Of a DNA stretch of 64,000 nucleotides, positions 1 through 64,000 are shown in pieces. Numbering within the stretch: position 1 is the stretch's first letter; every line of letters starts with the position of its first letter. The notes below the pieces were generated by a model. That model searched no databases. It had not been told where the DNA came from and worked only from the letters and a program-made list of their open reading frames with translations. The stretch lies in NCBI GenBank assembly GCA_963682005.1, contig OY820914.1, positions 3,908,145 to 3,972,144 of the forward strand, given 5' to 3'. Made by a program: the position numbers and the translations under genes. Source of the DNA: Bacteroidales bacterium (GTDB lineage Bacteria > Bacteroidota > Bacteroidia > Bacteroidales > FEN-979).

Positions 1-489
1 GGCATACATATATGCATAGTCGGGCATGGTCTGATGAAATGCGGTATCGAACACACCAACCTGCGGAACATCCGGCAGGAGGTGCTGCATGGCAAGCACA
101 CCTTTCAGGTTGGCCGGGTTGTGCAGCGGTGCGAGCTGGATACACCATTTGATATCTTTTATGGTATCATCATTGATCAGGGTGCTTTCCTTGAAATGCT
201 CCCCGCCGTGAGCGATGCGGTGTCCTACTGCATTGATCTCTGAAAGGCTTGTAATGCAGCCGTGCTCCTTACTGATCAGGACTCCAAGGATATATTCGAT
301 CCCGATCTGGTGGTCGATCACTTCACCTTCCAGCCTCACCTTGTCACCATTTTGGTTTTCGTTTCTGAGGAATGAACCTTTAAGTCCGACCTTTTCAACG
401 ATGCCTTTGGCAAGCACCAGTTGCTTTTCAATATTAAACAGTTGATATTTTATGGATGAGCTTCCGCAATTCAAAACGAGTATATTCAT
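1..489 (-). CDS. ackA: acetate kinase, N-terminal part (gene runs off the left window edge)
   Basis: Absent from the ORF track because it is open at the edge. My minus-strand translation from the ATG at 489-487 gives MNILVLNCGSSSIKYQLF...HRIAHGGE...LAPLHNPANL...VFDTAFHQTMP, the classic acetate/propionate kinase N-terminus. Confidence 0.85.
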   Translation of the reverse strand, partial: MNILVLNCGSSSIKYQLFNIEKQLVLAKGIVEKVGLKGSFLRNENQNGDKVRLEGEVIDHQIGIEYILGVLISKEHGCITSLSEINAVGHRIAHGGEHFKESTLINDDTIKDIKWCIQLAPLHNPANLKGVLAMQHLLPDVPQVGVFDTAFHQTMPDYAYMYA

Positions 490-534
490 ATGGACATTTT
501 TTTTCGACTATTAATAAACTTGTAAACCGGATGA

Positions 535-1500
535 TTAGCAACAGGTGTCTTCAACGATCTTATTGCCTTCCTTGTCATATTCATAGAATCCGGCACCGGT
601 AAGCCTGCCAAGTTTGTTGGCACGGACCATTTTCTTGATCATGGGAGAAGCGATATACCTTGAAAGGCCAAATTCTCCGTAGAGATTTTCCATCCAGCGA
701 AGGATCTTGTCGAGACCCACTTTATCGGCAAACTCAAAGGGACCTAATGGCATGTTGAAACATGCACGCATGGTCAGGTCGATGTTTTCCATCGAACTGA
801 CACCTTCCATCAGGGTTTCGCAGGCTTCATTGAGCAATACAACGAAAAGCCGGACACTGATCAGTCCTGGTGACTCGATAACCGGAATTGCAATTTTATC
901 AAGCAATTTCACAAATTTCATCACTTTCTCATAGGCATCATCGCTGGTATAAAGACCTTTGGCGATTTCTACAACGCTAGCACCGGGTGCTGTTGTTGAG
1001 ATATGCAAACTGACGCAACGTTCATTGTGTTCAAGTTCTGAGGACATCTCAGTGACAACGAGGGTCGAAGAATTTGTTGCAATGATGCAATTCAGGCTTA
1101 CGTGTTTTTCGATCTTTTTAAATACGTCTTTGCGAATCTCGAGACTCGGCTCACGCTGCTTTGATTTTATTGCTTCGATCACGAGTTCACAGTCGTGGAA
1201 ATCTTTGTAATCGACGGTGCCTTTTATCCTGGAAAGGATGGCAGTCTTCTCACTGGGAGTAAGCCCCCAATGGTTTATCTCATTATCCAGCCCTTTTGAA
1301 ATTTCATCCAGTGAATGAAGGATCAGCTCTTCGGACAGTTCAAGAAAAATAATTTCAATTCCGTGTTTTGAAGCAGTAATCGCTAATTCCTGTCCTACGG
1401 TGCCACAACCGACGATCCCGACTTTTGAGAACAGGACTGTCGGACGCGCTTGTTTGCTCAGCCCATATTTTTCAATGGGTTCAATAATAATTTCTGCCAT
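535..1500 (-). CDS. 3-hydroxyacyl-CoA (3-hydroxybutyryl-CoA) dehydrogenase family protein
   Basis: 321-aa ORF. It has an N-terminal Rossmann motif (VGIVGCGTVGQELA) and a C-terminal 3HCDH-like segment (GPFEFADKVGLD, GRLTGAGFYEY). Confidence 0.8.
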   Translation of the reverse strand: MAEIIIEPIEKYGLSKQARPTVLFSKVGIVGCGTVGQELAITASKHGIEIIFLELSEELILHSLDEISKGLDNEINHWGLTPSEKTAILSRIKGTVDYKDFHDCELVIEAIKSKQREPSLEIRKDVFKKIEKHVSLNCIIATNSSTLVVTEMSSELEHNERCVSLHISTTAPGASVVEIAKGLYTSDDAYEKVMKFVKLLDKIAIPVIESPGLISVRLFVVLLNEACETLMEGVSSMENIDLTMRACFNMPLGPFEFADKVGLDKILRWMENLYGEFGLSRYIASPMIKKMVRANKLGRLTGAGFYEYDKEGNKIVEDTCC

Positions 1501-1604
1501 TTTTTCAGATTTATGTTGGAGTAAGTTTCAGATTGATCTTTGAGGCGGCAAAATTACTGGATTTAATTCATTGTTCAAAGAATAACAATAGAAAAAAAAC
1601 CGGT

Positions 1605-1991
1605 TTACATTTCCATCATTGCATCCACCTCTTCACGGGAGATCCTCGTCCAGTCGGGATCACTGAATTGGTTACCATCCCAGGAAAATGTAACCAGGTC
1701 AAAGGTTTCTCCATAGAAGGTGAGCTTGCTTCTCAGATCGGGGGAATGCTCAATAAAAAGGAGGTCTTCAGGTGATGCATTGATCTGGGTCAGGAGTTGG
1801 GTTGCCAGTGAGGCGATGCAATCTGTTATCGCTGTTCCGGGGTTCTGACGATAGATCTCGGTAATGATCACAAGGGTTTTTCCATCCTTACGGTGGATCG
1901 TCCGCAAACCGCATTTCGAGGGACTATCCCATAAACCCTTGAAATCGAAATAGGAATTCATGTAGTTTGTGAATTCGGGATTTATTTCCAT
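1605..1991 (-). CDS. hypothetical protein
   Basis: 128-aa ORF in line with its neighbours. I recognise no motif. Confidence 0.45.
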   Translation of the reverse strand: MEINPEFTNYMNSYFDFKGLWDSPSKCGLRTIHRKDGKTLVIITEIYRQNPGTAITDCIASLATQLLTQINASPEDLLFIEHSPDLRSKLTFYGETFDLVTFSWDGNQFSDPDWTRISREEVDAMMEM

Positions 1992-2044
1992 AATTAGTTG
2001 ATGAACTGATGAGTTGATGAGCTGACGAACTCAAAAATACTTCT

Positions 2045-3319
2045 TTATTCTTTTTCGTTGTTTACTTTTTTTCCGAAACTTTCGTTGACGAGGTCGCGGC
2101 GACGGGGGGCATAGGTGCCATCTTCAAGTTCCCGCTGCATCACTGTGCTTAACATATTGAACATCTTCTGGGTCTGCGGTTCATCTTTATAAAAGGTATC
2201 CCAGGCATAATGAAAGAGTTCTTCCAGCTTTTCCGCGGTCATGTGTTTTGGATGATACACGACTTTCCCGGCATTGTAATGATCCCAGTCATGGTCAAAG
2301 ATCCTGTTTTGCTTCCGCAGGTCTGCATAGGCCTTAGTATGAGGGAAAGGTGCAAGAACCGTGAATTCGGCGAGATCGAGGTCGATTTCAAGCAGGAAAT
2401 CGATCAGGCGGCGGATATCATCTTCTGTCTGGTTATCAAGCCCGAGAAGTATTGTTCCTTCCACGGCGATTCCGTAGTCATGGTATTGTTTGATGCGGTT
2501 CCGTATAAAATCCGACGTATCGAATACTGCCTGGTAAACATACCATGCACCTGCTTGAGCAGCGAGATCCAGCACTTCAGGCTTGTCTTCAATGGTATGG
2601 CTGACCCATTTCTTCTTCAGCGGGATCATCGCCCGGAAAAGTTCTTTCTCCCACTCCGTATCCAGGGCCAGGGAGTTGTCAACGATGAACAGCCGGTTAT
2701 TATCCATCTGTGACAGTTCCTCAACGACCCTGTCGATGGGTCTTGGACGGAATCCGCGTCCTCCAAGATAACGTACAGCACACGGATAGCAATCGTATAT
2801 GCAGCCACGGGAAGCATGGAACAGGTCGACCATCCTGAATCCCTTGTGGTAATAAAGATCTTTCTTCAGGATATCCCTTCTGGCAGGGCCGATCAGTGAC
2901 ATTTCCGGAGGATTGTTCAGGAAGTTATAGATTTTCTGAAGGTTTCCCGCCTGAAAATCTTTAAAAACCTTGTCGAGCCGTCCTTCCACTTCTCCAAGGA
3001 ATACGGAGTCAGCATGAAGAAGCGTCTCCTCAGCATGAAGCATCGTAGAAATCCCTCCGAATATCACTTTTTTCCCAAGGTTCCTGTACATATCAGCAAT
3101 CGCCCAACCGCGTTTCACCTGGGTGGTAAGCATCATGGAAATCCCCACGAGATCCGGTGAATCGTCAACAATAAGCTCTTCTACATTTTCGTCCGTAAAA
3201 TCGACTTCCACATTTTCAGGCAGAGCAGCTGCCATTACCACCGGTCCATGAGGTGGAAGATTAAAGATGGTTTGTCCTTCCAGTTTTTCCCAACGCGGGT
3301 ATATCAGTTTAAATTTCAT
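2045..3319 (-). CDS. B12-binding domain-containing radical SAM protein (rSAM-1)
   Basis: CxxxCxxC motif in SRGCIYDCYPC, preceded by a B12-binding-like Rossmann segment (PDLVGISMM...VIFGG). The probable start is MKFKLIYPRW at 3319, giving a TAATG 1-nt overlap with the upstream stop; the track ORF extends to 3352. Confidence 0.8.
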   Translation of the reverse strand: MKFKLIYPRWEKLEGQTIFNLPPHGPVVMAAALPENVEVDFTDENVEELIVDDSPDLVGISMMLTTQVKRGWAIADMYRNLGKKVIFGGISTMLHAEETLLHADSVFLGEVEGRLDKVFKDFQAGNLQKIYNFLNNPPEMSLIGPARRDILKKDLYYHKGFRMVDLFHASRGCIYDCYPCAVRYLGGRGFRPRPIDRVVEELSQMDNNRLFIVDNSLALDTEWEKELFRAMIPLKKKWVSHTIEDKPEVLDLAAQAGAWYVYQAVFDTSDFIRNRIKQYHDYGIAVEGTILLGLDNQTEDDIRRLIDFLLEIDLDLAEFTVLAPFPHTKAYADLRKQNRIFDHDWDHYNAGKVVYHPKHMTAEKLEELFHYAWDTFYKDEPQTQKMFNMLSTVMQRELEDGTYAPRRRDLVNESFGKKVNNEKE

Positions 3320-5031
3320 TAATGCTGTTTTCGTTTTACCTTGATGATGCAATCGCTGAGTTCTGAGATGATCCTGTTTTTTTCGCTCTGCCGCGGAACA
3401 TTCTTTTCCAGTGCTTTCCGGTAGTAACGAATGCTGCTGTCAGGCATATCCCTTGACTGGTAATATTCTCCGGTGAGGGAATAAACTTCAAAATACCCAG
3501 GATTGGTATCAATGAATTCATGAATAAAAGAACTGGTCAATGGCCCGCTGCTTTTTGACATGGCAGCAGATGATACTATTTTCCTCATTTCCCTGAATCT
3601 CCGGAAATGCTTGTAATTTGCAGAAGTAAGAAATGAATCTCCGGGAATGGAAAGCTCCCGTTCAGTGATTTCCATCTTATGTTCCAACCCTGCAAAGGTA
3701 TGAATAATTTTTTTCAGGTCATAACAGAGGTATGGCCCCAGTTGCCATGGGTCAGTGGAAACCCAGACAAGGAGCTTTTCAGGCTGGAAGATCACCGAAT
3801 GATGACAGATCAGCTGGTTGATGGCCTTTTCATTGCCCATTCCAAGGTCTTCATGATTCAGCCCCGACTGATCCCGAAGGATCTCTGCCATTTCAGGAAT
3901 TCCCAGCACTTTTTTACCGGAGATATCCTGAATAACTTTTTTGAACCGGTAGCCGGATGCATTCTCCCGCAGATCCTTGATATTTGCCGGAAGTGAGGAA
4001 TATTTCCCGGACTGGAAATGGTTTGTACAAACGATGTGATCCGAATGCGGGTCGACAATTTCCATGCCCCTGGTGGTTTTCTCAATGATAACGGCTTTGT
4101 TGTCAGAAGCTGAACCGATAAGAATGGATTCGGAGACGAATGTTTCCCGTTTCCCTGCAATGGCAGATGCTTCGCCGATGTTTTTTGCGTATTGCAATAT
4201 TTCACGGGCAAGGATCGAAATGGGTGTCCTGGCAGAGAAAGGAATATCAGACCTGGCTGCGTTTATCGTGACAGTGAGGCCCTTTTCATTCATTCCCGAA
4301 ACAGCACCGATCATTGCAGGCCAGGTGATCATTATAAACGGGTACCCTTCCTCCGGTTTTTCAAAGCAAATGATCTTTGTTTCTGCGAATTGATCGCCAA
4401 CATAGAAATCAAAATTCCGGCCGATCAGAAGGGAAGAATCGACAGTTTTCCCAGACCAGACCCCGAATGATGTACAGCCAACAAGGCCGAGGTTCTGCAC
4501 CATATGACCGATATCATGGGCAGAATGGTAATTCAGCATGCGCTGGTAATTTGTTCCAAGGGATGAAAATTTCCCCGATGCCGATAATGAGATCCCATAG
4601 ATCTCCTGCCTGTATTCTTCTGTGAAATACTTGTCAAGGTCCCTGTTGAACCAATAAACAAACTGTTTAAGGAATCCAAGGTAAACACCGGAAGGAACGA
4701 GTTCCCGGATCCTGGCAAGAAAAGCGATCTCCTGTTTTTCGATCAGCGGCTTGCACAATTTTCCGTTAATGACGCCTCTTTCAAAAGGTTTTCCTTCAAG
4801 ATACATTTCCCACAGGCCATTTGAATTTTTCTTCAGCCAGTTTTCTTCACAACGATAAAAATCCGGCTCGGGGTTTTCCGTTTTAAGGCGAATGGAAGAC
4901 AAATCACTTATCTCTGGCGGATTTACACGGATGGCAAAATGGAACCATACCATGAACAGAATGATCAGACATGCCAGAATACCAAGCAAACCAGGCAGCC
5001 TTCTCCGTCTTCTTTTGCCTTTGTCAGTCAT
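3319..5031 (-). CDS. C45-family / Ntn-hydrolase-fold acyltransferase-hydrolase-like protein with N-terminal membrane anchor and TPR-like tail
   Basis: 570 aa. It has an N-terminal basic plus hydrophobic segment (KRRRRLPGLLGILACLIILFMVWF). The Ntn-type block GLVGCTSFGVW...LIGRNFDF...ITWPAMIGAVSGMNEKGLTVTINA resembles the C45 / acyl-CoA:6-APA acyltransferase family. The C-terminus (YYQSRDMPDSSIRYYRKALE) is TPR-like. Confidence 0.55.
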   Translation of the reverse strand: MTDKGKRRRRRLPGLLGILACLIILFMVWFHFAIRVNPPEISDLSSIRLKTENPEPDFYRCEENWLKKNSNGLWEMYLEGKPFERGVINGKLCKPLIEKQEIAFLARIRELVPSGVYLGFLKQFVYWFNRDLDKYFTEEYRQEIYGISLSASGKFSSLGTNYQRMLNYHSAHDIGHMVQNLGLVGCTSFGVWSGKTVDSSLLIGRNFDFYVGDQFAETKIICFEKPEEGYPFIMITWPAMIGAVSGMNEKGLTVTINAARSDIPFSARTPISILAREILQYAKNIGEASAIAGKRETFVSESILIGSASDNKAVIIEKTTRGMEIVDPHSDHIVCTNHFQSGKYSSLPANIKDLRENASGYRFKKVIQDISGKKVLGIPEMAEILRDQSGLNHEDLGMGNEKAINQLICHHSVIFQPEKLLVWVSTDPWQLGPYLCYDLKKIIHTFAGLEHKMEITERELSIPGDSFLTSANYKHFRRFREMRKIVSSAAMSKSSGPLTSSFIHEFIDTNPGYFEVYSLTGEYYQSRDMPDSSIRYYRKALEKNVPRQSEKNRIISELSDCIIKVKRKQH

Positions 5032-6532
5032 TCTTTATCTTTTTAAGAAGATACTCTAACCCGATCAATTCACTGCATGTCTGAACTGCACCGATCGTAA
5101 CGCCAAGTACCCCGTGAAGATTGGTGTTCTGCCCCGTAAAAAAGAGTCCCGGGATCTTTGTTCTCGGAAGAACGATTGTTTCCAACGGATGATTGAAATC
5201 CTTCTGAATGCCATACATCGAACCTTCAGGGGTTCCTGTATAATCGCGCCAGGTAAGGGGAGAGGCTGCATCAATGCTTTTTAAGCATGCCCTGATACCT
5301 GGGAATTTATGTTCAACAAGATCCAGGAGTAGTTCCGTTTTCTTTTCCTTCCATTCATTATAGGACCGGCCCCTGCTTCCAACAATCGTTTTATCCCATG
5401 TCCTGACCTCGTTGAAGTCCATGTATGTCATTATTATGGCTGACTTTGCATATTCATTCATTCCTGAGTATGCTGGAGTATGAAGCATATAAAAGGAAGG
5501 CCAGATCCGGGCTGACCGGGCTGACCAGACATCATAACTTGTATGAAAATAGAAATTGTGATCAAGGTTTTTAAAACTGTTCTCTTTAAAAACAAGATAT
5601 AATGAGAAGGATGAGATGGTGTTCCCGAAATTTATCATTCTCCCTGACCAGGACTTTCTTACAGGGATCCCGTCGAACATGCTGATGGTGGCCGAAGGAT
5701 GGATATCCGAGATCAGGCGTTCTGCCTGGAAATTCAGACCGTCTCTGGTTATGGCTGTGAAAGTATCGTTCCCGAACCTGATCTTTGAAACTTCTTGTTT
5801 TGTAAGAAGCTGTCCGCCGTTTGATAAGATCTGATTTACCAATATCGTGGCCATCCTGTTACTTCCATCAACAGGACGCCATGCACCGGAGATAAATGAA
5901 TGATTGACCAGAGCGGCGATGTAGAGGGGTGTTTTATCACGTTCTCCTGCGTAAAGGAAATTGTTGCCGGCAAGGACGGATGAAAGGTGGCCCCTCTCCC
6001 CGGCCCCCTCCCCAAAAAGGGAGGGGGAATTAAGGTTCTGGTAGTATTTGAGGGCGGATTGATCTTTATATTGATTTTCTGAGTGGTTTCCAGGGATCTC
6101 AAGGTTATACAGCGGAAATGATCTGCTTATCTCCTGCAATTTATTTGTATAGGATCGCAATGATCCTTCCTGGTCAGGAAAGAAGGGGAGAAGTTGCTCT
6201 GTGAAGTTGTCAAATCCCATTGCAATGGGGTATTCAATATCATTGAATGAGATGACGTCAAATCCGTCAGGGTTCATTCGCCTGAACAATTCTTTGCCGG
6301 TAAGGCCAAAATAGCTGAAATACCTGTGAAGTACCTCGCCTTCATCCAATCCGCCAATATAGTGGACACCGGTATCGAACTCAACACCGTTTCGAATGAA
6401 CGTCTGCAGACACCCGCCTGGTTGGTGATGTTTCTCAAGGATGCAAACACTCATTCCTTCCCTGCTCAGGATGGCACCGCATAGCAATCCTCCCAATCCG
6501 CTACCGATTATGATAACATCGGATTTCATCAT
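5024..6532 (-). CDS. FAD-dependent oxidoreductase, phytoene desaturase (CrtI)-like
   Basis: 502 aa with an N-terminal dinucleotide-binding motif (VIIIGSGLGGLLCGAILS...EKHHQPGG). It has an ATGA overlap with the upstream gene and an 8-nt overlap with the downstream gene. Confidence 0.75.
   Translation of the reverse strand: MMKSDVIIIGSGLGGLLCGAILSREGMSVCILEKHHQPGGCLQTFIRNGVEFDTGVHYIGGLDEGEVLHRYFSYFGLTGKELFRRMNPDGFDVISFNDIEYPIAMGFDNFTEQLLPFFPDQEGSLRSYTNKLQEISRSFPLYNLEIPGNHSENQYKDQSALKYYQNLNSPSLFGEGAGERGHLSSVLAGNNFLYAGERDKTPLYIAALVNHSFISGAWRPVDGSNRMATILVNQILSNGGQLLTKQEVSKIRFGNDTFTAITRDGLNFQAERLISDIHPSATISMFDGIPVRKSWSGRMINFGNTISSFSLYLVFKENSFKNLDHNFYFHTSYDVWSARSARIWPSFYMLHTPAYSGMNEYAKSAIIMTYMDFNEVRTWDKTIVGSRGRSYNEWKEKKTELLLDLVEHKFPGIRACLKSIDAASPLTWRDYTGTPEGSMYGIQKDFNHPLETIVLPRTKIPGLFFTGQNTNLHGVLGVTIGAVQTCSELIGLEYLLKKIKND
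5991..6032. repeat. REP-like G/C hairpin element lying in frame inside the CrtI-like CDS
   Basis: Reads cccctctccccggccccctccccaaaaagggagggggaatt. There is a 9-bp stem (6004-6012 pairs with 6019-6027) and a 6-nt loop. It encodes SPSLFGEGAGERGH on the minus strand and resembles the inner hairpin of the 19181-19243 element. Confidence 0.65.
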
Positions 6533-9500
6533 GGACGGATAATTATAAGAATGTTGGACGTCAGTTTATTGTCGTCGATCACTTCAATATTCAGGTTAAA
6601 TTCATCAACAACCCTCCTGATCATTTCCTGGGAAGTGAAATAGAGTGACCCGGAATCCTCAATTGTTTTGTTGAATCCCGACCTGGTAGAAAAGAATTCG
6701 GTCAGCCGGGTACCTGCATGGCGTTCCTTCTTTGACTGATCTGCATCACGGATGATGATCACCCCATTCTTCTTCAGATTGGTCATACAGGATCGCAACA
6801 GCTTTTCCTGTTCCGGTTCAGGAAGGTAATGCAGAATATCAGACATCAGGAAAGCGTCTTGTGAAATGACAGGATATTTGGTGATATCACAGGAAATAAA
6901 CGTGATCCGGTCATTCTTCGCATAACAATTATTTGCAACAGCAATTTTCTCCGGATCATAGTCAATTGCGGTGATCATACGGTCTTTGGAGGTAAAAGCC
7001 AGGATGTATGAGATGTAACCGTAACCACATCCGATATCGAGAATATCACCTTTTCGCGGCATGAGTGAATCAATGACACGATAATTCTTTTCCAGCCTCA
7101 TCTTGATCTTTACGTACCATTCAAGAACCGGCCCTTTAAAGATGTAATTCAGAGCGATCATTCTTCTGTAATAATCCGGTGTTCCCATCTCTGATCTGAA
7201 TTCATCATAGAGATGTATATAATGTTGCCGCCAGCCTCTTGTTTTCTCAGATACAGTGGTTCCAAAACGGGTATCATCCCAGGCCACCCTCGGTTGTATC
7301 TTCATGTACAACCCATTGGGCTTTCCCCAGAAAACCCCCCGGGGAAGGAAATCGCCTGAGCCAAAGACCACGATAGGTAATATATCCACCTTCAGTTTTT
7401 CCGAAAGATAGAAGGCGCCACGATGAAACCTCCTGATATTATGGTCATCCGAACGATGTCCTTCAGGAAAGATCAGGATCGAATAACCATCCGCCACAAT
7501 GTCCTTCAGTTTATCCATAATTGCATCGATCCCTTCATCAGCATTGAAATAACTTGCCATCCTTGCGATCGGACCAAATACAGGTGACTTATAGACCCAT
7601 GCCGTGGTCAGGATGATGATCTTCGGATACAACCTGAGGAATGCAGGAGTTTCGATAAGAGACTGGTGATTGCTGATAATGATAGCCGGTTTTACAAAGT
7701 CTTCACCCAGTGGATTCAGGAGCTTTCGTTCTATCGGGAAAGTAAATGCTATGTATGCTCTACAGAGCATTGAAAAGGTCTTGTGGAAAATGTATTGCTT
7801 GCGTTTCTTCGGGACAGGTAACAAAATGAAGATCAGCGAACCGAAGATAACCATGATGACAGAGATCAAAACGATATTTCCCCATGTGACAAAGGTTTTA
7901 ACGACGATCCGGGCGGTGATGGGAAAGATGCCCTGGCGTTGCCTGTCAAGAAGGAAAAGATTCATCAGCCATGGTTGGATCGTAAATGAAATGACCACAA
8001 CAGAAGTTATTCCTACAACGGAAATCAGCGCGATTGAATTCAGTGCGGGATGACGCGCAAAAAACAAGGCTCCAACCCCGATTAGCGTTGTAATGGCGGA
8101 GAGGAAGATGGATGTTTTATAGGTTGTGAGCTCAGAAAGGCCATATTTTGAATTATGGAGAAGTCCGCGCATCATGAGGATGCTGTAATCCACCCCAAGG
8201 CCAAAAATGAAGGAGGAGATAATGATGTTGATGATATTGAAACGGATATCAAATGCTCCCATAAAACCCAGCGTGATCACCCAGCTGAGGAACATTGGCA
8301 GAGCTGCGATAAGGCCTAACTCAATCCTTCCGAAGGACAAAATGAGCAGCAACGATACAAAGATCATGGAAAGCCTCACCAGGAGATCAAAATCATGCCT
8401 GACATTTTCAACAAGACGATCGGAGATGAGTTGCCTGTCGAACACAACAAGGTTCGGATGACCGGAAAATGCGCTGCTGACCAGTTCCTTTTTTTCCCCG
8501 GGGACTTTGATAATCGTGGAGATCATGGTCATTTCGGGGGTTTCATTGATCCACTCGGCCAGGAATCTTATTTTAACCCTGTTAGTCTCCTGAACATTCA
8601 TGGGACTGAATTTCCTGTAAAGAAGATCCATCACCGGGTTGAATGCGGATTCCCTGAATTTGTATTTTTTTCCCGTTTCAATCAGCCGCTTCCGGAGGTT
8701 GTCTTTTCGCTCAGGAGTCCAGAATTGCTCCCAACGGTTCAATCGTTTAGCTTGAACAGAATCCGATGGAAGCATGAGGCCAACGGCGGATTGTTGAACC
8801 AGGAATTTCCCGTCATTGACCGATCGGACATAAAACTCATTCTTTTCATGGTTTTTCAAAACGGAGGCCAAATCTTTCCCTGTGGAAACAAGGTAAACAT
8901 TTTTCATCGAGGCATTGTTGAGCCTGTCGAGGTTTCTCTCTCCCTTTCGCAATTCATCCGTCATGTAATTGATGGACATCATATTTTTCTCAAATCCGGT
9001 TTTCCGTATCAGGAATAATCCACCTGCAGTGAGAAGAAGAATAATCGTGATCAGGCCATACTTTTTTTCAAAGTGAACAGACACAATACTATTAATGATC
9101 TCTGTCCTCCCGGGATTGTCTGAGAAATCCCTTTTGTCAAGGAAGTGAGGGAGAAGCACAAGGGCAAAGAATGCGGCCCCTGCAACGCTTAAGCTGGCAA
9201 ACCATCCCAGGTCATGCAGAACGCCGGATTTCAGAAAGACAAGACAAATGAATGCTGCAGCAGATGTCAGGAAACAGAGGAAAATCGTAAGCGACATTTC
9301 TTCGAGGGTGGCTTCAATATCATGCGTCTTCCTGAAATGATTAATAATATAAAGTGCATAATCCACGATCAGACCCAGGATCACCGTGCCGATCCCGAGA
9401 GCGATGGCGGATATTGTTCCTTTGGTGATATACATAATTGACAAGGCAAATGCACCGCCGAAAAGAGCCGGCAGGAATCCCAGCAAAGGGTATTTAATGC

Positions 9501-10380
9501 TCTTGAAATACCAGGCAAGGAGCAGGATGATAAGCCCGATGGAAATTGAAAACGTGATGGTAATATCCTTTTTTAACCGGTCCGCATTCGCTGATGCAAC
9601 GGCAATGCTTCCAAAATATTCACCTTTGACCTGCCCGTTCGACTCTTCGGACATCGTGCTGAGGATTGAACCGACACCTTTGATCAATTTCCCGTTCCGT
9701 TTCGACTCGCTTGCGGGATTTGCTGAGGTGATGAATATCAGCAGGTTTTTCCGGTCACTGGTCATGATGTATCCGTCTTCGATCACGAAATTATCACCCG
9801 ATGCAAGAGTTCTCATTTTCTGCAATGGGATCATCGTAAATCCAAGCGGATCCTTAACAAGGACATTTTTTAGTGCAAAACTCGCCGGAGAAACAAGCAT
9901 CCTGTAATTGTTACGCATCGTTTTCTCAATGGAATCGGGCAAGAGCGATTTTTCAATCTGCCGATAATCTTCATCGGTTAAATAAATGGGAAGATGATCA
10001 TAAAAAAAGTTGAAATAATAAGCCATCAATGTATCAGGGATGGCGCCGGTCACAGATTTAATGGTCGAGGAATCAAACGCGGAGGATAATTTACCGGTAA
10101 AACTGGCTGCAGCATCTATCAAACGGCGGGGGTCGGCAGGTGCATTGGTATCAGCCTGGTAGAGGCGAACGACAAGCTTATCAAAAAATTTAAAATGATG
10201 CACGACATATTCAAAGTGATCATGATTACCATTACTGATCCTCTCCCCTGAAATATTCTCCTCAAACGTGATCCGTGATGCAAGAATGATCATTCCGGCC
10301 AGAAGCGAGATGCAAAAGACAAGGAATGTAATCCTGTGCCTTTTGAAAAACCTGTATACCCGGATGAAAAAATTTGACAT
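6529..10380 (-). CDS. three-domain fusion: MMPL/RND-type membrane exporter + PlsC-type acyltransferase + SAM-dependent methyltransferase
   Basis: 1283 aa. Residues ~1-810 contain two multi-TM bundles typical of MMPL. Residues ~860-1060 carry acyltransferase motifs (SNHQSLIETP and FPEGHRS). Residues ~1090-1283 carry methyltransferase motif I (ILDIGCGYGYISYILA). Confidence 0.75.
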   Translation of the reverse strand: MSNFFIRVYRFFKRHRITFLVFCISLLAGMIILASRITFEENISGERISNGNHDHFEYVVHHFKFFDKLVVRLYQADTNAPADPRRLIDAAASFTGKLSSAFDSSTIKSVTGAIPDTLMAYYFNFFYDHLPIYLTDEDYRQIEKSLLPDSIEKTMRNNYRMLVSPASFALKNVLVKDPLGFTMIPLQKMRTLASGDNFVIEDGYIMTSDRKNLLIFITSANPASESKRNGKLIKGVGSILSTMSEESNGQVKGEYFGSIAVASANADRLKKDITITFSISIGLIILLLAWYFKSIKYPLLGFLPALFGGAFALSIMYITKGTISAIALGIGTVILGLIVDYALYIINHFRKTHDIEATLEEMSLTIFLCFLTSAAAFICLVFLKSGVLHDLGWFASLSVAGAAFFALVLLPHFLDKRDFSDNPGRTEIINSIVSVHFEKKYGLITIILLLTAGGLFLIRKTGFEKNMMSINYMTDELRKGERNLDRLNNASMKNVYLVSTGKDLASVLKNHEKNEFYVRSVNDGKFLVQQSAVGLMLPSDSVQAKRLNRWEQFWTPERKDNLRKRLIETGKKYKFRESAFNPVMDLLYRKFSPMNVQETNRVKIRFLAEWINETPEMTMISTIIKVPGEKKELVSSAFSGHPNLVVFDRQLISDRLVENVRHDFDLLVRLSMIFVSLLLILSFGRIELGLIAALPMFLSWVITLGFMGAFDIRFNIINIIISSFIFGLGVDYSILMMRGLLHNSKYGLSELTTYKTSIFLSAITTLIGVGALFFARHPALNSIALISVVGITSVVVISFTIQPWLMNLFLLDRQRQGIFPITARIVVKTFVTWGNIVLISVIMVIFGSLIFILLPVPKKRKQYIFHKTFSMLCRAYIAFTFPIERKLLNPLGEDFVKPAIIISNHQSLIETPAFLRLYPKIIILTTAWVYKSPVFGPIARMASYFNADEGIDAIMDKLKDIVADGYSILIFPEGHRSDDHNIRRFHRGAFYLSEKLKVDILPIVVFGSGDFLPRGVFWGKPNGLYMKIQPRVAWDDTRFGTTVSEKTRGWRQHYIHLYDEFRSEMGTPDYYRRMIALNYIFKGPVLEWYVKIKMRLEKNYRVIDSLMPRKGDILDIGCGYGYISYILAFTSKDRMITAIDYDPEKIAVANNCYAKNDRITFISCDITKYPVISQDAFLMSDILHYLPEPEQEKLLRSCMTNLKKNGVIIIRDADQSKKERHAGTRLTEFFSTRSGFNKTIEDSGSLYFTSQEMIRRVVDEFNLNIEVIDDNKLTSNILIIIRP

Positions 10381-10390
10381 GCAGATCTGT

Positions 10391-11608
10391 TTACTTTATG
10401 GATCCTGATTGTTCCTGAGCCGTGACGTTATGTTTTTTCCTGAAAATTGTGAGTAAAATGTATGAAGCCGTTCCGCCTGCAGTTGCAAGGCAGATACCGA
10501 AAAAAGCACTGCCGATAAGGTATTGCAGAAGATTTTCCTTCACCCAGTGCATTGAAAAGCCGGGGTTATACTGAACCTCCGGGCCATGGGACCCAAGTAA
10601 AAATCCGCCAAAAATATAACTCAGAAAAAGAATCACCGGCAACAAAGGAGGAATGCTTATGTTCGATGCAGCAATCGTCACGAATTTATTTAATTTGAAG
10701 AGATGAGCTGTGCCAAATGCAATCATCATCTGCCATCCCCAGACAGGTGTGACCCCGATAAACAATCCGATGGCCACTGAAAAAGCAAGCCGCATATTCG
10801 AATCTTTGCTCTCGAGGACATGATCCCGGATGAATTGCCTGATCGATTTCTTCCGGATCTCTTTTAAGAATTGGACAGGTCTTACCCATAGAAGCGCTAT
10901 AAAAACCAGAAGTGTGTTCAGGATGCTTATCCTTGTGAAATCCCGGAATTTCCGGAAATGGGAGACCCGTTCATCTTTTGGTGCATAGTAGACATTGACA
11001 GGCAAGGCCAGTATTCTGATCCCTTTCCAGGCAGCCCTGACAAGCACTTCCACCTCGAACTCGAATTTCCTGGTATAAAATTTAACGTCTTTCAACAGGG
11101 CTATCGGGTATAAACGGTAACCTGACTGAACATCCGGGATCTTCAATCCTGTTTCAACCTTGTACCAGAAGATGGAGAACTTGTGCCCGAAACTGCTGGT
11201 TCCCGGAACATCGGACTGATCCATATTCCTTGCACCCACGATAAGAGAATCGGGGTCCTTTTCAATCCAGTCGATGAATGCAGGAAGATCAGCCGGAAAA
11301 TGCTGGCCATCCGAATCGATGGTGATCGCATAGCGAAATCCTTTTTTTACCGCAAAGCTGAATGCATTGCGAAGGGCCATTCCCTTTCCCATGTTTTCAG
11401 GATGTGTGAGGATATGGAGGCGCCTGAATTTTTCGAGAATTACGGGCGTATTGTCGGTGGAGCCGTCATTGACAATGATGATATCGTTCGTATAGTTTTC
11501 CACATCCCGAATGACCATTTCCAGCGTTTTGTCATTATTATAGGTTGGAATGATGACACAACACTTCTGTTCCGAGAATTTTTTTCTGATCCCTGTAAAA
11601 TCGTGCAT
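10391..11608 (-). CDS. family 2 glycosyltransferase fused to a C-terminal membrane (DUF2062-like) domain
   Basis: GT2 signature CCVIIPTYNNDKTL...IIIVNDGSTDNT...ITIDSDGQH, followed by hydrophobic C-terminal helices. I trimmed the start to MHDFTG (ATG at 11608); the 542-aa track ORF reads through an intergenic tandem repeat. Confidence 0.75.
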   Translation of the reverse strand: MHDFTGIRKKFSEQKCCVIIPTYNNDKTLEMVIRDVENYTNDIIIVNDGSTDNTPVILEKFRRLHILTHPENMGKGMALRNAFSFAVKKGFRYAITIDSDGQHFPADLPAFIDWIEKDPDSLIVGARNMDQSDVPGTSSFGHKFSIFWYKVETGLKIPDVQSGYRLYPIALLKDVKFYTRKFEFEVEVLVRAAWKGIRILALPVNVYYAPKDERVSHFRKFRDFTRISILNTLLVFIALLWVRPVQFLKEIRKKSIRQFIRDHVLESKDSNMRLAFSVAIGLFIGVTPVWGWQMMIAFGTAHLFKLNKFVTIAASNISIPPLLPVILFLSYIFGGFLLGSHGPEVQYNPGFSMHWVKENLLQYLIGSAFFGICLATAGGTASYILLTIFRKKHNVTAQEQSGSIK

Positions 11609-11639
11609 TTCAGAAGTTGGAGGATGATATGAATGAAGA

Positions 11640-11647
11640 CAAAAGTA
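11640..11647 (-). promoter_or_regulatory. candidate Bacteroidetes -7 box (TActTTTG) for the GT2 operon
   Basis: The minus strand reads TACTTTTG, matching TAnnTTTG. It lies 32 nt upstream of the ATG at 11608, and only a near-match -33 (TTTC) lies 17 nt further upstream. Confidence 0.3.
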
Positions 11648-11678
11648 CGAATTTTCTGCTAATGGAAAGTGAAGAGAA

Positions 11679-11712
11679 GCTGGATGCTGGATGCTGGATG
11701 CTGGATGCTGGA
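11679..11712. repeat. tandem heptamer array GCTGGAT x ~4.9
   Basis: Direct reading: gctggatgctggatgctggatgctggatgctgga. The reverse complement CCAGCATCCAGC occurs at 11786-11797. Confidence 0.9.
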
Positions 11713-11830
11713 GTATAATATTTTGGCAAGTTAACGATATTTGTTTTTGGACACACACAAATCCCAATACCCGAAACACACACAACCAGCATCCAGCTTC
11801 GCCAATTAAGATTATTAGTATTTTTGCCGG

Positions 11831-13171
11831 GTGAAGATCCTCCTGATAAACCCGCCGCGTTCGCCGGAAAACAATATCCTGAAATTCGCCCCGGAGGCGG
11901 CAAAACAATTTATCCATAAGAAACTGATCGGTCCCCCGCTGGGATTGCTCACCATTGCTGCTGCTGTAAAAGATCATGATGTAACAGTCTTTGATTCGAA
12001 AGGGGAGTATGATCTTCATCCGGATGGACCTTCCCTGGAATTACTGGTGAAAGGACTTCTGGAAAAGCACAAACCAGATATCGTCGGAGTGACGATCATC
12101 ACCTCTGAGTTTGATCTTTCGCTTGAGATTTTTCGTGTTGTAAAAGAATATGACCCGGGGATTCTCACGGTAGCCGGGGGATTGCATGCCACACTCTGCC
12201 CGAAGGATTTTGCGGAGACACCCGTGGATGTGACAATCCCCGGCCAGTGCGCCCACATTTTCAGAGAGGTTGTCATTACGGCTGAAAGCAAAAAGGATCT
12301 TGCAATGGTGCCGGGGATTCTTCTTAATACAGATAATGGCTTTACAAAAACAAATGGAACTGCAAGGCCGTTTGATCATTCCGATGCCGGCTTCCTGAAA
12401 ATTGACAGGCGTTTCCTGGATAAGTGGATCGGCACATACAAAGTCGGGAACAGCCCTTTTCCTTCCACGTATGTTTACACTTCCCTGGGTTGTCCTTATA
12501 AATGTACATTCTGCTCGATCTGGACACAGTTTAAAGGAAAATATTATCAGCGTGATGTGGAGAGTCTCATCGAAGAGCTGAAATCGATCGATGAATACCC
12601 GGTTGTGCGGTTTGCAGATGCCAATACAGTGGTTGACTTTGATTTCATGAACCTCCTGTTCGACCGGATCGTTGAGGAAGGGATCAAAAAGACTTTTATC
12701 ATGGATATCCGTGCCGATGTGGTGGTTCAGCAACCTGCGCTCATCGAGAAATTCGCAAAGGCCGGATTGAAAGTCGTGATCTGCGGGTTTGAATCGTTCC
12801 GGGACAGTGAACTGAAAAAATACAATAAGTCATCACCGGCAAGGTATAACCAGGAAGCCATCGGCATCTTTGAGAAGAATGGCATCTTGGTCCGGGGAAA
12901 TTATGTGATACCGAATGATTACACCGCGGATGACTTTAAGGCACTGGCTGACTATTCCGCTGCGAACCCCGTGGTATATGCAGGATATACAATTTTAACA
13001 CCCATGCCGGGAACGGTCTATTATAACCAGGTCAGGCACCAGATCGTGGATCACGATTACCGGAAATACAATTTTTTTAATTCCGTGATGAAGACCGTAA
13101 TCCCGCATGATGAGTTTCATGAAATGGTCGGGGGACTTTGGCTGATCAAGAAAGGGAAAGACGTTATATAA
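11831..13171 (+). CDS. B12-binding domain-containing radical SAM protein (rSAM-2)
   Basis: 446 aa with a GTG start (MKILLINPP). It has a B12-binding-like N-terminus (PDIVGVTII) and CxxxCxxC in SLGCPYKCTFCSIW. Confidence 0.8.
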   Translation: MKILLINPPRSPENNILKFAPEAAKQFIHKKLIGPPLGLLTIAAAVKDHDVTVFDSKGEYDLHPDGPSLELLVKGLLEKHKPDIVGVTIITSEFDLSLEIFRVVKEYDPGILTVAGGLHATLCPKDFAETPVDVTIPGQCAHIFREVVITAESKKDLAMVPGILLNTDNGFTKTNGTARPFDHSDAGFLKIDRRFLDKWIGTYKVGNSPFPSTYVYTSLGCPYKCTFCSIWTQFKGKYYQRDVESLIEELKSIDEYPVVRFADANTVVDFDFMNLLFDRIVEEGIKKTFIMDIRADVVVQQPALIEKFAKAGLKVVICGFESFRDSELKKYNKSSPARYNQEAIGIFEKNGILVRGNYVIPNDYTADDFKALADYSAANPVVYAGYTILTPMPGTVYYNQVRHQIVDHDYRKYNFFNSVMKTVIPHDEFHEMVGGLWLIKKGKDVI

Positions 13172-13172
13172 T

Positions 13173-13205
13173 GAATATTGAACATTGAATATTGAACATT
13201 GAATA
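13173..13205. repeat. tandem array GAATATT/GAACATT (14-nt unit x ~2.3)
   Basis: Direct reading immediately after the TAA stop at 13169-13171. A related ggaatattgaatcttga precedes the next start codon. Confidence 0.85.
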
Positions 13206-13382
13206 GAGAAAATAAAGTCCAATCTGAAAAGCTCTGTTTACCACAAAGGCGCAAACCTGCCTGCTGGCGGGCAGGAACGCTAAAAATGAACTCATTGTAT
13301 CAAATTATTTGCGTCTTGGCGTCTTAGCGGTAAAGTTTTAAAAATCACTTTTCGGAGTAAACGCAACATGGAATATTGAATC

Positions 13383-14810
13383 TTGAAAAGAATTCTCCTG
13401 GTAAATACGAACATTGAAAAGATGCCGTACCCGGTGCCGCCGCTGGGATTGTGTTTACTGGCGTCGAGCCTTGAAAGTGACTATGAGGTAAAGATCTATG
13501 ACGGGGTGTTTGATGAAGGAAGGTCCTTGGTTGATGTTGTTAAAGAATTCAATCCCGATTATATCGGGTTCAGCATCCGGAATGTCGATGATATTGTTGC
13601 AGACCGAAAGGTGTTCTACATCGACAGGATCATCTCTGATTTTATAAACCCTGTAAGGAACTGCACAAATGTCCCGCTGATCATTGGCGGAAGCGGATTC
13701 AGCATGTTCCCGGAGGAGCTGATGGAAATGACGGGAGTAGATTATGGGATAGCGGGAGAGGGGGAGAAACTAATGATGGCTCTGATCTACTCACTCAACC
13801 AGGGGGTGCAGCCTCCAACTAGCCCGCAGATCCTGGTGAAAGGGCAGAAGAATCCGGGAATATCGACAAGTGTTTCCTTCCTCGAACTTTCCGGGATGAA
13901 ATTATCCGAGATCGACCGGCATATCGATTTTACGCCATACAAACAGCGCGGTGCCTATTCAATCCAGACAAAGCGCGGGTGTTCCCACGGGTGCATTTAC
14001 TGCACATACCCTGTTGTTGAAGGTTCCTGCTTCCGGATGCGTGATCCGTATGAGATCGCGTGTGAAATTGAGGCAGCAGCCAAAAGGCTGGGCGATGTGA
14101 TGTTTGAATTCGTGGATTCGACGTTCAACGATCCGAAAGGACATGCGGAAGCGATTTGCAGGGAGATCATAAAAATGAAGCTGAAGGTGAGGCTGCGCAC
14201 CATGGGAATAAACCCGGGGCACAGCAGCAGGGAGCTTTTTCAGTTGATGATCGATGCAGGATTTACCCAGATCGATGCAACCCCCGACAGCGCTTCGCCG
14301 AAAGTGATGAAAAACCTGGGCAAAGGATTCAACCTGGAAGAGACCCGGCGCATGGCTGACCTGATCAGGGAATTCAACCTCCCGACGATGTGGTTCTTTC
14401 TATTCGGCGGGCCGGGAGAGGATGAGGTCACTTTTGCTGAAACACTTGATTTCATTGACCAATTTGTCAACCCGGATGACCTGGTTTATATGACAGCCGG
14501 CCTCCGGATCTATCCACAGACACCCTTATACAATATCGCCTTAAAGGAAGGAAAGATCACTGCAGCGCAGTCGATCCTGAATCCGCCGGCTTATTATTTC
14601 CCCGACCGGTTGCCAAAAGAAAAGCTTGATTCCCTGATTGAAATTGCGGCCCGGACACGGCCAAACTGCCTTCCGGCAAATTCGACCACCCCGCCGGAGG
14701 AGATGAGGAAAGAGGCATTTATCCTGCGCCAGCAGGAAAACCTCACGGAACCTATGTTCAGAACGCTCCTCAGGATCAGGAAACGGTGGATTGCAGAAGG
14801 AAGATTGTGA
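13383..14810 (+). CDS. B12-binding domain-containing radical SAM protein (rSAM-3), paralog of rSAM-5
   Basis: 475 aa with a TTG start. It carries PDYIGFSIRNVDD and QTKRGCSHGCIYCTYP (CxxxCxxC). Its signature is very similar to that of the 40659-42026 product. Confidence 0.8.
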   Translation: MKRILLVNTNIEKMPYPVPPLGLCLLASSLESDYEVKIYDGVFDEGRSLVDVVKEFNPDYIGFSIRNVDDIVADRKVFYIDRIISDFINPVRNCTNVPLIIGGSGFSMFPEELMEMTGVDYGIAGEGEKLMMALIYSLNQGVQPPTSPQILVKGQKNPGISTSVSFLELSGMKLSEIDRHIDFTPYKQRGAYSIQTKRGCSHGCIYCTYPVVEGSCFRMRDPYEIACEIEAAAKRLGDVMFEFVDSTFNDPKGHAEAICREIIKMKLKVRLRTMGINPGHSSRELFQLMIDAGFTQIDATPDSASPKVMKNLGKGFNLEETRRMADLIREFNLPTMWFFLFGGPGEDEVTFAETLDFIDQFVNPDDLVYMTAGLRIYPQTPLYNIALKEGKITAAQSILNPPAYYFPDRLPKEKLDSLIEIAARTRPNCLPANSTTPPEEMRKEAFILRQQENLTEPMFRTLLRIRKRWIAEGRL

Positions 14811-14820
14811 ATAAAAGCTG

Positions 14821-14870
14821 GCTGTGCCTGAACTCTGTGTCCTCTGTGCCTTCCCTGTGACCTCTGTGGT
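14821..14870. repeat. CTCTGTG-family repeat block containing a dispersed 18-mer
   Basis: Reads gctgtgcctgaactctgtgtcctctgtgccttccctgtgacctctgtgg, between convergent gene ends. The 18-mer at 14842-14859 is the reverse complement of 17359-17376. Confidence 0.8.
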
Positions 14871-14880
14871 AAAGATAAAT

Positions 14881-15294
14881 TTACAGTTGAACGGTATTCT
14901 TAGGTTGCATGTCGGTCTCAAGACTCCAGATCGTTGCATTGCCATGTACCAGGCGGAAAACCGCCATCAGCTTGAACCCGGTTTGTTCGATCCAGCTCTT
15001 CAGAAATGGCCTTGCCTCAAGGATCTCTTTCTTCAGATCGATGTCTTTATCCAGGTTTTCCACAGTCCCTGATATTCTTACCTGGAAATCATCCTTGTGA
15101 AAACAAAGCTCTACCAAAGGATTCAATGATAACTGCCGGTAAAGGTCCTTGGATTTCGCGGTCATGAAATAGATGCCGGTATCGTCGGCCTTGTGCAGCA
15201 TGAGTGTCCGCACATGAGGGATGTTCCCGTCGGTCGTTGCCAACTGGAAGGAGGGGTTTTCTGTCAGGAATTTTAGTATCTCTTTTTTTGTCAT
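14881..15294 (-). CDS. pyridoxamine 5'-phosphate oxidase-like FMN-binding family protein
   Basis: About 137 aa from MTKKEILKFL. The pattern ...ATTDGNIPHVRTLML...YFMTAKSKDLYRQL..NP.VELCF is typical of the PNPOx-like/general-stress-26 fold. The start is trimmed from the track's 15309. Confidence 0.55.
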   Translation of the reverse strand: MTKKEILKFLTENPSFQLATTDGNIPHVRTLMLHKADDTGIYFMTAKSKDLYRQLSLNPLVELCFHKDDFQVRISGTVENLDKDIDLKKEILEARPFLKSWIEQTGFKLMAVFRLVHGNATIWSLETDMQPKNTVQL

Positions 15295-15373
15295 TTTTCT
15301 ATAGCACACGGATTACGCGGATCAGGCGGATTTACACGGATAAGCTTATAAGCGATAATCCGCAAAATCCGCG

Positions 15374-16288
15374 TTATCCGCGTTCCAATAAGTTAATAAC
15401 CGGGAAGAAGTCGGAATTTCCTTCCACGAATTTAGCATTTTTTGCAAGGTTTCGACAGGGACCGCATTCAATAAATGTTTTTACCCCCGATTCCTGCAGC
15501 TTTAGTTGTGTTTTATACCAGTTCAGCCGGGTATAAAGATTCCTTACGAATTCATGAGCCAGGGCTTCCTTTGTAATGATCATAACCTGGTCAACCAGCG
15601 AAATGATCCTCACGGATGGTTCTTTGATGGCAATGTTTCCTGCGATGAACTTTTCGAATCGTGCGGCCGTTCCGGCTAACAACCGTGAATGGTACGGAAC
15701 CGAAACCCTTAGCATCACCGTATTCAGCGCTCCTTCGTTTTTTGCCGTTTCCATCAGCTCAGAAATCTCCTTATGGTTTCCTGATAGTACGAATGAATAG
15801 GCGCTGTTCTGATTCGTGATCTCAATGGAAGGGAAACTTTTGGAGATCATTTCTTCAAGGTCTGACTGGCTTAATCCAAGGATGGCGGCCATCCCGAACT
15901 TCGTTTCACCGATAATTTCCAGGATTGACGAATAGGCTTCCCTGATAAGCAATAATCCGTCTTCAAAGGAGATCGCACCAGCCTGGAAGGCAGCAGCATA
16001 GATTCCCATGCTGTAACCGGCGCTGTATGCGGGAAAGATGTTCTTTTCCTTCAGTAATTGTGAATAACTGCATCCGAGGATATCGGAAATATACTGGGTT
16101 CGGAGTTCTTCCTCCAGAAAATCATTTGAAGCAGGGTGGAACGATGTCAGTGCCGGATCAACGGTCTTTGCGGCAATGGTAAGAAAGTTACGGAATATCG
16201 CGCCGAAATCCTTGTCACGGCCGAGAAGATCATCCGGATAATCGTTGACGAAGGCAGGAAATATAAAGGCTATGGGTTGTGTAAGCAC
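15374..16288 (-). CDS. ACP S-malonyltransferase (FabD)-like acyltransferase
   Basis: 304 aa with a GxSxG nucleophile elbow (AGYSMGIYAA). It starts with AFIFPAFVN-type residues and has VSVPYHS, as in malonyl-CoA:ACP transacylases. Confidence 0.7.
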   Translation of the reverse strand: MLTQPIAFIFPAFVNDYPDDLLGRDKDFGAIFRNFLTIAAKTVDPALTSFHPASNDFLEEELRTQYISDILGCSYSQLLKEKNIFPAYSAGYSMGIYAAAFQAGAISFEDGLLLIREAYSSILEIIGETKFGMAAILGLSQSDLEEMISKSFPSIEITNQNSAYSFVLSGNHKEISELMETAKNEGALNTVMLRVSVPYHSRLLAGTAARFEKFIAGNIAIKEPSVRIISLVDQVMIITKEALAHEFVRNLYTRLNWYKTQLKLQESGVKTFIECGPCRNLAKNAKFVEGNSDFFPVINLLERG

Positions 16289-16302
16289 CGAACCGTTTAT
16301 GT

Positions 16303-16605
16303 TCAGAGTTCCAGTAATTTATTTTCGTGTTCAATAATGAGCATCTGCATGTCGATCAGTTCGCCGATGGTTTGAACAGGATGCTTGATGGCATACTTGC
16401 CGATCGTTTTCAGTTCAATATCGAGGGTGTATTTTTTCTTGAAGATCTCGATCAGTTCCAGGAACATCAGCGAATCCCCGTCAAGATCCTTGATTATATT
16501 GGACTGATCATTCAATGATGAGAGTTCAACTTCACATTCATCTGCAAAAAATTTATATACGATCTCTTTGACTTCCTGCCGTGTGTTTTCCGTAATTGTA
16601 GCCAT
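16303..16605 (-). CDS. acyl carrier protein
   Basis: 100 aa with the phosphopantetheine attachment motif DLDGDSLMFLELI. Confidence 0.75.
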   Translation of the reverse strand: MATITENTRQEVKEIVYKFFADECEVELSSLNDQSNIIKDLDGDSLMFLELIEIFKKKYTLDIELKTIGKYAIKHPVQTIGELIDMQMLIIEHENKLLEL

Positions 16606-16656
16606 TCCTGATATTTATTTTGGGGTTATCTGATCTGCAAAAATACACTATTTTAT

Positions 16657-16700
16657 TTTTCACTCTTAACTTTTCACTCTTCACTTTTCACTCTTCACTT
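16657..16700. repeat. tandem 14-nt unit TTTTCACTCTTCAC x ~3
   Basis: Direct reading: ttttcactcttaacttttcactcttcacttttcactcttcactt. Confidence 0.85.
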
Positions 16701-16856
16701 GTAATTGGCTTTCAAATCTAAAATCCAAAATGGCAATATCTAAAAATATTCAGGATTTTGGATTTTACCATTTTACCATTTAAAACGGGTCAGCCAAAAA
16801 ATCAACCGCAAAGGCGCCCGAAGGTCGTCACTAAGGCGCTCAAAGGCGCATCTTCT

Positions 16857-16896
16857 CATTTTACATTTTGCATTTTGCATTTTGCATTTTGCATTT
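16857..16896. repeat. tandem heptamer array GCATTTT x ~5.5
   Basis: Direct reading: cattttacattttgcattttgcattttgcattttgcattt. Confidence 0.9.
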
Positions 16897-17407
16897 GATA
16901 TGCCTGTATCCTTCCTGTATGCTTCCTGTATGCAAATTCTGAACAAATCATTCTGAAGGTGCTCAATAGATGATTCTGAAAACCCTAATACTGACTTCAT
17001 TGGCAAACAATTTTCAATCAAATATTTGGGAAAACTAAATGTTAAGCATATGCCTTCGGGCTTACACCTGGAGTTTTTCATTATACATTGGAGGTCAATG
17101 GTAAGTTAAGCGGTGTTAAAAAGATGATTGTGATGGAATGATTTGAATTTACCCTGTTGGATTTTCCCACCCTTTCATCGGGGAATTCATCAGGAAGAAA
17201 ATATAATTACACGCGGAAGAAAATTAATTTCATGCGGGTGTAATTTTCAAAGTAAGTATTGAATAGAATTCCTGCATTTTGCATTATGCACTCCTGCATT
17301 GAAAAGGCCGCCAGCCAGGCTCCGTGACTCTGTGGTAAAAAAAACTCAACACGGAGAACACAGGGAAGGCACAGAGTTCACAGAGGTATTGTACCCAATG
17401 TGTTCTT

Positions 17408-18625
17408 CTAATGATATTTCCTGAAAACCAGCGTGGCATTGTGCCCGCCGAAACCGAAGGAGTTTGACAGGGCAACATTGATTTCTTTGGACCTGGATTG
17501 GTTCGGCACATAATCGAGGTCGAGATCGGGATCGGGATGATCCAGGTTGATGGTGGGCGTGAGGATGCTGTTTTTCATGCTCATGATGGTGATGATGCTT
17601 TCGATCGCCCCTGCAGCGCCGATCGTATGGCCGATCATCGATTTTGATGATGAAACCGGGATGTGGTACGCTTTTTCACCAAATACCCTCTTGATGGCGA
17701 GGGTTTCATAACGGTCGTTGAGTTCTGTGGAGGTGCCGTGCGCATTGATGTAATCGACATCATCGGTCGTGATTCCTGCATTTTTCAGGGCTTTCTCCAT
17801 CGTGAAAGCCATTCCTTCGCCGTCCTTCAGCGGGGCCATGATATTGTATCCCTCGCTGCTGAAGGCATAGCCGGCAATTTCAGCATGGATCTCTGCATTT
17901 CTCCTCTTTGCGGATTCTTCCGATTCCAGGATCAGGATCCCGGCTCCTTCACCGATCACAAAACCGTCGCGGTCGGCGGAGAAGGGCCTGCTTGCTTTTT
18001 CGGGATGATCATTCTGAACGGAAAGGGCATAAAGGGCATTGAACCCGGCGATTTCCTCGGCATTGATGATGGAGTCGGCGCCGCCAACGATTACAATATC
18101 CAGCATACCTGAACGGATCATTTCATAGCCAAGTCCGATCGCATAGGCGGAAGAGGCGCAGGCGGTGTTGACCACGAAATTCGGCCCGAACAGCTGGTAT
18201 TCCAGTGATATCCAGGCCGACATCGAATTGGTCATGCTCTTAAAGATCGTATTCTGAATGGTGGTATCCTTTTCTGAGGTTGAGTTGCCTGTATTGACAA
18301 CCCCAAGGATTACGCCACAACGGGTTTTATCCACTGTTTCAAAATCCAGTCCGCTGTATTTTATTGCATCCCGCGTGCAGGTAAAGCACATTTTCGTGAC
18401 CCTGGTCATCTGGCTTCCGGCGCGTTTCTTAATGTACTGTTTCGAATAGGCCTCGAAATCCGGCGATACTTCACCTGCAATGCGGGTAATGCTGTTTGAA
18501 GCATCAAACAGAGAGATCTGCTTAATTCCGCTTTTCCCCATGACCAGACCTTCCCAATTTGTGGTTAAATCAAGTCCGAGGGAAGAGATGATATTCATTC
18601 CCGTTACTACAACTTTTTGCTGCAT
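17408..18625 (-). CDS. beta-ketoacyl-ACP synthase II-like ketosynthase (KS-E)
   Basis: 405 aa with a full Cys-His-His set: NTACASSAYAIG, NAHGTSTELND, SMIGHTIGAAG. The C-terminus NSFGFGGHNATLVF is typical. Confidence 0.9.
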   Translation of the reverse strand: MQQKVVVTGMNIISSLGLDLTTNWEGLVMGKSGIKQISLFDASNSITRIAGEVSPDFEAYSKQYIKKRAGSQMTRVTKMCFTCTRDAIKYSGLDFETVDKTRCGVILGVVNTGNSTSEKDTTIQNTIFKSMTNSMSAWISLEYQLFGPNFVVNTACASSAYAIGLGYEMIRSGMLDIVIVGGADSIINAEEIAGFNALYALSVQNDHPEKASRPFSADRDGFVIGEGAGILILESEESAKRRNAEIHAEIAGYAFSSEGYNIMAPLKDGEGMAFTMEKALKNAGITTDDVDYINAHGTSTELNDRYETLAIKRVFGEKAYHIPVSSSKSMIGHTIGAAGAIESIITIMSMKNSILTPTINLDHPDPDLDLDYVPNQSRSKEINVALSNSFGFGGHNATLVFRKYH

Positions 18626-18656
18626 AGGTTTTGGGACAGATAAAGGTTTGCGCTCT

Positions 18657-19049
18657 CTATTTCTTTTTCAGGGAATTTGCCCAGTTGCCGATGGTGACAA
18701 CCTGTGCCGGTGTCAATACGGCATCCGGATGGCTTTCCTTGAACTTCTTAGGCGGCATTTTACCACCGTTGACCATTTTAAACATGGAAGCAGCCTTGGA
18801 AGCCTGCTTAGCCGCATCATACGTTTCCCACTTCGTGAAATTAACATGGGATGCTGCCATTCCGTTCCCGCCTGTTGAATGACAGGTAAAGCATGAATTC
18901 TGAACGATCTTGTTTATACTATCAGGTAAAGCAATCCCTTTGGCGGGATCATTTTTTGTCTGACTGATTGCTTTCCCTGGCATCAACACCAACACCACAG
19001 CCATTGAGATCAACGCAACAACTGCAACTAATGCGTACTTCTTTTTCAT
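18657..19049 (-). CDS. secreted heme-binding (c-type, CxxCH) domain protein
   Basis: 130 aa with a signal peptide (MKKKYALVAVVALISMAVVLV) and a single CFTCH motif followed by ...MPPKKF, as in small haem-binding domain proteins. Confidence 0.6.
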   Translation of the reverse strand: MKKKYALVAVVALISMAVVLVLMPGKAISQTKNDPAKGIALPDSINKIVQNSCFTCHSTGGNGMAASHVNFTKWETYDAAKQASKAASMFKMVNGGKMPPKKFKESHPDAVLTPAQVVTIGNWANSLKKK

Positions 19050-19180
19050 ACTTTTTCTGATGATTAGTCTTCCTAAAAAATTATAGATTGCAAAAATACA
19101 AAATCTGGTAGGAAAGAAAAAGTCTATTCCTACTTTGATGTGCTTGAAAAAGAAAGAACTTTATAATGATCTGCTTAGCA

Positions 19181-19243
19181 TACCCACCCCTCAAATCCCC
19201 TCCCTACCATTAGGGAGGGGAAGACCGAAGGTCGGGGTGGGTA
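19181..19243. repeat. compound REP-like palindromic element
   Basis: The outer stem TACCCACCCC/GGGGTGGGTA encloses the hairpins CCCCTCCC-N8-GGGAGGGG and GACC-gaa-GGTC. The motif GAAGGTCGGGGT is shared with the RAYT right flank at 48028-48039. Confidence 0.7.
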
Positions 19244-19266
19244 CGATGGGGCCAAGGCATGCCTTT

Positions 19267-20313
19267 TCAGGAAACAATATCCAGCGGACCATTGTCAATG
19301 CCAAAATACTCCCTGATCGCATCGTTTAGGTCCTGGATGTTGCATTTGGATTGGGCTGCGAACCTTTTTACGGCGGAGATGTAGGTAAAGGAAAGCCGTT
19401 TCCTGATCTCTTCATCGACCGGGTCATTATCAAGGACGCGACCCCGTTCGGATGTCCCCTGCTCGGGCGGATAAGAAAAAAATCCTTCTGAAGCTTTCAT
19501 CCCTGTTTTTCCTTCCGAGACCATCTTTTCGAGATGATGGATCAGCGGCAGATAATAATCCTTGTGCGGATAGGTGCGGACATAGTTTTTAACCGAAGCG
19601 AGCATGATATCGATACCGACGCTGTCCATGAATTCAAATGCGCCGGTCGGGAAAAAATACTTCCTCACAATACGGTCCATCTCCCGGAACGAATGGTTTT
19701 CCTGTGTTGCGATGAGGAAGGCTTCATTCTGGAAATCCAGGAAGATCCGGTTCAGGATGTGCCCGTCCTTTTCGTTTAAGATCATGTATTTCCGGTTTAT
19801 CGCCTGAAGGAATTTCTCAACTGTCTCCTGTGTTTGCCAGGAGGTATCATCGGTAACGATGAATTCGACGATATTTTTCAGCGCGACCGGATAGAAAAAA
19901 TGAAGGCCGATAAAACTCCGTTTCCGGATACAGGCAGGAAGCAGTTCACAGGGATTTACCGATGAAGAGCTGGTGGCGAGGATGGTACTGACCGGTACGA
20001 TGGGATCGATCGCCTTGAAAAGCCTGCGTTTCAGACTTGCGTTTTCGAATATTGTCTCGATGATTAGTTCACAAGTAGCCAGTTCAGCAATGTCTTTTGT
20101 AATTGTGACCTCTTTCTGAAGCGTTTCAAACCTCGACTGGCTGACCAGGTTATTGTCCAGTGAACGTTTGATCTTTTTCAGAAAAGTTTTACGGATCTTG
20201 TCAATATCAGCCTCCTGGCTGCAGATCCATACCAGGGTGAAATCAAAATCCAAAAGGTAATAAAACAGGTTGGTACCCATTTTGCCTTCGCCGATTATTC
20301 CTATGTTCTTCAT
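19267..20313 (-). CDS. 3-hydroxyacyl-CoA dehydrogenase family protein
   Basis: Rossmann motif IGIIGEGKMGTNLF with a 3HCDH-like core (HFFYPVALKNIVE). The start is trimmed to MKNIGIIG (20313) because the track's first 7 codons lie in a heptamer repeat. Confidence 0.65.
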   Translation of the reverse strand: MKNIGIIGEGKMGTNLFYYLLDFDFTLVWICSQEADIDKIRKTFLKKIKRSLDNNLVSQSRFETLQKEVTITKDIAELATCELIIETIFENASLKRRLFKAIDPIVPVSTILATSSSSVNPCELLPACIRKRSFIGLHFFYPVALKNIVEFIVTDDTSWQTQETVEKFLQAINRKYMILNEKDGHILNRIFLDFQNEAFLIATQENHSFREMDRIVRKYFFPTGAFEFMDSVGIDIMLASVKNYVRTYPHKDYYLPLIHHLEKMVSEGKTGMKASEGFFSYPPEQGTSERGRVLDNDPVDEEIRKRLSFTYISAVKRFAAQSKCNIQDLNDAIREYFGIDNGPLDIVS

Positions 20314-20319
20314 GTTATC

Positions 20320-20389
20320 AAATCCAAAATCCAAAATCTAAAGTCTAAAATCTAAAGTCAAAAGTCAAAAGTCAAAAGTTAAAAGTCAA
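20320..20389. repeat. tandem heptamer array AAAATCC/AAAGTCA family x ~10
   Basis: Direct reading: aaatccaaaatccaaaatctaaagtctaaaatctaaagtcaaaagtcaaaagtcaaaagttaaaagtcaa. Confidence 0.9.
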
Positions 20390-20400
20390 CTAAACTTATT

Positions 20401-20430
20401 ATCCCGCATCCCGCATCGCGCATCCCGCAT
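20401..20430. repeat. tandem heptamer array CCCGCAT x ~4
   Basis: Reads atcccgcatcccgcatcgcgcatcccgcat and abuts the stop codon of rSAM-4 (20431). The same unit occurs at 51665-51699. Confidence 0.9.
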
Positions 20431-21975
20431 CTAGGTTCCAGCATCCCTCAACGGTCCCTCATCATGTTCTTTTACGATCTCGCGGTATTTCTCCATATTC
20501 TTTTTATGGTCGAGAATATGACGGTGATAGCCGAGCATGGAGAGCATGAAACCAAGTCCTTTGTCGATGGCGATCTTCTTTTCACGGATCAGTCCGAAGA
20601 TGAACCGGAACAATTTTCTTCGTTCGGGATCGGATGATATTACAAACTCTTTGAACGTGATCCACGATAATCTCGCTTTAAGAAATAGAGAAATATCTCC
20701 TCCTTTGCGTGTGAAAGCCCCGCTGCTGAAAAGTTGTTCGGCTTTAGGCCTTATGTTTTTGAAATCATAGAAACGTGCGATCGTTTCCATGTATTTTTCA
20801 AAGATATCAACCTGTGAAAGATTCTTGTAATGAACCGTCGGGAAATGGCCGACACCCAATTCGGGGTCACAATGCAGCAACCTGCCTTCGTCCTTCAGTC
20901 TTTTATGAAGTTCTGTCCCCGGCGGGGCGGCAAGCAGATGCAGGTTGACATTCGACAGGTCCATTTTCATTGTGAAGTCGAAGATATCGTCAAAAGCCTG
21001 GAGTTTATCATGATCAAAACCAACAACGAATGAGGCATTGATATGGATCCCGGCTGCGTGGATCTTCCGGATGGCGGGTTCGTAGATCGTCGCTTCCTTG
21101 TTATGAAGCTTATTGCTTTCACCAAGGCTTTCGGGGTTCAGCGATTCAAAACCGATGAGGATGTTGAAGCAGCCGGCATCGGCCATGAGTTCCAGCAATT
21201 CCTCATCATTGGCCACATCCAGGCTGCTCATGCAACCCCAGGAAATATTGAGGGGCTTGATGGCCTTCATAAGTTCCTTCGCGTATTTCTTGTTGATGGT
21301 CAGGTTATCATCGACAAAGAAAAAATAGGAGGATGGTGCTGCTTTTATCTCTTCCACCACATTTTCAATGGTGCGGTAGCGCATTTTTCTTCCGAAGATC
21401 TTTGAAACAAGGCAGAAATCGCAGTTGAACGGGCATCCCCTCGAAACCTGGATACCAACCTGGAAGATTTTTTTCATGCTGACAAGGTCCCAGCGGGGCG
21501 GTTTCTGGCTTTTGTACGGTACAGCAATATCAGACCTGTAAACGGGCTTCATATTTCCCTGTTCAAAATCCGAAAGGCATTCTTCCCACAATCCTTCCGC
21601 TTCTCCAACCACCACTGCATCGGCGTGCTTAAGTGATTCTTCCGTTGTGAACGAAGCGTATGGTCCGCCCAGGACGACTTTGACACCTTTTGACCGGTAA
21701 TGATCCGAAAGCTCGTAGGCCCGCGTTATCGTCGCAGCGAGGGTTGTGATCCCGATGATATCCGGTATTTCATTGGCAGGAAGATCCTCAATTTCTTCGT
21801 CAAAGATCTTGATATCGTAATGATCAGGCGTAAGGGAAGCGATGGTTGGGAGCGCCAAAGGGATCATCAGCCGCTTCTTCCCGAACATCTTCGCCAGCTC
21901 ATTGTGGGCCGGGTAGTTGATGTACTTCTGTTTCGGACTGATCAGGAACAGGCTGTATCTCTTTCTGTTAATCAC
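20431..21975 (-). CDS. B12-binding domain-containing radical SAM protein (rSAM-4)
   Basis: 514 aa. It has a B12-binding-like N-terminus (PDIIGITTL...VVLGGPY) and CxxxCxxC in SRGCPFNCDFCLVS. Confidence 0.8.
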   Translation of the reverse strand: MINRKRYSLFLISPKQKYINYPAHNELAKMFGKKRLMIPLALPTIASLTPDHYDIKIFDEEIEDLPANEIPDIIGITTLAATITRAYELSDHYRSKGVKVVLGGPYASFTTEESLKHADAVVVGEAEGLWEECLSDFEQGNMKPVYRSDIAVPYKSQKPPRWDLVSMKKIFQVGIQVSRGCPFNCDFCLVSKIFGRKMRYRTIENVVEEIKAAPSSYFFFVDDNLTINKKYAKELMKAIKPLNISWGCMSSLDVANDEELLELMADAGCFNILIGFESLNPESLGESNKLHNKEATIYEPAIRKIHAAGIHINASFVVGFDHDKLQAFDDIFDFTMKMDLSNVNLHLLAAPPGTELHKRLKDEGRLLHCDPELGVGHFPTVHYKNLSQVDIFEKYMETIARFYDFKNIRPKAEQLFSSGAFTRKGGDISLFLKARLSWITFKEFVISSDPERRKLFRFIFGLIREKKIAIDKGLGFMLSMLGYHRHILDHKKNMEKYREIVKEHDEGPLRDAGT

Positions 21976-21982
21976 CTTCTTT

Positions 21983-22010
21983 AATTACGAATTACGGATT
22001 ACGAATTACG
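21983..22010. repeat. tandem heptamer array AATTACG x 4
   Basis: Reads aattacgaattacggattacgaattacg, 8 nt upstream of the rSAM-4 start. A TTYTCAT x5 array follows at 22021-22055. Confidence 0.9.
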
Positions 22011-22044
22011 AAAGTTTAATTTTTCATTTTTCATTCTTCATTCC

Positions 22045-23196
22045 TCATTCTTCATTGTAAATTATCGAATAGCCTGCCTGCATGAACTTGCTGACTTCAG
22101 TCACAAAACTCAGTATAAGGTCACCATTGTTGAGTTTTTCTTCCTTCCTGATCTTATCTAAGCACAGGAAAGCCATTGGCGGACCGATGTAGCCCATCGT
22201 CGACATTTTTGTATAGAGCGTATTCCTTGAGATGCCAAGTGTTTCGCACTCATCCATCACAAGTTCAGTGATATGCTTTGAGGGAAAGTTAACCTGGAAG
22301 AAGCGGAGCGATGAAAGATCGATCTGGTATTTCGCGATCATCCGCTGTAATCCTTTCAGAAATACAGATCCGTCCGGTTCGTGAAAATTAGCACGAAGTT
22401 CCTCCTGGAACATCTGGGCAAGGTGATGATAGCCTTTCTCAAATTCCTCTTTCGGGTTCATCCAGTAGGAGGGCCGCCTGTTTCCCATGGCTGAGGGCTT
22501 TTTCCCCCCGATGGATTCGGTATAGACATGGTCAATAAAAAGACCGGTCCTGTCATTGTCTTCTGCTTTCAATACCAGCGCAGCGGCCCCGTCGCTTAAA
22601 AAATAGCGAAGGAAAAGTTCTTCTTTCTTTATTAAAGGCTGGTTGTAATATTCCGCCACAAGTTCAGACGAAGACATATTGGAGGAAATGACAAGTGCAT
22701 TTTTATACCGGCCGTTCCTGACCAGGTCATGGGCGAGAAGAAGCGCTTTGTAAGCTGAGGTGCAATTGGCATGAATGGAAAACTCCCCACATTGTTCAAT
22801 CCCAAGTTTCTCCTGGATCCGTACGGAAGCTGTAGGCATCTGGTCCTGGTGGGCGCTGCCGTAAACGATAAGCTCGACTTCATCCGGCTTCATTTGTGCA
22901 TCATCCAGCGCTTTCAGTGCTGCCTTTACCGACATACTCACATTGTCTTCGGTGAACTGCCTTGTAACAGGATCGATTGCAAAATGATAATATTCCACAT
23001 CCAGCATTTCTTTCATCAAAGGCCGTATGCGCTGTTCCCAGTTCCTGATCTTCAATGGCGCATCCTTCACCTCGCCTAAGTAATCATAGAGGTTTTCCAA
23101 CGGAATGGCCGACCCGGGAAGGTAGGTTCCGGTACCCGCCAGCCTGATGAATATCCTGTTATCAATTGTGTTTTTCGTGTTCACCTTATCCCGCAA
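22045..23196 (-). CDS. thiolase-fold KAS III (FabH)-like condensing enzyme
   Basis: 383 aa. It has a FabH-like N-terminus (LAGTGTYLPGSAIPLENL) and a candidate nucleophile in HANCTSAYKALLLA. Assignment within the thiolase superfamily (FabH, DarB or type III PKS-like) cannot be made by eye. Confidence 0.6.
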   Translation of the reverse strand: MRDKVNTKNTIDNRIFIRLAGTGTYLPGSAIPLENLYDYLGEVKDAPLKIRNWEQRIRPLMKEMLDVEYYHFAIDPVTRQFTEDNVSMSVKAALKALDDAQMKPDEVELIVYGSAHQDQMPTASVRIQEKLGIEQCGEFSIHANCTSAYKALLLAHDLVRNGRYKNALVISSNMSSSELVAEYYNQPLIKKEELFLRYFLSDGAAALVLKAEDNDRTGLFIDHVYTESIGGKKPSAMGNRRPSYWMNPKEEFEKGYHHLAQMFQEELRANFHEPDGSVFLKGLQRMIAKYQIDLSSLRFFQVNFPSKHITELVMDECETLGISRNTLYTKMSTMGYIGPPMAFLCLDKIRKEEKLNNGDLILSFVTEVSKFMQAGYSIIYNEE

Positions 23197-23863
23197 GTTG
23201 TTTCAGATACAATTTTGATTTTTCCTTTATATATCCGGATGAGATCTTCTGTATAAATCCAACGGCGGATTCCACTATTTGTTTCTTTGGAACAATTCGG
23301 TCAACCAGTCCGTATTCAAATGCATCTGATGCAGGAAAAGCATTTCCTCTCAATACCATCTCCATTGCCCGGGCTTTTCCGCAGGTTTTTGATGCCCTGG
23401 AGATCCCGCCGATCCCTGGTATCAGGTTATAGGTTGTTTCAGGGAGGGCAAAAACGGAATCTTCCCCGCAAAACCTGAAATGACTGAAAAGTGCCAGTTC
23501 CAGGGCCGATCCGAGGCAAACCCCGCGGATAGCCGAAATGACCGGTATTTCAAGTGCTTCCATGGAAAGAAAGGTATGATAATTTTTATCCAGGAATGCG
23601 GCAAGTTCCACCTGTTTTCCCGATGAATCAACCTGGGATTCATTTTTTACCAGGGATAGCAGTTGCGACAAATCAGCCCCGGCTGAAAAATGCCTTCCCT
23701 GGCCGCTGATCACAAGCCCCCTGAGATCCTTCATCTTTTGGATCTTCTCCATTATCTGGCCAAACTCGGAAAAGAACTCAAGTGTCATCTTATTCGATGG
23801 CGGTTGATCAAGGACAAGACTTCCTATATTGTTTGTTATAGAGAAAGAGATCGTGTTATACAA
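23186..23863 (-). CDS. enoyl-CoA hydratase/isomerase (crotonase) family protein
   Basis: 225 aa with the crotonase oxyanion motif ISGQGRHFSAGADL and AIRGVCLGSALELAL. Confidence 0.75.
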   Translation of the reverse strand: MYNTISFSITNNIGSLVLDQPPSNKMTLEFFSEFGQIMEKIQKMKDLRGLVISGQGRHFSAGADLSQLLSLVKNESQVDSSGKQVELAAFLDKNYHTFLSMEALEIPVISAIRGVCLGSALELALFSHFRFCGEDSVFALPETTYNLIPGIGGISRASKTCGKARAMEMVLRGNAFPASDAFEYGLVDRIVPKKQIVESAVGFIQKISSGYIKEKSKLYLKQLAG

Positions 23864-23871
23864 TGAACTTT

Positions 23872-23899
23872 AATTATGAATTATGAGTTTGAATTATGA
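23872..23899. repeat. AATTATG-family tandem repeat
   Basis: Reads aattatgaattatgagtttgaattatga. A near-identical string occurs at 51607-51641 and a shorter copy near 43403. Confidence 0.85.
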
Positions 23900-23956
23900 T
23901 TCCAATGGTTTTATTACTCTGTCACACCATTACCCTTATCGCCTTGTAACCCCTGA

Positions 23957-24712
23957 CTAATGTACCCCCCTGGATTTCGCTTCAATTGACGCAAGCTCGC
24001 AAAACATCCGGGTTTCTTCCTTCATCGATTCTGAGAACGAGATTTTACGGGCGTTTGAGAAAGCCTGCATGACACAGTGTATCACTTTATGCAATTTCCC
24101 ATCGGTCATTTTATTCAGCAGAGAGGTGGAGTATTCCATTAAACCATCACTTGCGACAATGTGGTCAATGATCTTCATTTCCAGCGCTTCTTTTGCATCG
24201 ATCATATCACCTTCCATCACCATCTTCATTGAATTCAAAAGGGATGTTCTTTCCATGATCCTGACCGTACCTCCCAGCCCCGGGATCAGTCCCCAGTTTG
24301 ACTCTGGAAAGGCAAACAATGCATTGTGGCTGCAGATCCTGATGTGACAGGCGAGGGCGATCTCAAGTCCGGCGCCGAAACAAATTCCTTTAATAACTGC
24401 AAAAACGGGAATGTCGATATTTTCAAGATAATCGAGTAGTTCTTTCCCCCGGCTCATCATCCTGAACATCTCCTCATGATCAAGTGCCATAGAAAAAAGC
24501 CCGTCCAGGTTTGCACCTCCTGAAAAATGGCGCCCGGTTCCTGTTATGATCAACCCTTTCAATTCTTCCTTTTCCTTCCAGTTCCTGAGGACGTCAACAG
24601 AAATAAATTCGGGACCTGTGAGGTAATTTTCCGGAGGATTGTCGAGTATAACAGTTCCGATCGAGTTGTTTACCTCCAGCTTTATATTCTTTAATGGTTC
24701 AGTCATGGACAT
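23957..24712 (-). CDS. enoyl-CoA hydratase/isomerase (crotonase) family protein
   Basis: 251 aa with ITGTGRHFSGGANL and VIKGICFGAGLEIALACH. Confidence 0.75.
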   Translation of the reverse strand: MSMTEPLKNIKLEVNNSIGTVILDNPPENYLTGPEFISVDVLRNWKEKEELKGLIITGTGRHFSGGANLDGLFSMALDHEEMFRMMSRGKELLDYLENIDIPVFAVIKGICFGAGLEIALACHIRICSHNALFAFPESNWGLIPGLGGTVRIMERTSLLNSMKMVMEGDMIDAKEALEMKIIDHIVASDGLMEYSTSLLNKMTDGKLHKVIHCVMQAFSNARKISFSESMKEETRMFCELASIEAKSRGVH

Positions 24713-24715
24713 GTT

Positions 24716-25102
24716 TTATTCTGAAGGAAAAAGAAACCCGGGTAGATCCATTGGTGATTTATTTCTGTCGATCAGCAGGGTTTTTATGGTCGCCCTTGCA
24801 TTTGCAAGGCCAGTTGCTGTATTTCTGATCTTGTGATGGAAGACCAGGAAGGGTTCTTTCTTTTCATAACTTGTTTCTACCACCAGTTCTTCCAGAAGGC
24901 AGGACTCACGCATATACCGGATGGTTGTCTCAATCACAACAAGCATCCAGCCATTCTCCCTGAAATGATCAAGGATGCCGAGGTTCTGCATCACTTCCCA
25001 TCTTGCCTGTTCAAGATACTGAAGGTAAACGGCGTTATTGACATGCCCGTATGAATCGAGCTCATAGCCCCTGACTTGCAACCTGGTCTCAAATTTTCTC
25101 AT
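24716..25102 (-). CDS. 4HBT/YbgC-type acyl-CoA (acyl-ACP) thioesterase
   Basis: 128 aa with a hotdog thioesterase signature: VRGYELDSYGHVNNAVYLQYLEQAR. Confidence 0.7.
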   Translation of the reverse strand: MRKFETRLQVRGYELDSYGHVNNAVYLQYLEQARWEVMQNLGILDHFRENGWMLVVIETTIRYMRESCLLEELVVETSYEKKEPFLVFHHKIRNTATGLANARATIKTLLIDRNKSPMDLPGFLFPSE

Positions 25103-25533
25103 CGGAAAATACCTTTGAATTTGATAAACACCAGGTCACCTTTGGAGATCGTAGCTGAAACGTCCCATTGGTCCACAGTTTTCATTTTTATGGTCAGCTT
25201 CACATTAACATCAGGATTTGCCTTCGGGCTGATCATGTTCAGGAACTTGATGTTGTCCGAGGATGCCAGGGTGATATCTTTTTCCACGATACCGCTGACA
25301 AGCTCCTTAATGATCTCAACCTGGCAAACGCCTGGAACAACAGGGTTTCCCGGGAAATGGCCTTCAAATACAGGATGATCACGGTTCAGCCCGATCGAAA
25401 ATGAATATTCCGATATAGGAGGAAATCCAATTCCCCCAGTTTCCCTTACAGGTGAAGCAAAACGTATCTTATAAAAGTTATCCTTTAGCAATAGGTTCCT
25501 GATGAAAAAGAGAATGAAAAAGTCAGGGTGCAA
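25099..25533 (-). CDS. FabZ/FabA-like hotdog 3-hydroxyacyl-ACP dehydratase
   Basis: Catalytic-region motif HPVFEGHFPGNPVVPGVCQVE. The true start may be the TTG at 25491 (LKDNFYKI). Confidence 0.7.
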   Translation of the reverse strand: MHPDFFILFFIRNLLLKDNFYKIRFASPVRETGGIGFPPISEYSFSIGLNRDHPVFEGHFPGNPVVPGVCQVEIIKELVSGIVEKDITLASSDNIKFLNMISPKANPDVNVKLTIKMKTVDQWDVSATISKGDLVFIKFKGIFR

Positions 25534-25563
25534 AATTAAGAAAAAAAGAGGTGCCCTGAACGC

Positions 25564-26220
25564 TTAATCAACCAGGTAGGTCATAAGGATGCTGAGCTTG
25601 ATCTTTGGATTGAGAATGCTGATCTTTGCCGGGATCCGGCTGTTGTTCCTGTAATCCGGGTGGATGACCGTCTTCGACATGAACCCGCCTGATGATTTAA
25701 TTTCCCTGATCATTCGTGAATCATTTATCACAAGGTAATAAAAGGTACCCATGGTTGATTTTACTTTGTATTCAAAGGTTGTAGCGTCCGTGTTCTTGAT
25801 AAAGGTTATCTTCCGGATCAGTTTTTCATGCCCGAGGATCAGCGCAAAATCTTTCCTGAGTAACGACAGCAGCATTTTCTTGTTCATGGAAGGGAATATG
25901 TAATGGACAATGAAATTACCTTTCAGAAATTCAAAATCAAAAAAGCGCATCCCCATTTCATTGGCATAAATGATCCTCGTCGAGGTATCGCCCATGTGTT
26001 TTATCATCAGGACGCCGCTTAGACGGTGCTTTCCGATATCCAGGTTCATCCTGAACAACCCCTTCTGAAAAGTATCGGGAAAAACGGGATTCCAGTATCC
26101 TGAAGAACCTTTATTGACAGGAGGTTCGGCAATGGGTGTGGTCTGACCTTTTACATTCGTCCAGAGCAGGAAAAGGAAAAGGCTATTTAAAATTAAATTT
26201 CTCATCCGGAATGGGTTCAT
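25564..26220 (-). CDS. hypothetical secreted protein
   Basis: 218 aa with a signal peptide (LILNSLFLFLLWTNVKGQ). I recognise no catalytic motif. It sits between the LolA-like and dehydratase genes. Confidence 0.45.
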   Translation of the reverse strand: MNPFRMRNLILNSLFLFLLWTNVKGQTTPIAEPPVNKGSSGYWNPVFPDTFQKGLFRMNLDIGKHRLSGVLMIKHMGDTSTRIIYANEMGMRFFDFEFLKGNFIVHYIFPSMNKKMLLSLLRKDFALILGHEKLIRKITFIKNTDATTFEYKVKSTMGTFYYLVINDSRMIREIKSSGGFMSKTVIHPDYRNNSRIPAKISILNPKIKLSILMTYLVD

Positions 26221-26833
26221 TCAATTTCTTTTCCAAAAAGTCAATTTTTGTATAGTCGCCTGAAGATTCACGCATTTCAAGTCGCGATACTGTATAATCC
26301 AGCTTGTCGAAATAGATCCAGATTTCATCAAGAAACTGCTTCAAGCCTGGTAAAACGGGCTTCAGCTTAACCAGGAAATTCCGGCTGCTTTCAAAATAGG
26401 CCGGCTTGAAATTTTTATCATCGGACAATAGCGTTCCTTGTATGGATCCGATCATGATCCTGTTGATCTCAGCGAAAAGTTTGTTGGAATGGACATCAAA
26501 CTGGTTTGCTTTTGTCTCATCCTTGATAAAGATCTTGTCATCCCTGAAAATGATCAGGTAGGTGAACGGATCTGTGTATTCCCACCTGAGTTTTTTCTCT
26601 TTTTTGAACAGGAAATTCCCTTTGGAAATGATCTTTTCAGAGATAACGCTCAGGTTCTTTTCCTGGATGAAATTACTGGTAACTGATGAAACCTGCTTCG
26701 TGGCCTGCCCCAGCTGATGCCTGAACTCATCGGTTTTTTTCATCTCGATGAACTTTTCCTGCGAAATGCAGAGTGCCGGGACCAGGAGTGCCAGTGAAAG
26801 CAATCCAAATCGGATCCTGTGAAAGTTTTTCAT
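26183..26833 (-). CDS. LolA-like outer-membrane lipoprotein carrier family protein
   Basis: Signal/lipobox-like N-terminus (LALLVPALCISQ) and a LolA-type pattern (FIQEKNLSVISEKIISKGNFLFKKEKKLRWEY..P....IIF.DDKIFI.D). The start is trimmed to MKNFHRIRF at 26833. Confidence 0.6.
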   Translation of the reverse strand: MKNFHRIRFGLLSLALLVPALCISQEKFIEMKKTDEFRHQLGQATKQVSSVTSNFIQEKNLSVISEKIISKGNFLFKKEKKLRWEYTDPFTYLIIFRDDKIFIKDETKANQFDVHSNKLFAEINRIMIGSIQGTLLSDDKNFKPAYFESSRNFLVKLKPVLPGLKQFLDEIWIYFDKLDYTVSRLEMRESSGDYTKIDFLEKKLNEPIPDEKFNFK

Positions 26834-26834
26834 G

Positions 26835-27626
26835 TCAATTCGGTTCATTAGTTGCCAGGTAAGGATTGATAAAAGGTATCTCATCAAGACCTATCACGGA
26901 ATAACCAGTTTCTTCAAGGTAAACAAGAAATTTTGATAAAACGGCGGGCGTTGATTCCAAACAATCATGAAGCAAGATAATATCGCCAGGTTTCAAATTT
27001 CTTTTCAGCCGGGACAATGTTTTCTCCGGGTTCCTGGTAACCGTATCCAGACTTCGGTTGCTGAATCCGATGACCTGGTAATCCATATTCTTAAGGGTCT
27101 TTTTCAACAGGGGATTGATTACACCAAAAGGCGGTCTGAACAGGTTGGGCTTCTTCCCGATAATTTCTGAAATTCGCCGGTCCGTCTCTTCAAGCTCATT
27201 TTTCATTCTTTCAACGGGAAAAAAATCAAACCAGTTGGAATGCGAGAAACTGTGATTTCCGGTAAGTTGTCCCTCGGCATCCATCCGCCGGATAAGTTCT
27301 TCGTTCCCGCTTATCTTATTCCCGATTAAGAAAAATGAAGCTTTGCCGTGCCCTTTGAGAATGTCGAGTATCTGTGGTGTGATCACTGGATCAGGACCAT
27401 CATCAAACGTAAGAAAGACCTTCTTTTCCGTGGTTTTAAGGTTGCAGAAAACATTCATATAATAACCACTCCGGATTAAAAATGAGAAAGCTACGGAAAC
27501 AAAAAAATAGAGGGAACCCAGGATGATGTAAAAGGCGGGGTGAACAGGATAGCCTGAAACCCGGGCCAGTACCAGGATTAACAGAAGAAAGAAAAATGTA
27601 ACCGTAACTGTTCGTGAGTTGATCAT
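26835..27626 (-). CDS. polysaccharide deacetylase (NodB homology) family protein with N-terminal TM helices
   Basis: NodB motifs (LTFDDGPDP, NHSFSHSNW, ILLHD) plus two N-terminal hydrophobic helices. Confidence 0.75.
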   Translation of the reverse strand: MINSRTVTVTFFFLLLILVLARVSGYPVHPAFYIILGSLYFFVSVAFSFLIRSGYYMNVFCNLKTTEKKVFLTFDDGPDPVITPQILDILKGHGKASFFLIGNKISGNEELIRRMDAEGQLTGNHSFSHSNWFDFFPVERMKNELEETDRRISEIIGKKPNLFRPPFGVINPLLKKTLKNMDYQVIGFSNRSLDTVTRNPEKTLSRLKRNLKPGDIILLHDCLESTPAVLSKFLVYLEETGYSVIGLDEIPFINPYLATNEPN

Positions 27627-28700
27627 TTAAGCCTGGCTGATGAGCATTAAGGAATGATCCAATTTCTGATAGTGATTATACAAAAGAATATTTTTTAACT
27701 TTCCGGGCTTTTGCTCGTTCAATAAAACAACCGGAGGAATTTCCCGTGACTTCATGATCCTGGCGGCAAGCCACATTGAAAATGCGGATGCTGTCATGTA
27801 ATCTCCGCAAAGATGTTTGTAATACGCTATTGCGGTTTCGGGGAACATGGACCCGCTAATGCGATGATAGATCCGGTCACCTGAGGGATCCCCGTTCAAT
27901 CCGAGAATGACCAGGTCAATATCCCCTGATGCAATGCCTGAACGGTCGATAAATTCTTGTACCCGTGACAGTATCTCATCATCACCTGAAGGATTGAAGA
28001 AGGTTTCAACAGATATCACTTTGGCATATGTATTTTCGCCCTGACGATCAGCAAGAAGAAAAAATACCGAGCCTTGTCCTGCAATTGACCCCCTGGTTTT
28101 ATCATCAAGAAGACTCAGTTGTGGTGTCGGCTTTCGTTTCCAGTGGCCAAGCCGTTCCATAATGCCGAAGGAGTTTTTTGTCATTTCATCAATCCCTCCG
28201 AGCAGAACTGTCGAAGACTGGTCCATCCTGATCCGGATCATTGCATCGGTCAGGGCGCCTTCAAACGATATCCCCCGGTTGACAAAAGTGAAATTGTAAT
28301 TATGACATTTGAGCAGGAGTGCGATCTGTGCACTGACTGTGTTATGGGTAGACTGAATGAATGATGTAGGAGTGAGGAATTCCTCGTTGTTCTGGATCAT
28401 TGCGCTGAGGAATTTTTCCGTATCCTCGATGCAACCAAGCCCTGTTCCTGTGATGATGGCATCCGGCATCAGGCAGGCTGCATCGGTAAGACAGATCTTT
28501 GATGACGCAATCCCCATCTTGATGATCCTGCTCATTCTCCTCACCAGGTCACCGCTGATGTAATCCTTGTAATTCGGGTCCTGGCATTTCAACTGGTTCG
28601 ACGGCTCATTGACCAGTTCATCAAGGAACTTTAGGTTGTCGAAGGTTTTTTGTGGTGTAATGGCACCCAGGCCATTGATGTATATGTTTTTCTGATTCAC
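27627..28700 (-). CDS. ketosynthase-like chain-length-factor-type protein lacking the active-site Cys (CLF-D)
   Basis: 357 aa with a thiolase-fold layout but IQSTHNTVSAQIAL where a KS has the xACxS Cys. It is a paralog of the 30103-31161 product. Confidence 0.65.
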   Translation of the reverse strand: MNQKNIYINGLGAITPQKTFDNLKFLDELVNEPSNQLKCQDPNYKDYISGDLVRRMSRIIKMGIASSKICLTDAACLMPDAIITGTGLGCIEDTEKFLSAMIQNNEEFLTPTSFIQSTHNTVSAQIALLLKCHNYNFTFVNRGISFEGALTDAMIRIRMDQSSTVLLGGIDEMTKNSFGIMERLGHWKRKPTPQLSLLDDKTRGSIAGQGSVFFLLADRQGENTYAKVISVETFFNPSGDDEILSRVQEFIDRSGIASGDIDLVILGLNGDPSGDRIYHRISGSMFPETAIAYYKHLCGDYMTASAFSMWLAARIMKSREIPPVVLLNEQKPGKLKNILLYNHYQKLDHSLMLISQA

Positions 28701-28810
28701 TTTCGGGAAAATAATGGTCAGGTTTGCTTTGTTCGTTTCTTATATTTTTCTTAACCGCCGAGGCGCGGAGGTGCAAAAGGTAGCCTGAATTGGTCTTACG
28801 GCTTTGCACC

Positions 28811-30031
28811 TCAAAGGTACTGTTCATATTTTGAAAAAATGAGCGTAGAATTATTTCCCCCGAATCCGAACGAATTCGACAGGACATTCCTGACTTCCAC
28901 TTCCCTCCGGAGTTTTATTTCCGGCTGAATATGCAATTCCTTCATCGGTGTGGTGAAATTCAGGTTGGGGAAGATCAGTCCATGTTTAATGGCCAGAACA
29001 GAAAGCACCGCTTCAATACCACCGGCAGCCCCGAGCGTATGACCGGTATATCCTTTGGTAGAACTGAAAGGTGGCACATGTTGCCCAAACAGTCGTTCGA
29101 TGGCAATGCCTTCAGAAAGATCGTTATTCTGTGTCCCCGTACCATGAACGTTGATGTAATCAATCATCCCGGGCTCAAATCCGCTCATTTCAAGGGCTCC
29201 TTTCATGGCCAGGAAGGCCCCTTCACCATCTGGCGAGGATGCGGTCTGGTGATAGGCATCGTTAGCATTGGCATAGCCGGTGAGTTCGCACAGAATGGTT
29301 TTGTTCTCCCTCAAAACGATCTCTTCCGGTTCAAGAACGACAAATGCTGCACCTTCTCCCAGGGTCAGCCCGGCACGGGTATCATCAAACGGCCGGCAAT
29401 GGTTCCTGTCGAGGATCATCAGTGTATTGAATCCGTTCATGGTGAATTTGGTGACTGCATCAGTGCCTCCTGCAACCACGCGGTCAAGCATGCCTGCCCT
29501 GATCAGCTGCGCACCGTACATGATCGAATTGGCCGATGATGAACAGGCAGTACTAATTGTCGTGATGAAGTCCTTCAGGCCCGTGTATTCAGCAATGCGG
29601 GTTGTGCTGTCACCGCAGTCATGGTTCACGATATCGATCAGCCTCCCTTTCTTCTGATCCCTGAGAAATTCCTGGTAAAATCCTTCACTGCGGTCCATTC
29701 CCCCGACCGTGGTAGCAGAGACGAGGCCTGTCCTGTAAGTCCTGGTGTCGTTGATTCCTGCAGACTTCAGTGCTTCTGCGGCTGCGATCATACCGAGAAG
29801 AGATGTCCGGGTGAGGTTTCTTTTCCCGGTCATTCCTGTCATTGCCAATAATTCCGGGTTGCTTTTTTTTACTTCTGCAAGCGGAAATTTACCCCGATGG
29901 ATCGTATCGAACAATGTGATCTGGCCAATCCCTGTTTTCTCTCTTGCCAGAGAATCCAGTGTTTCCCTGGTATCATTTCCTATGGAAGAGATCATCCCGA
30001 TCCCTGTAATAAAGATCCTTTTTGTCATCAA
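28811..30031 (-). CDS. beta-ketoacyl-ACP synthase (KS-D)
   Basis: 406 aa with STACSSSANSIMYGA, NVHGTGTQNND, GYTGHTLGAAG and NSFGFGGNNSTLIF. Confidence 0.9.
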   Translation of the reverse strand: MMTKRIFITGIGMISSIGNDTRETLDSLAREKTGIGQITLFDTIHRGKFPLAEVKKSNPELLAMTGMTGKRNLTRTSLLGMIAAAEALKSAGINDTRTYRTGLVSATTVGGMDRSEGFYQEFLRDQKKGRLIDIVNHDCGDSTTRIAEYTGLKDFITTISTACSSSANSIMYGAQLIRAGMLDRVVAGGTDAVTKFTMNGFNTLMILDRNHCRPFDDTRAGLTLGEGAAFVVLEPEEIVLRENKTILCELTGYANANDAYHQTASSPDGEGAFLAMKGALEMSGFEPGMIDYINVHGTGTQNNDLSEGIAIERLFGQHVPPFSSTKGYTGHTLGAAGGIEAVLSVLAIKHGLIFPNLNFTTPMKELHIQPEIKLRREVEVRNVLSNSFGFGGNNSTLIFSKYEQYL

Positions 30032-30102
30032 TTAATATTTGTTGTCACATACAGACTCAGGTGACTTTTGCAAAGGTAGAGGAAAATTTCAAAGGAAAAT
30101 TG

Positions 30103-31161
30103 TCAGGCAGAAACCAGGATCAGGGAATGGTTGATGTTCCGGTAGTGATTGTATATAAGGATGTTCCTCACAGGTTTAACAGTGTTGTTCCTGAGGACCA
30201 GGGACTGAGGAACTTTCTGCCTCCGGAGAATATTGGCTGCAAGCCAGAGGGCAAATGATGTTGATGTATGATATTCGCCGCATAAATGTTTGAAGTAACC
30301 AAGTGTTTTATTCCCGAAAAGCTCCTTTGAGATGACAGAATAGATTGGATCGAATTCATCGTCCCCGTTAATCCCAGCAAGGAGGATGTCCACATCACCG
30401 GGTTCAAGTCGGGCCCGTGAAAGAAAATCAATGATTGTATCTTTAATTTCTGCCGTATTTTCGGGCTTATAAAAAGTAGTAAGCGATGAGACCCTGGCAT
30501 ACGTTTGAGCATTCCTGGTATCCGAAAGGATGAAATAACCGGCACCTTCACCGGCTAATGCGCCTTTCGACGGGTGATCCAGCAGGTGCAGATTGTTAAA
30601 TGGCTTTATTTTCCAGTGGCCAAGCCGGCGGATCAGCGTCAGGTGATTCAGCGACATTTCATCGATCCCCCCGACCAGGACATTATGGGCTATTTGTTCC
30701 TCCAGCTGCATCAGCGCATCCAGGAGACCGCTTTCGAAGGAGATGGAACGGTGCGTGTATGTCGAGTTGTAACCGTGGCATTTCAGGTTGATGGCGATCT
30801 GGGAGCTGATCGTGTTGTATGTTGACTGCATGAAAGGGGTAGGGTTGAAAAGAACCGCGTCATCGTGGATGTGCGAAAGGATCTGTTCTGTATCTTCAAC
30901 ACTTCCCAGCCCTGTTCCTGTGATGATCGCATCCGGCATCTCAATTCCTGCATCATTGAGGCAGAGTTTTGCCGATGTAATTCCCATTTTGATCAGCCGG
31001 CTGAGCCTTCGTGCAAGCAACGGGTTGATATATTCCTTGTAATTCGGTTCAACGCAACGCAGGTAATCTGCATCATACTCCATGATCTTTTCAAGGAAAA
31101 CCTTCGGATCCAGTGTTTCCTGGGGAGAGATCATGCCGATGCCGTTGATGTATGCGTTCAT
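30103..31161 (-). CDS. ketosynthase-like chain-length-factor-type protein lacking the active-site Cys (CLF-C)
   Basis: 352 aa with MQSTYNTISSQIAI at the position of the KS Cys. It is collinear with the 27627-28700 product. Confidence 0.65.
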   Translation of the reverse strand: MNAYINGIGMISPQETLDPKVFLEKIMEYDADYLRCVEPNYKEYINPLLARRLSRLIKMGITSAKLCLNDAGIEMPDAIITGTGLGSVEDTEQILSHIHDDAVLFNPTPFMQSTYNTISSQIAINLKCHGYNSTYTHRSISFESGLLDALMQLEEQIAHNVLVGGIDEMSLNHLTLIRRLGHWKIKPFNNLHLLDHPSKGALAGEGAGYFILSDTRNAQTYARVSSLTTFYKPENTAEIKDTIIDFLSRARLEPGDVDILLAGINGDDEFDPIYSVISKELFGNKTLGYFKHLCGEYHTSTSFALWLAANILRRQKVPQSLVLRNNTVKPVRNILIYNHYRNINHSLILVSA

Positions 31162-31186
31162 ATAATTGATCTGCCTGGCTGATGAA

Positions 31187-32392
31187 TTATCGTTCTGCTT
31201 TTTTAAAAATGAGACTTGTATCGTTCCCGCCGAAACCGAATGAATTCGTCATCACATGTGTCAGATGAACATTGGTCTGCAGTTCAGTTACAGGACGGAA
31301 ACTAAGTTCCTTCATGGGTTCATGGTAGTTCAGGTTAGGAAGTACCATCTCCTCCAAGAGGCAAAGGATGGTCAGGATCGATTCAATAGATCCTGCAGCA
31401 CTTGTGGTGTGTCCGGTAAACGGTTTCGTGGAACTGATCAGGGGAACTGCCGGTAAAAAAAGTTTTTCAATCGCGTTTCCCTCTGCAATATCATTATTGT
31501 CGGTACCTGTGCCGTGGGCATTGATGTAATCAATGTCGCCGGGCTCCAGTCCGCACATGTCAAGCGCTTTTTTCATTGCAATATAAGCACCGATGCCGTC
31601 AGGGGAGGATGCCGTCTGGTGATAGGCTTCGCAAGCATTACCCCATCCGATCAGTTCGCAGAGAACGGGCTTGTTTGCCGATTTCACACTTTCTTCGGAT
31701 TCCAGGATAAGATAGCCGGCACCTTCACCAAGTGTGATTCCATTCCTGTTGGCGTCGAACGGTCTGCAAGGTTCCTTGTCCAGTATCTTCAGCGAATTGA
31801 ATCCTTTCAGATGGAATTTTGTCAATGATTCGGTACCTCCGGCTACAACGCGGTCAAGCATTCCCAGCCTGATCATCCGGGCAGCCATGAGAATGGAATT
31901 GGCGGAAGAGGAGCAGGCAGTGCTGATCGTGGTCATGAAATCCCTGATGCCAAGGATATCAGCTATCTTCTGGGTGCTGTCCGCGCAATCATAAGTGTCA
32001 ATGTATAGATTCCTGCTGTCGTTCGTGAGAAAATCCTGGTAATAGAGTTCGCATTTATCCATGCCACCCACCGTTGTTGCAGAGACCAGTCCTGTCCGAA
32101 TCCCCGGAATGTGTTTCATTCCTGCATTTTTCCAGGCCTCCTGTGCCGCAATGATTCCGAGCAGGGCATTTCGCGAAAAGCCTTCCCGGAATGGAATACC
32201 TGCAAGCCTGAAAAGCTCGGTTTCCGTGCATTTAACCTCGCAAACCGGGATATTTTCCTTTAACTGGTGCAGCCGGATCGAAATGGCTCCGATGCCCGAC
32301 CTGGATTGTAAAAGAGAGGTTTTTGTTTCCAGGAGGTTAGTACCGATCCCTGAGATGATCCCAATGCCTGTAACAAAAATCCGACGGGGCAT
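31187..32392 (-). CDS. beta-ketoacyl-ACP synthase (KS-C)
   Basis: 401 aa with STACSSSANSILMAA, NAHGTGTDNND, FTGHTTSAAG and NSFGFGGNDTSLIF. Confidence 0.9.
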   Translation of the reverse strand: MPRRIFVTGIGIISGIGTNLLETKTSLLQSRSGIGAISIRLHQLKENIPVCEVKCTETELFRLAGIPFREGFSRNALLGIIAAQEAWKNAGMKHIPGIRTGLVSATTVGGMDKCELYYQDFLTNDSRNLYIDTYDCADSTQKIADILGIRDFMTTISTACSSSANSILMAARMIRLGMLDRVVAGGTESLTKFHLKGFNSLKILDKEPCRPFDANRNGITLGEGAGYLILESEESVKSANKPVLCELIGWGNACEAYHQTASSPDGIGAYIAMKKALDMCGLEPGDIDYINAHGTGTDNNDIAEGNAIEKLFLPAVPLISSTKPFTGHTTSAAGSIESILTILCLLEEMVLPNLNYHEPMKELSFRPVTELQTNVHLTHVMTNSFGFGGNDTSLIFKKAER

Positions 32393-32395
32393 TCA

Positions 32396-32653
32396 TTAAG
32401 ATTTTTTGTGCTCAGTGATGTATTCCGCCATCGTCCTGATGGAGAAAAAGATCTTCTTGCCATCTTTCGGATCCTCGATCTTGATCCCGTAATTCTTTTC
32501 CAGGAGTACGATCAGTTCAAGTGCATCGATGGAATCGAGGCCCAAACCTTCCCCGAATAGGGGAGAATCAGGGTTTATATCATCAACAGAGATATCTTCA
32601 AGGTTGAGTTGTTCAATTACCTCTTTCTTTAGTTTGTTAATCAGTTCATCCAT
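32396..32653 (-). CDS. acyl carrier protein
   Basis: 85 aa with the motif GLGLDSIDALELIV. Confidence 0.8.
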   Translation of the reverse strand: MDELINKLKKEVIEQLNLEDISVDDINPDSPLFGEGLGLDSIDALELIVLLEKNYGIKIEDPKDGKKIFFSIRTMAEYITEHKKS

Positions 32654-32656
32654 ATG

Positions 32657-33346
32657 TTAATTTCCTTTATTTAATGAGTAGAGCTGAGACAGCGTTTGTA
32701 TTGTAAATTCCTGATATTGATCAGGGTTTTCATTCCTGTTCTCCAACTGGCTTCTTTTTTCAGCCAGGACCAGAAATGACTCAAAAGATTCATTCATTAG
32801 TTCGATCCTCCCGCAAAGACAAGCATCCGCCCGGTCATTCCTGAATAAAAAGTCTGCATGATCAAAGAGCAGACCGGGTTCAAACTTTTCGCTTACAAAG
32901 AACGCATTTTCACCTTTGATCCTGTTCCTGATGCAGATCTCACCGATCAGGATGTTCGGTAATGTATAAACAAATACAGAAGGGCTTGGATAATAATTAC
33001 TTTTATCCCTGATGGTTTCGAAATATTCTGTATCCGTATCCAGACTCGAACTCGAATTACTTATGATGACGCTCACTCTTTCATTCGGGTACAAGTCTGA
33101 CACCCTTCTCTCCCTAAAAACCATTTCTGCAGTAAGGAATCCAAGTTTGCTCAGGTTATCCATTTTATAAAATTTCGGATAACTGATCTGTTCCTGTTTG
33201 AAGAGTGCTTTTATTCGGGCTGCAAAATTAATAAAATTTTCTGTAAGAACCTTTTTATCACCGTTTATGATGAGAAGGTTTTCTGTAAGGGAGCACCAGC
33301 CTGTAATACAGGAATCTGCCATCCTGTTTTCATTCTGAATTGTCAT
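32657..33346 (-). CDS. short KS-N-terminal-like protein, no catalytic Cys evident (possible partner of KS-B)
   Basis: About 230 aa from MTIQNENRM (the track ORF overlaps the upstream KS). The segment FYKMDNLSKLGFLTAEMVF is analogous to the ARRLSRLIKMGI segment of the CLF-like proteins. The assignment is weak. Confidence 0.4.
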   Translation of the reverse strand: MTIQNENRMADSCITGWCSLTENLLIINGDKKVLTENFINFAARIKALFKQEQISYPKFYKMDNLSKLGFLTAEMVFRERRVSDLYPNERVSVIISNSSSSLDTDTEYFETIRDKSNYYPSPSVFVYTLPNILIGEICIRNRIKGENAFFVSEKFEPGLLFDHADFLFRNDRADACLCGRIELMNESFESFLVLAEKRSQLENRNENPDQYQEFTIQTLSQLYSLNKGN

Positions 33347-33353
33347 GTCTGCA

Positions 33354-34532
33354 TTACATTTTTTGAAACACGAGTGCGGCATTGCAACCTCCGAATCCTG
33401 AAGCGGTCTTGACCACATTTCTGACTGGGGTCTTTCTGTTTTCATTTAGGACATTCAGTGGATCTTCTGCCATTGGATCACTGAATCCTGCGGAGGCGAT
33501 CAGCAAGTCATTTGCCATGGAGCGCACAGATGCAATCGATTCGAGCATTCCGGCGGCACCAAGTGTGTGCCCCCAATACCCCTTGAAACTGTTGACCGGC
33601 GTCTGGCCGAAACCTGACCGTACCAATGCCTTTGTTTCCATTTCGTCATTATAAACAGTTGCCGTACCATGTGCGGATATAAAATCAATCTGGGATGGCA
33701 ACAAGCCTGATTCGGTTAAGGCATTCCTGATGGCAATGGAAAGTTCTTCACCGGTCCGTGAAGGCCCGGAGATGTGATTGGCATCATTGCTTGTCGCAAA
33801 ACCCTCAATGGTAAGCGGATGGGTGACATACGAAGGTTCCCGGGTTGTAAGGATCATGGTGCCGCACCCTTCACCGAGGGACAACCCATTGTGGGAAATG
33901 TCGAAAGGCCTGCATGGTTCCGGGCTCAGTGCCTGAAACGACTGGAATCCTGAAATGACGAATCTCGAAAGAATATCTCCGCCGGTCACAATTGCATTCT
34001 CGTATTTTCCCGAACGAAGGTAACGGAAAGCCGTACCGATTGCGACCGATCCTGAGATGCATGCGTTGGAAATGATCACCGGCGGATGGTGGAGGTTAAA
34101 AAAATTGCTGATCACATCGCCTGACTTCCAGAGGTAAAGCCTGTCGCGGCTGAAAAGATCTTTATTTTCAGCTTCAAGAAGATCGATATTCCCCTTTGTT
34201 GTCGAAATGATAAGGATAGTTCGGGGGTCGGAAAATGAAAAATCCGTTTGCCCGATTGCATCACAAATAGAAAGGATGAAAAGCTTCTCCATCCGGGTAT
34301 AGGCTTCACCAATAAGATCCGGACGGGTAGCATTAACGAGTGTGACGAAATTCTCCTCGAGCAAGGTTGAATTGACAATGGAAAGCGGTAATGGGAGAGG
34401 CGTAAATCCAGGATTATCTGACACCTTCAACCCTGATCTGTTTTCCGAAAGGCTGACCATGTTCTCGTCAGTAGAAAAGCCCAGGGAGGTGATCATGTTA
34501 TCGGATGCTACAAAAACCTTTTTCATGCTCAA
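33354..34532 (-). CDS. beta-ketoacyl-ACP synthase (KS-B)
   Basis: 392 aa with SNACISGSVAIGTA, SAHGTATVYND, GYWGHTLGAAG and ASGFGGCNAALVF. Confidence 0.85.
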   Translation of the reverse strand: MSMKKVFVASDNMITSLGFSTDENMVSLSENRSGLKVSDNPGFTPLPLPLSIVNSTLLEENFVTLVNATRPDLIGEAYTRMEKLFILSICDAIGQTDFSFSDPRTILIISTTKGNIDLLEAENKDLFSRDRLYLWKSGDVISNFFNLHHPPVIISNACISGSVAIGTAFRYLRSGKYENAIVTGGDILSRFVISGFQSFQALSPEPCRPFDISHNGLSLGEGCGTMILTTREPSYVTHPLTIEGFATSNDANHISGPSRTGEELSIAIRNALTESGLLPSQIDFISAHGTATVYNDEMETKALVRSGFGQTPVNSFKGYWGHTLGAAGMLESIASVRSMANDLLIASAGFSDPMAEDPLNVLNENRKTPVRNVVKTASGFGGCNAALVFQKM

Positions 34533-34539
34533 TGTCCCT

Positions 34540-34956
34540 TCATATGATCCCCCATTTCTTCTTCCAGCCTATGTAAAATTCAGGAGAAGTAAGCAAAAGC
34601 TCACCCTCAGGTGTCAGAAAAACCTGGGTTGAACTGCCGGTAGCCATAAGCTCATGGTCCGATTTGCGGAAAATCCTGTATTCAAAAACGATCTTCGCGG
34701 CATCCGTATTGATGTATGTTGTTTCAACAACAGCTTCATCACCATAAACAAGGGGCCTCTTATAATCACAATTGACTTTAACGATCGGGATCATTATTTT
34801 GTGTTTATAAACATCAAGGTATCCGAGGTTATACTTCAAACCGAATGCTTCACGGCCGTCTTCAAAGTACTTAATGTAATTCCCGTGCCAGACGATCTTC
34901 ATGGAGTCAACTTCGCCGAACCTCACTTTGATCCCGATGGTGTCAGTCAATAACAT
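34540..34956 (-). CDS. 4HBT-type acyl-CoA/acyl-ACP thioesterase
   Basis: 138 aa with VRFGEVDSMKIVWHGNYIKYFEDGREAF. Confidence 0.7.
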   Translation of the reverse strand: MLLTDTIGIKVRFGEVDSMKIVWHGNYIKYFEDGREAFGLKYNLGYLDVYKHKIMIPIVKVNCDYKRPLVYGDEAVVETTYINTDAAKIVFEYRIFRKSDHELMATGSSTQVFLTPEGELLLTSPEFYIGWKKKWGII

Positions 34957-34957
34957 A

Positions 34958-36259
34958 TTACTTTTTTAATGGACTTTTAAACTGCCTGTAAATCGCTGTG
35001 ATGATGACGGTCACAAGGAAGAATAAAAGGAGTTTGAATATTTCCGGAAATATATTGACAATGCTTCCACCGCGGAGGAATATGCTATAATAGCCGTTTA
35101 TAGCCCAGTTCAGGGGGCTTAATGTAGCTACATGCCTCATAAACTCAGGCATCAGGTAGATCGGAACCCACAATCCGCCCATGGCAGCCAGAATTATGAT
35201 CGACACCGAACCGAAGGCCGCCGCCTGCTGGTGGGTACTTGCCACAGTTCCGACGAGCATTCCGTAACCCAGAGCGGCAAGAGCGGTAACAATGGAAACA
35301 ATGGTCAGCGAGAAAAGCTGGCCGCCGATATCCAGCATGGGGATATGGAACAGCGGGAGGATGAAGATACCGGAAAGAATCATCAGTGCAGACTGGATCA
35401 TGCACACGATAAAGTACACTCCCGCTTTGGCAAGCAGAAGATTCATATAGGATACGGGCATAACCAGCAACCGGAAAAGGCTGCCTTCCTCGCGTTCTTT
35501 GATCATGCTGCTCGTAAGCGGAATGACAATAAAAAACATGGCAAAGATGGTCCATGCCGGAACGTTGTGCTGAACCGTATTCGGGGCTTCAGAGATTTCC
35601 TGGTACCTAGGATAGACCTCTTTAAAGGCGAGGGCGTCCTTATACTCCAGAACCGGGGGTTTGAACGTTGGGAACTGGTTCGCAATCTCCTGGTTAAAGC
35701 TTTTAAAGATCATTTCAGTTTCAACCTTATAATGATATTCACGAATAGAACTGATCACTGCATTCTTGAAAGAGGAACGGATGGCCGGATCAAAATAGAA
35801 GGTAATGGAATCAGCTTGTTTTAATGGAATATCCTTGAGCAGCCCTGCATTGAACAACCCGAAGCCGGCCAGAGTTTTTGCAACCATGAGTCTTACATTT
35901 GACCGGATCGTTTGTGTCACACCCGCAGGAATAACGATACCGATCACAAACTGACCGCGTTTGACGGCTTCCCTGACCGATTCTTCTGTAGCAGGTTTTG
36001 ATTCAATACTATCATAAATGGTAAAGAAATTAGAGTCGCGAAGGCCGTTCCTGATTTTTAGTCCAAGACTGTCGTTGTCTGTATTAACAAATACTATCGG
36101 CACCTTTGATTCATGAACAAGCGAATTCCATCCGTTTTCCTGGAGCAGCGACATGAGTACGACCAGGAACATCGGCATGGCAAATAAAACGATCATCCCT
36201 GCCCGGTCGCGCAACAGCAACAACCATTCTTTTTTTACTGCTGAGAAATATTTGAACAT
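34958..36259 (-). CDS. ABC-2 type transporter permease
   Basis: 433 aa. It has an N-terminal TM helix, a large extracytoplasmic loop and a C-terminal bundle of ~5 TM helices, which is the typical ABC-2 layout. Its cognate ATPase lies upstream. Confidence 0.7.
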   Translation of the reverse strand: MFKYFSAVKKEWLLLLRDRAGMIVLFAMPMFLVVLMSLLQENGWNSLVHESKVPIVFVNTDNDSLGLKIRNGLRDSNFFTIYDSIESKPATEESVREAVKRGQFVIGIVIPAGVTQTIRSNVRLMVAKTLAGFGLFNAGLLKDIPLKQADSITFYFDPAIRSSFKNAVISSIREYHYKVETEMIFKSFNQEIANQFPTFKPPVLEYKDALAFKEVYPRYQEISEAPNTVQHNVPAWTIFAMFFIVIPLTSSMIKEREEGSLFRLLVMPVSYMNLLLAKAGVYFIVCMIQSALMILSGIFILPLFHIPMLDIGGQLFSLTIVSIVTALAALGYGMLVGTVASTHQQAAAFGSVSIIILAAMGGLWVPIYLMPEFMRHVATLSPLNWAINGYYSIFLRGGSIVNIFPEIFKLLLFFLVTVIITAIYRQFKSPLKK

Positions 36260-36319
36260 TTATCCGGAGTATATTTTCAACGTTTATTTTTTACTTCAGG
36301 TTCTGGCTTTCCGTTAACC

Positions 36320-36380
36320 GTCATTCCCGCGAAAGCGGGAACAGGCTGCAGGCTGCAGGCTACAGGCTACAGGCTACAGG
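36320..36380. repeat. composite element: 23-nt hairpin GTCATTCCCGCGAAAGCGGGAAC followed by CAGGCTR x ~5.5
   Basis: Direct reading. An identical 23-mer occurs at 47228-47250 next to a second CAGGCTR array. Confidence 0.9.
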
Positions 36381-36422
36381 ATTGTATGTTCATAATTTTG
36401 GTTAGGAATCATTTCCATTAAA

Positions 36423-36453
36423 ATTCGCAATTCGTAATTCGTCATTCGTAATT
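36423..36453. repeat. tandem heptamer array ATTCGTA x ~4.4 (reverse complement of the AATTACG family)
   Basis: Reads attcgcaattcgtaattcgtcattcgtaatt, ending 3 nt from the ABC ATPase stop codon. Confidence 0.9.
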
Positions 36454-36456
36454 AAT

Positions 36457-37209
36457 TTAATCTCTCAGTTCTTTTCCCGTCAAATGAAGGAACAGGTTTT
36501 CAAGATTCTTGAACTCAGGCCGTTCTGCAACAAGTTCTTTTGGATTACCAATGGAAATGATCGTTCCCCGGTCGATGATCGCAACCCGTGAACACAGGTT
36601 TTCTGCTTCTTCCATATAATGGGATGTATAGATGATCGTTGTTCCCACTTTGTTGATCTCGTGAAGAAAATTGAGGATCACGATCCTTGACTGGACATCA
36701 ATGCCCACGGTCGGTTCATCGAGGAAAAGCACTTTGGGGTCATGGAGCAACCCTGCGATCAGGTTGACTCTCCGTTTCATTCCCCCCGAAAAAGTTCCCA
36801 CCTTTTTATTGGCATAGCGCTCAAGACCAAAGGTTCTGAGCCTTTCCATGATCTTATCGCGCAGGGACTTTCCGCGGAGATTGTACATGTTCCCGAAGAA
36901 CGTAAGGTTCTCCATTGCAGTCAGGGAAGGGTAGAGCGCAACATCCTGCGGAACTGTCCCGATAATCTTCTTGATCGAGTGAAGATCTGCCCTGATATCC
37001 AGGCCATCGATGGTTACAGACCCTTCGCCTGGTGGAAATAAACCGCACAGGATGGAAATGGTGGTGGTTTTTCCGGCTCCGTTGGGGCCCAGAAGTCCGA
37101 AAATCTCGTTTGGGAAAATATCAAGCGAAATAGATCTTAAAGCGGGTTCATCGGCACCCTGGTATGTTTTTGAAAGATCCTTGATCCGGATAAGGGGTGA
37201 ATTCTCCAT
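36457..37209 (-). CDS. ABC transporter ATP-binding protein
   Basis: Walker A (GLLGPNGAGKTTT), ABC signature (FSGGMKRRV) and Walker B (LFLDEPT). Confidence 0.9.
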   Translation of the reverse strand: MENSPLIRIKDLSKTYQGADEPALRSISLDIFPNEIFGLLGPNGAGKTTTISILCGLFPPGEGSVTIDGLDIRADLHSIKKIIGTVPQDVALYPSLTAMENLTFFGNMYNLRGKSLRDKIMERLRTFGLERYANKKVGTFSGGMKRRVNLIAGLLHDPKVLFLDEPTVGIDVQSRIVILNFLHEINKVGTTIIYTSHYMEEAENLCSRVAIIDRGTIISIGNPKELVAERPEFKNLENLFLHLTGKELRD

Positions 37210-37211
37210 GA

Positions 37212-38228
37212 TCAGAATTGAACGGTTTTTAGTTTCTTGTAAACGGCCTCTTCCATATCGGCGATCTCAAGCATCAGATTGCCCAGTTTACCATAATCTT
37301 CCTCGGGTTTCGAGCGGTTTTTGCAATTTCTTGCTCCGACATAGGTGAATTCCCTCCATTTATTCGCTGTCTTTCCCATCATATCTGAAGCCGCAAGGAG
37401 GTCACTGCTGTTGTACTTTTCCCCGACTTCTTTCAGGAATGCACCGTAGATATAGCGAAATCCGGCTCCGCCAGTACCAAAATCCTCAGCCATCCTGATG
37501 ACCTGGCCCACATAGAATGCTGCTTTATCGTTTCCGTGCTTTTTCGGCCATTTTTTCATATCCCGGGCCATCCATCGGATTCCTTTTACACCGATCAGCG
37601 GAAAAGGTACGCCGATCATATCGTACACCGTCCTTTTAATTCCTTTTATAATGGCGGGTTTAAAGTCGACTTCTTTATTGACCTTGGTGATCCAGTACAT
37701 TTTTCCCTTCGGGGCAAACGCACCTTTAGCATAACGGACACGCAAAAGATCGTCGTAGCTTATCAACTGGGGATGTTCCATGACCGTATCGCTGACATGA
37801 TACATGTTTCCTTCCTTGCCAAATGCGACAAGGTTATGCATATTATAATGCTGACGGTATTCGGGGGGAAAAAATGTAAGCTGGAATACACCAACCTGCA
37901 TGCCTGTCGGGATCCCGTTCATGAGGTTCCTGTCAAGCATTTCCATGGCTTCCTTCGGATCTTTAAAGCTTTTCACAACCGTGGCTTCCGCCCCGAGATT
38001 GGTGGTAGAGCGCTTGAATACCATGTTCGGGAAATTCCGGAACGACATCATCGGGGCGAACATTATTTTCAGGAATGGAATATAGCTGAAAAATAACCCG
38101 TTGCCGATCCCGAATGCCATCGGTTCAGACATTTCAAGACCATGAAATTTGAAAAGGTTTGAAGTGGCCCCGCTTTCGCAATGGCCTGCCTGGCGATGCG
38201 TATAATTAATCAGATATTTATCATTCAT
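37212..38228 (-). CDS. BtrH N-terminal domain-like (papain-fold Cys/His) protein, copy 1
   Basis: 338 aa. The N-terminal HRQAGHCESGATSNL matches my memory of the BtrH_N/DUF4872 family. The blocks FFPPEYRQHYNMHN and PFPLIGVKGIRW are conserved, and it is ~55% identical by eye to the 38788-39789 product. Confidence 0.55.
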   Translation of the reverse strand: MNDKYLINYTHRQAGHCESGATSNLFKFHGLEMSEPMAFGIGNGLFFSYIPFLKIMFAPMMSFRNFPNMVFKRSTTNLGAEATVVKSFKDPKEAMEMLDRNLMNGIPTGMQVGVFQLTFFPPEYRQHYNMHNLVAFGKEGNMYHVSDTVMEHPQLISYDDLLRVRYAKGAFAPKGKMYWITKVNKEVDFKPAIIKGIKRTVYDMIGVPFPLIGVKGIRWMARDMKKWPKKHGNDKAAFYVGQVIRMAEDFGTGGAGFRYIYGAFLKEVGEKYNSSDLLAASDMMGKTANKWREFTYVGARNCKNRSKPEEDYGKLGNLMLEIADMEEAVYKKLKTVQF

Positions 38229-38243
38229 TCGTTATACATTTTA

Positions 38244-38645
38244 TTAATCTACAATTTTTAACTGGTCAACAGTAATATTAAAAGCTTCGGCATATTTCTG
38301 GAGGGTCTTCTCATTCAACCGGTTGAAGACACCAGGTTTAAAATGTCGTTTCACCCTCCAAAGTCCAATCCCGGAAATAATGGAAAGGTTCAATGGGTCC
38401 AGCAGGTTCTTTTCCATGTAATAAACGATCGGGCTGGCCGTTCCGCTCTTGACTTTTTGCCGGGCTTCTTCCGCGCGTTCCTTAAAATGGTCCCATGCCT
38501 GTTGCAGGACGACTCTGTCAGCTTCACCGTGAAAACCTACGCTTTGTTCATAATCGCCCTTTTCAGCGTATGAATAGAACAATTCACGGTACTGTCCGAA
38601 GTTTTGGTCTTTATAAACAGGGTTATCTTTGTTATCCATAGACAT
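38244..38645 (-). CDS. small conserved protein with possible C-terminal HTH, copy 1
   Basis: 133 aa. It is a paralog of the 39812-40225 product, sharing RELFYS...SP..YYMEK.L....L....G...WRVKRH.KP.VF..L. Confidence 0.5.
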   Translation of the reverse strand: MSMDNKDNPVYKDQNFGQYRELFYSYAEKGDYEQSVGFHGEADRVVLQQAWDHFKERAEEARQKVKSGTASPIVYYMEKNLLDPLNLSIISGIGLWRVKRHFKPGVFNRLNEKTLQKYAEAFNITVDQLKIVD

Positions 38646-38787
38646 TCCTATATAATTAGATTTATGATATTATTGAAATCTTTTGCGAAAGTAATGAAAA
38701 AAGTGTTAGGGTTTGCAGAAGCTTTCTGGTTCCGGAATACCAGGAAGAGCAACATTCTCCAGCTGTCATTATCATACATTGCAATAA

Positions 38788-39789
38788 TTATTTGATCTTC
38801 CCGAGCTTTTTAAAGATCACCTCTTCTTTATCAGCGCAATCAAGCAGGATATCCGCAAGAAAGTCATAGGATTCTTCAGGCTTTCCCCTTTTCTTGCAAT
38901 TCCTTGACCCAAGATACGAAAAATCACGCCACCTGTTTGCATTTTTTCCCATTTCAATGGCCATTTCTTTCAACCAGTCCTGCTGCAAAACACCCGCTGC
39001 TTCATCGAGGAATGCCCCATAGATAAAGCGAAATCCTGCGCCTGCTGTACCAACCTCTTCCTCCATGCGTAGTACCTGTCCCAGGTAATAAGAGGCTTTT
39101 TCATCTCCGTATTTTTTTTGCCAGTTCCTCATCTGCCTGGACAAATACCTGATTCCTTTCACCCCGATCAATGGGAACGGTACTTCTGTCATATTATAAG
39201 CGGTCTTTTTGATCCCTTTTATGATGGCAGTCCTGATATCCGGGTTTTCAGGAAAAGAATAAGGGAAGTACATGCGTCCTTTCGGGGCGAATGGTCCTTT
39301 TGCGAACCTGACGCGCATCAGGTCCTGGTAACTGATCGTCACCGGTTTCTCGACCACCGTATCGCTGATGTAATAATGCCCGTTCTCCTTTCCGTAAACG
39401 ACCATGTTATGCATGTTGTAATGCATCCTGTATTCTGGCGGAAAGAAAGGAAGATGGAATGTTCCCACCTGCAGTCCGACGGGAAATCCTTTTCCAAGGG
39501 TCTGGTCAAGCAGATCCATCGCCTTCTCAGGATCACGGAAATGATGGATCTGGCTCTTAACGCCTAATTGCCTTGTCGCCCTGCTGAACACCATCCCCGG
39601 CCATACCCTGAATGAGGTGACAGGGGCATGCTGCATTTTGAGGAACGGGAGATAACTGAAGAACAAACCGGCACCGATCCCAAAAACCAGTGGTTCGCTG
39701 ATGCTGATTTTATGATAGTGCAACAAGTTTGAAGTTACACCGCTTTCACAGTGCCCGGCCTGCCGGTGCTCGAAGTCCATTTTTATCAT
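38788..39789 (-). CDS. BtrH N-terminal domain-like (papain-fold Cys/His) protein, copy 2
   Basis: 333 aa with HRQAGHCESGVTSNL, FFPPEYRMHYNMHN and PFPLIGVKGIRY. Confidence 0.55.
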   Translation of the reverse strand: MIKMDFEHRQAGHCESGVTSNLLHYHKISISEPLVFGIGAGLFFSYLPFLKMQHAPVTSFRVWPGMVFSRATRQLGVKSQIHHFRDPEKAMDLLDQTLGKGFPVGLQVGTFHLPFFPPEYRMHYNMHNMVVYGKENGHYYISDTVVEKPVTISYQDLMRVRFAKGPFAPKGRMYFPYSFPENPDIRTAIIKGIKKTAYNMTEVPFPLIGVKGIRYLSRQMRNWQKKYGDEKASYYLGQVLRMEEEVGTAGAGFRFIYGAFLDEAAGVLQQDWLKEMAIEMGKNANRWRDFSYLGSRNCKKRGKPEESYDFLADILLDCADKEEVIFKKLGKIK

Positions 39790-39811
39790 TTATGCCTTTC
39801 TTTTTCCAGAG

Positions 39812-40225
39812 TTATTTTACCAAAAATCCCGGTGTTACGAGTTCTTCCGGGGTAACATCAAAGATTGATGCATAATTCAGGATCACGTTGGGCTTAAGCT
39901 TCGAAAACACCTTTGGTTTCAGGTGCCGCTTTACCCTCCATTTCATGAATCCCGAATAATCAGCCAGGGTAGGCAGTTCCATCAGGTGTTTTTCCATATA
40001 ATAGGCGAGGGGACTCAATTCGCCCTCCTTTATCTTTTGTATCACATTGTTGATCCTCTCCTCGGCAACTTCCCAGCTTTGCTTTATGATCACCTGGTTG
40101 GCGCTGTACTGGTAACCCACACGCTTTGTGTAATTCCCATTCTCATCAAACGAATAAAAAAGTTCCCTGTTGTTCCTGTAAATGAGATCTTCATCAGAAG
40201 TACCCGAGCCGTTTTGTTCCTTCAT
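39812..40225 (-). CDS. small conserved protein with possible C-terminal HTH, copy 2
   Basis: 137 aa; a paralog of the 38244-38645 product. Confidence 0.5.
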   Translation of the reverse strand: MKEQNGSGTSDEDLIYRNNRELFYSFDENGNYTKRVGYQYSANQVIIKQSWEVAEERINNVIQKIKEGELSPLAYYMEKHLMELPTLADYSGFMKWRVKRHLKPKVFSKLKPNVILNYASIFDVTPEELVTPGFLVK

Positions 40226-40239
40226 ACTTGTTTCCGGTG

Positions 40240-40680
40240 CTAATTCTTGATTAAAAATATTCTTAATTCACATTCCGCAAGGATGCGATCTTCTGAAGTA
40301 ACCTTTGCGGAAACAATGGTGGCGTCAAAAACCTCGTTTGTGACAACTGTTTCTGTCAGCAATTTGTCCCCGGATTTGGGCAGTTCATGGATCCGGAGAT
40401 TTTTGATCCCTCCGATAAAACCTAGCTGTGGCTCCCTTTTTTCCAGGTCGGCAGCATAACCTGCTCCGGCAGCTGCTGTCTGGGCCATATTCTCGATCAG
40501 CCCGGGTTCGCGTAATCTGCCTTTTTCAAAGAAAATATTGTTTTCTCTGACAGTCATGGAAGTCACCGTCAGCTTGCCTTCGACCCGTACAAGCTCATCA
40601 ATCATAACCATCGGATCCCGTTGGGGAATAAAACGGTCCATATCACTTCTTTCAGCGATTACCTTTTCAAATGATGCCAT
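40240..40680 (-). CDS. hotdog-fold dehydratase-like protein
   Basis: 146 aa with IPQRDPMVMIDELV...EPGLIENMAQTAAAG...GFIGGIKNLRI, as in the FabZ-like dehydratases of aryl-polyene clusters. Confidence 0.6.
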   Translation of the reverse strand: MASFEKVIAERSDMDRFIPQRDPMVMIDELVRVEGKLTVTSMTVRENNIFFEKGRLREPGLIENMAQTAAAGAGYAADLEKREPQLGFIGGIKNLRIHELPKSGDKLLTETVVTNEVFDATIVSAKVTSEDRILAECELRIFLIKN

Positions 40681-42026
40681 AATGATCCTTTTCTGTTTCG
40701 TTTTCGCATCCTGTTCATGGCTGTAACAACATCCTCGTCAGGGAATACCCATCTGCGACCAGTCGCATCTGCCCGTTCCTTAAGGGTTTTGTAATCAATT
40801 CCTTTGGCAAGGTAATAGGCAGGCTCAAGTAAGTCATCACCAGGAGTGATAACCCCTTCTTCCGAAGCCAGGTCAAAAAGTCTTGTCCCGGGATAGATCC
40901 TCATCCCGATGTATGGAAAAAATACCGTGTTCTCAAACTTTTTGGAGTTCTCAAATCCTTCATTGACCGAATCTTCTGTCTCACCATATCCGCCAAGGAT
41001 AAGGAAATGAGAGTAATAGATCCCAACTTTGTTGCACAGATCGGAGACTTCCAGAACTTCTTCCATGGTAAAATGCTTCCCGTAATGCTTTAACGTTGAA
41101 TCGGAAAGGGATTCCGTGCCGAATTCAATATGTGTCAGTCCAGCAGCGAAGAACAGCCGGAGTGTCTCTTCATCCAGGTCATGCGGTGAAAAATAGGCGC
41201 CCCATTTGATCTGCAGGCCTCTTGAAATCATCTTCTCTGCAAGCTCCTGGTTGAATTTCTTGTTGATGTTGAAAACCGAGTCCGTGAAAAATACATGGTC
41301 GATATTTTTCTTAAAATAGAGTTCAGCCAGCGTATCAATGATTTTATCCGGATCAAGCGTTCTCACTTTTGTTCCTTCGATCACAGGATAGGTGCAGTAA
41401 ATGCATTTATGCGGACATCCCCGTTTGGTCTGAACATTCATCATTCCGCTCTTATTCCAGTAAAAGTCGATGAGACTTTTCTCAAAGTTAAGATCAAGTT
41501 GTTTCAGGAATGTTTTTCTGGGATTCAGGATGATCTCCTGGCCGTTGCTGTAAACAAGGCCCTGAATGTGCGTATAGTCTTCCTTTCTGATCAGGCAGGT
41601 AATTAGCTTTGACAGGCTTTCCTCGCCCTCTCCATAGATTCCGAAATCGGGCTGAAGGTACCCGAACAGTTTTTTCGGAAAAATGGAGAATGCCGAACCA
41701 CCTATAATGAGCGTTGTTTGAACAGTGCTCCTGACGGTATCCATGATCTTCTTATAATCATGGATGAATATGTTCCTGGACATGGAATCCACATCATCAA
41801 TATTCCGGAAGGAGATCCCCGTAAAATCAGGGGACCATGAGGTAAGCACGTCCCTGAATGAAGCGTTGGATTCAAGATTAAAGTCAAAGATCCTGATCTC
41901 AAGATCCGGCATCGAGGAAGAAAGATAGGAGTGAAGATAGGAAATACCTAACGGGTAAACCGGGTATGGAACAGCAAATTTGTTAGCTGAGACAAGCAGA
42001 AGTTTATATTTCCTATCTGATTTCAC
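40659..42026 (-). CDS. B12-binding domain-containing radical SAM protein (rSAM-5), paralog of rSAM-3
   Basis: 455 aa with PDFTGISFRNIDD and QTKRGCPHKCIYCTYP (CxxxCxxC). Confidence 0.8.
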   Translation of the reverse strand: MKSDRKYKLLLVSANKFAVPYPVYPLGISYLHSYLSSSMPDLEIRIFDFNLESNASFRDVLTSWSPDFTGISFRNIDDVDSMSRNIFIHDYKKIMDTVRSTVQTTLIIGGSAFSIFPKKLFGYLQPDFGIYGEGEESLSKLITCLIRKEDYTHIQGLVYSNGQEIILNPRKTFLKQLDLNFEKSLIDFYWNKSGMMNVQTKRGCPHKCIYCTYPVIEGTKVRTLDPDKIIDTLAELYFKKNIDHVFFTDSVFNINKKFNQELAEKMISRGLQIKWGAYFSPHDLDEETLRLFFAAGLTHIEFGTESLSDSTLKHYGKHFTMEEVLEVSDLCNKVGIYYSHFLILGGYGETEDSVNEGFENSKKFENTVFFPYIGMRIYPGTRLFDLASEEGVITPGDDLLEPAYYLAKGIDYKTLKERADATGRRWVFPDEDVVTAMNRMRKRNRKGSLWHHLKR

Positions 42027-42934
42027 TTGGTTTGATTTTGAGTTGATGCAGGTTTCTGCCAGAAATCATAATAGTTATACCACTGAAGCGGATATTTCTT
42101 TACGATCCTTTCAAATGCTTTTGCATATTCGGTGACCGCTTCCCTCAGATATAATTCGCGTTTTTTCAGGTTCCCTGAAAACGGGACGGTCATTAACGGA
42201 GTCGCATAAAAATGATAGTGCGTCCGGGTGTCCTTAACAGCAAAAACATATGAGACCGGTACGTTGAAATGTGCAGCCATGTTAACAGGACCAACCGGGA
42301 ACGGAGCTGATTTCCCAAGGAAATCAACCATGATTGTTTTGTTCCCTTCGATGAACCTGTCGCCATGCATGGCAATGATCTCCCCCTTTTCCAATGCGTT
42401 CCTGATATCATTCAGATGAGAGAAATCTTCACGTATGATGATGAAATTGACGCTTCTCTTGACCAGTACATCTGACAGAAATCCTTTGATCTGCTGGTGC
42501 TCTGCATCAAAAAGGATGATGTTGATCCGTTTCTCAAGCCGGTTGAGCAGTTGCCCGGCGATTTCCCAGTTCCCGATATGGCCGCTGATCAGGAATCCAC
42601 CCTTGTCGATCTGCCTTAAGTATTCCTCGCCTTCAAAATCAAATGTAAACTTATTCTGAAACCCGGCGAGCATCGCGATCTTGTCAATCAGTACCTGGCC
42701 AAAGTTGAAGTAATTCCGATAAACGCTGGCAAATGAAGCAATAGGACTCCTTTTAATCATCCTCCGGTAAAACTGATATGAACTATTAAATGATTTCGGG
42801 GAAGAAACCATGAAATATGCAACTACGAAATAAAGGAGGAAATAAGCGAAAGGGATACCTGGATACCGGATTATCCAGATAAAGATTTTATATCCAATGA
42901 CACCGCCGCGGGTTTTTCCTTTCCATGAGGACAT
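42023..42934 (-). CDS. LpxL/HtrB-type lysophospholipid (lipid A late) acyltransferase family protein
   Basis: 303 aa with an N-terminal TM helix and the HxxxxE-type motif ISGHIGNWEIAG, typical of LpxL-like acyltransferases. Confidence 0.7.
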   Translation of the reverse strand: MSSWKGKTRGGVIGYKIFIWIIRYPGIPFAYFLLYFVVAYFMVSSPKSFNSSYQFYRRMIKRSPIASFASVYRNYFNFGQVLIDKIAMLAGFQNKFTFDFEGEEYLRQIDKGGFLISGHIGNWEIAGQLLNRLEKRINIILFDAEHQQIKGFLSDVLVKRSVNFIIIREDFSHLNDIRNALEKGEIIAMHGDRFIEGNKTIMVDFLGKSAPFPVGPVNMAAHFNVPVSYVFAVKDTRTHYHFYATPLMTVPFSGNLKKRELYLREAVTEYAKAFERIVKKYPLQWYNYYDFWQKPASTQNQTK

Positions 42935-42940
42935 CCTGGT

Positions 42941-43213
42941 TTAGCTTGGATAGATTTTGTGAATGATAAACTGGTGAAAATCCCCCAGGGTCCTGATCTC
43001 ACCCATCTCTTCGGCCTTCATTTTGAAACCGAAATTCTTTTCAATGATCACAAACAGGTCGACAAAATCAAGACTGTCAATCCCGAGGTCTTTTTTCAAT
43101 TCGGCAGCAGGAAGTAATTCATTTTCCTCGATCTCGATCTCGTCGATCAGGAGTTGATTGATTTTCCTGATTATTTCGTCATTTTGCATAAATGCTGTCG
43201 TTTGAATGAGCAA
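42941..43213 (-). CDS. acyl carrier protein
   Basis: Motif DLGIDSLDFVDLFV. The true start may be the internal ATG at 43189 (MQNDEIIRK). Confidence 0.75.
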   Translation of the reverse strand: MLIQTTAFMQNDEIIRKINQLLIDEIEIEENELLPAAELKKDLGIDSLDFVDLFVIIEKNFGFKMKAEEMGEIRTLGDFHQFIIHKIYPS

Positions 43214-43263
43214 AAATACTAATTTTTTTTGAGATAATACGCAGGGAAAAACACTTGCTTTCT

Positions 43264-43295
43264 AATTACGGATTACGAATTACGGATTACGAATT
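43264..43295. repeat. tandem heptamer array AATTACG/GATTACG x ~4.5
   Basis: Direct reading: aattacggattacgaattacggattacgaatt. Confidence 0.9.
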
Positions 43296-43446
43296 TACTG
43301 GAAATCAGTGCAGATAAAGGTTCCCGTTTTTACAACAGCGACCACCGGGAAGGCACAGAGATCACAGGTATCGGATGATATTATGCATTCCTTCAATTTG
43401 CATTATGAATTATGAAGTGCTGCAAAAGGGGAGGTGGAAGGAGGTT

Positions 43447-44664
43447 TCAGACTTTCCGGATGATCAGCGATGAGTTCGTTCCGCCGAAACCGAAGGAATT
43501 GGAAAGGAAAGCCCTGATATCGAAAAGAGTTGTTTCACGCGCGATATTAAGTTTTCCGGTGATCTCATCCGTATTTTCAAGGTTGATGTTCGGGGCGATA
43601 AATGAATTGTTCATCATCAGGGTGGAATAGACCACTTCGCTGGCGCCTCCCATCCACATTTCATGACCTGTCATCGATTTTGTGCTGCTGACCAGAGGTT
43701 TGGTCTGTCCGAAGACCTGGTAGATCGCCTGGGCTTCGTTACTGTCGCCGGAAGGGGTGGATGTGGCATGTGCATTCACATAATCGATCAGTGAAGGGTC
43801 AATGCCGGCATCTTTCAGCGACATGATCATGGCCCGTGCAGGACCGTCAACATTTGGAAGAGAAATATGTTCCCCATTTGAAGAGAATCCATAACCGATG
43901 ACTTCCCCATAAATATGAGCACCGCGTTTCATGGCTGATTCATAGCTTTCAAGAATCACTGTTGCAGCTCCGCCGCTGGGAACAAGGCCGTCGCGGTCGC
44001 GGTCGAATGGCCGTGATGCTTTTGTCGGTTCTGATTCACGGATGGAAAATGCATTCAGGGCATCAAAGCTGGCAGTCGCTTCCGGGTTGATCTCCTGCGC
44101 ACCGCCGCAGATGATCGTTTCCTGCAAGCCCTGGCGGATTAACAGGTAGCCAAGTCCGATGGCATGTGAACCGCTGGCACAGGCACCGCTGACAGTGAAA
44201 TTGACACCCTTCAGCTTGAATATGACAGACAAATTCATGGAAACAGTTGAATTCATCGACTGGAAAATATATCCCGACCCGATCATCATGCTGTCCTTTT
44301 TTGCACGAAGGATATCAACGGATTCAACAACCGGTAATGCAGAACTATCATTGCCGTAAATGATCCCTACTTCCCTGTTTTCAAGAAAGGACTCATCAAT
44401 AAAGGCAGTTTTCAGGGCTTCAACAGTGGAAACATAGGCATATTCACCCTGGACGGGCAGCCCGATCCGCATCCGGCGGTCGAGGATCCCTTTCAATACA
44501 GGTTTTTCCACCATTCCGGTAAGTGCCGAGCGAAATCCCATCTCTTTCCTCACCGGGTCAAAAATTATCCCCGATCTTCCTTCGTACAATGATTTTTTAA
44601 CATCCTCAAGATTTTTTCCAAGGACAGAATAGATACCCATTCCTGTGATAACGACGCGATTCAT
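43447..44664 (-). CDS. beta-ketoacyl-ACP synthase (KS-A, FabB/F-like)
   Basis: 405 aa with SGACASGSHAIGLG, NAHATSTPSGD, MTGHEMWMGG and NSFGFGGTNSSLII. Confidence 0.9.
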   Translation of the reverse strand: MNRVVITGMGIYSVLGKNLEDVKKSLYEGRSGIIFDPVRKEMGFRSALTGMVEKPVLKGILDRRMRIGLPVQGEYAYVSTVEALKTAFIDESFLENREVGIIYGNDSSALPVVESVDILRAKKDSMMIGSGYIFQSMNSTVSMNLSVIFKLKGVNFTVSGACASGSHAIGLGYLLIRQGLQETIICGGAQEINPEATASFDALNAFSIRESEPTKASRPFDRDRDGLVPSGGAATVILESYESAMKRGAHIYGEVIGYGFSSNGEHISLPNVDGPARAMIMSLKDAGIDPSLIDYVNAHATSTPSGDSNEAQAIYQVFGQTKPLVSSTKSMTGHEMWMGGASEVVYSTLMMNNSFIAPNINLENTDEITGKLNIARETTLFDIRAFLSNSFGFGGTNSSLIIRKV

Positions 44665-44707
44665 CTTCCCGTGTGCGCAGTTGGTTAGTAATTCATTGGT
44701 TTATGAT

Positions 44708-44728
44708 GCTGGTTGCTGGATGCTGGAT
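44708..44728. repeat. tandem heptamer array GCTGGWT x 3
   Basis: Reads gctggttgctggatgctggat; the same unit as 11679-11712. Confidence 0.85.
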
Positions 44729-44736
44729 ATATACCC

Positions 44737-44767
44737 ATTCGTAATTCGTAATTCGTAATTCGTAATT
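44737..44767. repeat. tandem heptamer array ATTCGTA x ~4.4
   Basis: Reads attcgtaattcgtaattcgtaattcgtaatt and runs into the FabG stop codon at 44766-44768. Confidence 0.9.
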
Positions 44768-45494
44768 AAGTGTAGAGCCCTCCATTAACACTTATGACAG
44801 TCCCGGTGATATAAGACGCTTTTTCCGATGCCAGAAATCCGACAACTTCGGCAACTTCTGCCGGTTCACCGAACCTGTTCATAGGTATCATGGCTTTAAG
44901 TTCTTTCTCATTCAATCCTTCTGTCATATCGGTCCTGATAAAACCTGGTGCAACGGCATTTACAGTGACATTCTTTTTTGCCACTTCCTGGGCCATTGCT
45001 TTGGTGGCCCCGATCACCCCTGCCTTAGCGGCAGAATAATTGGCCTGACCCGGCAATCCCTTCAATCCCGATAACGAAACCACATTGATGATCCTTCCGA
45101 ACCTGGCAAGCAGCATATCTTTGATCAGCAAGCGGGTTGTGTAAAGAAAACTGTTGAGGTTCGTATTGATCACATCAAACCATTCCTCATCTTTCATCCA
45201 CATGACCAGTGCATCCTTCCGGATCCCTGCATTGTTCACGAGTATGGAGATCGATTTTCCTTCATTCCGTGCAATCCAGCCATTGATGGCGGTTTCCACT
45301 TCATCCTTCTTTGAAACATCGAACATGAGCAATTCCCCATCACTTCCAAGTTCACGGACCATTTCAAGCGTTTTCATTGCTTCATCCTGTCCTGAACGGA
45401 AATTGATCAGGATGTGATACCCCATTTCTGCAAGCTTTATACTGATGGCCCGGCCAATCCCCCTTGAACCTCCTGTCACAAGTGCGTATTTCAT
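44766..45494 (-). CDS. fabG: 3-oxoacyl-ACP reductase (SDR, FabG-type)
   Basis: 242 aa with TGGSRGIGRAI, NNAG, catalytic YSAAKAG and PGFIRTDM. Confidence 0.9.
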   Translation of the reverse strand: MKYALVTGGSRGIGRAISIKLAEMGYHILINFRSGQDEAMKTLEMVRELGSDGELLMFDVSKKDEVETAINGWIARNEGKSISILVNNAGIRKDALVMWMKDEEWFDVINTNLNSFLYTTRLLIKDMLLARFGRIINVVSLSGLKGLPGQANYSAAKAGVIGATKAMAQEVAKKNVTVNAVAPGFIRTDMTEGLNEKELKAMIPMNRFGEPAEVAEVVGFLASEKASYITGTVISVNGGLYT

Positions 45495-45536
45495 CTGGTA
45501 ATAGTTGATTATAGTAGTGGTTGCATTGAACGTTTC

Positions 45537-47090
45537 TTACTCTTCGATCGAGAATTGCGGCTTATTCTCCATAATATATAGCTCGATATTCCGGATATCC
45601 TTGTATTTGATCGAATCTTCGGTGAATTTGGGTACGATCTTCCTGAGATCATCGTATTTGCTCAGCGAATAGGTTGAAAGACGATCCTTGATATTAAGGT
45701 AGTCGATAGCCTGAAGGATCGAGATCATTTCGATGGCAAGCACCTGGTAGGTATTGTCGATGATCTTCTTCGCCAGCAGGGCCGCGTTGGTCCCCATGCT
45801 GACAATATCCTGGTTATCGTTATTGTTTGTGATACTATGGATATACATCGGGAAAGAAAGGGTCTGATTCTCAGCCACAGTTGAAACGGCCGTGAACTGA
45901 ACTCCCTGCATTCCGAGGTTAAGTCCGAGTTTGCCCAGGTTTACGAACGGGGGCAGCTTCTCATTCAGCTTCGGGTTCATCAGGTAATTGAGCTGCCTTT
46001 CTGCAAGCATTGACAGCTTGGTTATCGCGATCTTGAGTTTATCCATTTCCAGCGCAACATAATCCCCGTGGAAATTGCCCCCGTGATATACATTGTGATG
46101 TTCACCATCGATGATCGGGTTGTCGCTGGTAGAATTCACTTCATTCATCAGCACATGGGTGGTGTAGAAGATCGTGTCGAGCACCGGACCGAGAACTTGT
46201 GGAACACAGCGGAGTGAGTAATATTCTTGCACTTTATGCTTGAACACTTCCACATCCACTGTATTATCGTTGTTGTAAAGGTGATCAGCTCTCCGGCGGA
46301 TCAGATGACTGTCTTTCAGGATAAATTTCATCGTCCTTGCCACCTGCCGCTGACCATGATGTGACTTGGCCCTGTTTAGCCCGTCGGAGAAATGGTCGTC
46401 GTAAGATTCAACGATCTCTGTGATCATCGAAGATGCAAGCGTAGACCAGTCAAGAAGGTTACGGGCATGAATGGTATTGATCATCCCGATGCCTGTCATG
46501 GCCGAGGTTCCGTTGATCAGCCCAAGCCCTTCACGGATATGCATTTTGATCGGGACAAGGCCCGTTTCTGCAAATACTTCATTGGTTGGCCGGAGCTCTC
46601 CGTTGTATGTCACTTCTCCCTCCCCGATAAGATTTAAAGCCAGGTGTGCAAGCTGCACCAGATCACCACTTGCACCTACACCGCCATGTTCGGGGATGTA
46701 AGGATAGATGTCGCGGTTGATCATCTCTTTAAGCAGTTCAACCACTTCCGGGTGGATCCCGGATTTGGCCTGCACAAGTGTGTTCAGCCGGGCAAGCATG
46801 GTAGCTTTGGCATAAATATCCGGAAGGGGGCTGCCGCATCCGGCTGCATGACTGCGGATCAGGTTGTATTGTAATTCAAGCTCCTTGTTATTGTTGATCT
46901 TGAACTGGGCCATAGGTCCCAGTCCGGTATTGATCCCATAGATAACTTTCCCTTTTGCAAATTCTTTCAGGAATTCAAAATCCTCTGAAACTTTCCTACG
47001 GGCTTCTATATCGATATCAACTTTCTCGCCTTCAAATAATATCTTAAAAAAATCTCCTACAGTTAGTTTTCTGTTTCCAATAAGTATCAT
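45537..47090 (-). CDS. aromatic amino acid ammonia-lyase (MIO-dependent; HAL/TAL family, flexirubin-type TAL-like)
   Basis: 517 aa with the MIO-forming ASG in GGVGASGDLVQLAHL. Also present are YGINTGLGPMA, QEYYSLRCVPQVLGP and NQDIVSMG. From memory the overall sequence resembles the Flavobacterium tyrosine ammonia-lyase. Confidence 0.9.
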   Translation of the reverse strand: MILIGNRKLTVGDFFKILFEGEKVDIDIEARRKVSEDFEFLKEFAKGKVIYGINTGLGPMAQFKINNNKELELQYNLIRSHAAGCGSPLPDIYAKATMLARLNTLVQAKSGIHPEVVELLKEMINRDIYPYIPEHGGVGASGDLVQLAHLALNLIGEGEVTYNGELRPTNEVFAETGLVPIKMHIREGLGLINGTSAMTGIGMINTIHARNLLDWSTLASSMITEIVESYDDHFSDGLNRAKSHHGQRQVARTMKFILKDSHLIRRRADHLYNNDNTVDVEVFKHKVQEYYSLRCVPQVLGPVLDTIFYTTHVLMNEVNSTSDNPIIDGEHHNVYHGGNFHGDYVALEMDKLKIAITKLSMLAERQLNYLMNPKLNEKLPPFVNLGKLGLNLGMQGVQFTAVSTVAENQTLSFPMYIHSITNNNDNQDIVSMGTNAALLAKKIIDNTYQVLAIEMISILQAIDYLNIKDRLSTYSLSKYDDLRKIVPKFTEDSIKYKDIRNIELYIMENKPQFSIEE

Positions 47091-47155
47091 TCTATGTTCA
47101 GTTAAATTGCCGGAGGAATCTGCCTTATCATTCCGGTCCGGTTCGCTCCAATCAG

Positions 47156-47185
47156 CAAAGGTACATTTTTTTTGTGAAATGCAAA
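47156..47185 (-). promoter_or_regulatory. candidate Bacteroidetes promoter (TTTG-N18-TAccTTTG) for the ammonia-lyase-led operon
   Basis: The minus strand reads gcataTTTGcatttcacaaaaaaaatgTACCTTTGctg. This matches the -33 TTTG / -7 TAnnTTTG consensus described for Bacteroides promoters. The -7 box ends 66 nt upstream of the ATG at 47090. Confidence 0.4.
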
Positions 47186-47188
47186 TAT

Positions 47189-47250
47189 GCAGGCTGCAGG
47201 CTACAAGCTACAGGCTTTCGCCGTGCCGTCATTCCCGCGAAAGCGGGAAC
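47189..47250. repeat. composite element: CAGGCTR-type array x4 followed by the 23-nt hairpin GTCATTCCCGCGAAAGCGGGAAC
   Basis: Reads gcaggctgcaggctacaagctacaggct ... gtcattcccgcgaaagcgggaac. The order is opposite to the 36320-36380 copy. Confidence 0.9.
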
Positions 47251-47332
47251 GGGCTTCGGGCTTTATTAAGAAATAAATATAAAGTTAGTGTATTACCTTT
47301 TACAATCCCGGAAGATTAATGAGAAAAGAATT

Positions 47333-47467
47333 ATGAGTTACAAATCACTTGAAATCTGGAAAATTGCGGATGACCTGGTTATTAAGATCCATGAGATGAC
47401 GATTCAAAATCTGCCAAAATTTGAAATGAATGAAACAGGAAGCCTGATAAGAAGATCTATCAAATAA
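47333..47467 (+). pseudogene. N-terminal fragment of a four-helix-bundle (23S rRNA-IVS-type) protein gene
   Basis: MSYKSLEIWKIADDLVIKIHEMTIQNLPKFEMNETGSLIRRSIK* matches the usual start of this family (M.YK.LEVWK.A..L...IY..T..FPK.E...L..QLRR...S). It stops 14 nt before the RAYT left inverted repeat. Confidence 0.5.
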
Positions 47468-47480
47468 GAAAGACAATATG

Positions 47481-48042
47481 AATTACCCCGGCCTTCAGGC
47501 CGGGGGTTGACGAAGGTAAAAGCACCGGGCTTTAGCCCAAAAAAGAAGATCATGGGATATATAAAAATCTGGGTACATCTGGTCTGGACAACTAAAAACA
47601 GAGAACCCATTTTAACGTCTGAAATCAGAAAACAGATTTTCAATCATATAAGGGAAAATGCTGTTAATAAAGGTATTTATATTGATTTTCTAAATGGTTA
47701 TCTTGAGCATGTTCATTGCCTTGTCTCCCTTGGTTCTGGCCAGAATATCGATAAAATCCTGATGCTGTTAAAAGGCAAATCTTCATTCTGGATAAATAAA
47801 GCCAGAATCTTTCCGCAAAAGTTTGAATGACAGGATGAATACTTTGCAGTATCCGTAAGTCAATCTGCAGTTAGCAATGTCAGAGAATACATAAGAAAAC
47901 AAGAAGAACATCATCGGAAGTATTCCTTTGAGAAAGAGTATGAAGAGTTTATCAAAAAGTACGGCTTTGACAAACTGATTTCGGGCTAAAGCCCTTATTA
48001 AGCACGTCTATCTGAACCCCCGGCCTGAAGGTCGGGGTAATT
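47481..48042 (+). mobile_element. REP-flanked RAYT unit (IS200/IS605-like Y1 transposase between inverted REP hairpins)
   Basis: The left end AATTACCCCGGCCTTCAGGCCGGGGGTTGA (47481-47510) is the near-perfect reverse complement of the right end TGAACCCCCGGCCTGAAGGTCGGGGTAATT (48013-48042). There is an inner inverted pair GGGCTTTAGCCC (47527-47538) / GGGCTAAAGCCC (47983-47994). Confidence 0.65.
47552..47989 (+). pseudogene. REP-associated tyrosine transposase (IS200-like Y1 transposase) with in-frame TGA
   Basis: MGYIKIWVHLVWTTKNREPIL...LEHVHCLVSL (HUH motif) ...FPQKFE*QDEYFAVSVS...VREYIRKQEEHH (catalytic Tyr helix). The TGA at 47828-47830 sits where the family has a conserved Trp (FEW.DEY). 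The frame continues for 52 codons to the TAA at 47987-47989. Confidence 0.7.
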
Positions 48043-48312
48043 CAGAACTGGCATTAATTTCTGGTACGCATTATTGTGATAAGCCGAAAACTCTATCACT
48101 TCCTTCTGAAAATAAAGGAAGATTGTTGAAGAGAAAATATACTTGTATATCTCCGGTGATGTATATCCGCAGACGATAACTTTAGGGAAAGTAAATTCAT
48201 GGATGTTAACGAATCTTGTGAACAAGTGGCTCGCAGCATTTGATTTACCGGAAATTTCCTCGCTCCTCGTTTTGCGGATTATTAAAATTGCCTTACCTTT
48301 GCCCGCAGAATT

Positions 48313-48386
48313 GGCTCCGTGGCGTAACTGAATAGCGCATCTGACTACGGATCAGAAGGTTACAGGTTTGAATCCTGTCGGAGTCA
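48313..48386 (+). tRNA. tRNA-Arg(ACG): tRNA-Arg (anticodon ACG)
   Basis: Hand-folded cloverleaf. Acceptor stem GGCTCCG/CGGAGTC (one G-T pair), D stem GCGT/GCGC, anticodon stem TCTGA/TCAGA with loop CTACGGA, 5-nt variable loop, T stem ACAGG/CCTGT with loop TTTGAAT, discriminator A. No CCA is encoded. Confidence 0.85.
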
Positions 48387-48398
48387 CAAGACAAATGT

Positions 48399-48442
48399 AA
48401 AGTGCAAGGTGCAAAGTGTAACTAATTTGCACTTTGCACTTT
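48399..48442 (+). terminator. hairpin downstream of tRNA-Arg (possible intrinsic terminator)
   Basis: AAAGTGCAAGGTGCA pairs with TGCACTTTGCACTTT (one mismatch) across a 14-nt loop, followed by the T-rich ttcgtttta. Confidence 0.4.
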
Positions 48443-48941
48443 TCGTTTTACACGTTAGACTTCGAACTTTTCAATTTGCACCTTCCAAGGAATCTTTTGA
48501 CTGTCGTTTCAATGACTGATCACGAGTTTCCTGGTTTCTATGCCAGTCGTCGTTTCCATGCTCACATATAGATACCGCTGTGCAAAGAATACATTCATAA
48601 TCCATGGCAGCATCACCAGCAAGACTACATGATTTTTCATATTAATGTGAGTTTATCTTGTTTTCGATATACCATATATGTCTTTCAAATAACATAAGTG
48701 CGATCCATGCAAATACGTTACAGTGAGAAAAAATGAGAACTCCGTATTGTTGAGGAAGCGGAAGAATTGTCAGCTTTTAATCGCCCTATCTGGTCCCGTT
48801 GTAGACCCATGGTGAACCCATTCATCACCCGTCCAGGTTTTTCGTTTCATTCACAGGAATGATATGACAGGTTGGCAGTAGAAATTGTCAATGCTGCCTG
48901 TTGTTAAATTACATATTTATACGTTAATACTGATTTATTTG

Positions 48942-48949
48942 TATTTTTG
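48942..48949 (+). promoter_or_regulatory. candidate -7 box (TAttTTTG) upstream of the repeat-protein gene
   Basis: Exact TAnnTTTG match 36 nt upstream of the ATG at 48985. There is no good -33 TTTG at the expected spacing. Confidence 0.3.
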
Positions 48950-48984
48950 ATCTTGAATTCATTCGTAATAATAATCTTGATATC

Positions 48985-50241
48985 ATGAAAAGCAGAATTT
49001 TTTTCTTTTTGGTACTGGCGATGAGCATGTTTACTATTCCAGTCTTTTCTCAGACAGAAAGTAAAACAGCGAAAGATACCACATTATTGGGTCTGCCCGG
49101 AGACAATCTGGACCTTTATGCAGTATTGGAACTTTTTCAAAAGTCAAAGACCATTGAAGACTTTGAGAAATCGTTAAATGAAGAAAAGACAGGGATCAAT
49201 AACCTGGATCTTAATTTGGATGGGAAAGTTGATTTCATCAAGGTTGTAACAAAGAAAAATGGGGACGATTTTACATTTATTCTTCAGGTAGATGTGAGTA
49301 AGACGGAAAAGCAGGATGTCGCTGTTATCTTAGTTACAAAAGATAAGAATAAGAAAGTTTCGATACAGATTGTCGGCGACAAGGCATTGTACGGTAAGGA
49401 TTATATTGTCGAGCCAAAGCCGACTGCAACTCCGGCTGTTACTGCAAATCCAGGGTACACCGGTTCAGAACCGGTGACGGTGAATGTTCCGTCTTCAACC
49501 ACAGTTGTAGTTGTGGAATCGGCACCTATTGTGCAGTATGTTTATTCACCTGCGTATGTGCCCTACGTTCCGCCCTATTATTATGGATTCTATCCGCCTT
49601 ATTTTGCAGCATTTACTGTAATGGCTGTAAGTGTTTACCGTCACAATAATTATTATTACCATGGCGGCGGATATGGGTATGGTTATCATGGGAATACCAC
49701 AGTAATTCATAATACCAACAATTACAATAATTACAATAATTCGAGGAGCTCTTCCAATACTGTGAATCATAATAATGCGAATGGAAATTACAATCGGAAT
49801 AATGGATCAGCAGGTAATCGGCCTTCGACACAACCGGCGAACCGTCAGTCAGGAGGCGCTTCCCCCTCGACCCAGCCTGCAAACCGTCAGTCAGGAGGTG
49901 CTTCACCCTCAACCCAGCCTGCAAACCGTCAATCAGGAGGTGCTTCACCCTCAACCCAGCCTGCGAAACGTCAGTCAGGAGGTGCTTCACCCTCAACACA
50001 ACCCACAAACCGTCAATCAGGAGGCGTTTCACCTTCGACCCAGCAATCAAATCGTCAATCAAGTCCGTCATCAAATTCATATAACGGCCGTAATTCTAAT
50101 AGCGGAAGTCAAATGGGAGGCGGCAGTTCCAGAGGAGGAAGCAGTTATAGCGGAGGTAGTTCAAGAGGCGGAGGTGGTTATAGCGGAGGCGGCGGTTCAA
50201 GAGGTGGTGGAGGTTCCAGAGGCGGCGGAGGCAGACGATAA
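48985..50241 (+). CDS. secreted low-complexity protein with EF-hand-like loop, Tyr/Pro-rich segment, 14-aa tandem repeats and Gly/Arg/Ser tail
   Basis: 418 aa. It has a signal peptide (MKSRIFFFLVLAMSMFTIPVFSQ) and a DLNLDGKVDF Ca-loop-like motif. It also has YVPYVPPYYYGFYPPYF, five or more copies of PSTQPANRQSGGAS, and a GGSSRGGGGYSGGGGSRGGGGSRGGGGRR tail. Confidence 0.7.
   Translation: MKSRIFFFLVLAMSMFTIPVFSQTESKTAKDTTLLGLPGDNLDLYAVLELFQKSKTIEDFEKSLNEEKTGINNLDLNLDGKVDFIKVVTKKNGDDFTFILQVDVSKTEKQDVAVILVTKDKNKKVSIQIVGDKALYGKDYIVEPKPTATPAVTANPGYTGSEPVTVNVPSSTTVVVVESAPIVQYVYSPAYVPYVPPYYYGFYPPYFAAFTVMAVSVYRHNNYYYHGGGYGYGYHGNTTVIHNTNNYNNYNNSRSSSNTVNHNNANGNYNRNNGSAGNRPSTQPANRQSGGASPSTQPANRQSGGASPSTQPANRQSGGASPSTQPAKRQSGGASPSTQPTNRQSGGVSPSTQQSNRQSSPSSNSYNGRNSNSGSQMGGGSSRGGSSYSGGSSRGGGGYSGGGGSRGGGGSRGGGGRR
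49822..50070 (+). repeat. 42-bp in-frame tandem repeat, ~5.9 copies
   Basis: Unit ccctcaacccagcctgcaaaccgtcagtcaggaggtgcttca. The central copies differ by 2-3 nt and the edge copies are more diverged. Confidence 0.9.
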
Positions 50242-50276
50242 TAACCGTTGCCAACGGTAAATTGATCGCAAAAAAA

Positions 50277-50304
50277 AGAAGCTACCCTGTGAAGTATAGC
50301 TTCT
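50277..50304. terminator. bidirectional intrinsic terminator between convergent genes
   Basis: 8-bp stem AGAAGCTA/TAGCTTCT with a 12-nt loop, flanked by an A-run upstream and a T-run downstream. Confidence 0.55.
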
Positions 50305-50327
50305 TTTTTATTTATACGATATCAATT

Positions 50328-50813
50328 TTATTCCAGCGGCCTGTCAGAGGTACTCATATCTCTTAGACAGACATATTTCCCATCTCTTTTTACAAAAAGA
50401 CTCATATAGTTTCCTGAATTAATGATCGTGTTGGTAGAGTCAGCTACCTTATAATAGCCAACTTCAACGACTTGATTTCCTTCATCTGTTACAAAAACCT
50501 CATTGGTTGTAAACGAAAGTATATTGGATTTGGGAGAGGAACCAATGTTGGCTTTTAAATATTCAACAATTGCTGCTTTGCCTACCAATGGAGCCCTGTT
50601 TTGCGAGAAGGATGTTGCATCATCAGCATAATAGCCTATGTTTTTCATCTCACGGGCATTATACGTCGCAGCAAACTCATCTTCCTTGGCCTGAATTTCC
50701 TTTTTAATCTGGTCCGTGTCAACAGCCACGGTTTCTGCTTTCTTTGGACTACAGGCGATTAGTAATGAAACAGCATAAATCAATAATGCTCCGGTTATAA
50801 CCTTGTTTTTCAT
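50328..50813 (-). CDS. SnoaL-like / DUF4440 (NTF2-fold) lipoprotein
   Basis: 161 aa with a lipobox (LLIACS). The pattern IKKEIQAKEDEFAATYNAREMKNIGYYADDATSF...APLVGKAAIVEYL is typical of the DUF4440 / ketosteroid-isomerase-like fold. Confidence 0.5.
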   Translation of the reverse strand: MKNKVITGALLIYAVSLLIACSPKKAETVAVDTDQIKKEIQAKEDEFAATYNAREMKNIGYYADDATSFSQNRAPLVGKAAIVEYLKANIGSSPKSNILSFTTNEVFVTDEGNQVVEVGYYKVADSTNTIINSGNYMSLFVKRDGKYVCLRDMSTSDRPLE

Positions 50814-50920
50814 ATTTTTTTGTTTTTAAATTATGTATTCGGGATTTAACCTGAAAAATAAAATTAAAATAAAAAACGACTGTTATCCTGAAATTATTCA
50901 AAAATATTTTACCGGCTCCT

Positions 50921-51547
50921 TCAATTTACTTTACCCAATCTGAATATCAGACCACCAGTAAAACCGAACTGGACCATGGATGAATACACGGTTGCACCGC
51001 CTCCGCCGCCACCCGTTCCCGCAAACATCGAGAAGCCTGCACCCTGGACCGGCAGATACATCTGGGCCTGCAACCGGATGCCGAAATTCTTTGCGAAATA
51101 GACTTTTGCACCACCGTTCATTCCGATTGAAAAGAACCATGTAGCTGTATAATCTTCCTTCGGGTCCATCAGGCATGCGCCAAGATTAAAGCCTACAAAG
51201 GGTGATACTGTTGGATTTACCCTGAAATTCTTGGTGAAACCAACCTGCATATAATTAATGCTCAAAGGAATCGACTGTGTAAACGGATTTCCATAATAGT
51301 AATATGCATTAACATCAGCTTTTGTATCGATCCTGTTGTAGATAAGATCAACGTCCATAACCCGGCTTACCCCGATACTGATCATCCCTCCGTACTGGGC
51401 ATTATCATGAAAATAGATATCCCCGCCATCAGCATTCATCCTGCTGGCGAAAACATAACCCCCGAAAGGTACGATTTCTACCGTCTGGGCTTTAACGAAT
51501 AACGTTGTAAAAAGTGCTGCAATAACAATGAGTAAAATCTTTTTCAT
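50921..51547 (-). CDS. outer-membrane beta-barrel protein (porin-family-like)
   Basis: Signal peptide (MKKILLIVIAALFTTLFVKAQ), alternating beta-strand pattern, Gly-rich loops. The start is trimmed from 51568. Confidence 0.5.
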   Translation of the reverse strand: MKKILLIVIAALFTTLFVKAQTVEIVPFGGYVFASRMNADGGDIYFHDNAQYGGMISIGVSRVMDVDLIYNRIDTKADVNAYYYYGNPFTQSIPLSINYMQVGFTKNFRVNPTVSPFVGFNLGACLMDPKEDYTATWFFSIGMNGGAKVYFAKNFGIRLQAQMYLPVQGAGFSMFAGTGGGGGGATVYSSMVQFGFTGGLIFRLGKVN

Positions 51548-51606
51548 AGTCTTCAGTTTTTTCGGCAAACATAAAAATAAAAACCAGAGAAATCAAATCT
51601 TTCAGG

Positions 51607-51641
51607 AATTATGAATTATGAGTTTGAGTTATGAATTATGA
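51607..51641. repeat. AATTATG-family tandem repeat
   Basis: Reads aattatgaattatgagtttgagttatgaattatga; compare 23872-23899. Confidence 0.85.
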
Positions 51642-51664
51642 TACAAATTGTTTCCTTAATCTCA

Positions 51665-51699
51665 CGCATCCCGCATCCCGTATCCCGCATCCCGCATCA
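51665..51699. repeat. tandem heptamer array CGCATCC (=CCCGCAT family) x 5
   Basis: Reads cgcatcccgcatcccgtatcccgcatcccgcatca and overlaps the TGA stop (51697-51699) of the M6 protease gene. Confidence 0.9.
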
Positions 51700-54318
51700 C
51701 TTATTAATGATCAGATCCCCATTTGTTACCACCGTTACGCCCGGAATCGTTGAAAATGTCGCCGACGGCTGGATCGTAACTGACTTTGCATTTACGGTCG
51801 ATGTTAATGTGCAGGTTCCGGAATTAATAATGATGTTGTCAAAGGAACCAGGAAGATATTGCGGCGTCCAGTTGGAAGTGGAAGTCCAATCCCCTGTTCC
51901 GTTCCAGGTCATTGTATTTTCAGTGATCGCAACATCGTCGAGGCATACGCCAAAGCTGAAGTTAGCCATTCCTTCAAAAGCAAGAAAATAGGTGGAAGAT
52001 GGATTCGGTATAAGAATCGATTCGGATTTCCACCCGATTACGTTCGATGTGTATGAAGCCAGGAGGGTCCAGTCATCATGGGGGGAAGACCGGTAATATA
52101 CCTTCATCTGGTCCTGGTAGGGAGCCCAGAATTCCTGCGAATGCCAGAACCGCAGGACAGGTGTATTCATACCCGACAAGTTCAGCGTCGGGCTGATCAT
52201 TCTCGTTACCGGATGTGTGTAATCGCCGATGAAAAGGATCGCATTGTACGAACCGGAATGGGCTGCAGACGGATGAGCTCCGCCGGTATATCCGCCATTC
52301 TGGAATTGCCAGTCAAGCGTTCCGGATTCATGCGATTGAGTCCAGCAATAGGGCATCGATCCTGTATGCTCAAAATCCTCGATCCATGGAAAAGTATTGA
52401 TAACGGTACAAAATGTGGTCGCTTGAGCAGTTACGCCGGGAGAATATGTAACCCCGGTCAGGATGGACCATATTTTATAGTAGCAAGTGGTATTCGGACT
52501 TAATGATGTATGGCTGTAAAGCGTATTTCCGCCATTATACATCACGGTTCCGCCTCCCGGAATGGAATTTCCGGCCGGATAGTTTGTCCCGTTGACCGGA
52601 GTCCCGAAAACACCGGTGGGACTGTATGCAAGGACCACAGGGTTATTGTATATGTTCTTCCCCCACGACACGTCGATCTGGCTTGTGTTTACGGCAGATG
52701 CCGTGAAATTTGAAGGATCAGTAGGAGGGGCGCAAGCGATGAAGCAAAAGGTGATTTCTTTTGTTGTATTATTCTCCGTTACGTTCGTAATCGGGTAATT
52801 TGTATTTGCTCCTGCCCATGAATGGGAATTCGGAGTGGTGGCATCGGTAAACGATGTAATAGAAGAAGTCCCGGGAAAAGGACAGGTGCTGCTGTTTATC
52901 GAACCGTATACAGAAGGCGGGTTTCCTGTCGCATTGGCACAAACAGGATACAAACCCTGGTGACTCCCGGCATTGATATCATTCGCATTCATGTGAGATG
53001 AAATGTAGTTCCCGTCAACATGATAGATCATCAGCCCGTGTCCCGGAATGGAAAGGTTAAAGCCCGTCTGCTGCCGGTTTTCACATAGGAAATATTCATT
53101 TGCTGTTGTCGTGTTGTACCGGAAAACATCTGTATAGGTCTGGATATTCCTTACAGTGGCAATCTGCTGGTAGGTCATCACGGTCGGATTGGTCCAGGTA
53201 AAGAATGTTTTGATCCAGGGATTCGGATGAGGAGGCTTGGAGCCGGATGGACTTCCGTTCCATGAGCCGCTGGCCATGACATCCCAGCTGCCGGTGCCAT
53301 TGTATTGCCCGTTGGTACTGTAATCCGTATCATAGAAATCAGGGGATCCCAGGTTATGCCCGAATTCATGACACATCACACCGATGTTTGTCATCGATGA
53401 AGTCCCTGATTTTTCAGGGATGGTCGTGTATTCTGTTACCTGGACTCCGTCGAAGGTACGTTGAGAAAGCGTGAAGCCTGCTGAAGCAAGATCCCAGCTG
53501 TGAGACCAGACATCAAGGGTGCTTCCTGATTCTTCCTGACCGCGGCCCTGGTGGGTGAGGCAAACTCCGTCTACAATCCCGTTCCCGTTGTTATCATAAA
53601 GGGCATAATTGACGCCTGCCTGCTGATCGGCGGCAACCACCGCATCATAAGCAAACTGTCCCCACATGGATTCAGGACCATAATAATCATGGGGATGCGA
53701 GAGCGTTACCCAAACGGTTACCGTCGTATTTACCGTGAGTAAGCCATACGATACCTCCAGGTAAAAATCCCTGAAACTCCCGCTGCTGTTATAATTCACC
53801 TGGTTCATCAGGTTATTGAAGTTCGTTTGTGTATACGTGGTTGACGTGTTTGAGAAATTTGCCATGATCATCAGGTGGGTGCGCACTCCGGTGGTTGGGA
53901 AGCCTCCCATCATCGTTGCATCGGAATTAGAATCCCTGTGAAGCAATTTTTTCATTTCCGTGATCTGCGGGTCACTGAATCTTAACCCTTTTGCGATTGT
54001 GGCAAGGAACTGAAGTTCTTCCTGGGTACGTAGTCCTTCAGCATGAACTCTTACGCCTGAGAAAATCAGTTGACCGTCATGTGAATGCTTTGCATACTCA
54101 TAAAACCCCTGCTTGTTGGAGAGGATGGTATATCCGTCAGGTGTTGCTGCCCAATGGACGAATTCGTCTCCCTGGTTGATGATGGTGATTACAGATCCGT
54201 CAGGTTGATGGTATTGTACAGGGTCAGGGTAGGCAATTACGGCTTCCGCTTTTTGCGTGAATACAATGTTTTGCAAGATCATCACGCAGGCAACTGCAAT
54301 CAGGAAAAGCTTTTTCAT
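51697..54318 (-). CDS. secreted M6-family (immune inhibitor A-like) zinc metalloprotease with FN3-like and lectin/MAM-like C-terminal module
   Basis: 873 aa with a signal peptide and the zinc motif VMCHEFGHNLGSPDFYD. The C-terminal ~335 aa are homologous to the C-terminus of the adjacent BNR protein. Confidence 0.75.
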   Translation of the reverse strand: MKKLFLIAVACVMILQNIVFTQKAEAVIAYPDPVQYHQPDGSVITIINQGDEFVHWAATPDGYTILSNKQGFYEYAKHSHDGQLIFSGVRVHAEGLRTQEELQFLATIAKGLRFSDPQITEMKKLLHRDSNSDATMMGGFPTTGVRTHLMIMANFSNTSTTYTQTNFNNLMNQVNYNSSGSFRDFYLEVSYGLLTVNTTVTVWVTLSHPHDYYGPESMWGQFAYDAVVAADQQAGVNYALYDNNGNGIVDGVCLTHQGRGQEESGSTLDVWSHSWDLASAGFTLSQRTFDGVQVTEYTTIPEKSGTSSMTNIGVMCHEFGHNLGSPDFYDTDYSTNGQYNGTGSWDVMASGSWNGSPSGSKPPHPNPWIKTFFTWTNPTVMTYQQIATVRNIQTYTDVFRYNTTTANEYFLCENRQQTGFNLSIPGHGLMIYHVDGNYISSHMNANDINAGSHQGLYPVCANATGNPPSVYGSINSSTCPFPGTSSITSFTDATTPNSHSWAGANTNYPITNVTENNTTKEITFCFIACAPPTDPSNFTASAVNTSQIDVSWGKNIYNNPVVLAYSPTGVFGTPVNGTNYPAGNSIPGGGTVMYNGGNTLYSHTSLSPNTTCYYKIWSILTGVTYSPGVTAQATTFCTVINTFPWIEDFEHTGSMPYCWTQSHESGTLDWQFQNGGYTGGAHPSAAHSGSYNAILFIGDYTHPVTRMISPTLNLSGMNTPVLRFWHSQEFWAPYQDQMKVYYRSSPHDDWTLLASYTSNVIGWKSESILIPNPSSTYFLAFEGMANFSFGVCLDDVAITENTMTWNGTGDWTSTSNWTPQYLPGSFDNIIINSGTCTLTSTVNAKSVTIQPSATFSTIPGVTVVTNGDLIINK

Positions 54319-54424
54319 AGGGTTATCAGTTAGATTTGGAGATCATTTCTGATCGTGTTTCAAATATGGTGTTCAGTAATTCGTTGCAAAATGTTGTTTG
54401 GATCTTCCTATAAAATCTTTTATG

Positions 54425-57400
54425 CTATTTATAAATGATGAAATCACCCTCCGTGGTGATTATGGTGGACGGGCTTGTTGTTAGTATTGCCCCCGGCTTG
54501 ATCGAGATCGATTTCGTTGTCAGGGTAGTGGATGATGTACAGTTTCCTGAATTAATGACGACATTATCGAATGAACCCGGAATGAACGGAGGTGTCCAGT
54601 TATTGTAAGTAGTCCAGTCGCCTGTACCGTTCCAGGTCAGGGTATTTGAAGTGACTGCAATATCATCGATGCTTATTCCATAACCATAATTGGCCGCGCC
54701 TTCAAAAGCAATGTAATACACAGGTGACGGATTCGGCAGCAGGAGCGATTCACATTTCCAGGAAGAAATACTTGAAGTGTAACTGGCCAGGAGATTCCAT
54801 GAGCCAGTGGCAGAAGTCCTGTAATAGACCGACAGGTTGTCCTGATCGCCAGACCATACCTCCTGTGCATGCCAGAAGCGGAGGACAGGGCTTGTTAGCC
54901 CCGACAGGTTGATCGGCGGGCTGACCAGTTTTGTGACCGGGTGGGTATAATTTCCGATATAAAGCGTTGCATTGTAAGATCCCGTATGGGCAGTGGATGG
55001 ATGAGAACCGCCCGTATAGCCACCGTTCTGGCAGATCCAGCTTGTTGTTCCGGATTCATAGACCTGGGACCAGCAGGCAGGAGCAGCCCCGCTGTTCTCA
55101 AACCCTTCAAACCATGGGAATGTGCTGACAATGCTGCAGAATGTTGTTGCACTGGATGAAGATCCCATTGAGTACTGGATGGAAGAGTTATAAGACCATA
55201 TCTTATAATAATAGGTGGAATTGACATTCAACCCGGTGTGGTTGAACGATGTACTTGATCCGTTAACAAGAATTGTTCCTCCGCCGGGCAAAGAAGAACC
55301 AACATTATAGGATGTTCCGTTTACAGGTGTTCCGAAGGTGTTTGTGGTATTGTATGCAAGGATGACATTATTGTTGGAGGGATTTTTTGTCCAGGCGAGG
55401 TCTATCTCGGAGGAACTTACCGGTGCTGCCGCAAAATTTGAGGGATTGATCACACCCATTTCAATAAGGTCGCTCGACCATAAACCTCGACCGTATGTTG
55501 CAGCCTTCAGCTTTGAAGTGGCATAACTGCTGCCATAATAGATCTCGAGTTCCCTGACATCGACTACGGGCATTCCGGTATTGAACGGAATCCAGTCGGA
55601 CAGGGATGCATCCTTGTAAAAAATACCCGTCTCATTGGAGACATACAAGCCTTCATTGCTGTTCTTGTCATAAACCAGGCTGTTTGTATAAATGGACGGT
55701 AATGTTCCGGAGATGTTTGTCCAGGTGATTCCTTTGTCGGTAGATTTGAAGACATAATAGCCAGCTGTGGCATAAACTATATTTGCATTTGTCGGATGGG
55801 CTTCCAGATCAGTTGGGGTCGATCCGCCCGGAAGGGTGCAGGTTGTCCATGCGGGAGTTGCTGCCGTGCTATTATCGCTTCGTTTCAGTGATCCGCTCCT
55901 TACCACATAAAGGATTTCCGTATTGGCGGGAGAGTTCTCGAGAACTGAACAGTTGGCGGTCTCACCGGTTGAAATTGCGGTCCATGAAGGCGTGGCTTTC
56001 ACAGTGGTGCATCGCCAGACATTTTTATACCCGATGAACATTGTATTGGGATTTGTTTCATGGAGAATGTAAGGAGTGACCCATCCGCCTGACTCCGTAA
56101 TACCGTTAGCGCCATTCGCCGCGATCGTGCTGTAATAACCTCCTGTTGATCTTCGGATATCGCCATAGTAAAGAGCTCCGTAACGATAATTGGCATCGGT
56201 ATAATCAATGATGCATTCCATTCCGTCGCCGCCGATCACCGTGGTAAATGCTGAACCGTTGTTGGAGGCGGTCCCGTTATCCTGGTAACCATTGATCACA
56301 ACAGCCTCGTTGGTTGCGCTCTGACCGATCTTATATACCTGGGCGATGGCGAGACCGCTTGATTTGTTTGTCCAGGTTGTTCCGCCGTTTGCGGTATAGT
56401 AAAGTCCTCCGTCGCATCCTGTATATAGACGGCCGTCGGCAGGATTCCAGTCCAGGCTGTGAATATCTGCATGAACAGCCGGTACGCTGCAGGAACCTAC
56501 CCAATGTGTGTTTATGCTGAAACTTGTGCCTCCGTTTGTTGATTTCCAGATATTGATCCCGCCAATAAAGATGTTGTTCACGTTCGCAGGATCAACTGCA
56601 ATACACAGGTCGTACCAGGCCTGGGTGCTGGTCCCGCTTCCGTCACATGCGTAATCCATCATGTTTGGGGATGTACATTGCGTGGTAAAGGTTAGCCCGC
56701 TGTCAGCCGATCGCAGGAGCCCCGAAAATGATCCGTTGGTCTGGCACAGATAGACATACGCAGCATTGTTCGCACTGACTCCGATAACCATGCGTGTTCC
56801 GGTTATGACCCCCGATGTGATCTGTGTCCACGAATCCCCGGTATTGGCTGATCTGTAGAAGCGGCCTCCTTCAGTGGAATAGACGATGGTTGGGTCGCCG
56901 GGTTTGAATTTAAGATCTTTATAATGACTGGTATTGGATGATTTCCGGGCCCATGTGGCGCCGCCATCCGAAGATTTGTAGATGCCGCTGCTGGTAGCAG
57001 CCAGCAAAATACTTGGATTTGAGGGATGGATCAGCATCATTCCGACGGTTACATTTCCCATGCCGGTATTTGATACACTCCAGGTGGCTCCGCCGTCTGT
57101 ACTTTTATAAATACCCATTCCGGGGGCATCTCCTGCATCCCGGTCGCCGGTACCTATCCATATCGTATTGGGATTTGAAGGATGGACAATGACCGCCGAA
57201 ACGCCAAGCGTCGGCATGGATGCGGAGAGGTTAGTCCAGCTTGTTCCTCCGTTGCTTGTTTTCCAGAAACCTCCTGAAGGCGAACCGATATAAAATGTAT
57301 TTGCATCTGTCGGATGAAACCCGACCGCGTTGATGCGTCCAAGCCCGTTTGGCTGACTTGTTGAATTCGATGGCAGGGCGACAGGTCCGATGATCGTCCA

Positions 57401-57751
57401 GTTCCCGCTGGCCGATTTCGGCTCATGGGTCTTCATATAGCTTTCATACTGGTCGCTGACAAAACCGGGTGCGGGAAGTTTCCCGTCAGCCTGAACCCTT
57501 GGACTATTGATGTACTCCCAGCGCTTGAATACTTTCCACCCGTCACCTTTCGAAGGAGTGCGGTTCTGCCAGTATTTTTCAAACGCACTTTTTGTTGAAC
57601 TAAATTTTGCATTCGGATCCTGCATCATCTGGATCCAATAAGGATAGGTTGCGGTGTCAACCGCTGCGGACTGGGATCTTGACTGGGACTTTATCTGGAT
57701 GAAAGATAATAGTAAAATAATAGTGAAGAGTAATGGTTTTATTCCATTCAT
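54425..57751 (-). CDS. secreted BNR/Asp-box repeat (sortilin/Ycf48-like beta-propeller) protein with shared C-terminal module
   Basis: 1108 aa with a signal peptide and at least 8 Asp-box motifs (SxDxGxTW: TSNGGTSWTN, STDGGATWSV, SSDGGATWAR, SANTGDSWTQ, STNGGTSFS, TANGGTTWTN, STDKGITWTN). Confidence 0.7.
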   Translation of the reverse strand: MNGIKPLLFTIILLLSFIQIKSQSRSQSAAVDTATYPYWIQMMQDPNAKFSSTKSAFEKYWQNRTPSKGDGWKVFKRWEYINSPRVQADGKLPAPGFVSDQYESYMKTHEPKSASGNWTIIGPVALPSNSTSQPNGLGRINAVGFHPTDANTFYIGSPSGGFWKTSNGGTSWTNLSASMPTLGVSAVIVHPSNPNTIWIGTGDRDAGDAPGMGIYKSTDGGATWSVSNTGMGNVTVGMMLIHPSNPSILLAATSSGIYKSSDGGATWARKSSNTSHYKDLKFKPGDPTIVYSTEGGRFYRSANTGDSWTQITSGVITGTRMVIGVSANNAAYVYLCQTNGSFSGLLRSADSGLTFTTQCTSPNMMDYACDGSGTSTQAWYDLCIAVDPANVNNIFIGGINIWKSTNGGTSFSINTHWVGSCSVPAVHADIHSLDWNPADGRLYTGCDGGLYYTANGGTTWTNKSSGLAIAQVYKIGQSATNEAVVINGYQDNGTASNNGSAFTTVIGGDGMECIIDYTDANYRYGALYYGDIRRSTGGYYSTIAANGANGITESGGWVTPYILHETNPNTMFIGYKNVWRCTTVKATPSWTAISTGETANCSVLENSPANTEILYVVRSGSLKRSDNSTAATPAWTTCTLPGGSTPTDLEAHPTNANIVYATAGYYVFKSTDKGITWTNISGTLPSIYTNSLVYDKNSNEGLYVSNETGIFYKDASLSDWIPFNTGMPVVDVRELEIYYGSSYATSKLKAATYGRGLWSSDLIEMGVINPSNFAAAPVSSSEIDLAWTKNPSNNNVILAYNTTNTFGTPVNGTSYNVGSSLPGGGTILVNGSSTSFNHTGLNVNSTYYYKIWSYNSSIQYSMGSSSSATTFCSIVSTFPWFEGFENSGAAPACWSQVYESGTTSWICQNGGYTGGSHPSTAHTGSYNATLYIGNYTHPVTKLVSPPINLSGLTSPVLRFWHAQEVWSGDQDNLSVYYRTSATGSWNLLASYTSSISSWKCESLLLPNPSPVYYIAFEGAANYGYGISIDDIAVTSNTLTWNGTGDWTTYNNWTPPFIPGSFDNVVINSGNCTSSTTLTTKSISIKPGAILTTSPSTIITTEGDFIIYK

Positions 57752-57906
57752 ATCGATTTGGTTTAGAATGAATCAGTAAGTCCATGATAAGGGTTGATCC
57801 ATGTATACATCAGAATATCAGGATGTAAATTTATAAAAAATTACGATAGAAAAGGCAAATGGTCCGGGAAAAATAACCCGTGCATTTAATTTTTACCTTT
57901 GCGGAC

Positions 57907-58188
57907 ATGGAGAATGATACGGGGAAAAAAGGAAAAAGTAAGTGGGTCAGGTATCTCGGTTTCGGTCTGATATTCCTGACATGGATCATCTGGGGTGTGA
58001 TCTTCCTGATCCCTTTCCTTCATCTTGGATTGAAAAAAGCGGCGATCGCAACAACGGTCCTCTTAATCGCCACAAATATTTTTTACCTTGGACTTTTTCT
58101 TGTCGGGAAAGAACTTGCAGAGAAGTTCAATATCCGGGGAAAGATAAAGGCCTGGATGATGAGGAGGAAATCAAAAGGCGGAGGATAG
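57907..58188 (+). CDS. small two-TM membrane protein (transporter-suffix-domain-like)
   Basis: About 93 aa from MENDTGKK with two hydrophobic helices (LGFGLIFLTWIIWGVIFLIPFL and AAIATTVLLIATNIFYLGLFLVG). The family name is from memory only. Confidence 0.4.
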   Translation: MENDTGKKGKSKWVRYLGFGLIFLTWIIWGVIFLIPFLHLGLKKAAIATTVLLIATNIFYLGLFLVGKELAEKFNIRGKIKAWMMRRKSKGGG

Positions 58189-58213
58189 TGAATAGTGAAT
58201 AGTGAATAGTGAA
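58186..58213. repeat. tandem heptamer array TAGTGAA x 4
   Basis: Reads tagtgaatagtgaatagtgaatagtgaa, starting at the TAG stop of the upstream gene. Confidence 0.9.
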
Positions 58214-58243
58214 CAGCGATTTAGGATTAAGGTCAATTAGAAA

Positions 58244-58681
58244 TTAGTCTTTTAATCCGCGTTTAATTGCGGGAAAAAATGAATTGATAATGTTTTTCGC
58301 CTCTTCAAGAGATTGATATTCCTTTACAAGGATACCGGGGCAGCCGGAGATCATGGCTGAAAGTTTCTTTCCTTCCTGATTTCGGTACAGACAAATGATC
58401 TTCTTTCCAAGGTCAAGTGCTTTGGCGATCTCAAAACCGACGCCGAGGCTTGGCGTTGAAACTTCGGCAACAACAAACTCAGAGGATGAGAGCCACTCAA
58501 GGTCACGTTCGAAGATTTCCCGGTCTGTCATGTTCTCCTCGCCGGAAGGGGTAAGCGCTGAACTACCTACATGTTCTGTGAGCACTTCACCGATTGTCTG
58601 AAGGTACCCGATGATCTGCCGGTAAATTTCCTTGTCATTCCGTCCGCCCCGGATCGAGCCTGCAAAATAGATCTTCTTCAT
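58244..58681 (-). CDS. nucleoside 2-deoxyribosyltransferase-fold protein, DNPH1 (2'-deoxynucleoside 5'-phosphate N-hydrolase)-like
   Basis: 145 aa. MKKIYFAGSIRGGRNDKEIYRQIIGYLQTIGEVLTEHVG closely parallels the DNPH1/Rcl N-terminus (IYFCGSIRGGR.D...Y..I...L...G.VLTEHV). Confidence 0.6.
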   Translation of the reverse strand: MKKIYFAGSIRGGRNDKEIYRQIIGYLQTIGEVLTEHVGSSALTPSGEENMTDREIFERDLEWLSSSEFVVAEVSTPSLGVGFEIAKALDLGKKIICLYRNQEGKKLSAMISGCPGILVKEYQSLEEAKNIINSFFPAIKRGLKD

Positions 58682-59430
58682 CTTTTCTTATTTTTTCCGT
58701 CAGAACGGGGGCCAGGCGCGGCATTTCTGCCAACCCGGCAAACTGCCACACAAATCCCGCAGATCCGCCTGTCGATCTTTAAATGGGTTCGCCCGAATTC
58801 AATGCATTGTTCCCTGCACCGGTAAGCGTTAAAAAAGACATCACGGTCAGTATGAATGTCCCATAACTGACCGGTTGCCGCGCCTGCCGGGCATTTTTCG
58901 ACACAAATAATACATTTGCCGCACCTGCTTTTTTCAATCGGTTCATCACCGAGCTTAATTTCGTGATTGATCAGGATGCTGGCAAGTCTTAATCTTGCCC
59001 CAAATTTTGTTGAAATAAAAAGATCCGTTTTGCCTATCCATCCAAGCCCGGCACGTGTTGCCACCATTTTATGGGAAACTTCGTACCTGAGATTGGGGAG
59101 AAGACGGTCAAAGGTTTCAGGATCCGTTGAGATGGTCGGTTTGACTGCCATCGCAAGGATCCCGCAATCTTTTAGTTCCGCTACGACATCTTCACAAACT
59201 GCCTGCAGCTTAAGGTTTATCTCCGTGAAATGGTCGAGGTATTCAAGGGTCGGAGCTTCCGTGATTTTGTCGATGATCTCATCATCCAGTTTGCATCCGA
59301 TCGAAATTCCATAGGGATATTCGCTGAATTTTTCATCCAAAAGCCCCCTGAGATCGGCAAAACCGAATATATACCTTTCTTCAGGGATTAAATGGCTTCT
59401 GAGAATTTTGCTCAAACCGGAATTTGTCAT
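58678..59430 (-). CDS. QueG/reductive-dehalogenase-superfamily 4Fe-4S protein (short, epoxyqueuosine-reductase-like)
   Basis: 250 aa with HKMVATRAGLGWIGKTDLFIS (QueG-like core) and two ferredoxin-type Cys clusters (CGKCIICVEKCP and CGICVAVC). It has an ATGA overlap with the downstream gene. Confidence 0.55.
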   Translation of the reverse strand: MTNSGLSKILRSHLIPEERYIFGFADLRGLLDEKFSEYPYGISIGCKLDDEIIDKITEAPTLEYLDHFTEINLKLQAVCEDVVAELKDCGILAMAVKPTISTDPETFDRLLPNLRYEVSHKMVATRAGLGWIGKTDLFISTKFGARLRLASILINHEIKLGDEPIEKSRCGKCIICVEKCPAGAATGQLWDIHTDRDVFFNAYRCREQCIEFGRTHLKIDRRICGICVAVCRVGRNAAPGPRSDGKNKKR

Positions 59431-59487
59431 GGGTCTTGATTCTACGTGAACATTAGGGTATTATGTTTCCATCACTCCATCACTTTA

Positions 59488-60162
59488 TCACTTTACCACC
59501 TTCTTTTTAAGCGAAGTGATCTTAAAGCTCAACCCGATATGTGTGCTCAGGTTGTTCCAGATATACTTTGTATTCCAATATGGATTGGAGATTCCCGGAT
59601 ACATGCCTGAAGTATGATAGCCTGCCTGAGAGATGACATAGTCCAGCGTATAATACAATCCAAATCGCCCTTCCGTATCAAAGAACAGGTTATAACCGAG
59701 TCCGATCACATTGTTGATATACATATCATTTTCTGTAAATGAGTTAAATAAAGTAGCCACCTGGGGATATCGGTCTCCTTTAAAACGCAGGTACTCGAAG
59801 GCATAATGAATGACCAGGTTTTCCCTCCCATAAACATCAAATACGTAAAACTTATAACCGGCGATAGCCCCGACACAGGAATTGAGCTTCTCTTCAGGAT
59901 ACGTACCATTATAGAACAAAGCATCGGTCTTTAACGGGTAAACAATTCCGGCAGAAAACTCATGCTTGCCTGTCCTGATGTATGGCGCAACATAAATTGC
60001 GCTCATGTATTTCTTGAGGTAATCCTTATTGGCAGGGAAGTTGGTAAAACCACCCGCCGTGATCCCAAACTCCTTCATCTCCTGGTCAGACTGGGAAAAA
60101 AGGTTTTTAGTGAGCCCGGTAATAACCAGGACTGAACAAAATACTGCAATGATTGTTTTCAT
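59488..60162 (-). CDS. hypothetical secreted / outer-membrane protein
   Basis: 224 aa with a signal peptide (MKTIIAVFCSVLVITGL) and a Tyr/Gly-rich alternating pattern suggestive of a beta-barrel. Confidence 0.45.
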   Translation of the reverse strand: MKTIIAVFCSVLVITGLTKNLFSQSDQEMKEFGITAGGFTNFPANKDYLKKYMSAIYVAPYIRTGKHEFSAGIVYPLKTDALFYNGTYPEEKLNSCVGAIAGYKFYVFDVYGRENLVIHYAFEYLRFKGDRYPQVATLFNSFTENDMYINNVIGLGYNLFFDTEGRFGLYYTLDYVISQAGYHTSGMYPGISNPYWNTKYIWNNLSTHIGLSFKITSLKKKVVK

Positions 60163-60346
60163 GGATCGGTTCTTTTATTATGTCTCTATATTGATTTATA
60201 CGATAATCAGCATAAACCATCCTTTCTGTGTGATAAAATTATTAAACATATCCGGATTTTCGATCTTTCTTCCTATATTTAATGCACTTTTTAACCACAA
60301 CCTTACCATTATCAGGACAACCCATAATATTCAAATACCAACGATC

Positions 60347-62563
60347 ATGAAAAGGAAAACATTACTCATTGCATTTCTGATCTGCATGATGGTTTCATTA
60401 ATAGCCATTTCAAACATGCAGGCGCAGACATTCCAGCTGAACGGCGATACCATAGACCTTATGCCGGGTATACCCGCAACGTATAACTTGTTGGCAAATG
60501 ATGTTATCCCACAGGGGGATTCCATTATTGCACAGGGAGGGAACAGTACGTTGGGATCCGTTACCGCTACCCATTCGGGAGGCAATTTTACTTTTACAGC
60601 CAACGCATCAGGCAATAATGTTGGAGCACCTGCATTACAACATGGAACTTACCGGGTCATTGATTTTACCCTGGATTCGATGGCAGTCGGCCAGCTGGTA
60701 TTCCGGATCCGGGACAGATCGTATGATTCTTTATACATGAACAACATCAATGCAAGGTTCAATGCCTGCGGAAATCATTTTGTGGGAATGAATTCGCCGC
60801 CAAAATTCGAGGTTCCAAAATTTTCCGGAAAGGCCACGATATTTTCAAATGCCCTTTGGATCGGCGGCCTGGATAATAATTCAACACTGCACCTGGCAGC
60901 TGAAAGGTACAGGCAAGGGCCGAATACTGCACCTGCATGGACAAAAGCAGACTACTGGCCGGGGCCGGTCATGGATTCGGCCGCCTATTCCATTAACCAG
61001 GATACCCTATGGAGCAGGATCTGGAACCTGAAAAAATCTGACATTGAATACCACAAAACCCACTATAATCAAACCGGGTATGTGCCCATTCCGGATATCC
61101 TCCAGTGGCCCGGTAACGGGAATGTTTCTCTCGGCCAGGCAACACAGCTGGCTCCGTATTTCGACCTGAACAATGACGGGCATTATAATGCGATGGATGG
61201 GGATTATCCACTGATCAGGGGTGACCAGGCACTATTTTTCATCTTCAACGACGACCGGAACTATCATTCGGAAAGCCAGGGTAACAAGCTGAAAGCCGAG
61301 ATCCACGGGATGGCCTATGTCTTCGACATACCCTCGGATTCAGCATTTTTCAATACCGTATTCCTGAATTACAAGATCTACAACAGGTCATCCTCGACCT
61401 ACTCAAATACGTATTTCGGACTGTTTACCGACCTTGATATCGGTTACTCAACCGATGATTATATCGGCTGTGATGTAAACCGGGGTTTTTATTATGGCTA
61501 TAACGGCACTCCCGTGGATGGAAACGGGCAGCCCGAAGCATATGGCGAACATCCTCCTGCGCAGGCCGTGACGATCCTGGGCGGCCCCCTCCTTGATCCT
61601 GATTCCAATGACAATCCTTCCTATAACGGGGACGGTATTTCTGGACCATCGTTTCATGGTAGCTGCGACATTGTTCCGTTGAACGGAACTTTTCTGGAAA
61701 TGAGTTACGGCATCGATACGAGCCAGACAGGCAATTTCCTCGTACGTTCCGAGGCCATCAATGGCGTGGGATTCGGAGACGGGATCGTGGATAATGAAAG
61801 AGCGGGAATGCAGCGATTTATTAAAACAAATAATGCAAACAGCGGTGTACCTGCTTATATGCAGGATCCGGCCTATGCCCTGGATTATTACCTGTGCCTG
61901 CAGGGACGCTGGAATGACAGCACAAGAATGTTTTACGGCGGAAATGGACATGCCGGCTTTGGTGGCTATGGGCCGGAATGTAATTTTATGTTCCCCGGAC
62001 TTTCTGACCTGTGTGACTGGGGAACTGCAGGGCAGATTCCGAATGGTCCAAAAGAATGGACGGAAAAAACGGCCGCCAACCCTCCCGGCGACAGGCGTGG
62101 TGTTTGCTCGATGGGGCCGGTGACATTCACCCCGGGGGCTGTCCAGGAGCTTGACATTGCTTTCACATTTGCAAGAGAGAATTCCGGCAGAGATACCGTA
62201 AGTTCATTGGCAAAACTTCTGAACATGACCGATGTGATAAAACATGCCTATGTCACGAATACCTTACCAAACGGGGAATCTTTCAATGACGTTTCAGGAA
62301 GGAATGAAATTTCCTCGCTGATTGTTTCTGTTTATCCGAACCCCGCAACAAACATGGTGACGATTGAAGCAGGGAAGACGTCGAAAGAAACAGCAACGGT
62401 CAGCCTGATAAGTACGGAAGGAGTAACGATGATGTCGAAAGTGATTCAGCCGGGCATGAAAAGCACCAAGATCGATGTCTCAGGTGTCCCACAGGGGATT
62501 TATATTATCAGCGTAAGGACGGATAAGGGAGCAGTGACGAAGAAGGTCTCGATAATCAGGTAG
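60347..62563 (+). CDS. T9SS-secreted protein with canonical type-A C-terminal sorting domain
   Basis: The start is trimmed to MKRKTLLIAFLICMMVSLIAISNMQAQ (signal peptide). The last ~80 aa (VYPNPATNMVTIEAG...GIYIISVRTDKGAVTKKVSIIR) match the Por/T9SS CTD pattern. An N-terminal YNLLANDVIPQGD motif is cadherin-like. Confidence 0.7.
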   Translation: MKRKTLLIAFLICMMVSLIAISNMQAQTFQLNGDTIDLMPGIPATYNLLANDVIPQGDSIIAQGGNSTLGSVTATHSGGNFTFTANASGNNVGAPALQHGTYRVIDFTLDSMAVGQLVFRIRDRSYDSLYMNNINARFNACGNHFVGMNSPPKFEVPKFSGKATIFSNALWIGGLDNNSTLHLAAERYRQGPNTAPAWTKADYWPGPVMDSAAYSINQDTLWSRIWNLKKSDIEYHKTHYNQTGYVPIPDILQWPGNGNVSLGQATQLAPYFDLNNDGHYNAMDGDYPLIRGDQALFFIFNDDRNYHSESQGNKLKAEIHGMAYVFDIPSDSAFFNTVFLNYKIYNRSSSTYSNTYFGLFTDLDIGYSTDDYIGCDVNRGFYYGYNGTPVDGNGQPEAYGEHPPAQAVTILGGPLLDPDSNDNPSYNGDGISGPSFHGSCDIVPLNGTFLEMSYGIDTSQTGNFLVRSEAINGVGFGDGIVDNERAGMQRFIKTNNANSGVPAYMQDPAYALDYYLCLQGRWNDSTRMFYGGNGHAGFGGYGPECNFMFPGLSDLCDWGTAGQIPNGPKEWTEKTAANPPGDRRGVCSMGPVTFTPGAVQELDIAFTFARENSGRDTVSSLAKLLNMTDVIKHAYVTNTLPNGESFNDVSGRNEISSLIVSVYPNPATNMVTIEAGKTSKETATVSLISTEGVTMMSKVIQPGMKSTKIDVSGVPQGIYIISVRTDKGAVTKKVSIIR

Positions 62564-62617
62564 ATTGGATAGTTGTAATCGTGCACGAGCCGTGATTGGT
62601 CTTTTCCGGAGAAAAGG

Positions 62618-63412
62618 TCAGTAATAACTGAATATGATGTTGTAATTGCCCGCCACCAATCCGGCTCCCCTGATCATCTCAGTGGTGACCCTGTTCATGG
62701 AATCATAGGTATAGGAAAAATTCGCGTATACCGGAATTGTGCTGTACATCGTCGATTTCCTGATCAGGTTGACGCTGGATAACCCGAAAAAAAGTTTCCC
62801 CATGTTCCTGTTCCCGATGGTATTGACCGAATTCGGGTAATATTCATAGGTCTCCGGAACCGAGGTTCCACCCGAAATGGAGATTCCAAGGGTTGCAAGG
62901 GTAATATTCCCGTCAGCGATCTGCCATGTCCACATCAACCATGATGTTGTATCTCCATGGAGATAGGATTTCTTTTCAGTCATAAACTTATCCACATTAT
63001 ATTTAAAGTTGGTTATCTGAGACATGGAGGAATCCCCGTTCTGACTGAACCCCCAATCCGTTTCTGTAACTGCAAGCCCTTGTGAATTCAGATCATAGAA
63101 ACTGATCCCATACTTTGTATTATCATGATTAAAAATCCGCTCGATAACCCTTCCCGGTGCGTATTCAAAGGTGTGTAAAATGGAATCCTGATCTGGGGGA
63201 TTATCGGCAATCATCCGTACCAGTCTGCCCTGGGCATCGTATTTATAGGATATCATTCCATGGTAGACTCCGGTCGTATCCGTGAATACCATGCTTTTAA
63301 CCAGGGATGAGGTTGGAGATACAGGAGAAGGGTCCTGATCTTCTTTGTTTTTTTTGCAACCTAAGTTGAATACGAGTGCTGTGATGAAGATCGCAAGGGT
63401 TAGTTTTTTCAT
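62618..63412 (-). CDS. lipoprotein, function unknown (YD-repeat-like segments)
   Basis: 264 aa with a lipobox (VFNLGC) and repeated YxYDxxGRL-type strings (YKYDAQGRLVRM, YTYDSMNRVTTE). Confidence 0.5.
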   Translation of the reverse strand: MKKLTLAIFITALVFNLGCKKNKEDQDPSPVSPTSSLVKSMVFTDTTGVYHGMISYKYDAQGRLVRMIADNPPDQDSILHTFEYAPGRVIERIFNHDNTKYGISFYDLNSQGLAVTETDWGFSQNGDSSMSQITNFKYNVDKFMTEKKSYLHGDTTSWLMWTWQIADGNITLATLGISISGGTSVPETYEYYPNSVNTIGNRNMGKLFFGLSSVNLIRKSTMYSTIPVYANFSYTYDSMNRVTTEMIRGAGLVAGNYNIIFSYY

Positions 63413-63428
63413 GGTTGACTGATCGCTA

Positions 63429-63962
63429 TTATCGTGTTTTCATTTTACCTGCCCCTGAATCGGGTTTATAGAACGAAGCCAGGTAAATACTGAAAATGAT
63501 TGAAGTTGCAAGCTGCATCAATAAGGGGGTTGTCACTAATCCCGAATCAATAATGAGGAGCTGAATAAGGAAGAACTTCAGGAGGTAATAAACCGCCTTG
63601 CTCAGGATAATGCTGGCAAATATGGCAGGGAAAAGATGTTTCATTCTTTTTGAAAGAAGGAAGAACAGAAATACGTTCAAGGTAAGTTCAACTGCAATCA
63701 GCATCATTTTTGGAACGACAGGGTGACCGGAAACAAGGAACGAAAAAACCGGCATCGATAAAGCAAGGAAATAAGCATTTGTCTTGCTTGAATGGACCAG
63801 CGAAATGATCAGGATAACCCGCATCGGTTCGACCAGGTAGAGCGGCAGGCTCAGCAGGTGAGTGATGGCCGGAACCAGGTAGATGAAGACCAATGCGAAA
63901 ATATCAATGATCGCTCCTTTTACTGTGTCTCTTTGAAATAGGGAATGAGAAATTGTATTCAT
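63429..63962 (-). CDS. integral membrane protein, function unknown
   Basis: 177 aa with ~5 predicted hydrophobic helices and no recognisable motif. Confidence 0.5.
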   Translation of the reverse strand: MNTISHSLFQRDTVKGAIIDIFALVFIYLVPAITHLLSLPLYLVEPMRVILIISLVHSSKTNAYFLALSMPVFSFLVSGHPVVPKMMLIAVELTLNVFLFFLLSKRMKHLFPAIFASIILSKAVYYLLKFFLIQLLIIDSGLVTTPLLMQLATSIIFSIYLASFYKPDSGAGKMKTR

Positions 63963-64000
63963 CCTTTTTATTGTTTAATGATTTTTATATCCTGTTTTCC

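Follow-up and report, generated by a model that had tools for sequence, protein, structure and literature searches.

Introduction

Subclass 1.2 of the TnpA_Y1 transposases has been described as a set of enzymes of ~148 aa from Bacteroidetes and Cyanobacteria with a Y---Q--HH tyrosine motif, a WQ motif, an HUH motif of the form DH[IV]H and a specific C-terminal extension, of which a genome carries few and diverged copies, as a rule with no secondary structure at the ends; copies of subclass 1.1, by comparison, average 99.4% identity (Quentin, Siguier, Chandler and Fichant 2018, BMC Genomics, PMC6006769). Subclass 1.1 comprises the IS200/IS605 elements (e.g., IS608 and ISDra2), which carry subterminal hairpins at both ends. 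IS200/IS605 elements are not known to have terminal inverted repeats (TIRs) or target duplications. RAYT/TnpA_REP genes are reportedly associated with REP and REPIN sequences (Nunvar 2010; Bertels and Rainey 2011; Ton-Hoang 2012) and are bracketed by inverted palindromic hairpins with a short conserved tail, which in the REPs of E. coli is GTAG. Mobile insertion cassettes and MITE-like shells are defined by a TIR and a target-site duplication and are mobilized in trans, and the four-helix-bundle (4HB) proteins of the PF05635/TIGR02436 (23S-rRNA-IVS-protein) family are 123–125 aa long.

Here we analyze a locus at which a gene of the first kind adjoins a gene of the last. The window (i.e., the whole stretch of DNA analyzed, 64 kb) holds one transposase copy, and the features around it are collected in Table 1.

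Results

Table 1. Features of the transposase–4HB locus, in window coordinates.
Feature	Position	Strand	Remark
Heptamer array, ~4 units (CAGGCTG/CAGGCTA/CAAGCTA)	47187..47216	+	Left boundary of 4HB cassette; TRF
Hairpin GTCATTCCCGCGAAAGCGGGAAC in left flank of 4HB cassette	47226..47251	+	Second copy at 36316-36343
4HB (23S-rRNA-IVS-protein family) stump	47333..47467	+	Codons 1-44 and a TAA apparently made by the junction
Left spacer of transposase unit, AAGAAAGACAATA	47466..47478	+	Sister-copy homology starts here
Outer left hairpin and tail, TGAATTA-CCCCGGCC-TTCA-GGCCGGGG	47479..47508	+	
Inner left hairpin, GGGCTTTAGCCC	47527..47538	+	
TnpA_Y1 frame (IS200-like; fits subclass 1.2)	47552..47989	+	145 codons; HUH at LEHVHCL, Tyr113 in VREYIRKQEEHH
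TGA, in frame, at the codon of invariant Trp93	47828..47830	+	One transition from TGG; next base C
Inner right hairpin, GGGCTAAAGCCC	47983..47994	+	Loop holds the gene's TAA stop (47987-47989)
Outer right hairpin and tail, CCCCGGCC-TGAA-GGTCGGGG-TAATTCA	48015..48044	+	Covariation across family
Right spacer of unit	48045..48062	+	Kept in sister copies
Right arm of the outermost (terminal) inverted repeat, GGTACGCATTATTGTGATAAGCC	48063..48085	+	Sister-copy homology stops here
185 nt holding the 4HB C-terminus proposed earlier	48086..48270	.	No significant similarity
Stretch conserved in relatives, upstream of tRNA	48271..48312	+	blastn alignments begin at ~48270 in L093/L098
tRNA-Arg(ACG)	48313..48387	+	

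Read through its internal stop, the transposase frame covers positions 4–121 of the 121 in Pfam Y1_Tnp (PF01797; E=1.5e-25, 90.1 bits, cut-off 23). This agrees with the preliminary description, which had recognized a Y1 HUH transposase frame with an HVH motif and a tyrosine helix. Both the HUH residues (H53-V-H55) and the catalytic Tyr113 are in frame, split by the TGA at codon 93, and no uninterrupted polypeptide of the window copy contains the two together. The closest solved structures are those of ISDra2 and IS608 TnpA (2XM3, E=1e-7; 2A6M, E=2e-5), both of which align with it at the HUH motif, at the conserved Trp and at the catalytic Tyr, and no TnpA_REP structure was among the PDB matches at E≤0.01. 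The gene had also been called a RAYT, but the protein scored 21.9 bits against the NCBIfam REP_Tyr_transpos model (NF047646, cut-off 80) as compared to 64.2 bits against the IS200 equivalog model (NF033573, cut-off 55), and its tyrosine motif, YIRKQEEHH (family consensus YIKNQEEHH), is of the form Y---Q--HH rather than the class-2 YI..NP. Identity as a class-2 RAYT was not supported, and of the two profile families named for this protein, Y1_Tnp was upheld whereas the REP-associated tyrosine transposases were not.

All 13 aligned homologs are 145 aa long and 70–88% identical. Y113, Q117 and H120 are invariant in a further alignment and H121 almost so; the C-terminal residues 120–145 are likewise conserved, with K123, F126, E129, Y130, F133, Y137 and G145 invariant. 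On its sequence, the protein fits subclass 1.2 of TnpA_Y1, the sister group of IS200 TnpA, with which it shares the tyrosine motif, the WQ motif (whose W is the codon mutated here), the approximate length, the C-terminal extension, the Bacteroidetes/Cyanobacteria range and the low count of diverged copies (the best 80 loci fall in 79 genomes, and the copies compared here are 85–91% identical in nucleotides). It differs in its HUH motif, for which most family members have EHVH instead of DH[IV]H.

The internal TGA stands exactly at a conserved Trp, as had been proposed: Trp93 is present in 13 of 13 aligned homologs, encoded by TGG in each, and the stop recurs at 47828-47830 in a second assembly (ENA contig L172; 99.98% identical, one indel) of the same population and possibly of the same sample as the window. 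Because 16 of the window's 41 long ORFs end in TGA, it is a normal stop here, and an alternative genetic code was discarded. All 52 codons past the TGA are open, 48 of the 52 being identical to P0001, and the dN/dS of the frame against L091 was 0.09 overall and 0.12 past the stop; these low values indicate that the lesion is recent. Judged by this sequence record (dN/dS about 0.1), the gene is undecayed but for its stop codon. The earlier statement that the transposase and 4HB genes "both have since decayed" is thus not borne out, as the former has a single lesion and the stump of the latter is intact and well conserved. Lacking the Tyr113 helix, the truncated 92-residue product should be inactive.

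The gene is enclosed by nested inverted repeats. The outer hairpins with their tails (47479-47508 and 48015-48044) form a 30-nt inverted repeat that is 97% complementary, and the hairpin motif had 0 occurrences in shuffled sequence. Across the family, 89.7% of cells in the stem of the outer right hairpin were paired versus 66.5% in shuffles, with compensatory changes in six of eight pairs. The 30-bp hairpins and the inner pair noted previously are real, although the coordinates given for the former were 2 nt off and the 30-bp pair is not the outermost layer. Sister copies possess a third, outermost 23-bp inverted repeat (arm GGTWCATCACAGWAATGYRTAC), of which the window keeps the right arm only; at its left, the window unit is missing ~30 nt that are present in sister copies (the 23-nt outermost left arm and 7 nt). 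In its complete form, known from sister copies, the unit wraps the gene in three nested layers: GGGCTTTAGCCC hairpins innermost, then 8-bp GC hairpins that bear a conserved TGAATTA/TAATTCA tail, and outermost the 23-bp TIR. Four other transposase units have a right flank homologous to 48045-48085, and because the outermost right arm within that stretch (48063-48085) matches that of sister copies, the stretch is element DNA and not a 4HB remnant. We take the mobile unit to be the 620-nt segment 47466-48085, in one copy.

At least three further copies, making at least four in all, appear to lie in the same genome, an attribution drawn from a shared ENA assembly. Two are intact (P0002 and P0153) and one has a 5' deletion (P0152); L174 and L175 were the loci read among them, and the three copies compared are those that gave the nucleotide identities above. 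The TIRs of sister copies are imperfect and flanked by direct repeats, which at L174 are ATAAAATT (8/8) and at L175 are AATTTGT (7 nt, offset 1). Empty TIR shells were not found in the sequence at hand. Within the rest of the 64-kb window there was neither an outer hairpin with up to 3 mismatches nor an inner hairpin with up to 1, and a scan for perfect stems (7 bp or longer) yielded no similar hairpins, so that the REP relatives once placed elsewhere in the window have no counterpart in its other 63 kb. Hairpin copies are also few within 3 kb on either side of the loci in other genomes; one solo module lies near L174.

To the left of the unit, the 44-codon ORF was confirmed as a 4HB N-terminus. 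It scored 72.6 bits against an HMM built from 14 homologs (positions 1–44 of 125) and matched Pfam PF05635 over profile positions 1–38 of 106 (E=4e-4; 20.9 bits, cut-off 33.8), which is not a full-length match. The stump is 80% identical to P0122 with no frameshifts and matches the invariant 4HB positions L6, E7, W9, P28, E31, E34, G36, I39, R40, R41, S42, I43 and K44; at the DNA level it shares 73% identity with the genes of three homologs as far as the junction, where similarity stops. Thus, while it aligns with residues 1–44 of PF05635/TIGR02436 members, only the first third is present, and it lies in a heptamer-bounded intergenic cassette outside 23S rRNA. Heptamer arrays occur on both sides of the 4HB genes in L085, L086, L089 and L092; a search for an inverted (reverse-complement) partner of the array at 47187-47216 found no copy. 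Since there were no 4HB genes near other transposase copies (80 loci, 3 kb each side), the two genes are not habitually linked.

To the right of the unit, 4HB remnants had been proposed, but part of that DNA is the unit's own, and the remainder scored no better than shuffles; when the split fragments were aligned with homologs, the left piece matched and the right pieces did so at chance level. The segment 48086-48270 had no significant match among 4HB sequences, relatives' spacers, ~170 other loci or the rest of the window. For 4HB in the right flank, hmmsearch on six-frame pieces gave nothing significant, frameshift-tolerant profile alignment, run both anchored and locally, was matched or beaten by 49 of 200 and by 105 of 200 shuffles (44–68 of 300 with softer penalties and restricted profile ranges), and an ungapped scan with the 4HB C-terminal profile by 179 of 1000. 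Pfam had no match to hand-built reconstructions of the flank, and its DNA showed no similarity to the L092 4HB cassette (121 of 500 shuffles). What resemblance there is consists of a collinear, non-significant path from 48097 to 48240 along 4HB profile positions 80–124 (14.9 bits, p about 0.15–0.2), the residues ITLGK at 48179-48193, which are like the 4HB C-terminal LITLGKK, and a 29-nt DNA match of 76% to L089 codons 103–112 (E=1.0). An 11-nt match between the right flanks of the window and L091 (TGAAAATAAAG) was judged too weak, and the hypothesis that the L091 site was the donor was rejected, the gene downstream at L091 (pseudouridine-synthase-like) being absent from the window.

The tRNA-Arg(ACG), reported at 48313, was found there and was the single match in an Rfam scan of the region. 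Within the conserved stretch upstream of it (48271-48312), TACCTTTG is presumably a Bacteroidota-type -7 box. The locus occupies the spacer between this tRNA and a HAL gene, and relatives whose HAL genes are 73–92% identical were compared. The spacer is empty (about 150 nt) in seven of them (L094, L098, L099, L100, L102, L103 and L105), contains a 4HB cassette with transposase absent in L092, and is filled by other genes in L093, L095 and L096; this transposase unit was never seen in the spacer of these relatives. Sequence comparison therefore points to a variable hot spot, in which the arrangement of unit and 4HB gene is lineage-specific.

Discussion

The window copy is disabled twice over, by the stop at Trp93 and by the loss of its left arm, and represents an ordinary mobile-element copy that lost its function recently. 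We consider it probable that a disabled subclass 1.2 unit and a neighboring 4HB cassette have been joined by one deletion; because both partners are cut short at the junction, a single deletion fusing two neighboring elements fits best. The unit would have inserted beside the 4HB cassette in the HAL–tRNA-Arg spacer, and a single deletion would then have taken out the 4HB gene from codon 45 onward, together with the cassette's right heptamer array and the leftmost 30 nt of the unit (outermost arm and 7 nt), joining 4HB codon 44 to the left spacer of the unit and making the TAA at the joint. Separately and very recently, TGG at Trp93 would have become TGA. None of the relatives was found in the pre-deletion state, and this order of events is a reconstruction. 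The foot of the left hairpin is 20 nt away from the breakpoint, a distance similar to that of the left cleavage site in IS608, and the joint could have been made by the transposase and not by random deletion. However, an IS608-type cleavage tetranucleotide at the breakpoint was dropped from consideration, and we do not call it a cleavage site because L091 and L007 stay homologous through that point and share no common motif. In a variant of this course of events, to which the weak, non-significant collinear path to 4HB positions 80–124 would correspond, the unit may have inserted inside the 4HB gene at about codon 80 and the deletion followed.

The preliminary description had envisaged instead that a whole unit inserted cleanly in an intact 4HB gene, whose right half was afterwards scrambled by frameshifts. 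A disabled transposase beside a truncated 4HB gene is indeed what is present, but the clean split and the surviving right half are not, and we regard this scenario as unlikely. Although the 4HB frame stops exactly at the start of the unit, the total lengths are about compatible and the faint right-flank resemblances (ITLGK, the collinear path and the 29-nt L089 match) point the same way, the supposed middle remnant at 48045-48085 is unit DNA conserved in four other copies, the left arm of the unit itself is gone, and no right-flank statistic rose above shuffles, Pfam being empty. The 185 nt at hand fall short of the at least 243 nt plus heptamer array that would be needed, and the right heptamer array is missing. 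Moreover, the left stump is pristine, so DNA of equal age on the right should still be recognizable, and it is not.

By analogy with Y1 enzymes of the IS200/IS605 type, an intact enzyme would bind single-stranded DNA at subterminal hairpins, next to which it would cleave and religate the strand via a 5'-phosphotyrosine, the covarying hairpins with their invariant tail being the presumed substrates; the intact paralogs that the genome appears to hold could act in trans. A more speculative reading, to which we attach a low probability, is that the unit is an undescribed type of mobile element with two layers, in which a Y1 gene and its hairpins sit in a 23-bp TIR shell with 8-bp target duplications. 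Such a shell would be moved by a DDE enzyme in trans or by an unknown activity of subclass 1.2, the Y1 enzyme would serve another hairpin-directed function, and what the window contains would be a relic of such a composite, with one arm and a nonsense mutation. Mobile insertion cassettes and MITE-like shells share with the sister copies the imperfect TIR and the direct flanking repeats; they differ in that no partner DDE transposase was found here and the window copy is right-armed only.

It is very unlikely that the stop is leaky, with near-cognate reading of UGA-C by tRNA-Trp rarely restoring the Trp and the allele down-tuned rather than dead. In E. coli, UGA read-through by tRNA-Trp and the weak UGA-C context are established, and at this locus it is specifically a Trp that is replaced, a C follows the stop, and the downstream frame is wholly conserved. 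However, every aligned homolog has TGG and the 120 homologs listed are almost all of full length, so the stop is no conserved trait; this copy has lost its left arm as well, and recent inactivation accounts equally well for the conservation.

We find it still harder to credit that the gene is a class-2 RAYT, domesticated and single-copy, which lost its function recently and whose REPs are spread genome-wide (REPIN-type). Many homologs are labeled "REP element-mobilizing transposase RayT" by JGI annotation, and, as with RAYT/TnpA_REP, a Y1 HUH gene is bracketed by inverted palindromic hairpins with a short conserved tail, mostly in one copy per genome across species (the search that gave the best 80 loci covered 185,579 species genomes) and in syntenic placement within genera, as seen from shared flanks. 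Against this, the protein falls far under the cut-off of the RAYT model and has another tyrosine motif, the genome apparently has at least four copies, and dispersed hairpins were seen neither in the 64 kb nor, beyond a few, within 3 kb of other genomes' loci. Least probable of all is that the gene is functional and its TGA an error of sequencing or assembly: the lesion is single and the frame beyond it open, P0001-like and of low dN/dS, but substitution errors in consensus sequence are rare and the second assembly, though it may share the sample, has the same TGA.

For the window itself the finding carries little weight, being a small transposase-like unit, recently disabled, next to an accessory gene that is truncated, in a spacer that differs among relatives. 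The locus does exemplify heptamer-array-bounded cassettes (of 4HB genes and others), which are frequent in this genome and apparently undescribed. Of wider interest is that subclass 1.2 enzymes have been described once so far, as lacking end structures, whereas Bacteroidota members do carry covarying hairpins: the nested hairpins with tail and stem covariation are found here and in many related loci, and the closest copies add the 23-bp TIR. The published trait of generally having no terminal secondary structures, which the window unit does not show, is descriptive and not a strict criterion. The covarying hairpins with their invariant tail offer a concrete candidate for the DNA substrate of subclass 1.2 enzymes. 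As compared to the IS200/IS605 elements, with which the HUH, Trp and Tyr residues and the subterminal hairpins at both ends are held in common, the copies here are not near-identical, each end hairpin repeats the other in inverted orientation, and sister copies have a TIR, with apparent 8-bp direct duplications on two of them. The TIRs and apparent target duplications of the closest copies are thus at odds with the mode of movement of IS200/IS605.

Results

With its internal stop read as Trp, the frame at the centre of the transposase unit matches Pfam Y1_Tnp over the whole profile (E=1.5e-25) and holds both the HUH motif (LEHVHCL) and VREYIRKQEEHH, in agreement with the preliminary description of a Y1 gene broken by a TGA at a conserved Trp. 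Position 93 is Trp in 13/13 aligned homologues, and of 1,915 relatives found among 5.8 billion proteins, the top 120 nearly all have a length of exactly 145 aa, at 67–88% identity to the window transposase. Because TGA closes 16 of the window's 41 long ORFs, the standard genetic code applies and an alternative code was rejected. The truncated 92-aa product is also recorded on a second contig (ENA ERZ21878447 ctg32362l), which over 4,651 nt matches the window at 99.98% identity with one indel. The element and the adjoining four-helix-bundle gene (4HB; 23S-rRNA-IVS-type, PF05635) had both been thought decayed; the stop codon stands, and further decay does not, as dN/dS against the copy at locus L091 (88% aa identity) is 0.09 across the whole frame and 0.12 over codons 94–145 (dS 0.35–0.8) and the 4HB stump is pristine. 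No decay is seen in the transposase frame beyond its stop.

The window transposase passes the NCBIfam IS200 model (64.2 bits, cut-off 55) and fails that for REP-associated tyrosine transposases (21.9 bits, cut-off 80). Its nearest solved structures are ISDra2 and IS608 TnpA, whose conserved Trp and catalytic Tyr align with the mutated Trp and Tyr113. Proteins of Y1 subclass 1.2, as defined by Quentin et al. 2018 (PMC6006769), are ~148 aa long, bear a Y---Q--HH signature together with a WQ motif, have a specific C-terminal domain and occur in low copy number; judged by its sequence, the window transposase fits this description. Given this fit and the failed REP model, "RAYT", the name first given to it, is by sequence the wrong label, although some behaviour is RAYT-like.

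Features of the locus, related copies and relatives' spacers
Feature	Position or locus	Strand	Remarks
Ammonia-lyase (HAL) gene	45537-47090		metagenome relatives 73-92% identical
Left heptamer array of 4HB cassette	47187-47216		
ORF, 4HB N-terminus	47333-47467		44 codons; HMM of 14 homologues, 72.6 bits
Outer inverted repeat	47479-47508 / 48015-48044		30 nt, 97% complementary
Inner inverted pair	47527-47538 / 47983-47994		GGGCTTTAGCCC
Y1 transposase frame	47552-47989	+	145 codons; translation
In-frame TGA	47828-47830	+	codon 93; translation
Outermost right arm of unit	48063-48085		conserved spacer precedes it
tRNA-Arg(ACG)	48313-48387		
Heptamer array sites (examples)	11679-11712, 13172-13205, 16657-16700, 16857-16896, 20320-20431, 21983-22056, 36341-36380, 36422-36453, 43264-43295, 44705-44767, 47190-47216, 48399-48481, 51606-51698, 58185-58213		
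Further family member	P0002		intact; 83% identical
Further family member	P0153		intact
Further family member	P0152		138 aa
Spacer empty	L094, L098, L099, L100, L102, L103, L105		about 150 nt
Spacer with internally deleted 4HB cassette	L092 (HAL 91%)		CTCGTTT/AAACGAG arrays; no transposase
Spacer with 305-aa gene	L093		between CGATTTA arrays
Spacer with 506-aa oxidoreductase-like gene	L095, L096		

The near-perfect inverted repeats and inner pair reported earlier were recovered, and each outer arm is by itself an 8-bp GC hairpin. Across 80 loci drawn from species genomes, the majority in Bacteroidota and a few in Acidobacteriota, Calditrichia and Ignavibacteria, the common layout is a GGCTAAAGCC-type hairpin enclosing the stop codon, followed 20–40 nt later by a GC-rich 8-bp hairpin that closes a T[AG]AA loop and then [CT]AATTCA; a subset carries the mirror image of both hairpins upstream of the gene. 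The tail motif is present in 34/78 loci, and when it alone anchored the alignment, with no selection for pairing, 89.7% of stem cells were paired as compared to 66.5% in shuffles (0/500 as high), with compensatory changes in 6/8 stem pairs and 27–46% pairing in slid registers. The flanking hairpins are real and conserved. Downstream of tnpA in several genomes (L078, L080, L037, L024, and L043), the right half of the outer hairpin recurs with its tail as partial copies in tandem (e.g., GGAGGCAATTCAGAT x3).

The closest copies to the window unit are L091, L007, and two sister copies from the same assembly, L174 and L175. All four carry a 23-nt outermost inverted repeat (GGTTCATCACAGTAATGCGTACC ... 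GGTACGCATTACTGTGATGAACC) ~20 nt outside the outer hairpins, a motif found neither elsewhere in the window nor in other loci. Because the window shares the right arm and spacer with its sister copies, and homology among the five ends at 48085, 48045–48085 belongs to the transposase unit rather than to the start of 4HB remnants. At the left end, similarity to the other copies begins only at 47466 (AAGAAAGACAATA); 4HB codons replace the expected 7 nt plus 23-nt arm, and the unit is itself truncated on that side.

Three further family members are recorded, as are the window's own proteins, on a 5,265,860-nt contig, so that intact copies do appear to exist in the same genome. The P0153 and P0152 loci (L174 and L175), which come from the same ENA assembly, are complete units with both arms. 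The P0152 gene has lost ~15 nt near its 5′ end, at codons 4–8 (ATGGGCTAT|TGCATCTGG; L175 2494–2520), so that it too is probably a pseudogene. A solo hairpin module with no gene (L174 3120–3195; outer hairpin ATTACCCCGGCCTTAAGGCCGGGGTAAGTCA plus the inner motif GGGCTTTAGCCC) lies ~100 nt past the P0153 unit and is the only one seen for this genome. Direct repeats flank the copies in L174 (ATAAAATT, 8/8), L175 (AATTTGT) and L007 (7/8); a pairing of terminal inverted repeats and target duplications is not what IS200/IS605-type movement would be expected to give. Unlike fresh IS copies, the units are only 85–91% identical among themselves, which fits the published account of subclass 1.2. At L012 (3001–3561) and L014 (1037–1599) the 145-aa query matched over ~560 nt as compared to 435 nt expected, which suggests insertions inside the transposase gene.

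The 4HB N-terminus noted to the left of the element was confirmed by a homologue profile; its DNA is 73% identical to three homologue genes, and the likeness stops within 4 nt of the junction. The remnants proposed to its right (~48046–48240) were not recovered. Frameshift-tolerant dynamic programming and ungapped scans of 48042–48260, 48086–48260, and 48088–48270 gave 4HB scores equalled by shuffles in 49/200, 105/200, 44–68/300, and 179/1000 trials, and Pfam matched none of the reconstructions. Aligned with a relative's 4HB cassette, the right flank is at chance level (121/500), whereas the cassette's left flank is clearly homologous to the window (0/500). An inverted partner of the 47187–47216 array is absent from the window.

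The tRNA-Arg(ACG) lies where it had been placed. The HAL–tRNA-Arg spacer (window 47091–48312) is a hot spot, empty in seven relatives and holding three different cargos in four others. None of these eleven spacers has a Y1 unit, and its presence here is therefore lineage-specific. P0122, from an unrelated contig, resembles the window stump more closely (80% aa) than the L092 gene does (about 50%); 4HB cassettes thus probably reached this spacer more than once.

Tandem arrays of 3–9 heptamers, with many different unit sequences, occupy about 20 intergenic window sites (TRF); their sequences bear no relation to the transposase hairpins, and they are reminiscent of the STRR heptamer repeats of cyanobacteria. 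Inverted arrays bracket the 4HB genes of L085, L086, L089, and L092 and the 305-aa gene of L093, and may represent a general cassette or RNA-stem architecture. An AATTACG array (43264–43295) and its reverse complement ATTCGTA (44737–44767) bracket a 405-aa ORF (43447–44664, minus strand) in the same design. The hairpin GTCATTCCCGCGAAAGCGGGAAC lies beside CAGGCTN arrays at two distant sites (36316–36343 and 47226–47251). Directly after tRNA-Arg, inverted heptamers (GTGCAAG/GTGCAAA and TTGCACT/TTGCAC) form a strong hairpin (48393–48452; dG −16.9, z −4.95) that may act as a terminator or mark an "empty" array site. A 418-aa low-complexity ORF (48985–50241, plus strand) has tandem repeats of 42 nt and 84 nt (SGGASPSTQPANRQ units) and a tail rich in Gly, Ser and Arg.

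Discussion

We consider it reasonably probable that the unit and a 4HB cassette once lay side by side in the hot-spot spacer, and that one deletion removed two-thirds of the 4HB gene from its 3′ end, the right heptamer array and the unit's left arm, and so created the TAA at the joint. The TGG to TGA change would have come afterwards, stripping the catalytic helix from the transposase product. A single deletion would cut both partners at the joint, and would leave a pristine stump on the left and nothing recognisable on the right.

The main rival, that the unit inserted inside the 4HB gene and a deletion followed, seems unlikely. The right flank holds two unproven hints of 4HB sequence, a short ITLGK motif and a collinear path that scores weakly, at 14.9 bits. 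A clean insertion splitting the gene, as originally envisaged, is not favoured, since the unit lacks its left arm, the right flank is at chance level, and only 185 nt separate the unit from the conserved region upstream of the tRNA, as compared to 243 nt of missing coding sequence. Insertion into the gene, with its right half afterwards lost and scrambled, also needs more events than the deletion model, which is preferred partly for that reason. What probability remains is shared by a sequencing error, a stop that is leaky, and a genuine REP system.

The element is an ordinary copy, disabled recently, of a Y1 transposase subclass that is known but has been little studied. Three wider points are worth a specialist's note, although they do not make the locus itself remarkable: the hairpins conserved in subclass 1.2, the shell of inverted repeats with its duplications, and the cassettes bounded by heptamer arrays.
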